Source: a virus
Reading direction: 5' to 3' (one strand)
Virus record (IMG/VR): IMGVR_UViG_3300033145_002563
Coordinates: 276 to 64,275 of that record
DNA length: 64,000 nt
The translations under genes were made by a program, and so were the position numbers. Shown one piece after another: positions 1-64,000 of the stretch; position 1 is the stretch's first letter, and each line of letters starts with the position of its first letter. Under the pieces are notes generated by a model. It saw only the letters and a program-made list of their open reading frames with translations, was not told where the DNA came from and did not search any database.

Positions 1-80
1 GGCTCCCACAGCAAGCTAGCCGTCTGGCACATCAGTCTATATGTTCCTCTTCGTCTTGGCATTTCTCGTTTCCTCCTGTT

Positions 81-129
81 GTGACTACTCCGTCAGCTAA
101 AAAAGAGATAGTCTTCTCGCTGATTTCTT
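81..129 (-). mobile_element. 49-bp minimal IS200/IS605 (TnpB-type) derivative: left and right ends fused
   Basis: Minus strand reads TTAT|AAGAAATCAGCGAGAAGACTATCTC-TTTTTTAGCTGACGGAGTAGTCAC; both ends match the longer copy at 32288-32451 and the tnpB element ends. Confidence 0.75.
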
Positions 130-147
130 ATAAATATTCCTCTTTCT

Positions 148-960
148 TTATACTAACAATCCAATTACTCCACCTATAAGCCCAACTCCATACAAGATAC
201 CAATTGCTTTCCTATCTGAGTTAAACATTCTTGACAATCTATGAGACAAATGGGTAGTATCACCAATCCATGGTTTCTGTTTTCTTATAACCCTTGTAAT
301 AGTTACAAAAGTAATATCTACCAATGGAACAACTAAGATAAAAAAGTTTTTCATCCAATATATCTGATCATGACACAAACAATACCAAGCCAGTATAAAT
401 CCTATTACTGTGCTTCCACAATCTCCCATATAAATCTTAGCAGGAGGGAGATTGAAAATAAGGAACCCTGATAAAACTACTGTTAAAAATAGAATTCTCG
501 GATCTCTATACAAAGCTAACAAGAATAAGCTTGCTATAAATGCTGTTCCAGCGCCAAGACCATCCATATTGTCAATAAAATTCATAGCATTTATCAACAT
601 AACTACAAAGACTATACTAAATCCTCCTACAATCCAACTACTGCTTTCCACAAGATAAACAAAAAATATTCCCAATCCACAACTTATATGAACGACCAAT
701 CTGTATATCGGAGCAAATTCACATAGATCATCTAAGAGGCTCACCACAAAAAGAAGTACCCACAAAGAAGCAACGACAACATTTGTTTCTCTAAATATAT
801 AGAAAGATCCCAATAGAAAAACCAATCCACCAAGACTTGGGACTAGTTTATAACTCCATCTGTTGTTAACAGGTCTTTCATAGATATCTATGGTTTTTAT
901 TACATATGTAAGTATTATACTAACTACAAACAATACTACGAAAAGAGATAAATACTCCAT
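148..960 (-). CDS. wecA: MraY/WecA family (GT4) polyprenyl-phosphate HexNAc-1-phosphate transferase
   Basis: Polytopic membrane protein with INAMNFIDNMDGL, KIYMGDCGS and DTTHLSHRL motifs. Confidence 0.85.
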   Translation of the reverse strand: MEYLSLFVVLFVVSIILTYVIKTIDIYERPVNNRWSYKLVPSLGGLVFLLGSFYIFRETNVVVASLWVLLFVVSLLDDLCEFAPIYRLVVHISCGLGIFFVYLVESSSWIVGGFSIVFVVMLINAMNFIDNMDGLGAGTAFIASLFLLALYRDPRILFLTVVLSGFLIFNLPPAKIYMGDCGSTVIGFILAWYCLCHDQIYWMKNFFILVVPLVDITFVTITRVIRKQKPWIGDTTHLSHRLSRMFNSDRKAIGILYGVGLIGGVIGLLV

Positions 961-2253
961 TCAACTTCCTTTCTTCGCTTGAATACAACCTTTTCTACTC
1001 AACTCATAATATATCAACATCGACCACAACCGCTCTGAATGATCTCTTTTACTTTGCATATGTTCAGTAATAACTCGTTTTACTAACTTCTTCTCACTAT
1101 CATCATAGAATAAACTTCTCAACTCATCATTCTCTCTGAACCACTTTCCAATCGGAACTGCGAATCCTTTCTTCTTTCCACTAACAATCTTTCTATATTC
1201 AGAGAGATAGTTATCTATAACTGTCTTTAGTAAGTACTTCCTTCTCAGCCCCCATCTACATTTGTAACTAATAGGCAACGAGGCACACCAATTCATTATC
1301 TTTGTAGACATGAATGGAGAACAAATAGAGGAAGAATCAATTCCGGCCATTCGACAAGCAGTCTCAACTTTTTGTTGTTCTCTACCAAATAATTCAGTAC
1401 CAATATCAAACAACATTAACTTATCCAGATAGTTAATGCCAGACAATGAAGATACCTCTTCAAATCTTCTATCAAACAAATCAAAGGCAAACAAATCAAA
1501 GGCAATTTCCTCACCATCGAGTAAGGACGGAAACAAATGAAAAACATCTAAGAAATCCCAAACACAAACAGTACCTTCATATCCAGAAAGGAAGTATCGA
1601 TTTATCTTCGATAATCGTTCGTTTTTACTCCACCTCGGCAACTGAATAGGGGATAGCAGATCTATCATTCTACCAAAATAGTTCGCAAATAGATATCTGT
1701 CGTACCCACAAAACAACTCGTCCCCACCATCACCAGTTAATATTGAATTTCCATACTCTTTTGCTTTCTTAACTGCATAGTAAGTAGGAACCAAAGAACT
1801 ACTATAGAACCAACTTGCATATGTTTCTTCATTTATTTTATCTAAAACTTCTTTAACATGCTCTGGAGTAACAACTGTAGTATGCCATTTGTTTAAACAA
1901 CCTAACTCTTGACATATTTCCGCAGATAGTCTACTTTCATCATATTTAATATCATTCAAGGTATAACCAACACTCACAATTTCTATATTCTTATCTTCAA
2001 ATACTCGTCTTGCCATTAACAAAAGAAAAGTTGAATCAATCCCACTACTATGCAAAACAACAACAGAGGGCTTCATTTTAGATATTTTTAAACAAACCTT
2101 TTCTTGTAGTTCCTTTTTAGCTTCTTCTATAGAAATATCAATCTTATTGCAAAAAGATTTCTTAAGAGTGTTCCAATCATCTTCAGACAGTTGATTAGAA
2201 CAATAACCTAAGTAAAATACTTCAATTATCTGTTGTATTGTAAGACTAATCAT
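961..2253 (-). CDS. Asparagine synthetase-like amidotransferase, synthetase domain only
   Basis: HSSGIDST PP-loop, TGDGGDELFCGY, KKKGFAVPIGKW, ERLWSML; no N-terminal Cys-type glutaminase domain. Confidence 0.8.
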   Translation of the reverse strand: MISLTIQQIIEVFYLGYCSNQLSEDDWNTLKKSFCNKIDISIEEAKKELQEKVCLKISKMKPSVVVLHSSGIDSTFLLLMARRVFEDKNIEIVSVGYTLNDIKYDESRLSAEICQELGCLNKWHTTVVTPEHVKEVLDKINEETYASWFYSSSLVPTYYAVKKAKEYGNSILTGDGGDELFCGYDRYLFANYFGRMIDLLSPIQLPRWSKNERLSKINRYFLSGYEGTVCVWDFLDVFHLFPSLLDGEEIAFDLFAFDLFDRRFEEVSSLSGINYLDKLMLFDIGTELFGREQQKVETACRMAGIDSSSICSPFMSTKIMNWCASLPISYKCRWGLRRKYLLKTVIDNYLSEYRKIVSGKKKGFAVPIGKWFRENDELRSLFYDDSEKKLVKRVITEHMQSKRDHSERLWSMLIYYELSRKGCIQAKKGS

Positions 2254-2540
2254 ACATTTATCTTTCTCAAAGGACGAGAATCTTGTCCAACCATTCTCTC
2301 CAATCCTAGAGAAGGCTCTTCCACTTTAAGAGGATGAGATTCCTCAATAAGAGGATCCAAATCCTCAAAATCCCTCGTTGGAGGGAGGAAACCATGTTCC
2401 ACTTGAGAGATTCTAACAGAAATCGGAACCATTGGAGATTCTAGAAAATTCCATTCTAGTTCCAGAAAACTCCGTCCTGCTGCTCTATCAGAAATAAGTG
2501 TACTATAGAAATCTCCAGCTGTTGTATTACTATATAGCAT
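2250..2540 (-). CDS. Hypothetical protein ending in RPLRKINV
   Basis: ORF track; ATGA overlap with the downstream gene. Confidence 0.6.
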   Translation of the reverse strand: MLYSNTTAGDFYSTLISDRAAGRSFLELEWNFLESPMVPISVRISQVEHGFLPPTRDFEDLDPLIEESHPLKVEEPSLGLERMVGQDSRPLRKINV

Positions 2541-2775
2541 CTTTTCCTCCTAGTAAATCATCTTTCCTCTGTCTTACAACTCGAAGAAAGTGTCTGAGTT
2601 TACATAAAATAAGAAACTGATTAAATTCTTTGTGAATATTTGAATATCTCTGTAAAGTAGGAGTAGGTTTAGAAGAAGACTGTCCTACTTCTTCATATAA
2701 ATCCTTAAAGAATTGTCTTTCCTTTTCAGAACTTGGATTGTTACAAAATGGACATTCTAATTTTATCATTCGCAA
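2530..2775 (-). CDS. Hypothetical protein (CPFC)
   Basis: ORF track; in operon orientation, overlapping the next gene. Confidence 0.5.
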   Translation of the reverse strand: MRMIKLECPFCNNPSSEKERQFFKDLYEEVGQSSSKPTPTLQRYSNIHKEFNQFLILCKLRHFLRVVRQRKDDLLGGKDAI

Positions 2776-2805
2776 TCTATCTTTCTCGTTGGTGTTGGCT
2801 CTCTT

Positions 2806-3180
2806 CTAGGCAACTTCTACAATTACCTCCTTCCATCCTTCTTCTGCATCTTCAATCCAACTCAAATGTCCTTCAGACATAGCAGCATCCATAATAACTT
2901 CTTCATTGTAAGCTTGCACAGTTCTCCCTAGTAAACGAAAACTATTCTGTCCTCCGCTACTGCCCCAATGATCATAATAAACTCCTCCCTCATTGTCTAC
3001 TGCTATATCATACTGCCAACCAGGGAGATGAAAAGACGCAACAACGTTTTCTACCCTCTGACCCTCATACATGGCTACAGAGTGTTGGTCCATATTTATC
3101 TGATAACCTTTCACCTCACACACCCTTTTAAGTACATCCAAATTCTTCATCTTATATTTAAAAGTTGAAATGTGGCTCAT
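2806..3180 (-). CDS. DUF1257 / Ycf35-like protein
   Basis: MSHISTFKYKMKNLDVL start, YYDHWG and VQAYNEEV pattern; GGAGGT RBS; linked to Ycf46-like ATPase. Confidence 0.75.
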   Translation of the reverse strand: MSHISTFKYKMKNLDVLKRVCEVKGYQINMDQHSVAMYEGQRVENVVASFHLPGWQYDIAVDNEGGVYYDHWGSSGGQNSFRLLGRTVQAYNEEVIMDAAMSEGHLSWIEDAEEGWKEVIVEVA

Positions 3181-3209
3181 GTACTACCTCCTTCTACTCC
3201 TGCCTTTAT

Positions 3210-4447
3210 AATAAAATACAAAGTGAGAAGACTGCCTTTTTTAAGTAGCAGATGAATCGCTGTCCTATTAAAATAATCCTTGATTTTTACGTATAAAGGT
3301 TTTAATATGTATATATGCGTAAAACATATCAATATCGTCTCTATCCGACCAGCAATCAAAAGAAAAGGCTTCAAGCCTCGCTTGATGCTTGTCGATGGAC
3401 GTACAATAAAACGCTTGAGACCAGAAAAAAGATGTGGGAAGAAAAACAAAAATCCCTCTCGCTGTATGATACTAGCAATCTTTTGGTTCAGTGGAAAAAA
3501 GATAAACCAGACCTCACGAATGCTTTTTCTCAGTGTCTTCAGAACGCACAGCTTCGAATGGATCTGGCCTTTAAGGCGTTCTTTCGCCGTGTTAAGGCTA
3601 GTGAAAAACCCGGCTTCCCAAGATTCCGGGGTTTTGACCGATATGATAGCTTCACCTTTCCGCAATCCGGCTTCAGGGTCATTGGCGACAAACTCAGAGT
3701 TTCTAAAATTGGTTCTATTAAAATTCGGAAGCATCGAAATATTGAAGGAGCCATTAAAACCCTGACTATCCGCAGAGATGCTGTTGGTAAGTGGTGGGCT
3801 TCCTTTTCGTGTGAAGTCGAGACAAATCCCTTGCCAAAGGTTGATGCCGTAGTTGGCATCGATGTCGGTCTTGAGTCCTTTGCCACGCTCTCTACTGGCG
3901 AGAAAATCGACAATCCCCGATTTTTCCGAATTGAAGAACAAAAACTTGCAAAGGCTCAGCAAAAACTTAGCAGGACTGAAAAGGGAACGCCAGTAAGACG
4001 TAAACGACGTAAGGTAGTCACTCATATTCACAGCCAAATCACTAATAAACGCAAGGATTTTGCGCATAAACTTTCTCGTAAACTTGTAAGCGCATATCAA
4101 TTCATAGCTTTTGAAAAGCTGAACGTCAAAGATATGCGAGAAAACGGATTTAAAGGCATTAGAAAATCTATTGGAGATGTAGCGTGGGCTCAATTCATGC
4201 AATTCACGGTCTACAAAGCGGCAGAGGCTGGTAGAACCGTGGCATTTGTTGATCCTCGCAATACGAGCAAGACGTGCTCCAGATGCGGCCAGCTTGTCGA
4301 GAAAAAGCTGTCTGACCGTATACATTCTTGCTCTTGTGGTCTTGTTCTTGATCGAGATCACAACGCCTCCATTAATATTTTAGCTCTGGGGCTACAGAGC
4401 TTAGCACAAACTTAGAAGCCGTCTGCTTTAGCTGACGGAGTAGTCAC
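3210..4447 (+). mobile_element. IS200/IS605 family element carrying tnpB only (no tnpA)
   Basis: TTAT at 3206-3209; left-end motif GAGAAGACTGCC..TTTAAGTAGCAGATGAATCGC; right end GAAGCCGTCTGCTTTAGCTGACGGAGTAGTCAC ending at 4447. Confidence 0.85.
3315..4415 (+). CDS. tnpB: TnpB RNA-guided endonuclease
   Basis: TYQYRLYPT N-terminus; RuvC residues GIDVG, AFEKL and DRDHNASINI intact; CSRCG/CSCG Zn finger. Confidence 0.95.
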   Translation: MRKTYQYRLYPTSNQKKRLQASLDACRWTYNKTLETRKKMWEEKQKSLSLYDTSNLLVQWKKDKPDLTNAFSQCLQNAQLRMDLAFKAFFRRVKASEKPGFPRFRGFDRYDSFTFPQSGFRVIGDKLRVSKIGSIKIRKHRNIEGAIKTLTIRRDAVGKWWASFSCEVETNPLPKVDAVVGIDVGLESFATLSTGEKIDNPRFFRIEEQKLAKAQQKLSRTEKGTPVRRKRRKVVTHIHSQITNKRKDFAHKLSRKLVSAYQFIAFEKLNVKDMRENGFKGIRKSIGDVAWAQFMQFTVYKAAEAGRTVAFVDPRNTSKTCSRCGQLVEKKLSDRIHSCSCGLVLDRDHNASINILALGLQSLAQT

Positions 4448-4672
4448 CTACCCGCACCAACCTCCGGTACCATCACCTTCTTCAATAGTAACTTCTTGAG
4501 AAAGTTCCTCTTCATAATACTCATCAGTAAAAGACATGTCTGTCTTCTCACCAAAGAGTTTTTCAAGAAACTTAGTTGCCTCTTCGCAACTCTCACCTTT
4601 GAAACCTTCTGCTTGAACTTTTATTTCTCCTTTTGGCCCAAGCCTAACTCTGATCTGCTTGCTCATATTCAC
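4448..4672 (-). CDS. DUF2997 family protein
   Basis: GEIKVQAEGFKGESCEEATKFLE...TDEYY pattern. Confidence 0.8.
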   Translation of the reverse strand: MNMSKQIRVRLGPKGEIKVQAEGFKGESCEEATKFLEKLFGEKTDMSFTDEYYEEELSQEVTIEEGDGTGGWCG

Positions 4673-4677
4673 CTCCT

Positions 4678-6132
4678 CTAAACATTTATCTTTCTTAGTA
4701 GTTCTTCATCCAATTCAATCTTTGGTAACTTTTTAGTAGCTGGAATAGTTCTCCCTTCTGACCACTCACGGAGTCTTTTAATCTCTTCCTTCATTGTTTT
4801 TGCTTGGGGCAGAATAAAATCCCCTGCTCGATGTAAAGTCAGGTTCATCATTTTAGCTATTCTGCAACAAGCTTCAATCTCCGCTCCTGTCCAATCAACC
4901 ATATTCGGAGCCGAAGAAGGATAGAGCTCTCTTCCTCCATTAACAGATACCAATCCAACATCGTATTTCTCAGCCCAATACTTTAAAATGTCTATCTTTT
5001 CATCATCAGTGGGCAAATCAATAAAGAAAGGAGCAGTATCCCACCTCCCTGGTCTGAAATACTCAGGAGGAATACCACTTATGCTATTACAAGTACCAAT
5101 GATATACACTCCTGGGGGTCTTTCTTGCATAAACTCCAACCATCTTCCTGTAATCCTGCGGGTCACCCCACTATCCAACTCTCCAGTAGATCCGGCTCCT
5201 GCGAATTGCTTTTCAAACTCATCTACCATTACAATACAAGTACCTACAGCTTTAATAACTTTGATAGCGTTTCTAACATTGCTATCTGCCTCTCCCTGAA
5301 ACTTAGAATACATCTTACCAAAGTCAAGAATAAGTCCTAGTTTGTCTGTTTCCCCCACTAAACATTTCATAAACAAGGTCTTCCCACAACCTGGCGGACC
5401 TAAAATAAGAATTCCTCTAGCCAAAGGTGAGTTGATAGTACCAAGAACAAACTTTTTAATCTGTTCATATCCTCTAATATCCTTGAAAGTCTGCTCTGTC
5501 TCAACTACTTCTAACAATCCATTCCTTTTTACGAGAGCGGCTTTCTGTTTTGCAATTAGGTTAGGATCAAATCTCTTCTCTCTGATTAAACTTAGAGCTA
5601 AAGCATTCTCAGTTTCTAAAACCGTAAGACCTTTTGCCGCATTAACTAGTTCTCTTAATTCAATCCCTTCCGGTTTTGTTTTCTTCGCTGATTTTGCAAT
5701 AAAAGCCACTGCTCCTTCTAACTCCTCCTCACCAGGAAGATCAAACTCTACAGGCATAAAATCCTTTTCTAATTCAGCTGGGATCTTAATAGTAGGAGCC
5801 AAAACAATGACTGCCTTCCCTCTAGCTTTCCAATTCTCTACTCGGTTTTGAATATTCTGTATCGACAATGGTTTGGTAACAAACCAATGATAGTTTCTAA
5901 GAAAAAGTATCGCATTGCCTTTATGGTTATCAAGTTCTTGAAGAGGCTTATTGGGATCCGACATCTTTTTCGTACAATCCCACATGAAAACCTCCACCTT
6001 CTGTTTCTTCTTGTCTTTGTACTGATCGAAAGCAGTTTTAATTAAAGTAGTAGCCCTCCGAGGCTCACTTGTTGTAACCCAAAAACAAGAATTACCTGCC
6101 GCATAATAGTCTACAATCTCTTTACTATTCAT
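4678..6132 (-). CDS. Ycf46-like AAA+ ATPase
   Basis: Degenerate N-terminal AAA, KQKAALVK linker, GPPGCGKT Walker A, MVDEFEK Walker B, RPGRWD, IKRLREWSEGR; ends in LRKINV. Confidence 0.9.
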   Translation of the reverse strand: MNSKEIVDYYAAGNSCFWVTTSEPRRATTLIKTAFDQYKDKKKQKVEVFMWDCTKKMSDPNKPLQELDNHKGNAILFLRNYHWFVTKPLSIQNIQNRVENWKARGKAVIVLAPTIKIPAELEKDFMPVEFDLPGEEELEGAVAFIAKSAKKTKPEGIELRELVNAAKGLTVLETENALALSLIREKRFDPNLIAKQKAALVKRNGLLEVVETEQTFKDIRGYEQIKKFVLGTINSPLARGILILGPPGCGKTLFMKCLVGETDKLGLILDFGKMYSKFQGEADSNVRNAIKVIKAVGTCIVMVDEFEKQFAGAGSTGELDSGVTRRITGRWLEFMQERPPGVYIIGTCNSISGIPPEYFRPGRWDTAPFFIDLPTDDEKIDILKYWAEKYDVGLVSVNGGRELYPSSAPNMVDWTGAEIEACCRIAKMMNLTLHRAGDFILPQAKTMKEEIKRLREWSEGRTIPATKKLPKIELDEELLRKINV

Positions 6133-6159
6133 TCTTCTACCTCCTTTCAGTAAACGAAA

Positions 6160-6516
6160 TCAAATGTTTATCTTCCTAAGAGGACGAACAAATAAATCTA
6201 ACTCATTTTCTTCCCCACTCTCCTTACTAGAATGAAAAAGAAAAGGAAATCTATTTATAGCAACTTCATACGTAACATGTAAACATCTCCTTCCTTCCGG
6301 AACCTCCGGCAATTGGGAATGGCATACATAGATACGAAAATCCAAAGTGTTGTTGAATCCCTCTTCAATCCCCATTAAATGGGTCTCGTCCTCATTAAAC
6401 ACATATAACTTACTAGTAGATCTCCCTGGTTTTGTATTCCAAAAAATTATTCTAAAAGGAAAAACTATACAAATTCTTCTTCTCCTAAAGCTCCAACTTT
6501 CATTAACTGTTGTCAT
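6160..6516 (-). CDS. Hypothetical protein ending in RPLRKINI (start uncertain)
   Basis: ORF track; fills the gap between the methyltransferase and AAA genes. Confidence 0.55.
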   Translation of the reverse strand: MTTVNESWSFRRRRICIVFPFRIIFWNTKPGRSTSKLYVFNEDETHLMGIEEGFNNTLDFRIYVCHSQLPEVPEGRRCLHVTYEVAINRFPFLFHSSKESGEENELDLFVRPLRKINI

Positions 6517-7339
6517 CTTTTACCAACACCGCTCCATAAAATCCTTCAAAGTCATTCCAGGTCCAAAGCCATTTCAAGAAGAAAAAAGGATACTGATAGT
6601 AGATATCTTCATACAATACTTTCCAACCAGAATATTGAAATAATAATTTCCAATCATCTGGACACAACTCAAACAAATGAATATCCTCAGAAGAAGCTTC
6701 CCCTCTCCCCGAACGAAGATGGTGAAGGCCTACTCTACTTTTTTTTCTAACAAAGGGAACAGTAAGAACAATTTTATCAGTACAAAGACTCAGTTGCTTA
6801 AGAACCTTTACAGGATTTTCCAAATGTTCCAACACTTCAAATAGTAATACAATATCAAATTCTTCCTCCGGAAACGAACGAGAAAAGGTTTCTGCCGAGC
6901 ATCTAATAGCTTTAAGTCCTTTATCTTTTATTTTTTCTACAGCATTCGCATCAACATTGATGCTTAGATAATTTATCTTATCACAAATGCCTTTTGTGTA
7001 AAGGCAATGCGTCCCAGACGAGTCCCCAATGTCTACTATCTTTAAATCTCCTTTCAAGCCACCCAAATCGTTGTTGTAACAAGAGATCTCTGATAAACCA
7101 ATACCAAGAACCTTACATAGGGTTAGAACCTGAAAAGCATGCATTCCTCTTACATTTACCTTGAGATATTCAGTATTGAGTTCAGTCCCTGAATACTGAT
7201 CACTAATATCCGGAACTATGTCCTCCAGAAGCAAATACCAACCCCACAAGTCTTGCTTTTTCAAAGCAGCCCTGAGGGACCAAACCCTGAGGGAGTCGTG
7301 TAAGCGTTTCAACGCTGGTCTACACTGGGAAAAGATCAC
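6503..7339 (-). CDS. Class I SAM-dependent methyltransferase
   Basis: IVDIGDSSG motif I variant; FDIVLLFEVLEHLENP. Confidence 0.8.
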   Translation of the reverse strand: MIFSQCRPALKRLHDSLRVWSLRAALKKQDLWGWYLLLEDIVPDISDQYSGTELNTEYLKVNVRGMHAFQVLTLCKVLGIGLSEISCYNNDLGGLKGDLKIVDIGDSSGTHCLYTKGICDKINYLSINVDANAVEKIKDKGLKAIRCSAETFSRSFPEEEFDIVLLFEVLEHLENPVKVLKQLSLCTDKIVLTVPFVRKKSRVGLHHLRSGRGEASSEDIHLFELCPDDWKLLFQYSGWKVLYEDIYYQYPFFFLKWLWTWNDFEGFYGAVLVKDDNS

Positions 7340-9638
7340 TACTAACCCCTTGTCCTTCTAACTTCGTTTTAATATCAATTCCCGACTTAGACATATGATC
7401 CAACTCACTAAAAACTTCTTCATACACCATCAAAGTCTTTTCTACATCTCTATCTGTATGAGTAAACATTGCAAAGTGATCTCTGTTGTAAAAAATTCCT
7501 CTTTTAACAACCTCCTGAAGAAAATAATGTTGCTCAACCCCTCTTCCTTTTTTCCAAACAAATGAACTCCAAGGTCCCCCACCCTTGAGATATACAATAT
7601 CCTTTAAATTATATTTATCTATCATCTTACGAATAGTTGGGCTCAACTGCTTTCCAACTTTCCATAGTTTATCTATTACACCATGATTTTCCATGAATTC
7701 TATCGTATCTAAAGCAGCAGCAATCGATATTACTTCCCCGAAGTAGGTCCCAGAAACTTGTAGAAACTCCAACTCTTTCATTAGATCTCTTGTTCCAACA
7801 AGGGCGGCTATAGGAAACCCATTAGACATTGCTTTTGCATAAGTAGCTAAATCAGGAATCGCCTTATACATCTCCTGTCCACCAGCCATTCGATAACGAA
7901 AGCCCATAATGATTTCATCAAAAATAAGAACTACTTTATGCTTATCGCAAAGTTTTCTAACTTTTTGCAAATACTCCGTGCTTGCCAATTCTGGGCACGC
8001 TCTAGACATAGGCTCAAGAATAAAACAAGCTGGGTTCATTTCTAACCAATTCTCTAACGTAACTAAATCACCATATTCTACTTTCCTAACCCAATCACTA
8101 TAGAAAACTCCCTTACATCTAGGCCTTGGCAAAGTAGATGCATACCAATCATGCCATCCATGAAAACCGGAATTTCCAGACCAAACAATTTTACCATTTC
8201 TTCTTACTAACACAATATGATTTTTAACATTTACACAATAAACATAACCCTTATAAGGTGCCAATTTGACCTTACTATCAGTAATTTTTCTTACATTAGC
8301 AATATTAAGACGGTATACCATCTCTTTGGAAAAACCTAACCCTGAATATCCCGTTTTAGTAGTCGAAATACCTAATTTAAACAAAATCTCTTGTACATCA
8401 TCGATCAACCTCTCATTAGAAGAATAAAATCTCCTTAATTTCCCATTCTCTATCGTACCATCACCTTTAATTATAGCATCAACAAAAATAGTCAAATATT
8501 TTGGAGATAGATTTTTTATCCATTTAGGCACATATTTTTCTTTACAACCACCAAAACTTTTTAAATAAGATACAAGCTCTTTAGAATTGAAACTTATATG
8601 ATGACCATTTCTACTAGGCTTAAATCCCATCCTTTTTATAAGCAAAAATATTTCTTTATTATATTCCTCATTTTTAACATCTTGAGAAATAACAACTTCA
8701 TATCTTCCTCTACTTTGAACAATACATGATCCCTCAGATAAATACCAACCCATAAAACAAACAAAATCTTCCATTTTAAAAGATACAATGCCTTTAGTTG
8801 GCCTCGATTGGTATAACTTTGGAATATTGAAAAATTCCTCATTGCAACCATTCCATTTACCTATAGAAGTCATTTTGACAGGAGCAACTCTTCCAATTAA
8901 CTCGCTAGCTTTCATTGTTTTAAAATAATGACAACCATTTTTTCTTGTGAAACGACGATAAATATCATGTTCTGGCGTTACCATAAGATCTGTTCGTTTG
9001 CTTTTAAAATGAATCATATATCCGTTAAAATGAAACCTCACCTTCTTATCTATTTTGTAGTATTCTATATATCCTGATTCTTGATTTAATGTGGCAACTT
9101 CTTCATTATTACTCAAATGTTTAAATAGTTTAAATCCTTGAGAAGTTAAAATTTCCGTCTTATCATCATAACAGCAAACTACTCCTTCCCTTCCTGTCGT
9201 TGCTTTAGCTAACCGAACAGCAGCGGAGGTAGCATCAGATCCGTTCTTGAAAAACCTAACCATCTCAGCACAAGGTATAATATCAACAAGTTTTTCTGCT
9301 AATTCAACCTCAAATCGAGTAGGCAACGGAATCGAGGCTGTCTTTCTTTCACACTCCGCTCTTAATCTTGTAAATTCACTCCGAAGACACCAATCCCCAT
9401 AACCTAAAACTACAGGACCAAGAGCCCCGGACCAATCTACATACTCATTTCCATCGACATCAATTATATGTCCTTTATATCCATGGCTAATAAAAGCTGG
9501 GGAAACCCCCTGAATAAACCTACCATACATCTTACTCAGTGTCTGAGCACCACCAGGAATTACTTTCATAGCTCTTTTATGAAACTTCAGCGACTTTACT
9601 ACTACTCTTTCTTCTACTTCAGAAGCCCAACGAGACAT
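7320..9638 (-). CDS. Class III PLP aminotransferase (GSA-aminomutase/SpsF-like) with intein
   Basis: IPGGAQTLSK, DVDGNEYVDW, FFKNGSDATSAAVRLA, GFHGWHDW, LIFDEIIMGFR, YAKAMSNGFPI (PLP Lys). Confidence 0.9.
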   Translation of the reverse strand: MSRWASEVEERVVVKSLKFHKRAMKVIPGGAQTLSKMYGRFIQGVSPAFISHGYKGHIIDVDGNEYVDWSGALGPVVLGYGDWCLRSEFTRLRAECERKTASIPLPTRFEVELAEKLVDIIPCAEMVRFFKNGSDATSAAVRLAKATTGREGVVCCYDDKTEILTSQGFKLFKHLSNNEEVATLNQESGYIEYYKIDKKVRFHFNGYMIHFKSKRTDLMVTPEHDIYRRFTRKNGCHYFKTMKASELIGRVAPVKMTSIGKWNGCNEEFFNIPKLYQSRPTKGIVSFKMEDFVCFMGWYLSEGSCIVQSRGRYEVVISQDVKNEEYNKEIFLLIKRMGFKPSRNGHHISFNSKELVSYLKSFGGCKEKYVPKWIKNLSPKYLTIFVDAIIKGDGTIENGKLRRFYSSNERLIDDVQEILFKLGISTTKTGYSGLGFSKEMVYRLNIANVRKITDSKVKLAPYKGYVYCVNVKNHIVLVRRNGKIVWSGNSGFHGWHDWYASTLPRPRCKGVFYSDWVRKVEYGDLVTLENWLEMNPACFILEPMSRACPELASTEYLQKVRKLCDKHKVVLIFDEIIMGFRYRMAGGQEMYKAIPDLATYAKAMSNGFPIAALVGTRDLMKELEFLQVSGTYFGEVISIAAALDTIEFMENHGVIDKLWKVGKQLSPTIRKMIDKYNLKDIVYLKGGGPWSSFVWKKGRGVEQHYFLQEVVKRGIFYNRDHFAMFTHTDRDVEKTLMVYEEVFSELDHMSKSGIDIKTKLEGQGVSSDLFPV
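8172..9173 (-). mobile_element. Intein (334 aa) with LAGLIDADG homing endonuclease
   Basis: Starts CYDDKTEILT, ends VRRNGKIVWSGN, +1 residue Ser; GWYLSEG and AIIKGDG helices; exteins rejoin as GVVC-SGFHGWHDW. Confidence 0.92.
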
Positions 9639-10512
9639 CTTTTACCTCCTTATAAAACAGCTTCATATACAACTTTAAAAGATGACTATATACTCTCAAT
9701 CTTCTTCTTCTTGATAAAGGTCGAAAATTCATAGCTCTCTTGACAACATCTATCTCTTCTACTGTACATCGAGCAGGGGTTTTCTGTGTAAGTTGTTCAT
9801 TGTGTACTCTATAGTAAGCCAGAGGCTCAGGAACATACGTACATTTATACTTAGCAGTCATCTTTAGAATAAAAAAATAGTCCTCAGCTGATGTATAATG
9901 TGTAGGATTCCCAATCACTTCCATAAGAGCTTTTTTTTCAAAAACCAATGTAGGACAAGGCATAAAGTTATAACAAGTGAGTAAGTTGAAGTAAGGATCG
10001 TCCATCTTAGGAGGATATTTATCATGAAACGTTTCCTTTTGTATTTTACCATATCTTTTACCTTCAGTATAAACAGCCCAATGATCTGTGGGCTTTAACT
10101 CCCAGTCAAAATGATCGTAGTGGCAATCTGAGAATACTAATTTAACTTTAGGATCTTTTTCAAATAAAGCCATCTGCTTTTCGAGCTTCTCTGGATGCCA
10201 ATAATCATCTGCATCTAAGATAGCAATATAATCAGCAGACATTTGGTGCTTCATAACGGACATCCACCTTGCAATACCAATCGGAACTACAGAATAATGA
10301 AAGAAGGTAGACAAACAATTAATACTAATCCTCGCATCAGTAAAAGATTCTGCTATCTCAAGACTACGATCAGTAGAACTGTTATCGGTAAAAAAAAGAT
10401 ACCAATCGCTATACGTTTGGGCTTTTACACTTTCAATACATTGCTCAATAAATTTTTCATGATTGTAACAACTGACCAACACAGCCACTGATTTACTCAT
10501 AACTATATCCAA
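9619..10512 (-). CDS. Glycosyltransferase family 2 (probable start MSKS at 10500)
   Basis: VSCYNHEKFI, DNSSTD, YIAILDADD, SAEDY, YYRVH. Confidence 0.9.
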   Translation of the reverse strand: MDIVMSKSVAVLVSCYNHEKFIEQCIESVKAQTYSDWYLFFTDNSSTDRSLEIAESFTDARISINCLSTFFHYSVVPIGIARWMSVMKHQMSADYIAILDADDYWHPEKLEKQMALFEKDPKVKLVFSDCHYDHFDWELKPTDHWAVYTEGKRYGKIQKETFHDKYPPKMDDPYFNLLTCYNFMPCPTLVFEKKALMEVIGNPTHYTSAEDYFFILKMTAKYKCTYVPEPLAYYRVHNEQLTQKTPARCTVEEIDVVKRAMNFRPLSRRRRLRVYSHLLKLYMKLFYKEVKDVSLGF

Positions 10513-11317
10513 ACCTTCTCGTTAGTATTCCTTGAAATAGTTGTCTCCAATATTCCCTATTCCCATTAGCTCTACTATTACAACTATTACATACCGTTAT
10601 TAAATACCAGGGATGGCAATGTTTCTTATTGTAATCTATATGGTGAACATGCAAATGCCCTTTCTTTCCCCAACAATCAGGATTCTGACATCTATAATCA
10701 TCCCTCTGTTTTATTGAGTCCTTATAATCCTGACTCGCCCAAATTTCACAGTAAGGTTCAATCGAGGTCCCCCCTCTCCAATTCGGATTTTCTGCTCCAA
10801 CTCTGCAACTTCCATACATAGGATTGTTTTCGCCTTTATACATCGTTTTTCTTATAGCAGACATCGTGGCTCTTGATTTTTCACTATGTTTTTTCCCATA
10901 AAAGGGGTTTTTAGTTCCAGAAAAATCAGCATGATTTTCTGATATCTTTACTGCCACCTCTGGTCTTTTTGAAGGATTACTTTCACCCAACATTCTTTCA
11001 GATAGTTCATCATAGAATCCGTTCTTTCTTTTTGTTTCTATCGCCTTTGCAATAACCTCCGGTCTTTTCATAGGATTAAGATCGCCTACAAATTTAGCTC
11101 TAACTTCAGGACGTTTCATAGGATGGTCTTCGCCCAACGCCAATATTTTTATGGATACCTTTGCAGCTACTTCTGGTCTCTTCATAGGATGATTTATTCT
11201 GACATGATGCCCACGAATAAATCTATTCCTAGGTTTTACTTCTTCCCCACAACCACATTCACAGAGCTTGTTAGCTGGAATTTTCATTCTCCATTTTTCT
11301 TCTTTGTATTCAAACAA
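10493..11317 (-). CDS. Free-standing HNH homing endonuclease with NUMOD3-type repeats
   Basis: CECGCG; HPMKRPEV-type repeat x4; NPFYGKKHS; NPNWRGG; HVHHIDYNK...VCNSCNS. Confidence 0.85.
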   Translation of the reverse strand: MFEYKEEKWRMKIPANKLCECGCGEEVKPRNRFIRGHHVRINHPMKRPEVAAKVSIKILALGEDHPMKRPEVRAKFVGDLNPMKRPEVIAKAIETKRKNGFYDELSERMLGESNPSKRPEVAVKISENHADFSGTKNPFYGKKHSEKSRATMSAIRKTMYKGENNPMYGSCRVGAENPNWRGGTSIEPYCEIWASQDYKDSIKQRDDYRCQNPDCWGKKGHLHVHHIDYNKKHCHPWYLITVCNSCNSRANGNREYWRQLFQGILTRRFGYSYE

Positions 11318-11478
11318 GCCTGTTCGTACCCATGCCGAAAACCATGAATAAATTCTGTTTCAAGCAAAGGCCTCATTATTTCTAACAACCAATTAACATG
11401 ATTCTTTGCCAAATCTATAGCCCTTTGTTTATACTCATCTGGAACTATATCACTTATTTTGTATTTTTCTTTTTCCAT
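11284..11478 (-). CDS. Small hypothetical protein
   Basis: ORF track; overlaps both neighbours in operon orientation. Confidence 0.5.
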   Translation of the reverse strand: MEKEKYKISDIVPDEYKQRAIDLAKNHVNWLLEIMRPLLETEFIHGFRHGYEQACLNTKKKNGE

Positions 11479-11795
11479 TTCCTCTTCCTTTTCTTTGCAG
11501 AAGAAACCAACCGAGGTTTAGAGAATACATTTCTTTCTATAGTAACCATTACATCTCCACATATCACGAATCTCCAATTTCCATACCTGTAATAACTTGC
11601 CTCCTCAAACCGATTCTTAATCACTCTCAACACAAGCCCAGGAGCCCATCTCTCTTTTCTTGCCTGGGCAAACATACGACGGATCTCCTTCTCTGGATCC
11701 CTAGGAACAAAAGAAGGGTCGAGTCTCTTCTTCTCAGAAACATACTTCTCAATTGCATGCTCAGAAACTCTACTAACTGTCCTCTTCTGTCTCAT
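11454..11795 (-). CDS. Hypothetical protein (VSEHAIEKY motif)
   Basis: ORF track; GGAG RBS. Confidence 0.6.
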   Translation of the reverse strand: MRQKRTVSRVSEHAIEKYVSEKKRLDPSFVPRDPEKEIRRMFAQARKERWAPGLVLRVIKNRFEEASYYRYGNWRFVICGDVMVTIERNVFSKPRLVSSAKKRKRKWKKKNTK

Positions 11796-11817
11796 AGACC
11801 AACAAACTCCTTTCTCA

Positions 11818-13281
11818 TTAAAACAGATTTTGTATTCTCCTCATGGTTCTTACTGGATTAGCAAAAAACGACTTTACAGTCTTACTAATAACCTGTAACG
11901 GTTGATTCTTAATAGCAGAAACTAAAAGGTTTTTCTCTCCTTCTTGAACTATCTGTCTTAGATCCTTTTTAATCCATTGTTCTCCATTCAAGAGATAACT
12001 TCTTGTATGGAGAGCCTTATAATAGTCTTCTGGGTTCTTCCTAAACTCTTCAATCAAAGTATTGTTAAACAATCTAGATCCCGGATATGGAGTAGCTATA
12101 GATACATGGGGAAAGTAGATGCTAAGTTCCTCTGCCAAAGCAAAACTCATCTCCATCTCTTCCAAAGTCTCTCCAGGCATACCAACTACAAGAAATAGTC
12201 CCACATCCAGCCCAATACTCTTAACATATCTCACAAGCTCTTTCGCCCTATTTAGTTTGACTGGCTTCTTTATAACTTCATCTAACACTCTTTGACTACC
12301 AGATTCCAAAGCAAAATTTAATTTGTAACAACCAGAAGCCTTCATTTTATCTATCAGCTGTTCACTAAGAGTCCAAACTGCTACTCCATTTGGAGTATCC
12401 CAAGAGAGATCTAAACCAACCTTTACCATCAAATCAAACAATTTCAGAGCCCTATTTGAATTGAGAGTCAAATTATCATCTTCGAACATTATTTCCTCAA
12501 CCCCAAAATTCCTAACAAGGAGGCTCAATTCCTCAACTACATTCTCAGGACTTCTTGCTCTATACTTTTTGCCCCAAACCCGATGAGCAGAACAAAAAGT
12601 ACAACCAACTGGACATCCTCTTGAAGTAAGAACAGGAACGAACTTTTTATATTTCCTTCTTCCATGAGAGGTCTTAGAACCAAAATATCTACTTAGTCCT
12701 ACTATATCCCAGGCAGGAAAAGGAATCTCATCTACATTCGATATATGCCTTTTTCTAATACCTATCTTAGGTTCTAACCCATCTTTCAATTTCTCAATGA
12801 GATCGACAAGGGCCTGCTCGCCTTCCCCTGAAACCACAAAATCAATGTTGTCATCTCGCAAAACTATTTCCGTAGAAGCTGATGGATGAGCCCCTCCTGC
12901 TACAGTTACTATAGAAGAATCAATCCTTTTCACAATAGAATAGACGCAATGGGCCAGTTTAGCTTGTCTACTAAATATATTACTTACCCCAACCATATCA
13001 GGTTGAAAATCTTTGATTCTTTCTCCAATCTGAAATTCATTCAATCCAACAATATCGGCTCCTTCATAAATCTCTGATTCTCTCTTCTGAGTTCTTCCTT
13101 CTAGAAAACAATCAAGTATTTCTATTTCTATTCCTATCCTCTCTAAAGAAGCAGCTAGGTAAGCCAATCCTAAAGGAGGATAGAGATTGATGTCCTCTCT
13201 ATCCCCTGAAGAATATACAGGGGGGGCCACCAAGAGAACTTTTTTGATTTCTTTTTTAATCACTTCCGTATCAATAGCCAA
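11818..13281 (-). CDS. B12-binding radical SAM protein
   Basis: PPLGLAYLAA, GGAHPS, SRGCPVGCTFC (CxxxCxxC), FEDDNL, ALESGS, VGMPGET, TPYPGS. Confidence 0.92.
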   Translation of the reverse strand: MAIDTEVIKKEIKKVLLVAPPVYSSGDREDINLYPPLGLAYLAASLERIGIEIEILDCFLEGRTQKRESEIYEGADIVGLNEFQIGERIKDFQPDMVGVSNIFSRQAKLAHCVYSIVKRIDSSIVTVAGGAHPSASTEIVLRDDNIDFVVSGEGEQALVDLIEKLKDGLEPKIGIRKRHISNVDEIPFPAWDIVGLSRYFGSKTSHGRRKYKKFVPVLTSRGCPVGCTFCSAHRVWGKKYRARSPENVVEELSLLVRNFGVEEIMFEDDNLTLNSNRALKLFDLMVKVGLDLSWDTPNGVAVWTLSEQLIDKMKASGCYKLNFALESGSQRVLDEVIKKPVKLNRAKELVRYVKSIGLDVGLFLVVGMPGETLEEMEMSFALAEELSIYFPHVSIATPYPGSRLFNNTLIEEFRKNPEDYYKALHTRSYLLNGEQWIKKDLRQIVQEGEKNLLVSAIKNQPLQVISKTVKSFFANPVRTMRRIQNLF

Positions 13282-14032
13282 ACGAACCCCACCAGCTTTT
13301 CTCCTTCATCAAACATTCTGCAACCTGGAACTGGAACTCATTATCAACTTCCCAGCTTCTTTCAGGAGGCATTATGTAAGAAGTTATTCCATCAATATAA
13401 CGAGTCCTCTTTTCCAACAACTGTTTAACATCTACTATAAAAATGGCTCCATTATCTAAATAAGCTTGAGAAACAGTCTTACCTACAAAATCACTCACTT
13501 TAGAAAAACAAGAAAAAGCAGGAACCAAAGTACTGAAAATTTCTGGTGGTTCCGAAGAATGATCTTTCATCTTATACATAAAATAAGGAGAGCACCCCGG
13601 CTCTACACTTATAACACTTTGTATTGGTTTCCTTCCTCTAAAAACAAATAGATCGTATGCTATTTCTATATCTTTCGAAGAAGTAAAAGGACAATCGGGT
13701 TGGAGTAAGATTAAAGTAGTAAACTTAGCTTCCGACAGAGTCTTCAGCCAATAGATAGCCACATCCACTGTCTGTATAGGATCATAAGCCATATGTTTTG
13801 GCTGCAAACCAAAAAAATACAAATCTTGCGAATGGTCAATGTGCCGAGGCAATTCTCCAGATTCGCTTGAAACGACAACTTGGTCGCTCACATTAGATTC
13901 CAAAGCAGCACCAAGCACGTAGTTTATCATTGGTCTACCAGCGAGTTTCCTGATATTCTTTTTAGGCACTCTTTCAGAACAAAGTTTTGTTGGAATCACA
14001 ATTAATACTTTCTCTTCCACCCCTACCTCCAA
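13271..14032 (-). CDS. neuA: Acylneuraminate cytidylyltransferase (CMP-nonulosonate synthetase)
   Basis: SERVPKKNIRKLAGRPMI, LLQPDCPFTS, YLDNGAIF, SWEVDNEFQF. Confidence 0.85.
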   Translation of the reverse strand: MEVGVEEKVLIVIPTKLCSERVPKKNIRKLAGRPMINYVLGAALESNVSDQVVVSSESGELPRHIDHSQDLYFFGLQPKHMAYDPIQTVDVAIYWLKTLSEAKFTTLILLQPDCPFTSSKDIEIAYDLFVFRGRKPIQSVISVEPGCSPYFMYKMKDHSSEPPEIFSTLVPAFSCFSKVSDFVGKTVSQAYLDNGAIFIVDVKQLLEKRTRYIDGITSYIMPPERSWEVDNEFQFQVAECLMKEKSWWGSFGY

Positions 14033-14532
14033 TATGTTTTTAGAAAACTATCATCATTTATAAAAACATCGTATTCATTCTTCTCCACTAATTTTCTTAC
14101 CTGCTGGATGAGACTCAAAGTATCTGGTACCAATACCACTCTTTTTGTTAGAAGTTCTTTAGCTTCATCAATTATCTTCAACGATTCTAAAACAAAAATA
14201 GGTTTCTTTGATCCTAAAACTTCAAGCAGTGTTGTAGAAGGCCAATCAATTACAATAGCATCATGTTGTCGCACGAGCTTGCTGAGTTTTCTATCTTTTA
14301 CAAATTTTACTTTGTGAAATCCAGGATAATCTTTTCTCCTTAGATACCAAGGAGGCAGACGATATCCTCTTACATCGTGTAAAGAAACAGTCAAAGATAC
14401 TCCAAGAATTAAATTCAAATAGGTTATCAGTTCCCTTTGGGTTTGTTCTAAACGATGATCAGAAGGGAATGGTATGTACCCTCCATAAACATTCTGACCA
14501 AACAGATTTGTAGTCACATAAAGAATTTTCAT
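14023..14532 (-). CDS. Hypothetical, GT-B-like C-terminal half of a polysaccharide biosynthesis protein
   Basis: AIVIDWPSTTLLEVL motif; abuts the upstream gene. Confidence 0.55.
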   Translation of the reverse strand: MKILYVTTNLFGQNVYGGYIPFPSDHRLEQTQRELITYLNLILGVSLTVSLHDVRGYRLPPWYLRRKDYPGFHKVKFVKDRKLSKLVRQHDAIVIDWPSTTLLEVLGSKKPIFVLESLKIIDEAKELLTKRVVLVPDTLSLIQQVRKLVEKNEYDVFINDDSFLKTYWR

Positions 14533-14533
14533 T

Positions 14534-15715
14534 TCACAAACTCTCTATAACTTCTCCTTCATGGATAATTTTGATGTCCAACTCATCAACCAAATCTTGA
14601 TATATACTAACAACTTTACTACCATAAGTAACAAAGTAATCTGTCTCAACTAAATCCAAATATGGTAATGTCTTGTGATAGTAGTAGCCCATAGAACCGT
14701 GTTGAACAGTATATACAGGAATGCCTGAATCCCTTGCTGCTCTACAAACTACAAAAGTATAAAGAAACTTAGTCGAAGTCAAGATAGCTTTTGGTTTCAA
14801 CTTCCTCAAATACTTACAAGCCTTACTGTAAACTTTCATACTATACTCAGCCTCTTGAAACAATTGCTTAAATGGGAGAATAAGAATGGAAAGAAAATCT
14901 AATTGCTCTTCAAAGACAAAAGGATTCTCCTTCACCACTTCTCGCCGCCAAAATCGAGGGAAGTAAAGCTGAAAGATCTTAGGAATCTTTCTACACCATT
15001 TATTCGGATCCAAAACCTGGAACTTATATCCCTCTTTTACAAAAGACTTGATAAAAGATTTCCACTCAGCAACCGGAGTAATCAAAAGCAAAATCCCCTT
15101 CTCCTTCTTCTTCGGAAGGAATCTCGCAATCATATTCGCTACAAACAACTTGGTAGAACTGGGCTGAAACGTCTTCACTCTCTTATGGGAACTTTTCACC
15201 TCAGGAAGTATCTTAATATTCAACTGTCTTCCAAGCAGATTTTCCCAGCCAGGCAAGGCCAATATCCTTCCCCACAAACACTGCCTTTGATCAAAAACAA
15301 AATTTCTCTCTACTGGAGCATACCACTTCGTAGTATGAACCCAGACTTCATTTGTATCACTACCCTCCAGAATCTTTTTCAAACAATAAATTCTATAGTA
15401 TAGATTACTTAGAACGAGATAGAATTCATGTATTCTATACATAAAAGGTGTTATGCCTTTAAAGTATTTATTGTCCCACCTAGTAAAAATCTCCTTTGTC
15501 TTTTGAAATGTCTCGTCTGTCAGTTCTTCTAATTCTTCCTCATCAATGAAATAATCCTGAGTAAGATAAGGAATTGCTCTGTCGTCTAATTCAGCAGAAG
15601 CCCAAGGAGAAAGAGAGATCCATTGATTGTCTGTAAGCAACCTACCTTCAAGTCTAAGTCTCCAAATCATATCCTTGACTTGTTGTTCATGATCTACTAG
15701 AAGAAGTTTTCTCAT
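14534..15715 (-). CDS. Polysaccharide/capsule biosynthesis protein, N-terminal part
   Basis: AARDSGIPVYTVQHG...DYFVTYG motif typical of GT-B-like capsule proteins. Confidence 0.6.
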   Translation of the reverse strand: MRKLLLVDHEQQVKDMIWRLRLEGRLLTDNQWISLSPWASAELDDRAIPYLTQDYFIDEEELEELTDETFQKTKEIFTRWDNKYFKGITPFMYRIHEFYLVLSNLYYRIYCLKKILEGSDTNEVWVHTTKWYAPVERNFVFDQRQCLWGRILALPGWENLLGRQLNIKILPEVKSSHKRVKTFQPSSTKLFVANMIARFLPKKKEKGILLLITPVAEWKSFIKSFVKEGYKFQVLDPNKWCRKIPKIFQLYFPRFWRREVVKENPFVFEEQLDFLSILILPFKQLFQEAEYSMKVYSKACKYLRKLKPKAILTSTKFLYTFVVCRAARDSGIPVYTVQHGSMGYYYHKTLPYLDLVETDYFVTYGSKVVSIYQDLVDELDIKIIHEGEVIESL

Positions 15716-15723
15716 GTTCTTTA

Positions 15724-15945
15724 CTATCCCGAAGCAGGTTCAAAATATAAGCTCCCTTCATCTAACATTGCTTGTAGAATTTCCTTTTCAGTTTCTAACA
15801 ACTTGTTATCGCTCTTTCGATAGTGTTTTGTTCCCCCAGCAAGAGCTGCTCGAATTGATAACAAAAGTACAACAGCCTTATCTACTACTTCAATCTCTTT
15901 GTCATCGTAGAATGGCATTTCGTCTACTGTTTTTCCACCAAACAA
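15724..15945 (-). CDS. Small hypothetical protein
   Basis: ORF track only. Confidence 0.45.
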   Translation of the reverse strand: MFGGKTVDEMPFYDDKEIEVVDKAVVLLLSIRAALAGGTKHYRKSDNKLLETEKEILQAMLDEGSLYFEPASG

Positions 15946-16123
15946 TAAAATTAGCTATAAATAACATTCCTGAAAAACTACTAACAGTAAATTGATGTTC
16001 CCCCAAAAGCTCAACACCAGAACGAAGACAAATCAATTGAGCCTCCAACCATGATTTTGCATAGATATACTCGGCATAAAAATCGTTTCCAATTTTCCTG
16101 TTTGTGAGATACTTTTTTATCAT
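15902..16123 (-). CDS. Small hypothetical protein
   Basis: ORF track; ATGA overlap with the upstream gene. Confidence 0.5.
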   Translation of the reverse strand: MIKKYLTNRKIGNDFYAEYIYAKSWLEAQLICLRSGVELLGEHQFTVSSFSGMLFIANFIVWWKNSRRNAILR

Positions 16124-16335
16124 CTATACTCCATCTTTCTAATACTTAACCTTTTACGTTTTTGTCTTTTCGGTTTTCCTTTCATCTCTCGTTCTAAGTA
16201 ACTTAAACACGTTTTACATGTTACCAAATTTCTACTTTTACTTGTTCGTAAGTTGATTCCATAAGTACCACAAGCACAATCAGGAATGGAGAAAGGCAAT
16301 TTTCTAAGTAAGTAATGTGTTTTCATATTAAACAA
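16120..16335 (-). CDS. Small Cys-containing hypothetical protein
   Basis: H..CAC..VTCKTC pattern. Confidence 0.5.
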   Translation of the reverse strand: MFNMKTHYLLRKLPFSIPDCACGTYGINLRTSKSRNLVTCKTCLSYLEREMKGKPKRQKRKRLSIRKMEYR

Positions 16336-17143
16336 TAAATCTATTTGCCAGAAATTCCTTGTTTTTCAACTCCTCTGCACAAGGCCTTTTGATTCCTTCC
16401 CCCAACAGAATCTCTGTCCTCCGAATACGACGAACCATCTCAGCAAACTCCGCGACATCAGCAGATACTACCACGTCAGTAGATTCTGTTAAATCTTTCC
16501 GAATAACAAAATGTTTCTCGATTACAGAGGCACCAGCTGCAACAGCAGCCACGCAAGCATCAATCCCTGTTGTATGATCCGAATACCCTATTTGGTAACC
16601 ATCATACCCAAATGTCTCAAGTAAATTTCTCACTGCCCCCACATTGGCCAACTCATCTTTACAAGGATAGAGACTAACACAATGCATAAGACAGATATCT
16701 ATACTCCCCCACCCCTGCCCTACAACATCTTCAATATCTCCTACAGAAGCAAGCCCAGTGGAAACATAAAGTTTATCTATATCAAGACCCCATGCAAACT
16801 CCAAAAACTCCTCATTGTATATCATACAAGAAGCTATCTTCAACTTAGTTAGACCCAACTCATTTACAAGAAAGTCCGCTCTCTCTCTACTAAATGGAGA
16901 ACTAAGAAACTCTACATTATGTTTTTCAGCATGCTCTTTCAACTCAAAATGGTCTTCATTAGATAGAGAAGCCTTGAGAAACCAATCCCTCTCAGGATCC
17001 TCCTTACGAATACAAGCTTCATTATAAGATTGAAACTTAACAATATCCGCTCCGTTGAGAGCAGCATACATGATCATGCCCTTTGCAAGTTCTATATCTC
17101 CATTGTGGTTATCCCCAATCTCTGCTATGATTTCTGTCTCCAT
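16328..17143 (-). CDS. neuB: N-acetylneuraminate/nonulosonate synthase lacking the C-terminal SAF domain
   Basis: IIAEIGDNHNGD, ADIVKFQ, SSPFS, LKIAS, MHCVSLYP, GYSDHT, VIEKHF. Confidence 0.92.
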   Translation of the reverse strand: METEIIAEIGDNHNGDIELAKGMIMYAALNGADIVKFQSYNEACIRKEDPERDWFLKASLSNEDHFELKEHAEKHNVEFLSSPFSRERADFLVNELGLTKLKIASCMIYNEEFLEFAWGLDIDKLYVSTGLASVGDIEDVVGQGWGSIDICLMHCVSLYPCKDELANVGAVRNLLETFGYDGYQIGYSDHTTGIDACVAAVAAGASVIEKHFVIRKDLTESTDVVVSADVAEFAEMVRRIRRTEILLGEGIKRPCAEELKNKEFLANRFIV

Positions 17144-17874
17144 TTTTTCTCCTTCAGATCAGCCACAAACTCAAGATCAGAATTCGGCCCACAAGTCAAC
17201 AATAAGTCAGACCCCCAACAATCAATAAGATCCGCCCAACCACGAAGTCTTTTGTGAAGATTTTCAGTCATTCCTTCGCTGTGTTTTCTATAGGCCCACA
17301 AAGGTTCACGGTAATGAAAGAATTCAAAATGTTTCTGCATCAATCTTAGATGTAAATCATATTCCTCCCAAAAGAAATCTCTATATCCCCCAACATCTCT
17401 AAGAATAGAAGTAGGGTACATAATCCCACAGGCTTGTATATCATAAAGATTGTTTTTCTCAAAAAATTTAACCTTCAATTCTCCTTTTTCTAGAAGGAAA
17501 TAATCAGAATAACAAACTCTATCATAGTTCATATTCTTCAATAAAGATGACAACAGAGAAGGCATTGCAAGATCGTCTGAATCCAACCTAGTAAAATACT
17601 GGCCCCTTGCTACCTCTAACACTTCGTTACACCTAGTGACCAGTCCTTTGTTATAAAGGTGATTGACAAATCTCAACTCAGATCCATTAGCAGAATATTT
17701 CTTTATAGCATCCTTCATGACCTTCCTAGTCTGATCAGTTGACCCATCGTTTACAACAATCACTTCATACTGATCAGCAGGTAGATTCTGACATCTGAGA
17801 GATTCTAAAGCTTGACGAACGTATTTACTTTGATTATAAGTTATCATTGCTACAGTAACAAGAGGATTATTCAT
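17125..17874 (-). CDS. Glycosyltransferase family 2
   Basis: VIVVNDGSTD, FTRLDSDD, WEEYDL, YRKH. Confidence 0.9.
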   Translation of the reverse strand: MNNPLVTVAMITYNQSKYVRQALESLRCQNLPADQYEVIVVNDGSTDQTRKVMKDAIKKYSANGSELRFVNHLYNKGLVTRCNEVLEVARGQYFTRLDSDDLAMPSLLSSLLKNMNYDRVCYSDYFLLEKGELKVKFFEKNNLYDIQACGIMYPTSILRDVGGYRDFFWEEYDLHLRLMQKHFEFFHYREPLWAYRKHSEGMTENLHKRLRGWADLIDCWGSDLLLTCGPNSDLEFVADLKEKKWRQKS

Positions 17875-18788
17875 TTTACTTTCTCAATGTACCACTTTAT
17901 GTATTTTTTCAATCCCTCCTCGAAAGTTGTACTCGGTTCCCAAGAAAAATGGTCAAATGCTTTCATTGAAGATATTTCCTTTCCAGAAAAATCCCCTTCC
18001 CTTTTCTCTCCAAATTGGATATCAACCGGGATTTCTACCAAAGATTTTATACTTTCTGTAATCTGCTTTATAGTAATCTTTTCCGATCCTTCAATATTAT
18101 ATATCTGATTACGAGTTGTCTCGAAATGATCTAACACAGCTGTATGAGCCTCTGCCAAATCTTCTACGTAAAGAAATTTCCTAAATTGAGAACCATCACC
18201 ATCAATAACTATTGGCTGACCTTCCAAAGCCTTCTTAACAAATACAGGAATTACAGCATTCATTCTTGCTCGGGGACCATAAGGAATACCATATCTAAGA
18301 ATTGTATAATCAATCCCATACATCTTAGCATACGACTGACAATACAGTTCCCCTACATACTTAGTTACAGTATAAAAATGAGTTGGAGGAGGAATCAAAG
18401 TGTCTTCATCTACAAAACTACTCATAACATCGCTATACACCCAAACTGTACTGGCATATATCACTCTTTTGACTTGTTCACCTAAACGCACTGCTTCTAA
18501 AACATTTGTAGTTCCCTGAACATTGACTTCCTCCGCTCTCCGAGGATCTTTAGCAACCTCATATACATCTGCTACAGCACATAAATGTAGAATTACATCA
18601 ACCTTATCCAAAGCCATTCTTACGCTTTCTAAGTTTAGAATATCTCCATGGAAAAATTCTACCTCCGAAGTAGAATGATAAGTAGAAAGAACAGCATCAA
18701 ATATTCGAACATCGTTCCCATCTTTCAACAAAGCATCAATTACATGACTACCTATAAATCCGCTGCCCCCTATCACAAGTACTCGCAT
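17871..18788 (-). CDS. NAD-dependent epimerase/dehydratase
   Basis: GGSGFIGSH; YTVTK (YxxxK); LRYGIPYGP. Confidence 0.92.
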   Translation of the reverse strand: MRVLVIGGSGFIGSHVIDALLKDGNDVRIFDAVLSTYHSTSEVEFFHGDILNLESVRMALDKVDVILHLCAVADVYEVAKDPRRAEEVNVQGTTNVLEAVRLGEQVKRVIYASTVWVYSDVMSSFVDEDTLIPPPTHFYTVTKYVGELYCQSYAKMYGIDYTILRYGIPYGPRARMNAVIPVFVKKALEGQPIVIDGDGSQFRKFLYVEDLAEAHTAVLDHFETTRNQIYNIEGSEKITIKQITESIKSLVEIPVDIQFGEKREGDFSGKEISSMKAFDHFSWEPSTTFEEGLKKYIKWYIEKVK

Positions 18789-18814
18789 TATTCACCTCTT
18801 TTCCTTAAAGCACA

Positions 18815-19000
18815 TTACGGGTTAATTCCTCTCGCTTTCACAATTTCCAATGCTTGCTCCTCAGTAAACCCCACTTTTACTAAAGCATCAAATCTGGCTC
18901 GGAGTATCAGAGAAATCGAAGCTTGTGATTGGATTATTGCATTTAGATTTTCCCTTACTTTCTCTAAAGCTTCAGCAAGAATTAATTCTTTATCAGGCAC
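18815..19000 (-). CDS. Small hypothetical protein
   Basis: LVKVGFTEEQALEIVKA pattern. Confidence 0.55.
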   Translation of the reverse strand: MPDKELILAEALEKVRENLNAIIQSQASISLILRARFDALVKVGFTEEQALEIVKARGINP

Positions 19001-19959
19001 TACTCATCTCCTTTATAATACAATGGAACACACCAATGATTCTCAGCTACCCAATCAGTATTTGATAAGTACTCTCCTGTTTTTAGTATACGATGACAGG
19101 GCTGATCGTATACTTTACCAGTAGAATTATCTATACAATTAAAAACAATATACTTGTACAAACCAGAGATCATGCTTTCAGGAAATTGAACACGATTTGG
19201 AAAATTTGGATCAAGATATTTCTGCGCATATTCATTTTTCCACATAACAATCTCATTGAGTCGATTAATCTGAACAAGCCCTATTGCTGCCACGAACTCA
19301 TTCATTCTATAGTTCCCACCTTCAACAAGATGGGCAGACTTACCATAATTGCGGTACTGTTTAGCAAATTCAGCTAACGCCTGGTTTTTTGTAACCAGCA
19401 TCCCTCCTTCGCCCGTCGAAATTGTCTTTGTTCCATAGAAAGAATAGATCCCAACATCTCCAAAAGCCCCGGCTTTCTTCCCATTCCAAGAAGCTCCATG
19501 AGCATGAGCACAGTCTTCTAAAAGAGGAATCCCTTCTTTCCTACACTTGAGAACCAAATCTTCAACACGAAAAGCTATATGACCACCGATATGTACCAAA
19601 AAGACTGCATCTACATGAGCAGAACTACTATAAGGATTCAAACACAAATCATCTGTGTAACAATCCCCAAAAAAAACCTTACCTCCTGCTTTCAATATAC
19701 TCAAAGGAGTAGCCATAAAAGTATTCGACGGACAGAGAACTTTCTTCCCTTTGATCTCAAAATACTCAAGAGCCGCCATCGCCGCTCCAAACCATGAAGA
19801 AAAAGCTACTGCATATGGAACACCCACATACTCAGCCCATTTATCTTCAAACATTCTTACAAACTTTCCTTCAGACCAAACATGGTTCTGAAAAATTTCA
19901 TCCCAATAAGAGTGAATCCTCTTTTCGTCTTCTTTTTCAAAACCAATTCTAAACTTCAT
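19000..19959 (-). CDS. DegT/DnrJ/EryC1/StrS sugar aminotransferase
   Basis: LLEDCAHAHGA, SFYGTKTISTGEGGM, NYRMNE. Confidence 0.92.
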   Translation of the reverse strand: MKFRIGFEKEDEKRIHSYWDEIFQNHVWSEGKFVRMFEDKWAEYVGVPYAVAFSSWFGAAMAALEYFEIKGKKVLCPSNTFMATPLSILKAGGKVFFGDCYTDDLCLNPYSSSAHVDAVFLVHIGGHIAFRVEDLVLKCRKEGIPLLEDCAHAHGASWNGKKAGAFGDVGIYSFYGTKTISTGEGGMLVTKNQALAEFAKQYRNYGKSAHLVEGGNYRMNEFVAAIGLVQINRLNEIVMWKNEYAQKYLDPNFPNRVQFPESMISGLYKYIVFNCIDNSTGKVYDQPCHRILKTGEYLSNTDWVAENHWCVPLYYKGDE

Positions 19960-20173
19960 CCCTCTTGCCCTCAGAAGTCTCCAATTTTAAATCCTCAATT
20001 CCTTCTTCCATACCTTCAACAACAAGTCCCCCATTTCTCAGAAGATGATCAATAAGTTTAACTAACATCTGCAGAGATGAATCAATAGACTGCATAGTCT
20101 TATTTAATTCTTTCAAATAGCTCTCTACATAAGTGAAATGTAAAATTGTCTTCCTTTTAAACTCCTTATCCAC
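19949..20173 (-). CDS. Small hypothetical protein
   Basis: ORF track; GGAGG RBS upstream. Confidence 0.5.
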   Translation of the reverse strand: MDKEFKRKTILHFTYVESYLKELNKTMQSIDSSLQMLVKLIDHLLRNGGLVVEGMEEGIEDLKLETSEGKRDEV

Positions 20174-20185
20174 AACGACCCTCCT

Positions 20186-21283
20186 TTAGTCCTGAATAGT
20201 TTCCCCTTGACCAAAAGCATCAAGTAATTTATGAAATCTTTTCATTCTTACAACAGAAGAATTTCCTCTAAGCTCCTTTAATATCCCTGACCTAGTTTTG
20301 AAATAAGCCAAAGGATTTTCATACTTAAAAGGCATTAGAAAGTCCTTTTTAGTTAGTCTCTCAATATAAGGAAGAATATAACCAAAAGACTTAGCCGAAG
20401 TATGATTTAAAAAATTCACAATTCTTCTCTCACCTTCTGTTGTATGCTTCTTATAATCCTCTAACCTTCCATCTGGATCAGGTCCCCTGAAGAAAGAAGA
20501 CAAAGGATGATTATCCTGTTTTATTAGATCATTTGAAAAGGAAATTCCTAAATAATCAGCAACCTTTTCCATTTCTTCTTGAGGGGAATGTACCAAATCC
20601 TCATATCTTACAACATAGTATTTCTCGCTTCCTAGTATCTGACGATTTAATATGGCCAACTCTAAACTTACCATACCAATCTCAGAATGAGTCAAAACAA
20701 AATTGTCGAAAGTTCTAAACCATCTCCATATCCTTGGTCTCCGCATTTTAGCTGAAATATATCTTGTTCTTGGATCTCTAACAATATGCAAAAACTTAAT
20801 CTCATTTCTTTTAGAAGCTTCATTTAAAACCAAAGCTCCCATCTCATGTTCCAATGGTCGTTTAACAACGAAAGTAGACTTGTTCCCAGGAAAAGTTGGA
20901 GGAAGTCCTGCAAGTAAACTCGCTGCATATACACTCCTAAGTCGAAACCCCAACGACCCTAAAATACTTCGATACTCAGAAACAAACCTCCTCCTATCTA
21001 TATCAGGTCGTTGATAATTACTCTTTCCATACACTCTCTCTAGATAAGAAGAATGTTCCTTAGCTGTATTGTTATCAGTCAGAGCTAAAATCTCAAATGT
21101 ATTTAAGTAATCCCTATGAAAGAATCTTGTTGCCTCTTCCTTACCTCTGTTATTGTAGTAAAGCCAGTATCTCAGAATACTGCTCTCACCCGGAAAAACA
21201 GTCGTTTCTGGATGTCCATCGAGTAGATTGGATAACAAAGTCGTCCCACTTCTTGGTGCTCCACAGATGAAACAAAATTTCAC
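20186..21283 (-). CDS. Sulfotransferase (Sulfotransfer_3-like)
   Basis: GAPRSGTTLL 5'-PSB loop, HIVRDPR, VRYEDLV. Confidence 0.9.
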   Translation of the reverse strand: MKFCFICGAPRSGTTLLSNLLDGHPETTVFPGESSILRYWLYYNNRGKEEATRFFHRDYLNTFEILALTDNNTAKEHSSYLERVYGKSNYQRPDIDRRRFVSEYRSILGSLGFRLRSVYAASLLAGLPPTFPGNKSTFVVKRPLEHEMGALVLNEASKRNEIKFLHIVRDPRTRYISAKMRRPRIWRWFRTFDNFVLTHSEIGMVSLELAILNRQILGSEKYYVVRYEDLVHSPQEEMEKVADYLGISFSNDLIKQDNHPLSSFFRGPDPDGRLEDYKKHTTEGERRIVNFLNHTSAKSFGYILPYIERLTKKDFLMPFKYENPLAYFKTRSGILKELRGNSSVVRMKRFHKLLDAFGQGETIQD

Positions 21284-21370
21284 CTTGTCACCTCTCCTGA
21301 CAATCTTCTACTTGCTTCATCAACTCTTTCTTGAACAATCTCAAAACCTAAAAATTTTCTTCCTAATTTC

Positions 21371-22303
21371 TTACCACTCATACTTGCACCTTTTCAAAAT
21401 ATCCTCAGCTCTTTCCCTAAACCACTCCTCTTGCTCTTTACTAAAATAATCTCTCCAATCATAAACCCTACCACTGTAAGTAGAACGATCCCTTGAACCT
21501 GTCCGTCTATTCAAATTCTTTCTCAAGTTTCCTTTCCGCTTTGTCTTTCTTTCTTCTTTCTCTACCAAATCTTTTGGATTGAGGCTATCTCTTATTCCAA
21601 GAAAATCAAGAACAGCCCCAAGATATACAGAAGTTACCCGTTTCAACTCCTCATAACGAAGAAGGTATGTTTGGCGGGTATCTAAAAAGCGCCTATTCTC
21701 TCTATGATACTCTAACCATCCCTCAACCCATGGAACATAGTACGAAGACACTACTTCAAGATTATGCCACATACCCTCCTCTAAAGACTTTTCGTTATAC
21801 CATTTGTAACACCAACTATTTCTATCAGTCTTCTCATGAATATAACGAGACACCGCCATGTTTCTTAAATCTCGTATAAGGATAATCGTTTTAATCTTGT
21901 TCCTTTCTAACAACTCCAAGTTATTTTCTGTCGGATTTGTATGAAGTTTTAAGACCGTATACTTACTTTTAGGAATAGCATCAAACATCTCTTGGCTTAA
22001 CTCATGTGTCCATTTTTCTGCCTGACTAAGCATAAGAGGTCTTAAAACACCAGGACATGGATTGTAACCAGGAATGTGGCAAAGTAAAGAAAAAAGCCAA
22101 GTGCTTCCACTTTTAGGAAGCCCAGCAATATGAATAATATTTTCAGGCCAAGAGAAAGATCTCAAATCATTATGTAGATCAAGGAAAATCTCCTTCACTA
22201 TGTAAGGAATAACCATAGGATTCTGCCATAGAATCGGAAGTTTCTTAAAGTTTTCTACTAAGATCTGTCTCACAGTTTCTCCAATAGCTCTACAATCTCG
22301 CAA
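21371..22303 (-). CDS. Sulfotransferase (Sulfotransfer_1-like)
   Basis: GLPKSGSTWL, IRDLRNMAVS, LRYEELK, SGRVYDWRDYF. Confidence 0.88.
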   Translation of the reverse strand: MRDCRAIGETVRQILVENFKKLPILWQNPMVIPYIVKEIFLDLHNDLRSFSWPENIIHIAGLPKSGSTWLFSLLCHIPGYNPCPGVLRPLMLSQAEKWTHELSQEMFDAIPKSKYTVLKLHTNPTENNLELLERNKIKTIILIRDLRNMAVSRYIHEKTDRNSWCYKWYNEKSLEEGMWHNLEVVSSYYVPWVEGWLEYHRENRRFLDTRQTYLLRYEELKRVTSVYLGAVLDFLGIRDSLNPKDLVEKEERKTKRKGNLRKNLNRRTGSRDRSTYSGRVYDWRDYFSKEQEEWFRERAEDILKRCKYEW

Positions 22304-23649
22304 TCAGATTTGAACTCAAGATAGTTTCGTATAAATCCTTTACAAGCATCTTTACTTGGCCAAGGTGGCTCATCCAAACAGGCAGAAAACTCCTCAGGAG
22401 AAAACGTTTTAACTAGTAAATCAGATACTCCATCCAAAGGATTCATACTAACAAAAGAGTTTAAATAAGGACAAATAACAGGAAGACCAACAGCAATTGC
22501 CTCAATTGCTGCAGAAGATTCTGTAGTGATGACAGCTTTTCGCCCCATCAATTCGTCCCTCATCAGACTTCCCTTCTGACAAACAAGACTCATATCTCTA
22601 CCTCTAAATCGAAGACAAGAATCTGGATGGGGTTTAATCCTCAAAGACCTAGATACTTTGCCGCAATAACGCAGAAAAGTAAGTAGTTCTCTACTTTGTC
22701 CATCTGTAGAGCCCAAAACCACGAGAGGGAGGCCAAAGGAAGAAAAAACTCCCATTTTAACATCACCTAGATACTGATATCTCAGAGTTCCAGATATAAA
22801 AAGTCTTCCATTATCAATTGATCCCTCCATTAACTCATAGGGAATTCTTCCAGGAACCCCCAAAAAATCTGGTCTAGGCATCTCCATAACCTCAGAAGAA
22901 TGATAGAAATTATTCAATGCATTCAAAGGCAGTGTTGAATGAGCCAACCCTATAAGTTTTCTTCCCGAACGTGATAAAGAAAAACACATCGCTTTCTCCC
23001 ACGCCAGTCCTTCATACGGATAGATGACTTTTTTTACATCAGGAAAAGAGCAATCTATATTTCTAAAGATTCTTTCATAAAACTGACCTTCCACCAAAAC
23101 GTTCCCAAAAAAAGATCTCCAAAACTCTTCTCTAAAAAATCTATAGTTTCGTCCCAACAAACTTTTTATCTTAACTAACCTAAACAAAAAAACCAAAGCT
23201 ATTCGGAGAGAATTTCTACACACAAGGAAGAAATCCATAACTTCCAAAAATTCATATAAACACCGTGGTCCTTTTGGCTTACTATTTCTTGTAGGTATGT
23301 AAATCCAGTTTGCTTTTTTCATTCCTCTCAATGATTTGAATATGTTCCCACAGTAAGAAATAATTAGAATCTCTCCTTGGACAATCCCACAAGCATGCTG
23401 CACCTTCATCTTATAGTGTAAACATCTAAAAAAGAAAATGAGATAGGTTCCAACAGCTGACATCAAACACCGAAGGGGCAGAAAAGGATCCCCTCCAGGC
23501 TTCAATCCTTTTACTAAGTTATGATAGGTTCTTGACTTAATTGTATTCTTCTCATGAACTAAAGAATACCACCAAGCAGAACCAAAAAAAGGCTGAAGCT
23601 CTTTTCCTATATCAGCTACAAATTTAAGATACTGCTCCCTGGTCATCAT
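22270..23649 (-). CDS. Surface-carbohydrate biosynthesis protein
   Basis: YPYEGLAWEK, GLAHS, SGTLRY, IKPHP, SSAAIEA motifs. Confidence 0.6.
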   Translation of the reverse strand: MMTREQYLKFVADIGKELQPFFGSAWWYSLVHEKNTIKSRTYHNLVKGLKPGGDPFLPLRCLMSAVGTYLIFFFRCLHYKMKVQHACGIVQGEILIISYCGNIFKSLRGMKKANWIYIPTRNSKPKGPRCLYEFLEVMDFFLVCRNSLRIALVFLFRLVKIKSLLGRNYRFFREEFWRSFFGNVLVEGQFYERIFRNIDCSFPDVKKVIYPYEGLAWEKAMCFSLSRSGRKLIGLAHSTLPLNALNNFYHSSEVMEMPRPDFLGVPGRIPYELMEGSIDNGRLFISGTLRYQYLGDVKMGVFSSFGLPLVVLGSTDGQSRELLTFLRYCGKVSRSLRIKPHPDSCLRFRGRDMSLVCQKGSLMRDELMGRKAVITTESSAAIEAIAVGLPVICPYLNSFVSMNPLDGVSDLLVKTFSPEEFSACLDEPPWPSKDACKGFIRNYLEFKSDCEIVELLEKL

Positions 23650-24622
23650 GACTTGCCTTTACTGCATCTAAAAGTCCCGCCCCTAAATCATAGTACCTGC
23701 TACTTATATACTTCTTTACTATTTCAGGTTGGAAAACATATGGAGTCACTTCATAGTGGTCAGAACAAGTCTCCCCTCTAAACTCAATCGAGTATTCTTC
23801 CCCCAGAATATCCTTCAATGTCCCCACCAAATCTTTTGATTTAACAGGACAAACCCCCGTCAACACCACGGCAGAATTCTCAAACTCTACTTTATCTAAC
23901 AACTCAACAGAACATCTTGCGACGTCACTGACATGTATATACTCTCTAACCTCTTCGCCTGTACCATAATAGGAAATAACTTTTGTTTCCAATGCATGAT
24001 CAATTATCTTTTTTATAGAATTATTCCCCTTCGCACCTGAACCATAGATAGTTCCATACCGTAAAATAATATGAGGAAAACCAAACTTTCTCGAATAGTA
24101 TCTCGTCCACTCCTCACAATTCCTTTTTGAAATTCCATATGGTCCCGCCTTGTCATTATAAACATACACCGAAGAAGCAAAAACAAACTTTGGAATAACT
24201 TTCTCAATAAATGCTTTCTGTATTTCAATAAGATCTGCTATACTTTGTAAGATATACTGATTGCCCAATACATTCTTTCTTAAGGCATCAAAAGGTCTCT
24301 TATCACAGTCTGCAATATCAGAAATTGCAGCAAAATTAAAAACAACCTGTGGTTCCCATGAACAGATAAAATCACTCACTTTCGCTTGATCCATCATACT
24401 GCCTGCAACATATTGATAAGAACCCTTCTTGTCTCTTGAGCATAACCAAGTAACTTCTGTAATCGGATGAGTACTAAAGTTTGCTACATCGTGCCCACAA
24501 GACAATAACTCCATAATAACATGACTTCCGATGAACCCCGATCCCCCCACAACTAATACTTTCACTTTTTGTATTCCTTCTTCAATCTCCGATAAACAGC
24601 CATAAAAGATTCTGGATGCCAC
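23624..24622 (-). CDS. NAD-dependent epimerase/dehydratase
   Basis: GGSGFIGSH; YGISK; LRYGTIYG; REYIHVSD. Confidence 0.9.
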   Translation of the reverse strand: MASRIFYGCLSEIEEGIQKVKVLVVGGSGFIGSHVIMELLSCGHDVANFSTHPITEVTWLCSRDKKGSYQYVAGSMMDQAKVSDFICSWEPQVVFNFAAISDIADCDKRPFDALRKNVLGNQYILQSIADLIEIQKAFIEKVIPKFVFASSVYVYNDKAGPYGISKRNCEEWTRYYSRKFGFPHIILRYGTIYGSGAKGNNSIKKIIDHALETKVISYYGTGEEVREYIHVSDVARCSVELLDKVEFENSAVVLTGVCPVKSKDLVGTLKDILGEEYSIEFRGETCSDHYEVTPYVFQPEIVKKYISSRYYDLGAGLLDAVKASHDDQGAVS

Positions 24623-24649
24623 TGATTCTTTGTATGTAAAAATCCAACT

Positions 24650-24868
24650 CTAGGAGAACAAATACTGTTCGCTATCTTCCTCAGCTTCTTCGCTACTATT
24701 CCTCTCACACTTTATTACTTCTCCTCCAGGTTCATACATTCTATATTCAATATCACCAACAGCCATAATTGTTTGAGGCCAAATCAAACTAGAAAACTCT
24801 CTACAAGGAATATCAACGACAGAAGGAAACACTAAAAGCAAAAACACAACTACTATGATTCTAAACAT
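24650..24868 (-). CDS. Small secreted/membrane hypothetical protein
   Basis: Hydrophobic N-terminus; overlaps the upstream gene stop. Confidence 0.45.
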   Translation of the reverse strand: MFRIIVVVFLLLVFPSVVDIPCREFSSLIWPQTIMAVGDIEYRMYEPGGEVIKCERNSSEEAEEDSEQYLFS

Positions 24869-25701
24869 TCTTTCAATCCCTTCACCAGATTAGAAACTGC
24901 CATACGTTCCATTGCCGTCCTTGCTTCCACAGTACTTGAAGCAATATGGGGAGTAAGAATCACATTTGGATCAAAACTTCTAACCAAAAAATCATGGTTC
25001 ACATCAGAGGCGAACCCAGCAAGTTTTCCATCTCTTAGAGCACGAGATACAGCAGTTTCATCAATACATCCACCACGAGCGGTGTTTACAAGATAGCTTC
25101 CTATTTTCATCTTCAATAATTCTTTATCACCAACAACGCAATCATTTCCAGATACATGAATAGATACAATATCAGAACGCTCAAATAACCGTTCCAAATC
25201 CCTATCAAAGCAATTTTTCACGTCATACATAAAAACCTCGCAACCAAAAACTATCAATGAAAAAGCAAGTCTTTCTCCTATCCGCCCACAACCAATAACC
25301 CCTACAGTCATACTACTAAGATTCCTACCTTTTGCATTACTTCTCATCAAATCTAGAATAAGTTTAATGGTAAACTCTACCACCGCATCAGTCAACTCTC
25401 TACAAGGAGTAGTATAGACTTTAACTCCTCTCTTCTTACATTCTTCAAGATCAATATTATCGAGTCCCACTCCAACTCTGCTAATCACTTTTAGTTCAGA
25501 CCACTCAGCCACATCAAATGGCCTAGTATCAAGAATTACTCCTTTATCAGTGCCATACGTCTTACTACTCAATCCAACATCTAACAAAGCGTCGTAAATT
25601 TCTTCCTCTTTGACTATTCTAAGATTCTCCAGTATCCTAATCATCTTCCATACCCCACCAAATTTCTTCTTAACCACCATTCTATCTGACCGAGTTGCCA
25701 T
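24853..25701 (-). CDS. D-isomer-specific 2-hydroxyacid dehydrogenase (PGDH-like)
   Basis: SRVGVGLDNID, GCGRIG, LVNTARG, LTPHIAS. Confidence 0.9.
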   Translation of the reverse strand: MATRSDRMVVKKKFGGVWKMIRILENLRIVKEEEIYDALLDVGLSSKTYGTDKGVILDTRPFDVAEWSELKVISRVGVGLDNIDLEECKKRGVKVYTTPCRELTDAVVEFTIKLILDLMRSNAKGRNLSSMTVGVIGCGRIGERLAFSLIVFGCEVFMYDVKNCFDRDLERLFERSDIVSIHVSGNDCVVGDKELLKMKIGSYLVNTARGGCIDETAVSRALRDGKLAGFASDVNHDFLVRSFDPNVILTPHIASSTVEARTAMERMAVSNLVKGLKECLES

Positions 25702-26450
25702 TCATAATCAATATCTAGGGCAGGATCCTTCTGCTTATAACCCAAAATCTTCGGACCCAACCACCTTTGAGGCAACATACCACCTTCGATAAACTCTAAA
25801 CATTCAGGAGTGACTACAGCACACGAACAATCATAGAACCAAGCATCATCTCCCGAGTCTCTGTTACAATCAACTCCATCCATAATATCAGGACAGAAAG
25901 GAAGAAGCCACCCTTCACTTCTCCTAAGTGTAATAATAACCCTAGCTCGATAAGGAGAAAACATATTATACCTACTGACAGTACAAATAGAACTATACTG
26001 GCTCCTTTTCTCTTTCATAATTGCAATCATTTTGCTGATCATTTCCGCCGTGATGCAAGGGGCATTCGCAAACATAAGAACTACCAACTCAAATGGCTGG
26101 ACCACAGCAAATCCAGTATCACCACCAATAATACAATCTTTAATCCACTTATAAGCATGAACAAACACATCTTCTGCTAAAGCCTCATCAGTAGCAAGCT
26201 CCGACGGTCTATTGATTACAGTTGCTCCATGATATTCAGCTAAGTACTCCAACTCTCCATCTTCTGTGGAAAAGAAAACTTCATCAACCTCTTTACAACC
26301 CCTTGCAGCAGAAATAGGATAACTCATTAAAGGAGATCCATTCAATTCGTAAACATTTTTCCTAGCAAAACCTTTACTACCACCTCGTCCAATCACAATT
26401 GCTGGGACCATTTCCCCTCCTTTATCACTTCCGCTGTGCGCAAAAAGCAC
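25641..26450 (-). CDS. Second acylneuraminate-type cytidylyltransferase (probable start MVPAIV)
   Basis: GRGGSKGFARKN, STEDGEL, NRPSELATD, DIDYEWQ. Confidence 0.85.
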   Translation of the reverse strand: MLFAHSGSDKGGEMVPAIVIGRGGSKGFARKNVYELNGSPLMSYPISAARGCKEVDEVFFSTEDGELEYLAEYHGATVINRPSELATDEALAEDVFVHAYKWIKDCIIGGDTGFAVVQPFELVVLMFANAPCITAEMISKMIAIMKEKRSQYSSICTVSRYNMFSPYRARVIITLRRSEGWLLPFCPDIMDGVDCNRDSGDDAWFYDCSCAVVTPECLEFIEGGMLPQRWLGPKILGYKQKDPALDIDYEWQLGQIEWWLRRNLVGYGR

Positions 26451-27400
26451 CCATCACAGGCCTCTATTCTATGAGCATATCCATAACTATGTCCCATCCT
26501 CATATTAATCATAGTTTCAGAAAACCATGCATCACTAATCGACATTTCCGGAAACGTTCCTAACTTGGCCTTCAAACGATCATCATGATTGCAAGGTAAG
26601 ATCGTCCCATCCCACAGGATACTTAGTCTCTGCCATAATTGGGGACAGGACCAATCTGATATTAAATTATACACACGAGAATGCATACTCTTGTAGTCAA
26701 TGTAAGATACTTCATCAGCCAAGGGCCAAAATGTTCCATAGTATTTCTGTAAATCAATTCCTGGAAGATCTACAGTCTGTATTCGTATCTTTGTTTTATA
26801 ATGCCAAACAGCACAAATAGCTCTAAACTCAGCAATCTTCTCAACCACCTTATCATAATTAGCCCCCACTCTATTTCCTTCATATGTTTCTTTACTATGC
26901 CCATCAACACTGAAACTTATTCTATCCAGTCCAGCATCCAACAAAGCCTTAGATTTACCTTCTGTAAGTAAAGTACCATTAGTATTCAAATACACATCTA
27001 TCAATCCCTTAAATTTTGCATAAGCTACCATTCTTGGCAGCCCTTTATGTAGCAAAGGTTCCCCTCTGCCAATTGTATGAAACTTAATACCAAAACAATT
27101 ATTACTTGCCGCCTCATCTATTATCCTCTGATAAAGTTTCCAAGAAATGAATCCTTTTCTGAAATCTCCATGCGTCTGTGCACAATATGGACATTTTAGA
27201 TTACAAGCAGAAGTAGCTTCCACATCAAGGAATAAAGGAAAATCTTCTACTATAAAATTCTTTGGATTCTCGTGCCATTTCGTTCTATACTCTTGATACT
27301 TTCCTCCTCTATCCAACTCGCTAATATCCTGACCCTTAAGGGTGTGGTAATTTGTGTTGATATTGTCCATCTTTGTATCCTTTACTTTTAGAGAAATCAC
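26393..27400 (-). CDS. Radical SAM/SPASM (twitch) protein
   Basis: CNLKCPYC, GRGEPLLH, NTNG, CPQLW...PCNHD...CDGC. Confidence 0.9.
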   Translation of the reverse strand: MISLKVKDTKMDNINTNYHTLKGQDISELDRGGKYQEYRTKWHENPKNFIVEDFPLFLDVEATSACNLKCPYCAQTHGDFRKGFISWKLYQRIIDEAASNNCFGIKFHTIGRGEPLLHKGLPRMVAYAKFKGLIDVYLNTNGTLLTEGKSKALLDAGLDRISFSVDGHSKETYEGNRVGANYDKVVEKIAEFRAICAVWHYKTKIRIQTVDLPGIDLQKYYGTFWPLADEVSYIDYKSMHSRVYNLISDWSCPQLWQRLSILWDGTILPCNHDDRLKAKLGTFPEMSISDAWFSETMINMRMGHSYGYAHRIEACDGCFLRTAEVIKEGKWSQQL

Positions 27401-27447
27401 AATCCACAGCCCCGTCTATCACTCTTTCATACAAGTCAGTACTCCAT

Positions 27448-27566
27448 GTGACTATTCCGTCAGCTAAAGCAGACGGCTTCTACGGATACGCCGAGAGTCT
27501 GTAGCCCCAGACTCAAACGGGCTTTCATCTGCCAGCTAAAGCAGGCAGTCTCCCCGCACGTATTTA
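27448..27566 (-). mobile_element. 119-bp TnpB-type IS200/IS605 MITE
   Basis: Near-identical to 46162-46280 and 47885-48003; TTAC before the left end; retains the tnpB 3' tail and right-end hairpin. Confidence 0.9.
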
Positions 27567-27644
27567 GTAAATTCAATTCTCTTGTATGTTGCGAGTAGTC
27601 GTACATAAGAGCAGCGCAGGCCGCAGACTGTGATTCTCCTCCTA

Positions 27645-28025
27645 TCAAAAATAACCTACAACAAAAAGTTGTAAAAAATGAACAAACTGATCGATAATAG
27701 TATATCTATTTACTATAACTTTGTCCCGTTTCTCCCAAGAAACTGTTCCTGTTGAGATTTTCCAAAGATCAGTTACAAAGTGACCAACAAAAAGAAACAA
27801 AACCTTCCAAAACGAGAAGATATGATAAGCAACTAAAACAAGGCAAATACACCCACTCCACATGAAACAATGAAATAAAAGAACAAGAAAACTTTTCGAT
27901 TTGTACCTACTAATAAAAGGGGAGCGAAGGATAACATCTCCATAAAAGTGAGCAAACAGAAGCCAAAAGTAAACCTCAACCGTTTTTGTTAGTATCATAA
28001 AACTCGCTCCAAGTCTCACTAACAA
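27645..28025 (-). CDS. DUF3307 family membrane protein
   Basis: AHFYGD...FH...HFVTD...DQFVH His/Asp pattern. Confidence 0.8.
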   Translation of the reverse strand: MLVRLGASFMILTKTVEVYFWLLFAHFYGDVILRSPFISRYKSKSFLVLLFHCFMWSGCICLVLVAYHIFSFWKVLFLFVGHFVTDLWKISTGTVSWEKRDKVIVNRYTIIDQFVHFLQLFVVGYF

Positions 28026-28240
28026 CTTCTATAAGAGAACCCCATCGTTCTTCCCACTCAACAAACTTACTTCTATCGCCCGTCTCCTCAAAATATTTCA
28101 AAGCTGCCATCCCATCAGCGATAGCCAAATCTAAAGAATCTATCTCTTTCATCGTATGGTTCCCCCATTCATTGATTCCTGCTCTTTCTTTCTCTGGGTA
28201 TCTACCAACACCATACTTCTCCTTGATAAAACGTCTTCCA

Positions 28241-28459
28241 TCATACGTCTATTTTTCTTTCTGGTCTTTCATCATTTTTAATCAAACAAAGCGAAAGTGT
28301 TTCCTTCTCTTCTACCACTTCCACTTCTTCACATTGAATAGATTTTTGCTCATCTAAAGCCCGAGATAGCCTTGTAAAAGATAGCCTTGTAAAAGCTAAA
28401 GCCCGAGACAGCCTTGTAAAAGCCGATGCCGCTTGTCGCACAGTCAATCCCAAACTCAC
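28241..28459 (-). CDS. Hypothetical protein with internal tandem repeat (FTRLSRAL)
   Basis: AGCCTTGTAAAAG three times at about 28368-28422. Confidence 0.45.
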   Translation of the reverse strand: MSLGLTVRQAASAFTRLSRALAFTRLSFTRLSRALDEQKSIQCEEVEVVEEKETLSLCLIKNDERPERKIDV

Positions 28460-29085
28460 TATCTACTACATACCTCACTAATTCCATTTTTCAAAGTAAC
28501 TTCAAAAATTTTATCAGCAGCAATAGAAAACAAAACATCCCCTACTATAATCATCTGAATATTCAATTCATCGCTTATCTCTTTCAGCATAGCTCCACAC
28601 TTCTTCTGATTTGATTCCCCACGGAGATGCTTAAAAGGCTCATCTAGAATAAGAACATTCCTCCTTCTTGGCCTCTCCAAGGACCACAAAGCTATACGGA
28701 GAGCAAAAGCAGCCACATCAACCTGTCCAATGCCTCCCGCTTCTGTAGGAGTTAATCTATTTCCTCCCCTTTCAAAAAAAAGATCACACTCAGTCTTCCC
28801 TCGTCGTAGAGTGAACTCTACCACAAAACCATAGGGATCTTCAAAGACTGAAGACAATGCTAAAGAGACAAGATCAGCAATCCTGCACTCCAACAACTGT
28901 TGAGTCTCTTGAGCAACAATACGAGCAATCTCACGAGCCTGCTCTATATCTTCTAAAGCCTCCTGAAGTTTAGCTCTCTTGTCCTTCTTCATATCCAGAG
29001 TTGTTTCCAGTTGAAGAAGTCTTCCCTTCTCCCTGGTCAACTTCTCTCTGGACTGTTTGACTTTCTCGCTGAGGAAGTTTTCCAT
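28459..29085 (-). CDS. sbcC: SbcC/Rad50 C-terminal half (signature and Walker B)
   Basis: N-terminal coiled coil, EAGGIGQVDVAAFALR, LILDEPFKHL. Confidence 0.85.
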   Translation of the reverse strand: MENFLSEKVKQSREKLTREKGRLLQLETTLDMKKDKRAKLQEALEDIEQAREIARIVAQETQQLLECRIADLVSLALSSVFEDPYGFVVEFTLRRGKTECDLFFERGGNRLTPTEAGGIGQVDVAAFALRIALWSLERPRRRNVLILDEPFKHLRGESNQKKCGAMLKEISDELNIQMIIVGDVLFSIAADKIFEVTLKNGISEVCSR

Positions 29086-29157
29086 GCCTCACACTATACT
29101 CCTCTAATTCACTTCTTTCCTGACTGACATACTCCCAAGGCTAAAGCTCTTGGGGTT

Positions 29158-30186
29158 CTAAGGTTGGCTTTGGATTGAAACCATTGCCTTTTGGCGGGTA
29201 TCAGTGCTCCGCTCTAACGCATCTCTGTCTACGATAGATAGATCGATGCTATTTGACTTTAATGCAATATTAAATCCGGCATTTCCATCAGCATGATCAA
29301 CGTGCCCGCAATGAGGACACTTAAATATTTTATCATTGCGATTGCCAAGAAAGCCGCAGCGACTACACGATTTTGAGGTATAGCATGGGTCAATCTTAAC
29401 AACTTTAACGCCTTGCAGCTTGGCTTTATATTCTATCATTTGTTTTAATTGATAGAATGACCAACTGTTCAAAGCATACTTAAAAGGTTTTTTTAATTTG
29501 GCTGTTTTTCTAATATCAGTTAAATCCTCTAAATTTATATTTGCATTTGATTCGATTGCAAATTGAACAATTTTTTTACTTATTTTGTGGTTTAAGTCTT
29601 TAACTATTCGGCTTTCACGGTCTTTGATTGTTTTAACTTTTTTATATTTACCTTTTTTCTGTAAATCTTTACGAATATTTTTATACTTTGTATGGATATG
29701 GTTTGCCTTTTTACCAAGTTTTATAACTTTGCCAGTTTGAGGATTAACAATAACAGCAGCATGGCCAGTTGTGTTTAAATCAACTCCAACCGCAATCTCT
29801 TTATTAATTATTTCTGATTCTATAATACTGACCGAAATAAATATAAACTGATTGTTGATTTCAATTTGATTTATCTTTTCAAAGTTGTTTAAATATTGAT
29901 AGGCAAAGGAAAATTTTAGGCATGGGATTGAGACCATTTTTTCTTTTCTATTAACTTTGATTCCTTGGTTTGGGATTATTAAATTAACATTATGAACCTG
30001 TTTAATTTTTCTATTTTTAACATATTTTCTAAGAATCTGATTAGAGATAATAGATTTTAGACCAAATTGCTTTACATATTTACTCGATAAAACATTATGC
30101 TCTATTCCAAATCGAGCTACCTGCTTGGCTTTTTTAAGCTCAGAACTAAAGTCTTTATTATGTTTTATTTTATATGTTAAAATCAT
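29158..30186 (-). CDS. tnpB: TnpB RNA-guided endonuclease (second, low-GC lineage)
   Basis: GVDLN, NLEDL and DHADGNAGFNI RuvC residues; CSRCG/CPHCG Zn finger. Confidence 0.93.
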   Translation of the reverse strand: MILTYKIKHNKDFSSELKKAKQVARFGIEHNVLSSKYVKQFGLKSIISNQILRKYVKNRKIKQVHNVNLIIPNQGIKVNRKEKMVSIPCLKFSFAYQYLNNFEKINQIEINNQFIFISVSIIESEIINKEIAVGVDLNTTGHAAVIVNPQTGKVIKLGKKANHIHTKYKNIRKDLQKKGKYKKVKTIKDRESRIVKDLNHKISKKIVQFAIESNANINLEDLTDIRKTAKLKKPFKYALNSWSFYQLKQMIEYKAKLQGVKVVKIDPCYTSKSCSRCGFLGNRNDKIFKCPHCGHVDHADGNAGFNIALKSNSIDLSIVDRDALERSTDTRQKAMVSIQSQP

Positions 30187-30302
30187 TTTCCTTTTTGACT
30201 TTCAATATATTTTTTTACAACATCTAAAGAAACTGCGCCGACTGTTGAAACAAATTTACTTCGTGTCCAGAGGCAAGGCAACCTGCTTTTAAGCCAAGGG
30301 AA
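30183..30302 (-). pseudogene. tnpA: C-terminal remnant of IS200 TnpA (Y1)
   Basis: Translates FPWLKSRLPCLWTRSKFVSTVGAVSLDVVKKYIESQKGK*; the upstream HuH part is missing. Confidence 0.85.
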
Positions 30303-48014: not shown

Positions 48015-48953
48015 TCATAAAATCCTAGCTATCTTTTTCAGATGACAACGCACAGCCTCCTTTGAAATCTTTTCCCATTTATTCTTTTTTGCCTCTTGGA
48101 TAACATTAAAAAATAAATCAAAAGCAGTCTCAAACTCTTCCGTAAATATTTTCTCAAGTTCAAGTCTTTTCTTTGTTTTAGTCTTCTTTGGTTTTTCGGC
48201 CTTTTTTATCTCCTTCAAAACTTTTCTACTCGTAACAATTTCCCCCCTTTCTCTAGCTTTTTTCTTCATCTGAACTACAACTTCAGGACTCTTAGCAATC
48301 ACTTGAGCTTGATGAGATTCTTTCTTAGTCACACCTTTCGGCAACGAAGGAAGGGAAGTTGCTCTAGAGGAACTTTCCTTCTTACGCTTGGGTTTTATCA
48401 AGGATAACATCTCCCCAAACTTAGCCTCAGCATCCAAAAGTATTTCCCCCATATCCTGAGCATCAATTAAAGCCGCCTCTTTAGCCGCACTAGCCATATC
48501 AACTTTTTCTATTGCCCTGATCTTAGCCTTTTGTGCATTTAAACGCTCCTTACCAATCAAAATAAAAGAATGAAGTTCTTCAACAGTTGCTGGTAGTCCA
48601 ACAACATCTTTAACAACCACAGATTTTTCACATTTCTCCTTACATTCTTGATATTCTTCTAGATAATTCTCACCACATCTCAAACAAGTCTCATCATCAG
48701 GATCCCAACCTTTACCAAACTCACTACAAGAAGCCTCATCTGAAACAACATCATTGTAAATCTTCACGACTTCAGATGGAATCTTCTCCTTTTCATCATC
48801 AGGAATCTTCTCAACAGACTCAACAAAAAGATCTCTCTGGTCCTCCCTTGTCAGTCCCTTAAAAGGAATTTCAAAATCTAAAAGACCAGAAGAATTGAGA
48901 ACCCTCACCACCTTCTTCAACTCACCAAAATCAATTTCTTTTACTTTTTTCAT
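48015..48953 (-). CDS. Hypothetical protein; C-half resembles helical domains seen fused to phage DNA methylases
   Basis: LPATVEEL..FILIGKERL..LDAEAKFGEML..ESHQAQ pattern, recognised from memory. Confidence 0.55.
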   Translation of the reverse strand: MKKVKEIDFGELKKVVRVLNSSGLLDFEIPFKGLTREDQRDLFVESVEKIPDDEKEKIPSEVVKIYNDVVSDEASCSEFGKGWDPDDETCLRCGENYLEEYQECKEKCEKSVVVKDVVGLPATVEELHSFILIGKERLNAQKAKIRAIEKVDMASAAKEAALIDAQDMGEILLDAEAKFGEMLSLIKPKRKKESSSRATSLPSLPKGVTKKESHQAQVIAKSPEVVVQMKKKARERGEIVTSRKVLKEIKKAEKPKKTKTKKRLELEKIFTEEFETAFDLFFNVIQEAKKNKWEKISKEAVRCHLKKIARIL

Positions 48954-48958
48954 TCCTA

Positions 48959-51754
48959 CTACCCCCTCATAATCTCAGAACCTAGATCTGTTTGGCCTAA
49001 ACTTAATTGTTGTAAAACCATCGCATGGATTCCTTCATCAAATTCAACGTGTCGATGAGCCAGAATACCAATCCTCATATACTTCCTCCGCTTCTCCTCC
49101 TTCGTTTGATTAAGAGAAAGCATCAAATCTACATGAGCCAACTTCCTTATGTCTTCAGCAGTATCAATCTGACTCACCGACTTCTTCTCAATCGAAGCTC
49201 TCGATGACTGACTCGCTGTAACCACAAGACAATGTCTTCGAGCGGCCAATCCTTTAAGCTTCTTCCAAGTCTCATCAATCCTATCACGGCCTGACAACCT
49301 AGAATCCTCAGGAGCCAAAATGTCAGCATAATCTATAATAATTACATCAGGCACAAAATCCTCAGTAAACTCCAAATTATCCAATGCCCTCATCACGTCC
49401 GACAAGTTGGCTGAATAAGCCGGAAAAGCTTTGATCCGAAGATTGTTTTTCCCATACATCCGAACAAAACTCTTAGCCACCTTTGTGATACCACCAAAAG
49501 ACATTGCTCCTTTTTCATACGAAGTAAACCAAACATCAGGCACAAAATCACTTTGTTTCTTATTCTTACATGCCACACAAGGTCTGTATGTCATAGCAGG
49601 ATCATACTCAGGCCTCTCTCCTTCTTCGTCCAGGAGGGGCTCATTGTTTTTTCTTTCCTTTCTTGAACAAGAGCCGTCCTGATTCTTTGCACAATCAAAA
49701 CAAGGATAGATAAAAAAGCCCGACCTATCTCCCTTTGCCGTCAGTCGTCTATAGATTCGCATAGAGATGCTTTTATCCCCCATCTCTAAACTAATGAATA
49801 CCACCTTCAAACGAGCTTGAATAGCTCGAATAGCCAACTCTTGTAACCAAATGCTGTTGTGAACAATTAAATCATTAGCTACAAAATTATGATTGTTTCT
49901 TATAGACAAATCATACACTTTTTGCTTTCCTTTTCGCTCGATCAGAATAATTTTATCCCACAAAATATCTGAATTAACCCACTCTATCAATAAATCATCA
50001 CTCAGTATATTAGCCATGTCAGAAACGGCGTTCCTTGTTAAATTATTTCTACATCTAATGCTTTGCTCTAAACTACTAAGACATTTCCGCTTCCACCATT
50101 TTCTATTCTGTCTTCCGTTCTCGGTCCTATATTTATCCAAACGAACTTTAACAAAATCAGAAAATTCTGGAGGAAATACATCTATAAATCCTCTACCAGT
50201 TTTTACTTTTTCCACTTCAAATCTAAAAACATTAGATTTCTCTTTTTTCTCAAACATGAAATCTATCTCATTTAAAAAACGCAACAGATTCTCTTTGTCT
50301 TGTATAATAATTTCCCATGATCTAAATTCTTTATGTCGATTCTCTTTGACTTTGCCGACTATGCCGAACCTCAACAGCAAATGGAACACTTGATATGTTA
50401 AAGTTTTACTAGCTGAAGAATAGTCAATCAAAACTCTATCTTTATCCTTCCATATAGAACCATCACATTCAAACAAAACTGACAAAAACAACTTAATACA
50501 ATCCTTATTCAATCGGAAAAGCTCATTCGGGATTTCTTTAAACTTAGATAGACAAATTTTCCCTCCTATATCTTTAAACCATTTCTTGACCAAACTAGGT
50601 CTATTATCGCCCTTATTTAACATCTCTCTTTTTACAATTCGACCAGTTCTCAAATCTTTATCGCCCCAAACTATCTTATCTCCAAACATATTAATACATG
50701 ACTCAAAATCAGAACGAATTAAAGAACTACCATTCGTAAATGTAAAAGAATTTCCTACCAAACTTCCTTCAGCTAACAAATAAGCCAACACTCTGACTTT
50801 CCACTCCGGCCACAAACAGCTTCCAAAAAAGGACAATATCTTCGGTACGGCAATAAAATCTCCGACTGATAAATCTTTAAACTCTCTCCACCCGGATACA
50901 GTAAGAAAGGGGTGTTTTTCAGTAACCTCAATTTCTCTCCCAGTTCGAGTTTTTAACAAATAAACAACCTTCTTGCCATTACAAATAACTCGCTCGACAT
51001 TATTCGAGGACAATTTCTTATGATCATTCAAAGAAACTACTGATAAAACTCTCCCACTTTCTTTAAACAGGTCTTCAATAGATTTTACAACCCCATTACT
51101 CAACAGAATTTTTGAATTGCCAGCAAGACATTTTCCTCTTTTCATTGGCCCCATAAACCCCACTAGCCAGCCCCGGCAGAAAGGACCGATTAGGTCCCCC
51201 AACTGACCTGGGAAACTGAATAAAGGAACCATAGCATTTTCGATCACACGATCCATATAATCCAGATCGTCCAAAGGAGCAACCCAAGTTGATACCTCCC
51301 GAGCTATTTTCTTGTAACTATGAATCTGTTCTTCCGCCTCACCCAATCTCCCTGTTCCAAGGAGTCCCTTAATGTTGGCCGAAACCACTATAAGAGCTCT
51401 TCTGCGAAAGTAATCTACTGTCTGATCTAAAAGGTACTCAGAGTTGAAAACTTCTTCCTGCTCATATCGAGAAGATAGTTGTTGAAGAAACACATTTATA
51501 ATACTAGATTCTTCATCAGAGATCTTCTCTTTCTCTGTATTGAAAATATCCTCAATATGCTTACCAGGAGCCTCATTGTACTCAACATAGTAATCATGAA
51601 CCCACCTGGCTACTCGCTTTGCATAGCCCACTGTAAAATGCTCATAACGAAACAAAGGAAAGACACCTTTACAATATTCAGTAGAAACTATCATTCCTGT
51701 AATGATCTTCTTTTCAATATCAACATCGACTGTTCTACGACGGAGACGGACCAT
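48959..51754 (-). CDS. dnaB: DnaB-like replicative helicase with intein
   Basis: GPMKRGK|S Walker A, FISLEM, IIIDYADI, VVTASQ, AEDIRKLAHVD. Confidence 0.92.
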   Translation of the reverse strand: MVRLRRRTVDVDIEKKIITGMIVSTEYCKGVFPLFRYEHFTVGYAKRVARWVHDYYVEYNEAPGKHIEDIFNTEKEKISDEESSIINVFLQQLSSRYEQEEVFNSEYLLDQTVDYFRRRALIVVSANIKGLLGTGRLGEAEEQIHSYKKIAREVSTWVAPLDDLDYMDRVIENAMVPLFSFPGQLGDLIGPFCRGWLVGFMGPMKRGKCLAGNSKILLSNGVVKSIEDLFKESGRVLSVVSLNDHKKLSSNNVERVICNGKKVVYLLKTRTGREIEVTEKHPFLTVSGWREFKDLSVGDFIAVPKILSFFGSCLWPEWKVRVLAYLLAEGSLVGNSFTFTNGSSLIRSDFESCINMFGDKIVWGDKDLRTGRIVKREMLNKGDNRPSLVKKWFKDIGGKICLSKFKEIPNELFRLNKDCIKLFLSVLFECDGSIWKDKDRVLIDYSSASKTLTYQVFHLLLRFGIVGKVKENRHKEFRSWEIIIQDKENLLRFLNEIDFMFEKKEKSNVFRFEVEKVKTGRGFIDVFPPEFSDFVKVRLDKYRTENGRQNRKWWKRKCLSSLEQSIRCRNNLTRNAVSDMANILSDDLLIEWVNSDILWDKIILIERKGKQKVYDLSIRNNHNFVANDLIVHNSIWLQELAIRAIQARLKVVFISLEMGDKSISMRIYRRLTAKGDRSGFFIYPCFDCAKNQDGSCSRKERKNNEPLLDEEGERPEYDPAMTYRPCVACKNKKQSDFVPDVWFTSYEKGAMSFGGITKVAKSFVRMYGKNNLRIKAFPAYSANLSDVMRALDNLEFTEDFVPDVIIIDYADILAPEDSRLSGRDRIDETWKKLKGLAARRHCLVVTASQSSRASIEKKSVSQIDTAEDIRKLAHVDLMLSLNQTKEEKRRKYMRIGILAHRHVEFDEGIHAMVLQQLSLGQTDLGSEIMRG
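49856..51130 (-). mobile_element. Intein (425 aa) with LAGLIDADG endonuclease in the DnaB P-loop
   Basis: Starts CLAGNS, TEKHPF block B, LLAEGS and FECDGS helices, ends LIVHN, +1 residue Ser. Confidence 0.93.
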
Positions 51755-51760
51755 CCCAAT

Positions 51761-52021
51761 CTACCTCACAACAGCGGGACGGCGCTGAACTGCTTCCCTA
51801 AAACCATGTTTTGATTTTGTTGATTTTGTTTTAGTTTTCTTGATCACCTTTAGTTGAGGTTCGTCAAACACAGCAGGCTCTGGAACCTTTCCATCTTTAT
51901 CAAGATCACCCTGGACGCTTAATCTAACACATCCATAAGCCCATTCGGTCCTGGCAACCACTACTCCCTCATAACCAGTAAGAGTGTCTTTTACTCTTTG
52001 CAATAATTTAATTTTAGCCAT
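51761..52021 (-). CDS. Conserved small phage protein
   Basis: VKDTLTGYEGVVVARTEWAYGC..FDEPQL pattern. Confidence 0.65.
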   Translation of the reverse strand: MAKIKLLQRVKDTLTGYEGVVVARTEWAYGCVRLSVQGDLDKDGKVPEPAVFDEPQLKVIKKTKTKSTKSKHGFREAVQRRPAVVR

Positions 52022-52179
52022 TCTCTTCCTCCTTTCTTTTCATCACCACTACTCCCTAATTTTTTGGGCTCTTCCAACACCGGCAAAGGCGTGGTTTCAC
52101 CACAACCAATACAAAGATAGTACCGAGAGCCTTTCACCATACGAGAAAAACATTTTGGACAGGCCATACTATCACTCAT
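51991..52179 (-). CDS. Small Zn-ribbon protein
   Basis: CPKC..CIGC. Confidence 0.5.
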   Translation of the reverse strand: MSDSMACPKCFSRMVKGSRYYLCIGCGETTPLPVLEEPKKLGSSGDEKKGGREWLKLNYCKE

Positions 52180-52218
52180 GTAATCCTTCCGTTTCTAACA
52201 ACTCTTCTATTATCTTTT

Positions 52219-53496
52219 TCATTCCTTCAACATTGCTTGTTTATGCATATACGCTGGTAAGACCTTATCATAAGTATAATCGGAACAAAAGTGCCCAATC
52301 TCAATCTCATCAAAATTATCGAGCAATGCCTCACGAAGAGTGTCAGCAAGATGGTAAACTGATTCCGGAACTACCAACTTTCGATAAATCTTAGAATGAA
52401 ACTTGCTCAGTTTTCTTGATGCTCTAACAAATCTATTCAATTTCTGTTGGTCGTACTTAGGTTTATGTCCCCCGAGTGTCCTCTCATACATCTTCCTGAC
52501 ACGATTTGTTAGTCTGGGGTTCTCGTCTTTCATAGGACAGACGCTCTCGGAGCATAGTTTGGGTTTGTTTACAAGGAGGTGCAAACACCTACTCTGGAGA
52601 GGGGATCCATCTTTAGACCAGTCATTCCAGAAGAAATCCCCTAAAGTAAGAGATCTTAATCTATCCTTAAATCCTCCATGAGGTAGATAGGAGGAATCCA
52701 AAGCCTCCAAAGCATGTTGTTGAAATAAATCCTTTATCTGATCTTCAGTAAGCTTAGGAATCTTATCGTGCTTACCTTGTAGAACCTGCTTTAGTATATC
52801 TACCGACCTCCGAGTGCTCTTAGAAGTAAGGGTAGGTTTATGAAGTCTAGAACCATTACAGCTGAGGCTCTTCCAGAAATCAAATAAGGAAAGGATATTA
52901 GCAGGAGTGTCTTGTAAAGACCATTTCTTTATTTCTTTACTAGAAGAAGAATAGTTAATAGGAGAATCTTTCAATTTCGACCTTTTGGTCGAATTGTTAT
53001 CTAATCTTTCTTTAGAAAGATTATTATTATTTGTTTTATTATTATTTATTTTATTATTATTATAGATCTTGAGTTTTCTTAGATCTTGATCTTGGGTTTT
53101 GAGGGTATCAAGATCTTGGGTTTTCTTAGATCTTGATTTTGGGTTTTCTTTAGACAATTCATCAGTAATCCCTTTATAGTTTATTCTATAGAATAGTCTG
53201 GCAGGTAGTCCTTTTCTCTTGATTTCTACTAATCCTTTTCTCTTGAGTTTTTGTACAATAGTTTCTTGTTTGCTTATAGAGAGGGTGGTTCTCTCTTTTA
53301 TTTCTTCTTTTAGATAGTAGAACCAACCATCTTCTATTTTGTTCCCTTCGTCAAGTCCGGCTTCCTTAAATAATAGTTCAGATAAAAACAATGCGGTTCT
53401 TATTCCTAATCTTTGAGTTAGTTGTTTATTGACAGACCAATAAGCATCGGATCTCAAAGTATTTCTTACCATATTTTTATACTCTTGTCTGGTCAT
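52219..53496 (-). CDS. Replication initiator-like protein (N-terminal winged helix)
   Basis: DGWFY..EEIKERTTLS..QETIVQKLKRKGLVEIKRKGLPARLFYRIN; Asn-rich linker with DNA repeats. Confidence 0.7.
   Translation of the reverse strand: MTRQEYKNMVRNTLRSDAYWSVNKQLTQRLGIRTALFLSELLFKEAGLDEGNKIEDGWFYYLKEEIKERTTLSISKQETIVQKLKRKGLVEIKRKGLPARLFYRINYKGITDELSKENPKSRSKKTQDLDTLKTQDQDLRKLKIYNNNKINNNKTNNNNLSKERLDNNSTKRSKLKDSPINYSSSSKEIKKWSLQDTPANILSLFDFWKSLSCNGSRLHKPTLTSKSTRRSVDILKQVLQGKHDKIPKLTEDQIKDLFQQHALEALDSSYLPHGGFKDRLRSLTLGDFFWNDWSKDGSPLQSRCLHLLVNKPKLCSESVCPMKDENPRLTNRVRKMYERTLGGHKPKYDQQKLNRFVRASRKLSKFHSKIYRKLVVPESVYHLADTLREALLDNFDEIEIGHFCSDYTYDKVLPAYMHKQAMLKE
53064..53147. repeat. Iteron-like 37-bp direct repeat x2 next to an AT-rich tract (putative origin)
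   Basis: AGATCTTGRGTTTTCTTAGATCTTGATYTTGGGTTTT at 53064 and 53111; nearly pure A/T at about 53020-53063. Confidence 0.6.
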
Positions 53497-53552
53497 TTTT
53501 TCTCCTAAAACCTATATAAGAAGGGCAAGGGTATACCCTCTGAAATAAAGCC

Positions 53553-53583
53553 CCCTTAAGACACCCTTAAGACACCCTTAAGA
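53553..53583. repeat. 11-bp tandem repeat upstream of the initiator-like gene
   Basis: CCCTTAAGACA x2.8. Confidence 0.6.
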
Positions 53584-53604
53584 AGGTGTTAAAAGGTTGG
53601 TAGC

Positions 53605-53823
53605 TTAGCCATCCTTATCTCCGATATATCGATTCCATAAGTAATCGATTACGTCCGTCTCGAAGAAATATCGCCTGCCTGACTTCTCTACGAACTTCAG
53701 GCCACCACGAATCCAGTTAGATAGTTGTCTGCTACGACCTGACTTAGTGACGGGCAGGTCTAACCGAGTGCAAAGATCTTTCTCGGACCATATTTGATCT
53801 AGTCTTTCCGGCTTCTGGGACAT
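53605..53823 (-). CDS. Excisionase-like helix-turn-helix protein
   Basis: DLCTRLDL..RQLSNWIRGGL..GRRYFFETDVIDYL. Confidence 0.65.
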   Translation of the reverse strand: MSQKPERLDQIWSEKDLCTRLDLPVTKSGRSRQLSNWIRGGLKFVEKSGRRYFFETDVIDYLWNRYIGDKDG

Positions 53824-54019
53824 ATTCCTCCTCTTCTATAAATGATGTTAGTGCCAAAGCTTTACGAATGAATCCTTTTTGTATAGCTTTGTTGTAGGCT
53901 CGGTGGAGCTCTTCCTGTGATACAAAGAGTAGAAGTTGAATACATTGGCTACAAATGTAATTTATTTCAGGCAGTGGTTTGTAGTTCTTTTCTTGTTTCT
54001 CGCAAAATAAACAAGTGGT
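53744..54019 (-). CDS. Cys-rich hypothetical protein (probable start MTTCLFC)
   Basis: CLFC..CSQC; ORF track gives a longer start at 54094. Confidence 0.55.
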   Translation of the reverse strand, partial: TTCLFCEKQEKNYKPLPEINYICSQCIQLLLFVSQEELHRAYNKAIQKGFIRKALALTSFIEEEEYVPEAGKTRSNMVRERSLHSVRPARH

Positions 54020-54023
54020 CATT

Positions 54024-54947
54024 TTACTGCTTTTCTCTAAGGAAATTTTTTCGTACTTTTCTGACAGTTCCAGGATCAAGATCACAAGGGTCACCTTCGG
54101 ACAGTTCGATTACTTCTACTGAAGGAAAGATAGCAGATAAATGCTCTCCTAGCTCATGTGCTTTGGCAACAGCTTTTGGTTCGGAATCAAACATGACAAA
54201 TACTCGCTCCAGAGACTTTTCTATAAGTAAACCTATCTGAGCATTTGTCCATTCGATTCCGAGAGAGGCGATACAGCCATCACCAATCCGCCACACGTCT
54301 GTTACTCCCTCAACTATTAAAACTGAACGGTCAACTGTATCTATATTGTAAAGACACGATTTTGCTGGTATAATAGCTTCTTCATTTAGACAATGTTTAT
54401 AAGGTTCTTTGGCTTGGTTTGTTACATCTAATCCAGTGAAGTTTACAATTTTTCCTTTGTGGAAGAAAGGAACAATAATTCTGAACTTGTATTTCCCAAG
54501 GGTATAGCAAGCCTTTAGTTTGTATTTGTTGATGAGAGAAGGGGGATTAAAACCTCTTTTCTTCAGATAATCTAGATGGAGTTGGGGCCAGTCATCATTG
54601 GCCTCTTTAGGAAGAATATTTCGATCAGGATCCGTACGATGTTGAGTTTCTTTCTTTAGATGTTTAAAGGTGAAGTCCTGAAACTTAGACACTATGGTGT
54701 TGGCTTCTGTCCAGGAACATCCTTCTAGTTGCTGGATCAGCTTTGTAACTGGTCCTTTCTCTCCACAGACCCAACAGTTGAAGAACCTGTGAGGTGAAAT
54801 TCCTAGATGGTTACTGGGCTCTTGGCAAAACGGAAACGGACAGGATATGTTTATCCATCCGCTGGTTACGTTCTTACCGGAAGTCCAGAACTGAATTCCT
54901 CTGTCTTCAAGATATGTAATTACATCAAACGTTTGTAGATCAATCAA
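54024..54947 (-). CDS. DNA primase (Zn finger and TOPRIM)
   Basis: CPFPFC..H..FNCWVC, IVEGVTD, FDSE, GDP. Confidence 0.85.
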   Translation of the reverse strand: MIDLQTFDVITYLEDRGIQFWTSGKNVTSGWINISCPFPFCQEPSNHLGISPHRFFNCWVCGEKGPVTKLIQQLEGCSWTEANTIVSKFQDFTFKHLKKETQHRTDPDRNILPKEANDDWPQLHLDYLKKRGFNPPSLINKYKLKACYTLGKYKFRIIVPFFHKGKIVNFTGLDVTNQAKEPYKHCLNEEAIIPAKSCLYNIDTVDRSVLIVEGVTDVWRIGDGCIASLGIEWTNAQIGLLIEKSLERVFVMFDSEPKAVAKAHELGEHLSAIFPSVEVIELSEGDPCDLDPGTVRKVRKNFLREKQ

Positions 54948-54972
54948 TTATTAGCCCCCAGTAGAAATTCAT

Positions 54973-55072
54973 AAAAGTTCAGACAAGGAGACTGTCGTTT
55001 TCAAGCGACAGAGGAATTGCCTGCCGCTTGGGCTTACTTACAAGCCGCTTGCTTTAGCTGACGGTAGTTGAC
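54973..55072 (-). mobile_element. 100-bp IscB-type MITE
   Basis: GTCAACTACCGTCAGCTAAAGCAAGCGGCTTGT...GGCAATTCCTC...CTCCTTGTCTGAACTTTT|ATGAAT. Confidence 0.85.
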
Positions 55073-55130
55073 ATATACTCTTTCGGTGTATTCGTAGAAG
55101 CCCAACAGCTTTAGTGTTGGGAGTAGTCAC
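55073..55130 (+). mobile_element. Isolated TnpB-type right end
   Basis: CGGTGTATTCGTAGAAGCCCAACAGCTTTAGTGTTGGGAGTAGTCAC; supplies the TGA stop of the HD gene. Confidence 0.7.
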
Positions 55131-55624
55131 TGAATTTCAAATCTTTTTTCAACACACTTGTTTAATCTGTCAATGATTTTGTCTCTGTCATATTTGATAT
55201 GTTTATTAGGATTTCTACCTAACTTATCCCATCGAGCAAGAAAGATTAATTCTGGTAACCAAGGATGTTCGATAAGATATAGAATCTTCTTCTGTCTGCG
55301 CATCTCGCCTAGTAGGAGGTGCCAAATTCTCATATGATGTTCTATCAACCAGAGAGTCTTCACGCTGACATAAGAACCAAGCCATTCAACAGCAATCTTT
55401 TCATGGCCAAGGCTGTTTTCGCTCTTACCGATATCGTGGAGCATAGCAGCAAGAATAAGATCAATGTCTATTGTCTCTTTAAACGCCCACGACATTACTT
55501 GTAGAGAATGATTAAACACATCTCCTTCTGGGTGATGTTTGTCCGTCTGATCAACACCCTGACACTGTTCAAGGAATCCAAATAATGGGGCCATATAAGC
55601 TTTATCAAAATATACAACGGTCAT
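55127..55624 (-). CDS. HD-domain phosphohydrolase
   Basis: HHPEGDVFNHS, MLHDIGK, HEK, HHMR. Confidence 0.85.
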   Translation of the reverse strand: MTVVYFDKAYMAPLFGFLEQCQGVDQTDKHHPEGDVFNHSLQVMSWAFKETIDIDLILAAMLHDIGKSENSLGHEKIAVEWLGSYVSVKTLWLIEHHMRIWHLLLGEMRRQKKILYLIEHPWLPELIFLARWDKLGRNPNKHIKYDRDKIIDRLNKCVEKRFEIQ

Positions 55625-55796
55625 AGTAAATTTTTTCTATCGTTTGTACGATGAATCTGTCCCAATAGAACCTGCTCCTTTGAAGGAAGGAAAACACCTT
55701 TGTAGTCCAAGACAGATTCAGGGGTGCTTGTTCCATATAGGTGAGACCCAAAAGCCATTTTTACAATGAGACCTTGTTCGTTCATCTTTTTCCCTA

Positions 55797-55833
55797 TATA
55801 TTATATCTTATTTCTGAAATTTTTTACAAAAAA
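55797..55833 (-). promoter_or_regulatory. Conserved sigma70-like promoter, copy 2
   Basis: TTGTAA-AAAATTTCAGAAATAAGA-TATAAT. Confidence 0.75.
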
Positions 55834-55851
55834 CTTTTAAAAAACTCATTT

Positions 55852-56442
55852 TTATTTTAAACTTTCTCGCAGGGCTTTTATCCATGCGTTTCTACCAGCT
55901 ACCCGTTCTTTTTCTTTTTCCCATTCGCTGTTGTAGTAAATTATATCCTTGAATAATCTGTTTATTTTTTGTTCTTTCCATTCTTGTCCTGTCAAGAGTT
56001 TTAGTTTCTGGTTTAGCCAGTATTCGTTAGAGCAATCAAATTCTATAGAATTGGTAATCTGCTTAATCATAAAATCTTTGAGTTCTTGATGATCAGGTGA
56101 AGGAGGCTCCCAACCCCGGACCTTGACCAACATAGTTTGATACTTACTGCGAAGTTCGATGTTTTTTTGTATACCTTCCTCTTTGTCTTTAGTTTCCTTT
56201 TCGTACTTTTGTTGAGCCCTTTTTTCTGCTTCCTCAAGTGTTGTATTCTTAACTTTAGAGAGGTCTCTTTTTGCTTTATCAAGACTCTCTTTGTAACATG
56301 GGCTTGGTTTAAATTCTGAAATTTCCTTATCTGTTGGGTCGTCCCTCATTGTAATACACGCACCAAAAGCGCGAGCACACCTCATTACAAAATCTTCAAA
56401 TGAAATTCCATCTCCTATTACTGCTGTGTATCCTGTAGGCAT
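55852..56442 (-). CDS. Conserved phage hypothetical protein
   Basis: MPTGYTA..FEDFVMRCARAFGACITMRD N-terminus; GGAGG-like RBS. Confidence 0.7.
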   Translation of the reverse strand: MPTGYTAVIGDGISFEDFVMRCARAFGACITMRDDPTDKEISEFKPSPCYKESLDKAKRDLSKVKNTTLEEAEKRAQQKYEKETKDKEEGIQKNIELRSKYQTMLVKVRGWEPPSPDHQELKDFMIKQITNSIEFDCSNEYWLNQKLKLLTGQEWKEQKINRLFKDIIYYNSEWEKEKERVAGRNAWIKALRESLK

Positions 56443-56562
56443 ATCAGCCTCCTTTCAAGAGGGGTTATTTTCTACATAACCTCCACTTATCACTAAGTCC
56501 TTGTTGTAGATTTCTGTGGTCTTTCCTTCGTGGTTGGGCGGTGCCTCCTTACTCGATTAGTT

Positions 56563-58938
56563 TTAAAGCCAGCCTTGATCCATATACAAACATAGTCTCT
56601 CTCCAAAGTGAGAGATTAGATAATGATGAGAGTTATCAAAGAAATCGACAATAAGCACCTCAGATTTCTTATCAGTCTTCCTCAGTCCCCTACCGATTGC
56701 TTGTAATGTAGAAATCTCGCTTTTGCCCCCAGCAGCATTTACTACTGAACTAAGTGAGGGAATATTGATTCCTTCCTTCCATACAGCAGTAGATACTACA
56801 CAATTTACCTCCTTACCAATCATAGCATGGCGTGTCTCTCTTCTTACATCAGCCTCAGTAGCTCCTTGCACGAAAACTATCTCAAACCCAAAAATTTCTT
56901 TGGCCATATTTACAAGAGTTTCGCCGTGTTGAATCTTGATAACAAGGATAAGAACAGTTTTACCTTGAGCTAATAGATCTCTGACCGTCTTTAGAATTAA
57001 ACGATTTCTTCCTTTGTTTTCTACTACTCCTTTTTGATATACATCAGGGTAACGGCTCTGTTGTTTCGCAGAAGAGTTGTAAGGAACCTTGACCAGCTTG
57101 ATTTTAGGAACAGCAAGGATATTTAAACTCGCAGCCTCTTGAATTGTTAACTCTCCAATCAGAGGGCCAATATGCCCTTCTAACGCAAGCCTCGATTCTT
57201 CCCTGTCTGGTAAGGTCGCTGTCAGACCAAACCTTGCAGGAGAGATAAGAGATCCTAGTATCTTGGAATAGGTATTGGTGAAGCCGGAGATGTGATGACA
57301 GTTGTGAACTAATACTCCTTCAGCAAAATAACTATGATCGTTTTCTACTTCTAAATCATAGAATTCTATAAAGCCTTGATTTCTTTCTTTATTTCCAACA
57401 ATACTTTTGAAAGATTTGTCATTACTTCCTCGTTTGTAAATCTCAATATCTTCCACCCTAACTCGGTTAGTTTTCGTTCTTTCTTTTCGTCCTTTGCTTT
57501 GACTGATTTTGCTCGGTGACCTTTCCCGTCTATTTCTATTCCCATCTTCAGTCTGGGGTCTCCAATATCTACTTTGTAACAAGTTGGGTATCCTTGAGAT
57601 TCCAGATAGCTTCTTCTTTTTGATATCGGTCTGTCCGGAGCTAAGGGGATAGGCCATTCCGTAGGCCATCCTAAGGCAAGAGAAAGCCTGATTTGTGGTT
57701 CTGTAAGCTTTCCATTTCCTCCACGTTCTCCCAACCAGATGTTTAATGTGCCATTTATCCTTTTTGTGTTCATCATCTTCTCTATGATGCCCGGCATGTT
57801 CATGGGGTTGTTTTTTTTCATTCTTGTTGAAATGATATCTTTCCTTTTTAGATTCGTTTTCCTCATTGTTATTGAGGAGCTCTTGCTTCTCTCTGGATCT
57901 TTGTAAGCACAGGATTTTGAACAGAATCTTTGAACAGAAGCTCTTTGTTTGAAAACTATTTTGCAGATAGGGCATGTTATCTCTGGTAGTCTTGGTCCTC
58001 CCATTTTTTTCCTCCCCCAATTCATTTGATATGATGCCAAGCTTCTTGTAAAATGAATTGGGAGGAAAGTCAAGCAAAAATTTCCCTTTTGTATCTATGG
58101 CTTTTAACCATTTGTTATCTGCCCATAATAGGTGATCTTTTGTACATATTAACTCTCTTTTGTCGGACAATGTCAGCTTAATTATATTATCAAGAGAAGT
58201 GTTATTCTTGAAAATATTAGTTACCTTGTTAATCCCTGATTTAGTGAATACCTGATCTCCTATTTTAATGGTTTCTATCTTCTTATTGCCAATTGTAGTT
58301 TTGATTCTAGTGTTTTTTGGAAAGCATTCGTCGACAATTACTATATCATAACTATTGTTGTTAGATTTCCAAGGATCTAGTTTTGAGAAGGACTGCATAG
58401 TAGAAACCAGGATTCTTCCTAACTCCTTCTTTCCACCTCGGAGCCTGCCAACATCGTCAAAACCAAATTTCTTGAGTTCATCATATGTTTGGTCTATAAG
58501 ATCAACTGTGTGGGCCAAGAATAGGATCTTACAAGATGGTAAACAGGACATAATTCCCAATGCAATAATTGTCTTTCCCGACCCTGTTGGCGCTTTGATG
58601 ACTCCTCTCTGGACTTTGACCGCTTGCTGGATCAGTTTTATCTGATCTTCCCGAAAAGTTATCCCAGGAAGATTTGGTTTAATGGGAGATAGTCGTTCTT
58701 CATAGCCGTGCCAGCTAACGTCGATATTGTTCCTTTCACAGTACTCCTGTATGCGTTGCCGAAACCCTGTTAAGAATACTCCACTTTTGGAGATCAGAGA
58801 TTTTCTATATACTTTCTCTTCTCTTCTCCATTGTCCTTGTCTCCAGTACGAAGCCTCGTAAGAGAGACAGGGTCTGAGAAATTCGATGTCTTTTTTGTCC
58901 ACTTTACAATGGACAGGATCTAGTATTTCAATATCCAT
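56563..58938 (-). CDS. Superfamily 2 DExH helicase with intein
   Basis: APTGSGKT, IVDE|CHH, GLTAT, WKEGINIP, QAIGRGLR. Confidence 0.92.
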   Translation of the reverse strand: MDIEILDPVHCKVDKKDIEFLRPCLSYEASYWRQGQWRREEKVYRKSLISKSGVFLTGFRQRIQEYCERNNIDVSWHGYEERLSPIKPNLPGITFREDQIKLIQQAVKVQRGVIKAPTGSGKTIIALGIMSCLPSCKILFLAHTVDLIDQTYDELKKFGFDDVGRLRGGKKELGRILVSTMQSFSKLDPWKSNNNSYDIVIVDECFPKNTRIKTTIGNKKIETIKIGDQVFTKSGINKVTNIFKNNTSLDNIIKLTLSDKRELICTKDHLLWADNKWLKAIDTKGKFLLDFPPNSFYKKLGIISNELGEEKNGRTKTTRDNMPYLQNSFQTKSFCSKILFKILCLQRSREKQELLNNNEENESKKERYHFNKNEKKQPHEHAGHHREDDEHKKDKWHIKHLVGRTWRKWKAYRTTNQAFSCLRMAYGMAYPLSSGQTDIKKKKLSGISRIPNLLQSRYWRPQTEDGNRNRRERSPSKISQSKGRKERTKTNRVRVEDIEIYKRGSNDKSFKSIVGNKERNQGFIEFYDLEVENDHSYFAEGVLVHNCHHISGFTNTYSKILGSLISPARFGLTATLPDREESRLALEGHIGPLIGELTIQEAASLNILAVPKIKLVKVPYNSSAKQQSRYPDVYQKGVVENKGRNRLILKTVRDLLAQGKTVLILVIKIQHGETLVNMAKEIFGFEIVFVQGATEADVRRETRHAMIGKEVNCVVSTAVWKEGINIPSLSSVVNAAGGKSEISTLQAIGRGLRKTDKKSEVLIVDFFDNSHHYLISHFGERLCLYMDQGWL
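57301..58326 (-). mobile_element. Intein (342 aa) in helicase motif II whose centre is an overlapping-frame endonuclease gene
   Basis: Starts CFPKNT, CTKDH block B, FYDLEV..HSYFAEGVLVHN blocks F/G, +1 residue Cys. Confidence 0.9.
57366..58004 (-). CDS. Nested Zn-finger plus DUF559/Vsr-like endonuclease inside the intein, in a different frame
   Basis: GGAGG 6 nt before ATG at 58004; CPIC..FCSKSC; YKVDIG..GIEIDGKGH..KDEKKERKLTELGWKILRFTNEEV. Confidence 0.85.
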   Translation of the reverse strand: MGGPRLPEITCPICKIVFKQRASVQRFCSKSCAYKDPERSKSSSITMRKTNLKRKDIISTRMKKNNPMNMPGIIEKMMNTKRINGTLNIWLGERGGNGKLTEPQIRLSLALGWPTEWPIPLAPDRPISKRRSYLESQGYPTCYKVDIGDPRLKMGIEIDGKGHRAKSVKAKDEKKERKLTELGWKILRFTNEEVMTNLSKVLLEIKKEIKAL

Positions 58939-58947
58939 ATATTATAT

Positions 58948-58985
58948 TATATTATATCCTATTTCTGAAATTTTTTACAAAAAAT
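58948..58985 (-). promoter_or_regulatory. Conserved sigma70-like promoter, copy 3
   Basis: TTGTAA-AAAATTTCAGAAATAGGA-TATAAT immediately upstream of the helicase ATG. Confidence 0.75.
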
Positions 58986-58998
58986 TTTAAAAATTTTT

Positions 58999-59427
58999 TC
59001 ATAAAAGATCAACAAACGCTCTTAACTCCTTGAATACTTTATTAATTTTTTTTATTTTCCAAGAAAAATTTTGATCCCATCTCAGGTAATCGGCCAAAAC
59101 CCGAACATTTAGAACCTCTTTTTTCTTTGGAATGTAAAAAGGAGGACGGCCGTTTTTTGGAGATCTTGCTAATACAAATATCTCCATGGGAGTGTTGAGA
59201 ACAAGGCGAATTACTTCCTTGGCTTCCTCAGATAGTTTTTCAAACAAATCTTTCTTGATTGTCTGTTGGAGGACGCTATAATCCGATGGAATATCGAATT
59301 GGTTTTCATCATCTACATAGACGAAAAGCTTTCCAGTAGCAGCGTGGTAAGCCATTAGATAGCAATAGTCTCTTGAGATGGATTCCTTCATCTTCCTTCC
59401 TCCTTTCATTTTATTGCTTCTTTCCAC
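58999..59427 (-). CDS. Hypothetical protein
   Basis: ORF track. Confidence 0.55.
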   Translation of the reverse strand: MERSNKMKGGRKMKESISRDYCYLMAYHAATGKLFVYVDDENQFDIPSDYSVLQQTIKKDLFEKLSEEAKEVIRLVLNTPMEIFVLARSPKNGRPPFYIPKKKEVLNVRVLADYLRWDQNFSWKIKKINKVFKELRAFVDLL

Positions 59428-59627
59428 ATATCCCTCAAAGCAATCAAACTGATTTTCACTTCCTGTATATCGGCTGAACTACCTCTCCATAAAAGAAGTT
59501 TCATTTGATTATACACAGCACTAATTTGTCTTGCTGTTGTTCCTCCATTTTCAAGGTCTAGAGAATCAGAGAGCTCAGAAATTATATCTAAAGCTCTTGT
59601 TATGAATTTCTTTTCTTTTTCTGCCAT
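59406..59627 (-). CDS. Small hypothetical protein
   Basis: ORF track. Confidence 0.5.
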   Translation of the reverse strand: MAEKEKKFITRALDIISELSDSLDLENGGTTARQISAVYNQMKLLLWRGSSADIQEVKISLIALRDMWKEAIK

Positions 59628-59720
59628 TTCAAGATTCTTGATGGCAGCATCATAACATAGGAAGACGAGCTCTTGTTGTTCTATCTGTTTAGTTGTCTTT
59701 TTCGTTAAAGATCTCCTTTC

Positions 59721-60083
59721 CTATACTAGAATAACTTCATTATCTGGCTTCATCTTTTGGAATTTGTTAATAGTATCTTCTGTACCTCCTTTCCTATCTT
59801 CTGCTATGCAAGCAATAAGGGTATCTGATGTTTTTGCAATGGAACCATTCCTCACAAATCCTGCTCCCTTACCATAAGTTTTCCAATCAGGAAAGAAAAT
59901 AACTATAGGTATCCCTGTTTCTTTAGCGAGAGTATAAGCAAAATGATCCCCTCCTTTTGGACAACCACCAGAACAAATCCAGTCACCTTCTTCATAGATT
60001 TCAAAGAAGGTATTACGGACTTTCTGATAATCATCTGGAGTGTTCCTCCTTCTGGAGCCTACTATTCCGATTGTTTTCATCAC
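59721..60083 (-). CDS. SLOG/DprA-like Rossmann-fold protein
   Basis: IGIVGSR, SGGCPKGGD, PDWKTYGKGAGFVRN, GGTEDTI. Confidence 0.8.
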   Translation of the reverse strand: MMKTIGIVGSRRRNTPDDYQKVRNTFFEIYEEGDWICSGGCPKGGDHFAYTLAKETGIPIVIFFPDWKTYGKGAGFVRNGSIAKTSDTLIACIAEDRKGGTEDTINKFQKMKPDNEVILV

Positions 60084-60475
60084 AGTTTCCTTTCACTTGT
60101 TATTTCTTTATAGAAATGATTCCCTTTACCAAAACTGGCCCACCAGGTTTGATTACCTACAAAAAATCTGGTAGTTCTTCCTTTTGTAATCTTAGTAAAC
60201 AACTTATTACAAACGAGACTTTCGTATCCGGTAGTATGATAGTTCGTATCTTTGTTTAGTTGGTTCCCTTTTGAATCATATTCTAGAGTCCGTCTTTCAC
60301 TTCGCAGTCTTTTCCAAACAGGACAATTCTTTTCAGAGCAGTTGCAAACTGTCTTGTATTCTTCTTTATTTTTACTTTGCTTAACTAAGGTAGGACACTT
60401 GTAAGGATGTGCCCAATATGATAGTTTGCAATACTTCCTAAATGTTTTCCATGTTATTAGTTTTGTTTTCATAAG
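60080..60475 (-). CDS. Hypothetical Cys-rich protein (probable start MKTKL)
   Basis: GGAGG RBS before MKTKL; ORF track starts at 60538. Confidence 0.45.
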   Translation of the reverse strand, partial: LMKTKLITWKTFRKYCKLSYWAHPYKCPTLVKQSKNKEEYKTVCNCSEKNCPVWKRLRSERRTLEYDSKGNQLNKDTNYHTTGYESLVCNKLFTKITKGRTTRFFVGNQTWWASFGKGNHFYKEITSERKL

Positions 60476-60486
60476 TCCTCCTTTTT

Positions 60487-61074
60487 TTAGTAACCCGTGT
60501 TTCTGTCTCGATGATACTGGCAAATTTCTTTGTTCCAAGAACCTTGCCAGTTGGTTCGTCTACCATACTTTCGATGAAGTATTGCCATTTCCTTCAAATT
60601 ATCAGAACAAATATTGTTCCATATATCGTGCCAAACTGCATTGTATCTTTTGTTTTTAACAGGTTTGAACGTCAAGGCGTCTGCTTGATGTAATGTTGCT
60701 CTTGAGTCCTCTCCAAAATAGGGCCATACTAAAGAAATAACATCTTTGGAATTTTCTACTACTTCTACTTCCGTAACTTCTTCTTTGTTAAGAATTTCAG
60801 ATAGGACGACCCCGAGACCAAGTCCATTGATAAGAACTTTTCCATGAGCTTTATAAATAAAGTAAGAATGATCTCTACATTCAGCAGGAGTATTACTCAT
60901 AACTACAGATCCATCTCTACAAAGTCGTTTATATTTTCCAACAGGCATTTCCCTTCCAGGAGTCTTAAAAGAAATACGAAGATTCTCTAAACTATTTTCT
61001 GGCACTTCAAACTCATCAACTTCCCATCTTCCAGAAACTCCATTTGGAATTTCCATAACATCATACCTTTTCAT
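60487..61074 (-). CDS. Spermidine-synthase-like class I methyltransferase (probable start MKRYD)
   Basis: KVLINGLGLG, VVENSKDVI, ADALT, VWHDIW. Confidence 0.75.
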   Translation of the reverse strand: MKRYDVMEIPNGVSGRWEVDEFEVPENSLENLRISFKTPGREMPVGKYKRLCRDGSVVMSNTPAECRDHSYFIYKAHGKVLINGLGLGVVLSEILNKEEVTEVEVVENSKDVISLVWPYFGEDSRATLHQADALTFKPVKNKRYNAVWHDIWNNICSDNLKEMAILHRKYGRRTNWQGSWNKEICQYHRDRNTGY

Positions 61075-61092
61075 TTTTGTCTCCTTTCTAAA

Positions 61093-61176
61093 TGGTGGGA
61101 GAGGAAGGAATCGAACCTTCAAGCCTAAGCCACTGATTTACAGTCAGCTGAGCTCACCACACTACTCAACTCTCCC
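61093..61176 (-). tRNA. tRNA-Tyr(GTA)
   Basis: GGGAGAG/CTCTCCC acceptor, GCTGA-CTGTAAA-TCAGT anticodon arm, GGTTCGATTCC T-loop, encoded CCA. Confidence 0.9.
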
Positions 61177-61186
61177 TTTTTTTGTA

Positions 61187-61267
61187 TGGTAGGGACGGAG
61201 AGATTCAAACTCTCAACGCATGGGGGGTCTAAGCCTATCGCCTCTACCTAATTGGGCTACTTCTGCT
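61187..61267 (-). pseudogene. Degenerate or chimeric tRNA-Leu(TAG)-like sequence
   Basis: D-arm and perfect T-stem GAGAG/CTCTC plus CCA present; acceptor and anticodon stems largely unpaired. Confidence 0.55.
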
Positions 61268-61270
61268 TAG

Positions 61271-61345
61271 TCGGGAAGGCAGGATTTGAACCTGCGACCC
61301 CGTGGCTCCAAACTACATGCCCTAACTAGACTGGACCACTTCCCG
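61271..61345 (-). tRNA. tRNA-Pro(TGG)
   Basis: CGGGAAG/CTTCCCG acceptor, TTTGGAG loop, GCAGGTTCAAATCCTGC T-arm; one anticodon-stem mismatch; no encoded CCA. Confidence 0.8.
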
Positions 61346-61514
61346 AGATAAAATTCTATCCACTATGTTTTAACCTGTTCTGAATGCTTAAAACTATATT
61401 TGAATCCACATCTATCACAACTTGCTTTGTAGGAAACAAAAAACTCTCCTTCGTCATTCAGATAGAACTCATAATCTTCTCGTAGAGTCTCTCTGATATC
61501 TATTAGTTTTCTAG

Positions 61515-63143
61515 GAGTGTGTCGGAAAACTCTGCCTAACATGGCAAAGCACTTCTGTTTGTTCTTTGAAAATACAAATTTGTGATCGAATCCCGCTGAC
61601 GCATCTGAATCCGGGCCGCATCATTTGCCTTTAGGCTCCTTGGGCCGGCATAAAAGGCAAAGCACCGGCCCTCTTGTTACACGCTGTTTGGCAGTAATCC
61701 ACTTCTGTGCAGCTTCAACAGATTATGCGTTAGGCATATCAAGTGCCACTCAGCGGTTACTTTGTCGAGGCCACGCAAAAGAAATCGTCGAAATCCTCGA
61801 ATTTCCTTTATTTGTCCGAAGACCGGTTCGACGATCTGTTTTCGTTTTTTGTAAACGTTCCGCCCTTTGACTGTAAGTAGCTTGCGAGCCATGCGTTCTT
61901 TAGTGGTGGCATTTTTCGGAATACGGCTACGAGGACAGGGCCTGGGCGTATCTCCATGTTTCTGCCTACCAACTGCTACATGGGCGTCTATCTGTTCCTT
62001 GGCCAGATATTTCACGTTTTCTTCACTGTAGTAACCAGCATCGGCGCTGATCTTGTTCGGCTTGTGACCTTTGAGGTTTTCTTTCAAACATTCAACCAGT
62101 GGTTTGACTTGTTGCTTATCATTGGTTTCTTGAGTAACACCTGGGGCAACAATAATTTGTGCGGTCTCATCAACGGCTGCCTGACAATTATAGGCTTGCT
62201 CAAATGATTTACTTGCCCCATCTTTCATGATGCGAGAATCGGGATCGGTGAAGTTGCGCTGGGCCTTGGAATCAGGCTCGTTACTGGGCTCTTTCGGTTT
62301 TCTGCCTTTGGGTTTTTGGCCGACTTTTGCGGTAACCTCCTCCTTGCGGCGGTTGGCTTGTCGCTTAGCGTCCGCATTGGTTCTGGCTTCTTGTTCCAAA
62401 GCCGCCTTCGCCTCTTTGATCTTTGCCAAACGGCTCTGTTTGAAACGCAGTTCCTTGGGAAGTTCATCGCCTCGGTTGCCTTTACCGTATTTGTCGTCTT
62501 CGTCGTCATCGGCGGCTTGTGCTTCGTTCAGAAGGCGTTTGACTTCTTCTTCAAGCTCTTGGGCCTTCTTTTCCATACGCCCATAGCTCATGGCCTTGTG
62601 TTTTGAGGCGTTGGCCTTGACTTTGGTACCATCGAGAGACACATGACCCAATTTGACCAGACCGGTCTTCTGGCAGATGCTAAGAATCTGAACAAACAAT
62701 CCGACCAGCGCCTCAAGATGGCGTTTGCGAAACTCGGCAATAGTGTCGTGATCAGGATGTTGATCGGCAGTTAGAACACGAAAAGGAACCCGTTCATAGG
62801 TGGCCTTTTCTATTTTCCTTGAACTGGGCACACCCACACAGTAAGCATAAAGCAGTAGACTGGTCATCATCTCTGGATCGAACGGCGGTTGGCCGCCCTT
62901 TGAGCCGTCATAGCTCAGGTAAATATCGGAAAGATTGAGTTGGCCAACCACATCCATGATGAAATAGGCCAAATCGTCTTCCGGTAACCAGTCCTTCATG
63001 TCTGGCGGCAGAAGTAACAACTGCCCCGGCGTGTACGGTTTGAATCGTGTTTGATTTTTCATGAAAACAAAACTATCAATCTCAATAGCTAACTGCAATA
63101 GTTATTTAAGACAAGACCTGAAAGAGGGTTCTCCGACAGGCTC
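61515..63143 (-). mobile_element. IS1182 family insertion sequence
   Basis: Imperfect terminal IRs GAGTGTGTCGGAAAACTCT / GAGCCTGTCGGAGAACCCT; CTAG at 61511-61514 and 63144-63147; high GC. Confidence 0.9.
61677..63062 (-). CDS. IS1182 family DDE transposase (probable start MKNQ)
   Basis: LLLPPDMKDWLP, GQPPFDP, PDHDTIAEFRKR, LDGTKVKANAS, TDPDSRIM, ADAGY, RKQIVEPVFGQIK. Confidence 0.95.
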   Translation of the reverse strand: MKNQTRFKPYTPGQLLLLPPDMKDWLPEDDLAYFIMDVVGQLNLSDIYLSYDGSKGGQPPFDPEMMTSLLLYAYCVGVPSSRKIEKATYERVPFRVLTADQHPDHDTIAEFRKRHLEALVGLFVQILSICQKTGLVKLGHVSLDGTKVKANASKHKAMSYGRMEKKAQELEEEVKRLLNEAQAADDDEDDKYGKGNRGDELPKELRFKQSRLAKIKEAKAALEQEARTNADAKRQANRRKEEVTAKVGQKPKGRKPKEPSNEPDSKAQRNFTDPDSRIMKDGASKSFEQAYNCQAAVDETAQIIVAPGVTQETNDKQQVKPLVECLKENLKGHKPNKISADAGYYSEENVKYLAKEQIDAHVAVGRQKHGDTPRPCPRSRIPKNATTKERMARKLLTVKGRNVYKKRKQIVEPVFGQIKEIRGFRRFLLRGLDKVTAEWHLICLTHNLLKLHRSGLLPNSV

Positions 63144-63286
63144 CTAGATTCAAATAGGGCGGTTTCATATTTTTCTGGTGGTAGTTTTCCATACGCACTT
63201 CTGACGTTACTAATTTGCTTCTGTTTTGTCCTTTCGGTCATTCTTTTGCATTTGGGACAAGTAGTCCAATTATCAGCACTCATCCT

Positions 63287-63478
63287 TTACCTCCTCTCAA
63301 CTTTAAAGTTGTCTTTCTGTCCTAAGAAATAACATCTTAACCTGCTTAAAGTATTCAACTTAAGACGTTTCTTTAACTGAACGAGTAGATTCATAAACGC
63401 TTTGGATTCACAGGACGCATGTGTCCATAGAGTAAAAATCTCACCTTGCCAATTGAATATTCCTTTGTATCTATTCAT
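63287..63478 (-). CDS. Small hypothetical protein
   Basis: ATG directly follows the IscB-type MITE. Confidence 0.55.
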   Translation of the reverse strand: MNRYKGIFNWQGEIFTLWTHASCESKAFMNLLVQLKKRLKLNTLSRLRCYFLGQKDNFKVERR

Positions 63479-63564
63479 AAAAGTTCAGACAAGGAGACTG
63501 TCGTTTTCAAGCGACAGAGGAATTGCCTGCCGCTTGGGCTTACTTACAACTGACGGTAGTTGAC
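63479..63564 (-). mobile_element. 86-bp IscB-type MITE
   Basis: Same as 54973-55072 apart from a 14-nt deletion; followed by ATGAAT. Confidence 0.85.
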
Positions 63565-63989
63565 TTTTGTTTCTTCAACAACTTGATTCCATATCGTAAA
63601 ATTTTTATTTGCAAGGCCCTGTCGGCGACCAAGTCGGCCCTGTCGACGGCGCTGTAGGCAGCTCTATAAGCACTGTGAGCAGCACTGTGAGCGCTGTTGG
63701 CAGCACTGTGGGCACTGTGGGCAGCACTGTAGGCGGCCCTGTAAGCCCTGTCGACGTCTCTGTTGGCGGTCCTGTAAGCCCTGTCGGCAGCCCTGTCAGC
63801 AGCCCTGTGGGCGGCCCAGTAGGCGCTGTAAGCGGCATTTTTATTTTTACGAGTAGGGCTTTTTATGCACTTTTTGGCAGCCATGATAGCTTTGTGGGGC
63901 CCGCTATCGTCAGGATATTGTTTTTCATAGATATCAATCACTTGTTCGGCTGCATATACCGCATACGATACGTACATTTTATATGTCAT
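63540..63989 (-). CDS. Imm5-like protein with Ala-rich repeats (probably extends beyond the window; C-terminus altered by the MITE)
   Basis: YAVYAAEQVIDIYEK.YPDD..P.KAI.AA; repeated AAYSA/AAHSA units. Confidence 0.6.
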   Translation of the reverse strand: MTYKMYVSYAVYAAEQVIDIYEKQYPDDSGPHKAIMAAKKCIKSPTRKNKNAAYSAYWAAHRAADRAADRAYRTANRDVDRAYRAAYSAAHSAHSAANSAHSAAHSAYRAAYSAVDRADLVADRALQIKILRYGIKLLKKQKSTTVSCK

Positions 63990-64000
63990 CAGATGCGTGA

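What the first reader, a model, noticed from the sequence alone, without database searches (positions are those of the whole stretch)
57301..58326. Intein whose homing endonuclease is a separate gene in an overlapping reading frame
Seen: the helicase/intein frame stays open for 791 codons, but its central ~210 residues match no endonuclease and read like off-frame sequence. The same strand in another frame encodes a 212-aa Zn-finger plus DUF559/Vsr-like nuclease with its own GGAGG RBS (ATG 58004) and a stop at the start of intein block F. Keeping both frames open over 639 nt of AT-rich DNA is very unlikely by chance. Inference: a free-standing endonuclease invaded a mini-intein and is tolerated because the junk translation is spliced out; the nuclease is made independently and could drive homing of the composite. 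Similar non-canonical architectures may have been reported in phage inteins, so novelty needs a literature check.
Basis: partly seen in the sequence, partly recalled or inferred. Interest (0 to 1): 0.85.

Follow-up and report, generated by a model that had tools for sequence, protein, structure and literature searches.

The report
Helicase intein with out-of-frame homing endonuclease
A phage helicase gene is interrupted by a self-splicing intein whose middle also encodes, one base out of register, an intact DNA-cutting "homing" enzyme; the two-frame layout is real and under selection, but it belongs to a large family and the general design has already been published.

Summary
On the minus strand, a 791-codon SF2 helicase ORF (56563-58938) carries a 342-residue class-1 intein (58326-57301) inserted in motif II (DE|CHH). 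The +1 frame holds a 212-codon gene (ATG 58004, stop 57366-57368) with a GGAGG ribosome-binding site. It encodes a zinc finger plus a DUF559/Vsr-like (EDxHD-type) nuclease.

Given the nuclease protein, the chance that the helicase frame stays stop-free is about 5e-12. Only the nested frame shows protein-level conservation. Its model is confident (pLDDT 93.5), while the helicase-frame centre is predicted disordered.

The same +1 arrangement occurs in 77 of the 80 best-matching IMG/VR loci. It also occurs in all five named-phage loci examined (41 records matched), always at DE|C..N|C(H) Walker-B sites. The hosts are clamp loaders (most) and three helicase types. Free-standing relatives exist, and gene calls point to "fractured gene" relatives.

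The invasion is ancient, not specific to this phage. The nuclease gene also overlaps about 35 codons of the structured C-terminal splicing region.

Out-of-frame intein endonucleases are already published (Gorbalenya 1998; Gosselin 2025; Phillips 2026). This scan also found the same element at least eight times on other DNA. I rate it a new variant of a known kind. Expression, splicing and cleavage are untested.

The parts
56563..58938 (-). SF2 (ResIII/DEAD + Helicase_C) helicase precursor ORF, 791 codons, continuous through the intein
   Evidence: The exteins align without gaps to ~450-aa intein-less orthologs.
58327..58938 (-). N-extein (204 aa), ending in the motif II residues ..IVIVDE
57301..58326 (-). 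Class-1 intein, 342 aa: C1, block B T62-K-D-H65, terminal H341-N342, followed by +1 Cys
   Evidence: Pfam Intein_splicing scores 39.9 bits against a cut-off of 35.8. C1, H65, H341 and N342 are invariant.
58048..58326 (-). N-terminal splicing (HINT) segment, intein residues 1-93
   Evidence: pLDDT is about 92-94 over residues 1-80 and 77 over residues 81-90; the segment is beta-rich
57475..58047 (-). Helicase-frame linker (intein residues 94-284): stop-free but unconserved and predicted disordered
   Evidence: pLDDT 29-45; host-frame identity equals third-frame identity; stop-free with P=4.8e-12
57301..57474 (-). C-terminal splicing segment (intein residues 285-342, blocks F/G, ..VLVHN)
   Evidence: pLDDT 88-93; conserved in seven aligned inteins
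58011..58015 (-). Shine-Dalgarno GGAGG, 6 nt upstream of the nested ATG
   Evidence: AAGGAGG-type SDs are usual in this phage's genes. SD plus start is found in 59 of 79 relatives against a 12% background.
57366..58004 (-). Nested homing-endonuclease gene in the +1 frame: 212 codons plus TAG stop
57909..57974 (-). Zinc finger of the nuclease (C11, C14, C28, C32; FCS/MYM/YacG-like treble clef)
   Evidence: The cysteines are invariant or nearly so. The profile matches FCS finger 2l8e at E=0.005. zf-FCS is found in 7 of 39 relatives.
57369..57710 (-). DUF559/Vsr-like (EDxHD-type) catalytic domain, residues 99-212; D146, E157, D159, H163 and D172 are invariant
   Evidence: Pfam DUF559 1.8e-12. VIA Z is 12.2 to 3hrl, 11.0 to I-Bth0305I 3r3p, and 9.6 to Vsr 1cw0.
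57369..57474 (-). True dual-coding stretch: the nuclease C-terminal strand and helices overlap the structured C-terminal HINT segment
   Evidence: Both frames are conserved in the last ~30 nuclease codons across 41 loci; pLDDT values are
56563..57300 (-). C-extein (245 aa, starts CHHISG..) plus stop codon

Best explanation
This is a composite selfish element inside a phage SF2 helicase gene. A class-1 intein sits exactly between the DE and CHH of helicase motif II. Its N-terminal (~93 aa) and C-terminal (~58 aa) parts form the HINT splicing domain. The ~190 residues between them, read in the helicase frame, are a disordered, unconserved, stop-free linker that leaves with the intein when the precursor splices (inferred). 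The same DNA, read one base later, is a complete gene for a homing endonuclease. That enzyme has an FCS-type zinc finger, a helical DNA-binding region and an EDxHD/Vsr-like (DUF559) nuclease domain. It is translated on its own from an internal GGAGG-N6-ATG (inferred from sequence and comparative data). The enzyme is expected to cut intein-less alleles around GAYGAR|TGYCAY, so that recombinational repair copies intein and nuclease gene together (inferred by analogy with I-Bth0305I and other homing endonucleases). Selection therefore acts in three ways. It preserves the nuclease protein in the +1 frame. It removes stop codons from the helicase frame. It acts on both frames at once in the last ~35 nuclease codons, which overlap the C-terminal splicing segment. 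The composite is old: it keeps the same +1 register in clamp-loader, SF2, CP-T1-type and SNF2-type ATPase genes, always at the Walker-B/motif-II DE|CH site.
For: Anatomy. The helicase frame is kept open against chance: P=4.8e-12 in the window and 7e-4 to 6e-12 in 8 other loci, while the third frame has 12-24 stops. Selection is frame-specific: nucleotide identity is 0.53/0.58/0.35 by nested codon position, and amino-acid identity is 0.40 (nested), 0.21 (host) and 0.22 (third frame). Folds: the nuclease model has pLDDT 93.5 and matches 3hrl at Z 12.2, I-Bth0305I at Z 11.0 and Vsr at Z 9.6. The profile matches 3hrl at 4e-12 and 3r3p at 0.006. Y143, D146, E157, D159, H163, D172 and K175 are invariant in 39 homologs. 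The intein model is confident at both ends and below pLDDT 50 for residues 94-284. Independent initiation: SD plus start in 59 of 79 unique loci against a 12% background, and 5 or fewer open codons upstream of the start in 29 of 79. Recurrence: all five named-phage loci fetched, from Vibrio, Pseudomonas and Corynebacterium phages, have the +1 layout under an annotated 'helicase'. In IMG/VR, 77 of the 80 best loci are nested at +1, 2 are cut by contig ends and 1 is free-standing. Mobility signature: about 114 of the 120 closest helicase orthologs lack any intein, and three others have the same-site intein; L010 and L011 have the same nested ORF, and the third had no DNA to check. Internal control: two other inteins in the same window (PolA, DnaB-like) carry in-frame HNH and LAGLIDADG domains that Pfam sees in the host frame.
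Against: There is no direct evidence of transcription, translation of either frame, splicing or cleavage; no sequencing run could be listed for this sequence. The closest relative of the nuclease is only ~60% identical, so a site-wise dN/dS test on near relatives could not be run. The choice of start codon in the SD census was made by me among several candidates, which inflates the 59/79 figure somewhat. The top-80 census is biased towards sequences like the query. The nuclease's DNA-binding part differs from I-Bth0305I (zinc finger instead of NUMOD repeats), so the target site is inferred only from the insertion point.
Confidence: 0.82

Rival explanations
1. The nested nuclease is intact but no longer serves homing. 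It may be domesticated, or used by the phage against competing phages (marker exclusion), or have some other DNA transaction role. The intein then persists mainly by vertical descent.
For: Phage homing endonucleases are known to act in inter-phage competition (general knowledge; PMC10448857 was listed but not read). Free-standing relatives sit in intergenic positions next to replication genes (L012, L082).
Against: The intein is sporadic among close helicase orthologs. The same composite occurs in four unrelated ATPase families at one motif. Both are the classic signature of ongoing or recent homing.
Confidence: 0.08
2. The nested ORF is a decaying relic. The element is effectively a mini-intein with a long linker, and the nuclease is inactive or not made.
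For: No expression data exist. Homing-cycle theory predicts endonuclease decay after fixation.
Against: All catalytic and zinc-binding residues are invariant across 39 homologs. The third-codon-position pattern fits the nested frame. The ORF has no stops, retains its SD and ATG, and the model has pLDDT 93.5.
Confidence: 0.06
3. The nuclease is made by programmed +1 ribosomal frameshifting from the helicase frame, as a fusion with the N-extein and the N-terminal intein half, not by internal initiation.
For: In the window the +1 frame is open for 30 codons upstream of the ATG.
Against: 29 of 79 relatives have a stop 5 or fewer codons upstream of the start in the nuclease frame, only 1 codon upstream in L002 and L011. 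An SD plus ATG is conserved. No shared slippery site was seen.
Confidence: 0.03
4. It is a sequencing or assembly artefact: an ordinary in-frame endonuclease domain shifted out of frame by two compensating indels.
For: The window comes from a metagenome-derived virus record.
Against: The same +1 register is seen in 79 unique independent loci, including five loci fetched from cultured, named phages. The nuclease has its own start and stop. Its stop lies inside the conserved C-terminal splicing segment, which cannot be in frame with it. The helicase frame is open at P~5e-12.
Confidence: 0.01

Closest known systems
Non-canonical inteins with the homing endonuclease in a separate ORF: actinobacteriophage inteins (Gosselin, Arsenault & Gogarten, bioRxiv 10.1101/2025.01.02.630785) and Gorbalenya 1998 as cited there
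   Same: The intein frame is open but structureless in the middle. The endonuclease is encoded by overlapping DNA in another reading frame or strand. The elements occur in phages, show sporadic distribution and extein switching, and are proposed to originate from a free-standing endonuclease invading an intein.
   Different: That survey reports antisense LAGLIDADG, antisense VSR-like and frame-3 endonuclease-VII-like types, in DNA polymerase, minor capsid, terminase and thymidylate synthase genes. Here the VSR-like/DUF559 enzyme is on the same strand in the +1 frame and carries a zinc finger. The hosts are helicases and clamp loaders, at the DE|CH motif.
Cyanobacterial dnaX intein with an out-of-frame LAGLIDADG endonuclease (Phillips, DeSimone & Gogarten, bioRxiv 10.64898/2026.09.14.751524)
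   Same: Same-strand overlapping ORF with a putative SD; disordered in-frame centre against a confident alternate-frame fold; frame-dependent selection; secondary invasion of a mini-intein proposed.
   Different: The endonuclease family differs (LAGLIDADG, +2 ORF), and the host is a cellular dnaX gene in one phylum. The family here is phage-borne, uses an EDxHD/Vsr-like nuclease and occupies four ATPase families.
Fractured genes: split inteins flanking a free-standing Vsr-like or GIY-YIG endonuclease gene (Dassa et al. 2009, PMC2677866)
   Same: The nuclease type is the same (Vsr-like), and so are the phage replication-gene hosts. The 3' end of the endonuclease gene overlaps the coding sequence of the C-terminal intein part (6-69 bp there, about 105 nt here). 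Gene calls on one metagenome contig suggest that a relative of this very helicase/nuclease pair has the fractured layout: 301-aa ResIII, then 245-aa DUF559, then 317-aa Helicase_C overlapping by 91 nt. No DNA was available to confirm it.
   Different: In the window the host gene is not broken. The helicase frame reads through the endonuclease gene, so the intein is contiguous and cis-splicing rather than split.
I-Bth0305I, prototype of the EDxHD homing endonuclease family (Taylor et al. 2011, PMC3239194; PDB 3r3p)
   Same: Vsr-like catalytic fold (Z 11.0, rmsd 2.4 A over 88 residues, 25% identity), and a composite acidic/His active site. The metal-binding Asp and the general-base His are 17 residues apart in both proteins (D146/H163 here, D196/H213 there). 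This pairing rests on that spacing, because the profile alignment starts after D146. Both have a bipartite architecture with an N-terminal DNA-binding part.
   Different: I-Bth0305I is encoded in a group I intron in recA and binds DNA through NUMOD repeats. This enzyme is overprinted on an intein and has an FCS-type zinc finger. By sequence its closest solved relative is the DUF559 protein 3hrl (E=4e-12).
ShiLan insertion with a hidden out-of-frame HNH endonuclease in a phage methylase (Arsenault et al. 2025, PMC11855218)
   Same: The insert is stop-free in the host frame and hides an endonuclease in another frame.
   Different: ShiLan has no detectable splicing domain. Here a complete intein flanks the hidden gene.

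Membership tests
Class-1 intein (HINT splicing domain) | N-terminal nucleophile (Cys/Ser) as the first intein residue | tested here: met
   C1 (TGC 58326-58324), invariant in 7 aligned inteins
Class-1 intein (HINT splicing domain) | Block B TxxH motif | tested here: met
   T62-K-D-H65; H65 is invariant
Class-1 intein (HINT splicing domain) | C-terminal His-Asn followed by Cys/Ser/Thr at +1 | tested here: met
   ..VLVHN|C (57306-57298); H341 and N342 are invariant. The junction is HN|CH in most of 76 loci.
Class-1 intein (HINT splicing domain) | Profile match above the curated threshold, and a precise in-frame insertion relative to intein-less orthologs | tested here: met
   PF14890 scores 39.9 bits against a cut-off of 35.8. 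Intein-less orthologs read ..VDECHH.. with no gap.
Class-1 intein (HINT splicing domain) | Protein splicing activity | not testable with these tools
   Needs expression of the precursor
EDxHD / Vsr-like homing endonucleases (I-Bth0305I family; Pfam DUF559) | Vsr-type restriction-endonuclease-like catalytic fold | tested here: met
   VIA Z 12.2 (3hrl, rmsd 1.2, 84 aligned), 11.0 (3r3p, rmsd 2.4, 88 aligned), 9.6 (1cw0); DUF559 E=1.8e-12
EDxHD / Vsr-like homing endonucleases (I-Bth0305I family; Pfam DUF559) | Composite catalytic residues (acidic, Asp, His general base, Asp) | tested here: met
   D146, E157, D159, H163 and D172 are invariant in 39 homologs. The IE.DG..H...D block aligns to IEVNG..(H213A)...D of 3r3p with a one-residue shift.
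EDxHD / Vsr-like homing endonucleases (I-Bth0305I family; Pfam DUF559) | N-terminal DNA-binding region with NUMOD-type modules | tested here: inconclusive
   NUMOD3 is found in only 1 of 39 homologs. Zinc fingers (zf-FCS in 7 of 39, YacG in 3 of 39) are found instead.
EDxHD / Vsr-like homing endonucleases (I-Bth0305I family; Pfam DUF559) | Site-specific cleavage of the element-free allele | not testable with these tools
   Needs purified protein and the GTCGACGAA|TGTCATCAC substrate
Non-canonical inteins with an endonuclease in a separate overlapping ORF | Intein frame open but without a recognisable or foldable endonuclease domain | tested here: met
   No Pfam endonuclease in the host frame; pLDDT below 50 for residues 94-284
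Non-canonical inteins with an endonuclease in a separate overlapping ORF | The alternate frame encodes a confidently folded endonuclease under frame-specific purifying selection | tested here: met
Non-canonical inteins with an endonuclease in a separate overlapping ORF | Sporadic distribution among orthologous host genes | tested here: met
   About 114 of 120 nearest helicase orthologs are intein-less, and 4 (including the window) have this intein
Fractured genes with split inteins (Dassa 2009) | Host gene broken into two separately translated ORFs around the endonuclease gene | tested here: not met
   The helicase frame has no stop from 58938 to 56566. Relatives on two metagenome contigs appear fractured, judging from gene calls only.
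Fractured genes with split inteins (Dassa 2009) | The 3' end of the endonuclease gene overlaps the coding region of the C-terminal intein part | tested here: met
   The nuclease stop is 65 nt before the intein end (median 65, range 8-74 in 79 loci)

The most novel reading that the evidence does not exclude
The element may be a motif-targeted homing cassette rather than a gene-targeted one. The nuclease would recognise little more than the GAYGAR|TGYCAY codons of the Walker-B/motif-II DE-CH box. This would let one intein-plus-overprinted-nuclease unit hop between unrelated P-loop ATPase genes (clamp loader, three helicase families). The same lineage would also supply the missing contiguous intermediate from which naturally split inteins ('fractured genes') arise by a single stop codon in the junk linker.
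Probability: 0.4. Interest if true: 0.65.

Novelty: new variant of a known kind. Interest (0 to 1): 0.5.

Why it matters
Annotation pipelines miss the nested gene: in all five named-phage loci examined, only a single long 'helicase' or 'hypothetical protein' gene was annotated. A common class of phage homing endonucleases is therefore invisible in databases. The family gives a clean natural example of long-range overprinting (about 640 nt) in which one frame needs only to avoid stop codons, because its product is discarded by protein splicing. It also includes a short stretch where both frames are functional. Contiguous, free-standing and, judging by gene calls, fractured forms of the same nuclease/host pair seem to coexist. 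The family thus makes the proposed route from contiguous intein to split intein directly testable. It could also supply new cis- and trans-splicing inteins and a new sequence-specific nuclease scaffold.

Tried and rejected
- blastn of the helicase gene against GenBank phages found no match, so no close cultured relative is known.
- The first synonymous-resampling script timed out. It was replaced by an exact dynamic-programming calculation.
- Foldseek against the PDB gave no hit at E<=0.001; the best hit was 3r3p at E=0.014. The VIA second look gave clear Z scores.
- The sigma-70 promoter scan inside the intein gave only weak 9/12 matches in AT-rich DNA. It is uninformative about a separate promoter for the nested gene.
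- The look-up of sequencing runs listed no run (none was listed, which is not the same as none exists), so no read-level or RNA check was possible.
- Three metagenome contigs with informative gene layouts had no retrievable DNA (P0009, P0011 and P0166). The fractured forms therefore rest on gene calls only.
- A site-wise dN/dS test was not attempted because the nearest nuclease relative is only ~60% identical.
- The 312-aa ORF at 48015-48953 was checked as a possible clamp loader with a DECH site. It has no such motif and no Pfam hit.
Full report
**What is there**

On the minus strand of the window a single ORF of 791 codons runs from 58938 to 56566, with its stop at 56563-56565. Pfam and PHROGs identify it as an SF2 DNA helicase: ResIII/DEAD at residues 94-205 and Helicase_C at 650-753. 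An intein splicing domain matches residues 235-546 with a large internal gap.

Reading the DNA puts the intein at 58326-57301 (342 aa). It starts with Cys (TGC) directly after ..IVIVDE and ends ..VLVHN directly before CHH. The intein therefore splits helicase motif II (DE|CHH). Intein-less orthologs read ..VDECHH.. with no gap at this point.

The +1 frame of the same strand is open for 242 codons. From ATG 58004, preceded by GGAGG and a 6-nt spacer, it encodes 212 residues ending at TAG 57368-57366. Only this frame matches DUF559 (E=1.8e-12).

**Is it more than chance?**

I kept the nuclease protein fixed and resampled its codons synonymously, using the helicase gene's own codon usage. I then computed exactly the probability that the helicase frame contains no stop. 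The result is 4.8e-12 for the window. It ranges from 7e-4 to 6e-12 in eight related loci. The third frame contains 12-24 stops in every case. The helicase frame is therefore actively kept open.

**Which frame is the protein?**

I aligned nine loci by the nested protein.
- Nucleotide identity by nested codon position is 0.53, 0.58 and 0.35. This is the signature of purifying selection on the nested frame.
- Amino-acid identity is 0.40 in the nested frame.
- It is 0.21 in the helicase frame and 0.22 in the stop-filled third frame, which are indistinguishable.

AlphaFold2 with 39 homologs gives the nested protein a mean pLDDT of 93.5. The intein read in the helicase frame is confident for residues 1-90 and 285-342. 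It falls below pLDDT 50 for residues 94-284. The helicase-frame centre is therefore a stop-free, unconserved, disordered linker.

**What the nested protein is**

- Residues 99-212 superpose on the DUF559 protein 3hrl (Z 12.2, rmsd 1.2 A).
- They also superpose on the catalytic domain of the homing endonuclease I-Bth0305I (3r3p; Z 11.0, rmsd 2.4 A, 25% identity) and on Vsr (Z 9.6 and 9.1).
- A profile of the family finds 3hrl at 4e-12 and 3r3p at 0.006.
- Y143, D146, E157, D159, G160, H163, D172, K175 and W184 are invariant in 39 homologs.
- D146 and H163 have the same 17-residue spacing as the mutated catalytic D196 and H213 of I-Bth0305I (PMC3239194).
- The N-terminus has a four-cysteine finger of the FCS/MYM/YacG type, followed by helices.

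The enzyme is thus an EDxHD/Vsr-like nuclease with its own kind of DNA-binding head.

**Independent translation**

AAGGAGG-type Shine-Dalgarno sequences are usual in this phage. The nested gene's GGAGG-N6-ATG fits that pattern. Among 79 unique related loci, 59 have GGAG, GAGG or AGGA 4-16 nt before a start codon that precedes the first CxxC. The background for ATG triplets in the same genes is 12%. I chose among candidate starts, so the contrast is somewhat inflated. In 29 of the 79 loci a stop lies 5 or fewer codons upstream of the start in the nuclease frame. This rules out a conserved frameshift fusion.

In the Vibrio and Pseudomonas phage clade (L001, L002, L005) the SD is the GAGG inside the helicase-frame codons GAC-GAG-GTT ('DEV'). 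L004 has GAT-GAG-GTT at the same place.

**Overlap with the splicing domain**

The nuclease stop lies 65 nt before the intein end in the window. The median is 65 nt and the range 8-74 nt in 79 loci. Its last ~35 codons (57369-57474) overlap the structured C-terminal HINT segment. Across 41 loci both frames are conserved there. It also mirrors the 6-69-bp overlaps between endonuclease genes and the downstream split-intein part in fractured genes (PMC2677866).

**How widespread it is**

- tblastn of the nuclease against GenBank phages hits 41 records, all at under 60% identity (31-38% in the listed rows). They include Vibrio phage CP-T1, Vibrio lentus and crassostreae phages, Pseudomonas phage MR14 and Corynebacterium phage phi673. 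Every listed hit lies under a single annotated 'helicase' or 'hypothetical' CDS.
- In all five loci I fetched, the match is +1 relative to an open helicase CDS with the intein at DE|CF..HN|CHH.
- In IMG/VR, 287 stretches were confirmed. Of the best 80 loci, 77 have the nuclease in the +1 frame of an open 640-1200-codon host ORF, 2 are cut by contig ends and 1 is free-standing.
- The 69 unique hosts are 59 clamp-loader-like AAA+ genes, 5 SF2 helicases of the window's type, 2 CP-T1-type helicases, 2 SNF2-like helicases, and one unclassified, the free-standing L082.
- The reconstituted empty site shares only GAYGAR|TGYCAY.
- The window's C-terminal intein segment resembles the clamp-loader inteins as well as those of its own helicase orthologs. 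This suggests that the composite has switched exteins between DE|CH sites.

**Mobility signature and other forms**

Of the 120 nearest helicase orthologs, about 114 are 440-490 aa and intein-less. Three others (P0061, P0078, P0166) have the same-site intein. L010 and L011 DNA show the same +1 ORF ending at the same place. Two more orthologs have a different intein in the P-loop with an in-frame HNH.

Free-standing copies of the nuclease exist. L012 sits directly upstream of an intein-less clamp loader reading WLLDECQ, and L082 is intergenic. One metagenome contig has the gene calls ResIII 301 aa, then DUF559 245 aa, then Helicase_C 317 aa overlapping by 91 nt. That is the fractured-gene layout for the same helicase/nuclease pair. 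No DNA was retrievable, so this rests on gene calls (a similar case is).

**Context**

The window is part of a 68.6-kb IMG/VR virus record estimated at 32% complete. Nearly all genes are on one strand. The replication module holds three inteins: PolA with an in-frame HNH, a DnaB-like helicase with an in-frame LAGLIDADG, and this one. The two canonical inteins are a useful internal control, because Pfam sees their endonuclease domains in the host frame.

**Comparison with what is known**

The kind is published.
- Gorbalenya 1998 is cited.
- Gosselin, Arsenault & Gogarten (bioRxiv 10.1101/2025.01.02.630785) describe antisense LAGLIDADG, antisense VSR-like and frame-3 EndoVII-like endonucleases. 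These lie in actinophage inteins of polymerase, capsid, terminase and thymidylate synthase genes. The authors predict that such inteins are under-annotated.
- Phillips et al. (bioRxiv 10.64898/2026.09.14.751524) describe a +2 LAGLIDADG in cyanobacterial dnaX.
- Dassa et al. 2009 describe the split/fractured form with Vsr-like endonucleases.

In the library I could search, I found no report of a same-strand +1 DUF559/Vsr-like endonuclease in DE|CH-site inteins of helicases and clamp loaders. This scan's own notes show the same architecture found at least eight times on other DNA. Those notes agree with my reading but are not independent evidence.

**Verdict**

It is a new variant (nuclease family, strand/frame, hosts) of a recently described kind, and one more member of a large unannotated family. 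Expression, splicing and cleavage are inferred, not shown.

Noticed in passing
window 42541-45960 (-): A family-A DNA polymerase with an N-terminal uracil-DNA-glycosylase-like domain carries a second intein, with an in-frame HNH_3 endonuclease (Intein_splicing 2.7e-15, HNH_3 7.9e-06).
   Followed up: partly
window 48959-51754 (-): A DnaB-like helicase carries a third intein with an in-frame LAGLIDADG_3 domain. One phage replication module thus holds three inteins with three different endonuclease types.
   Followed up: partly
window 61677-63098 (-): A 473-aa DDE transposase (DDE_Tnp_1, DUF772; IS-like) lies inside a viral contig, next to the replication module.
   Followed up: no
window 58939-58960 (-): The helicase ATG has no Shine-Dalgarno sequence. 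Instead it is preceded by a TATAA-repeat (GATATAATATAATATAATAT), with promoter-like hexamers just upstream. This may mean a very short or absent leader, unlike most genes in the window, which have AAGGAGG.
   Followed up: no
L008 1787-4969 (+): A metagenomic clamp-loader gene carries two inteins. One is in the P-loop (GPSGC|LRGD..HHN|CGKT). The other is in Walker B and holds the nested +1 DUF559 nuclease.
   Followed up: partly
P0064 residues 125-401; P0161 residues 124-392: Orthologs of the window's helicase have a different intein in the P-loop (TG|CISGD..HN|SGKT) with an in-frame HNH. This helicase family therefore has at least two intein insertion points.
   Followed up: partly
contig of P0011 (JGI 3300040801; no DNA held): Gene calls show a fractured version of the same helicase: a 301-aa N half, a 245-aa DUF559 gene, and a 317-aa C half overlapping by 91 nt. 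It is followed by a free-standing NUMOD4/HNH_3 endonuclease gene.
   Followed up: partly
L012 3001-4768 (+): A free-standing copy of the zinc-finger/DUF559 nuclease lies 4 nt upstream of an intein-less clamp-loader gene whose Walker B reads WLLDECQ. This resembles the free-standing endonuclease-next-to-target layout of T4-like phages.
   Followed up: partly
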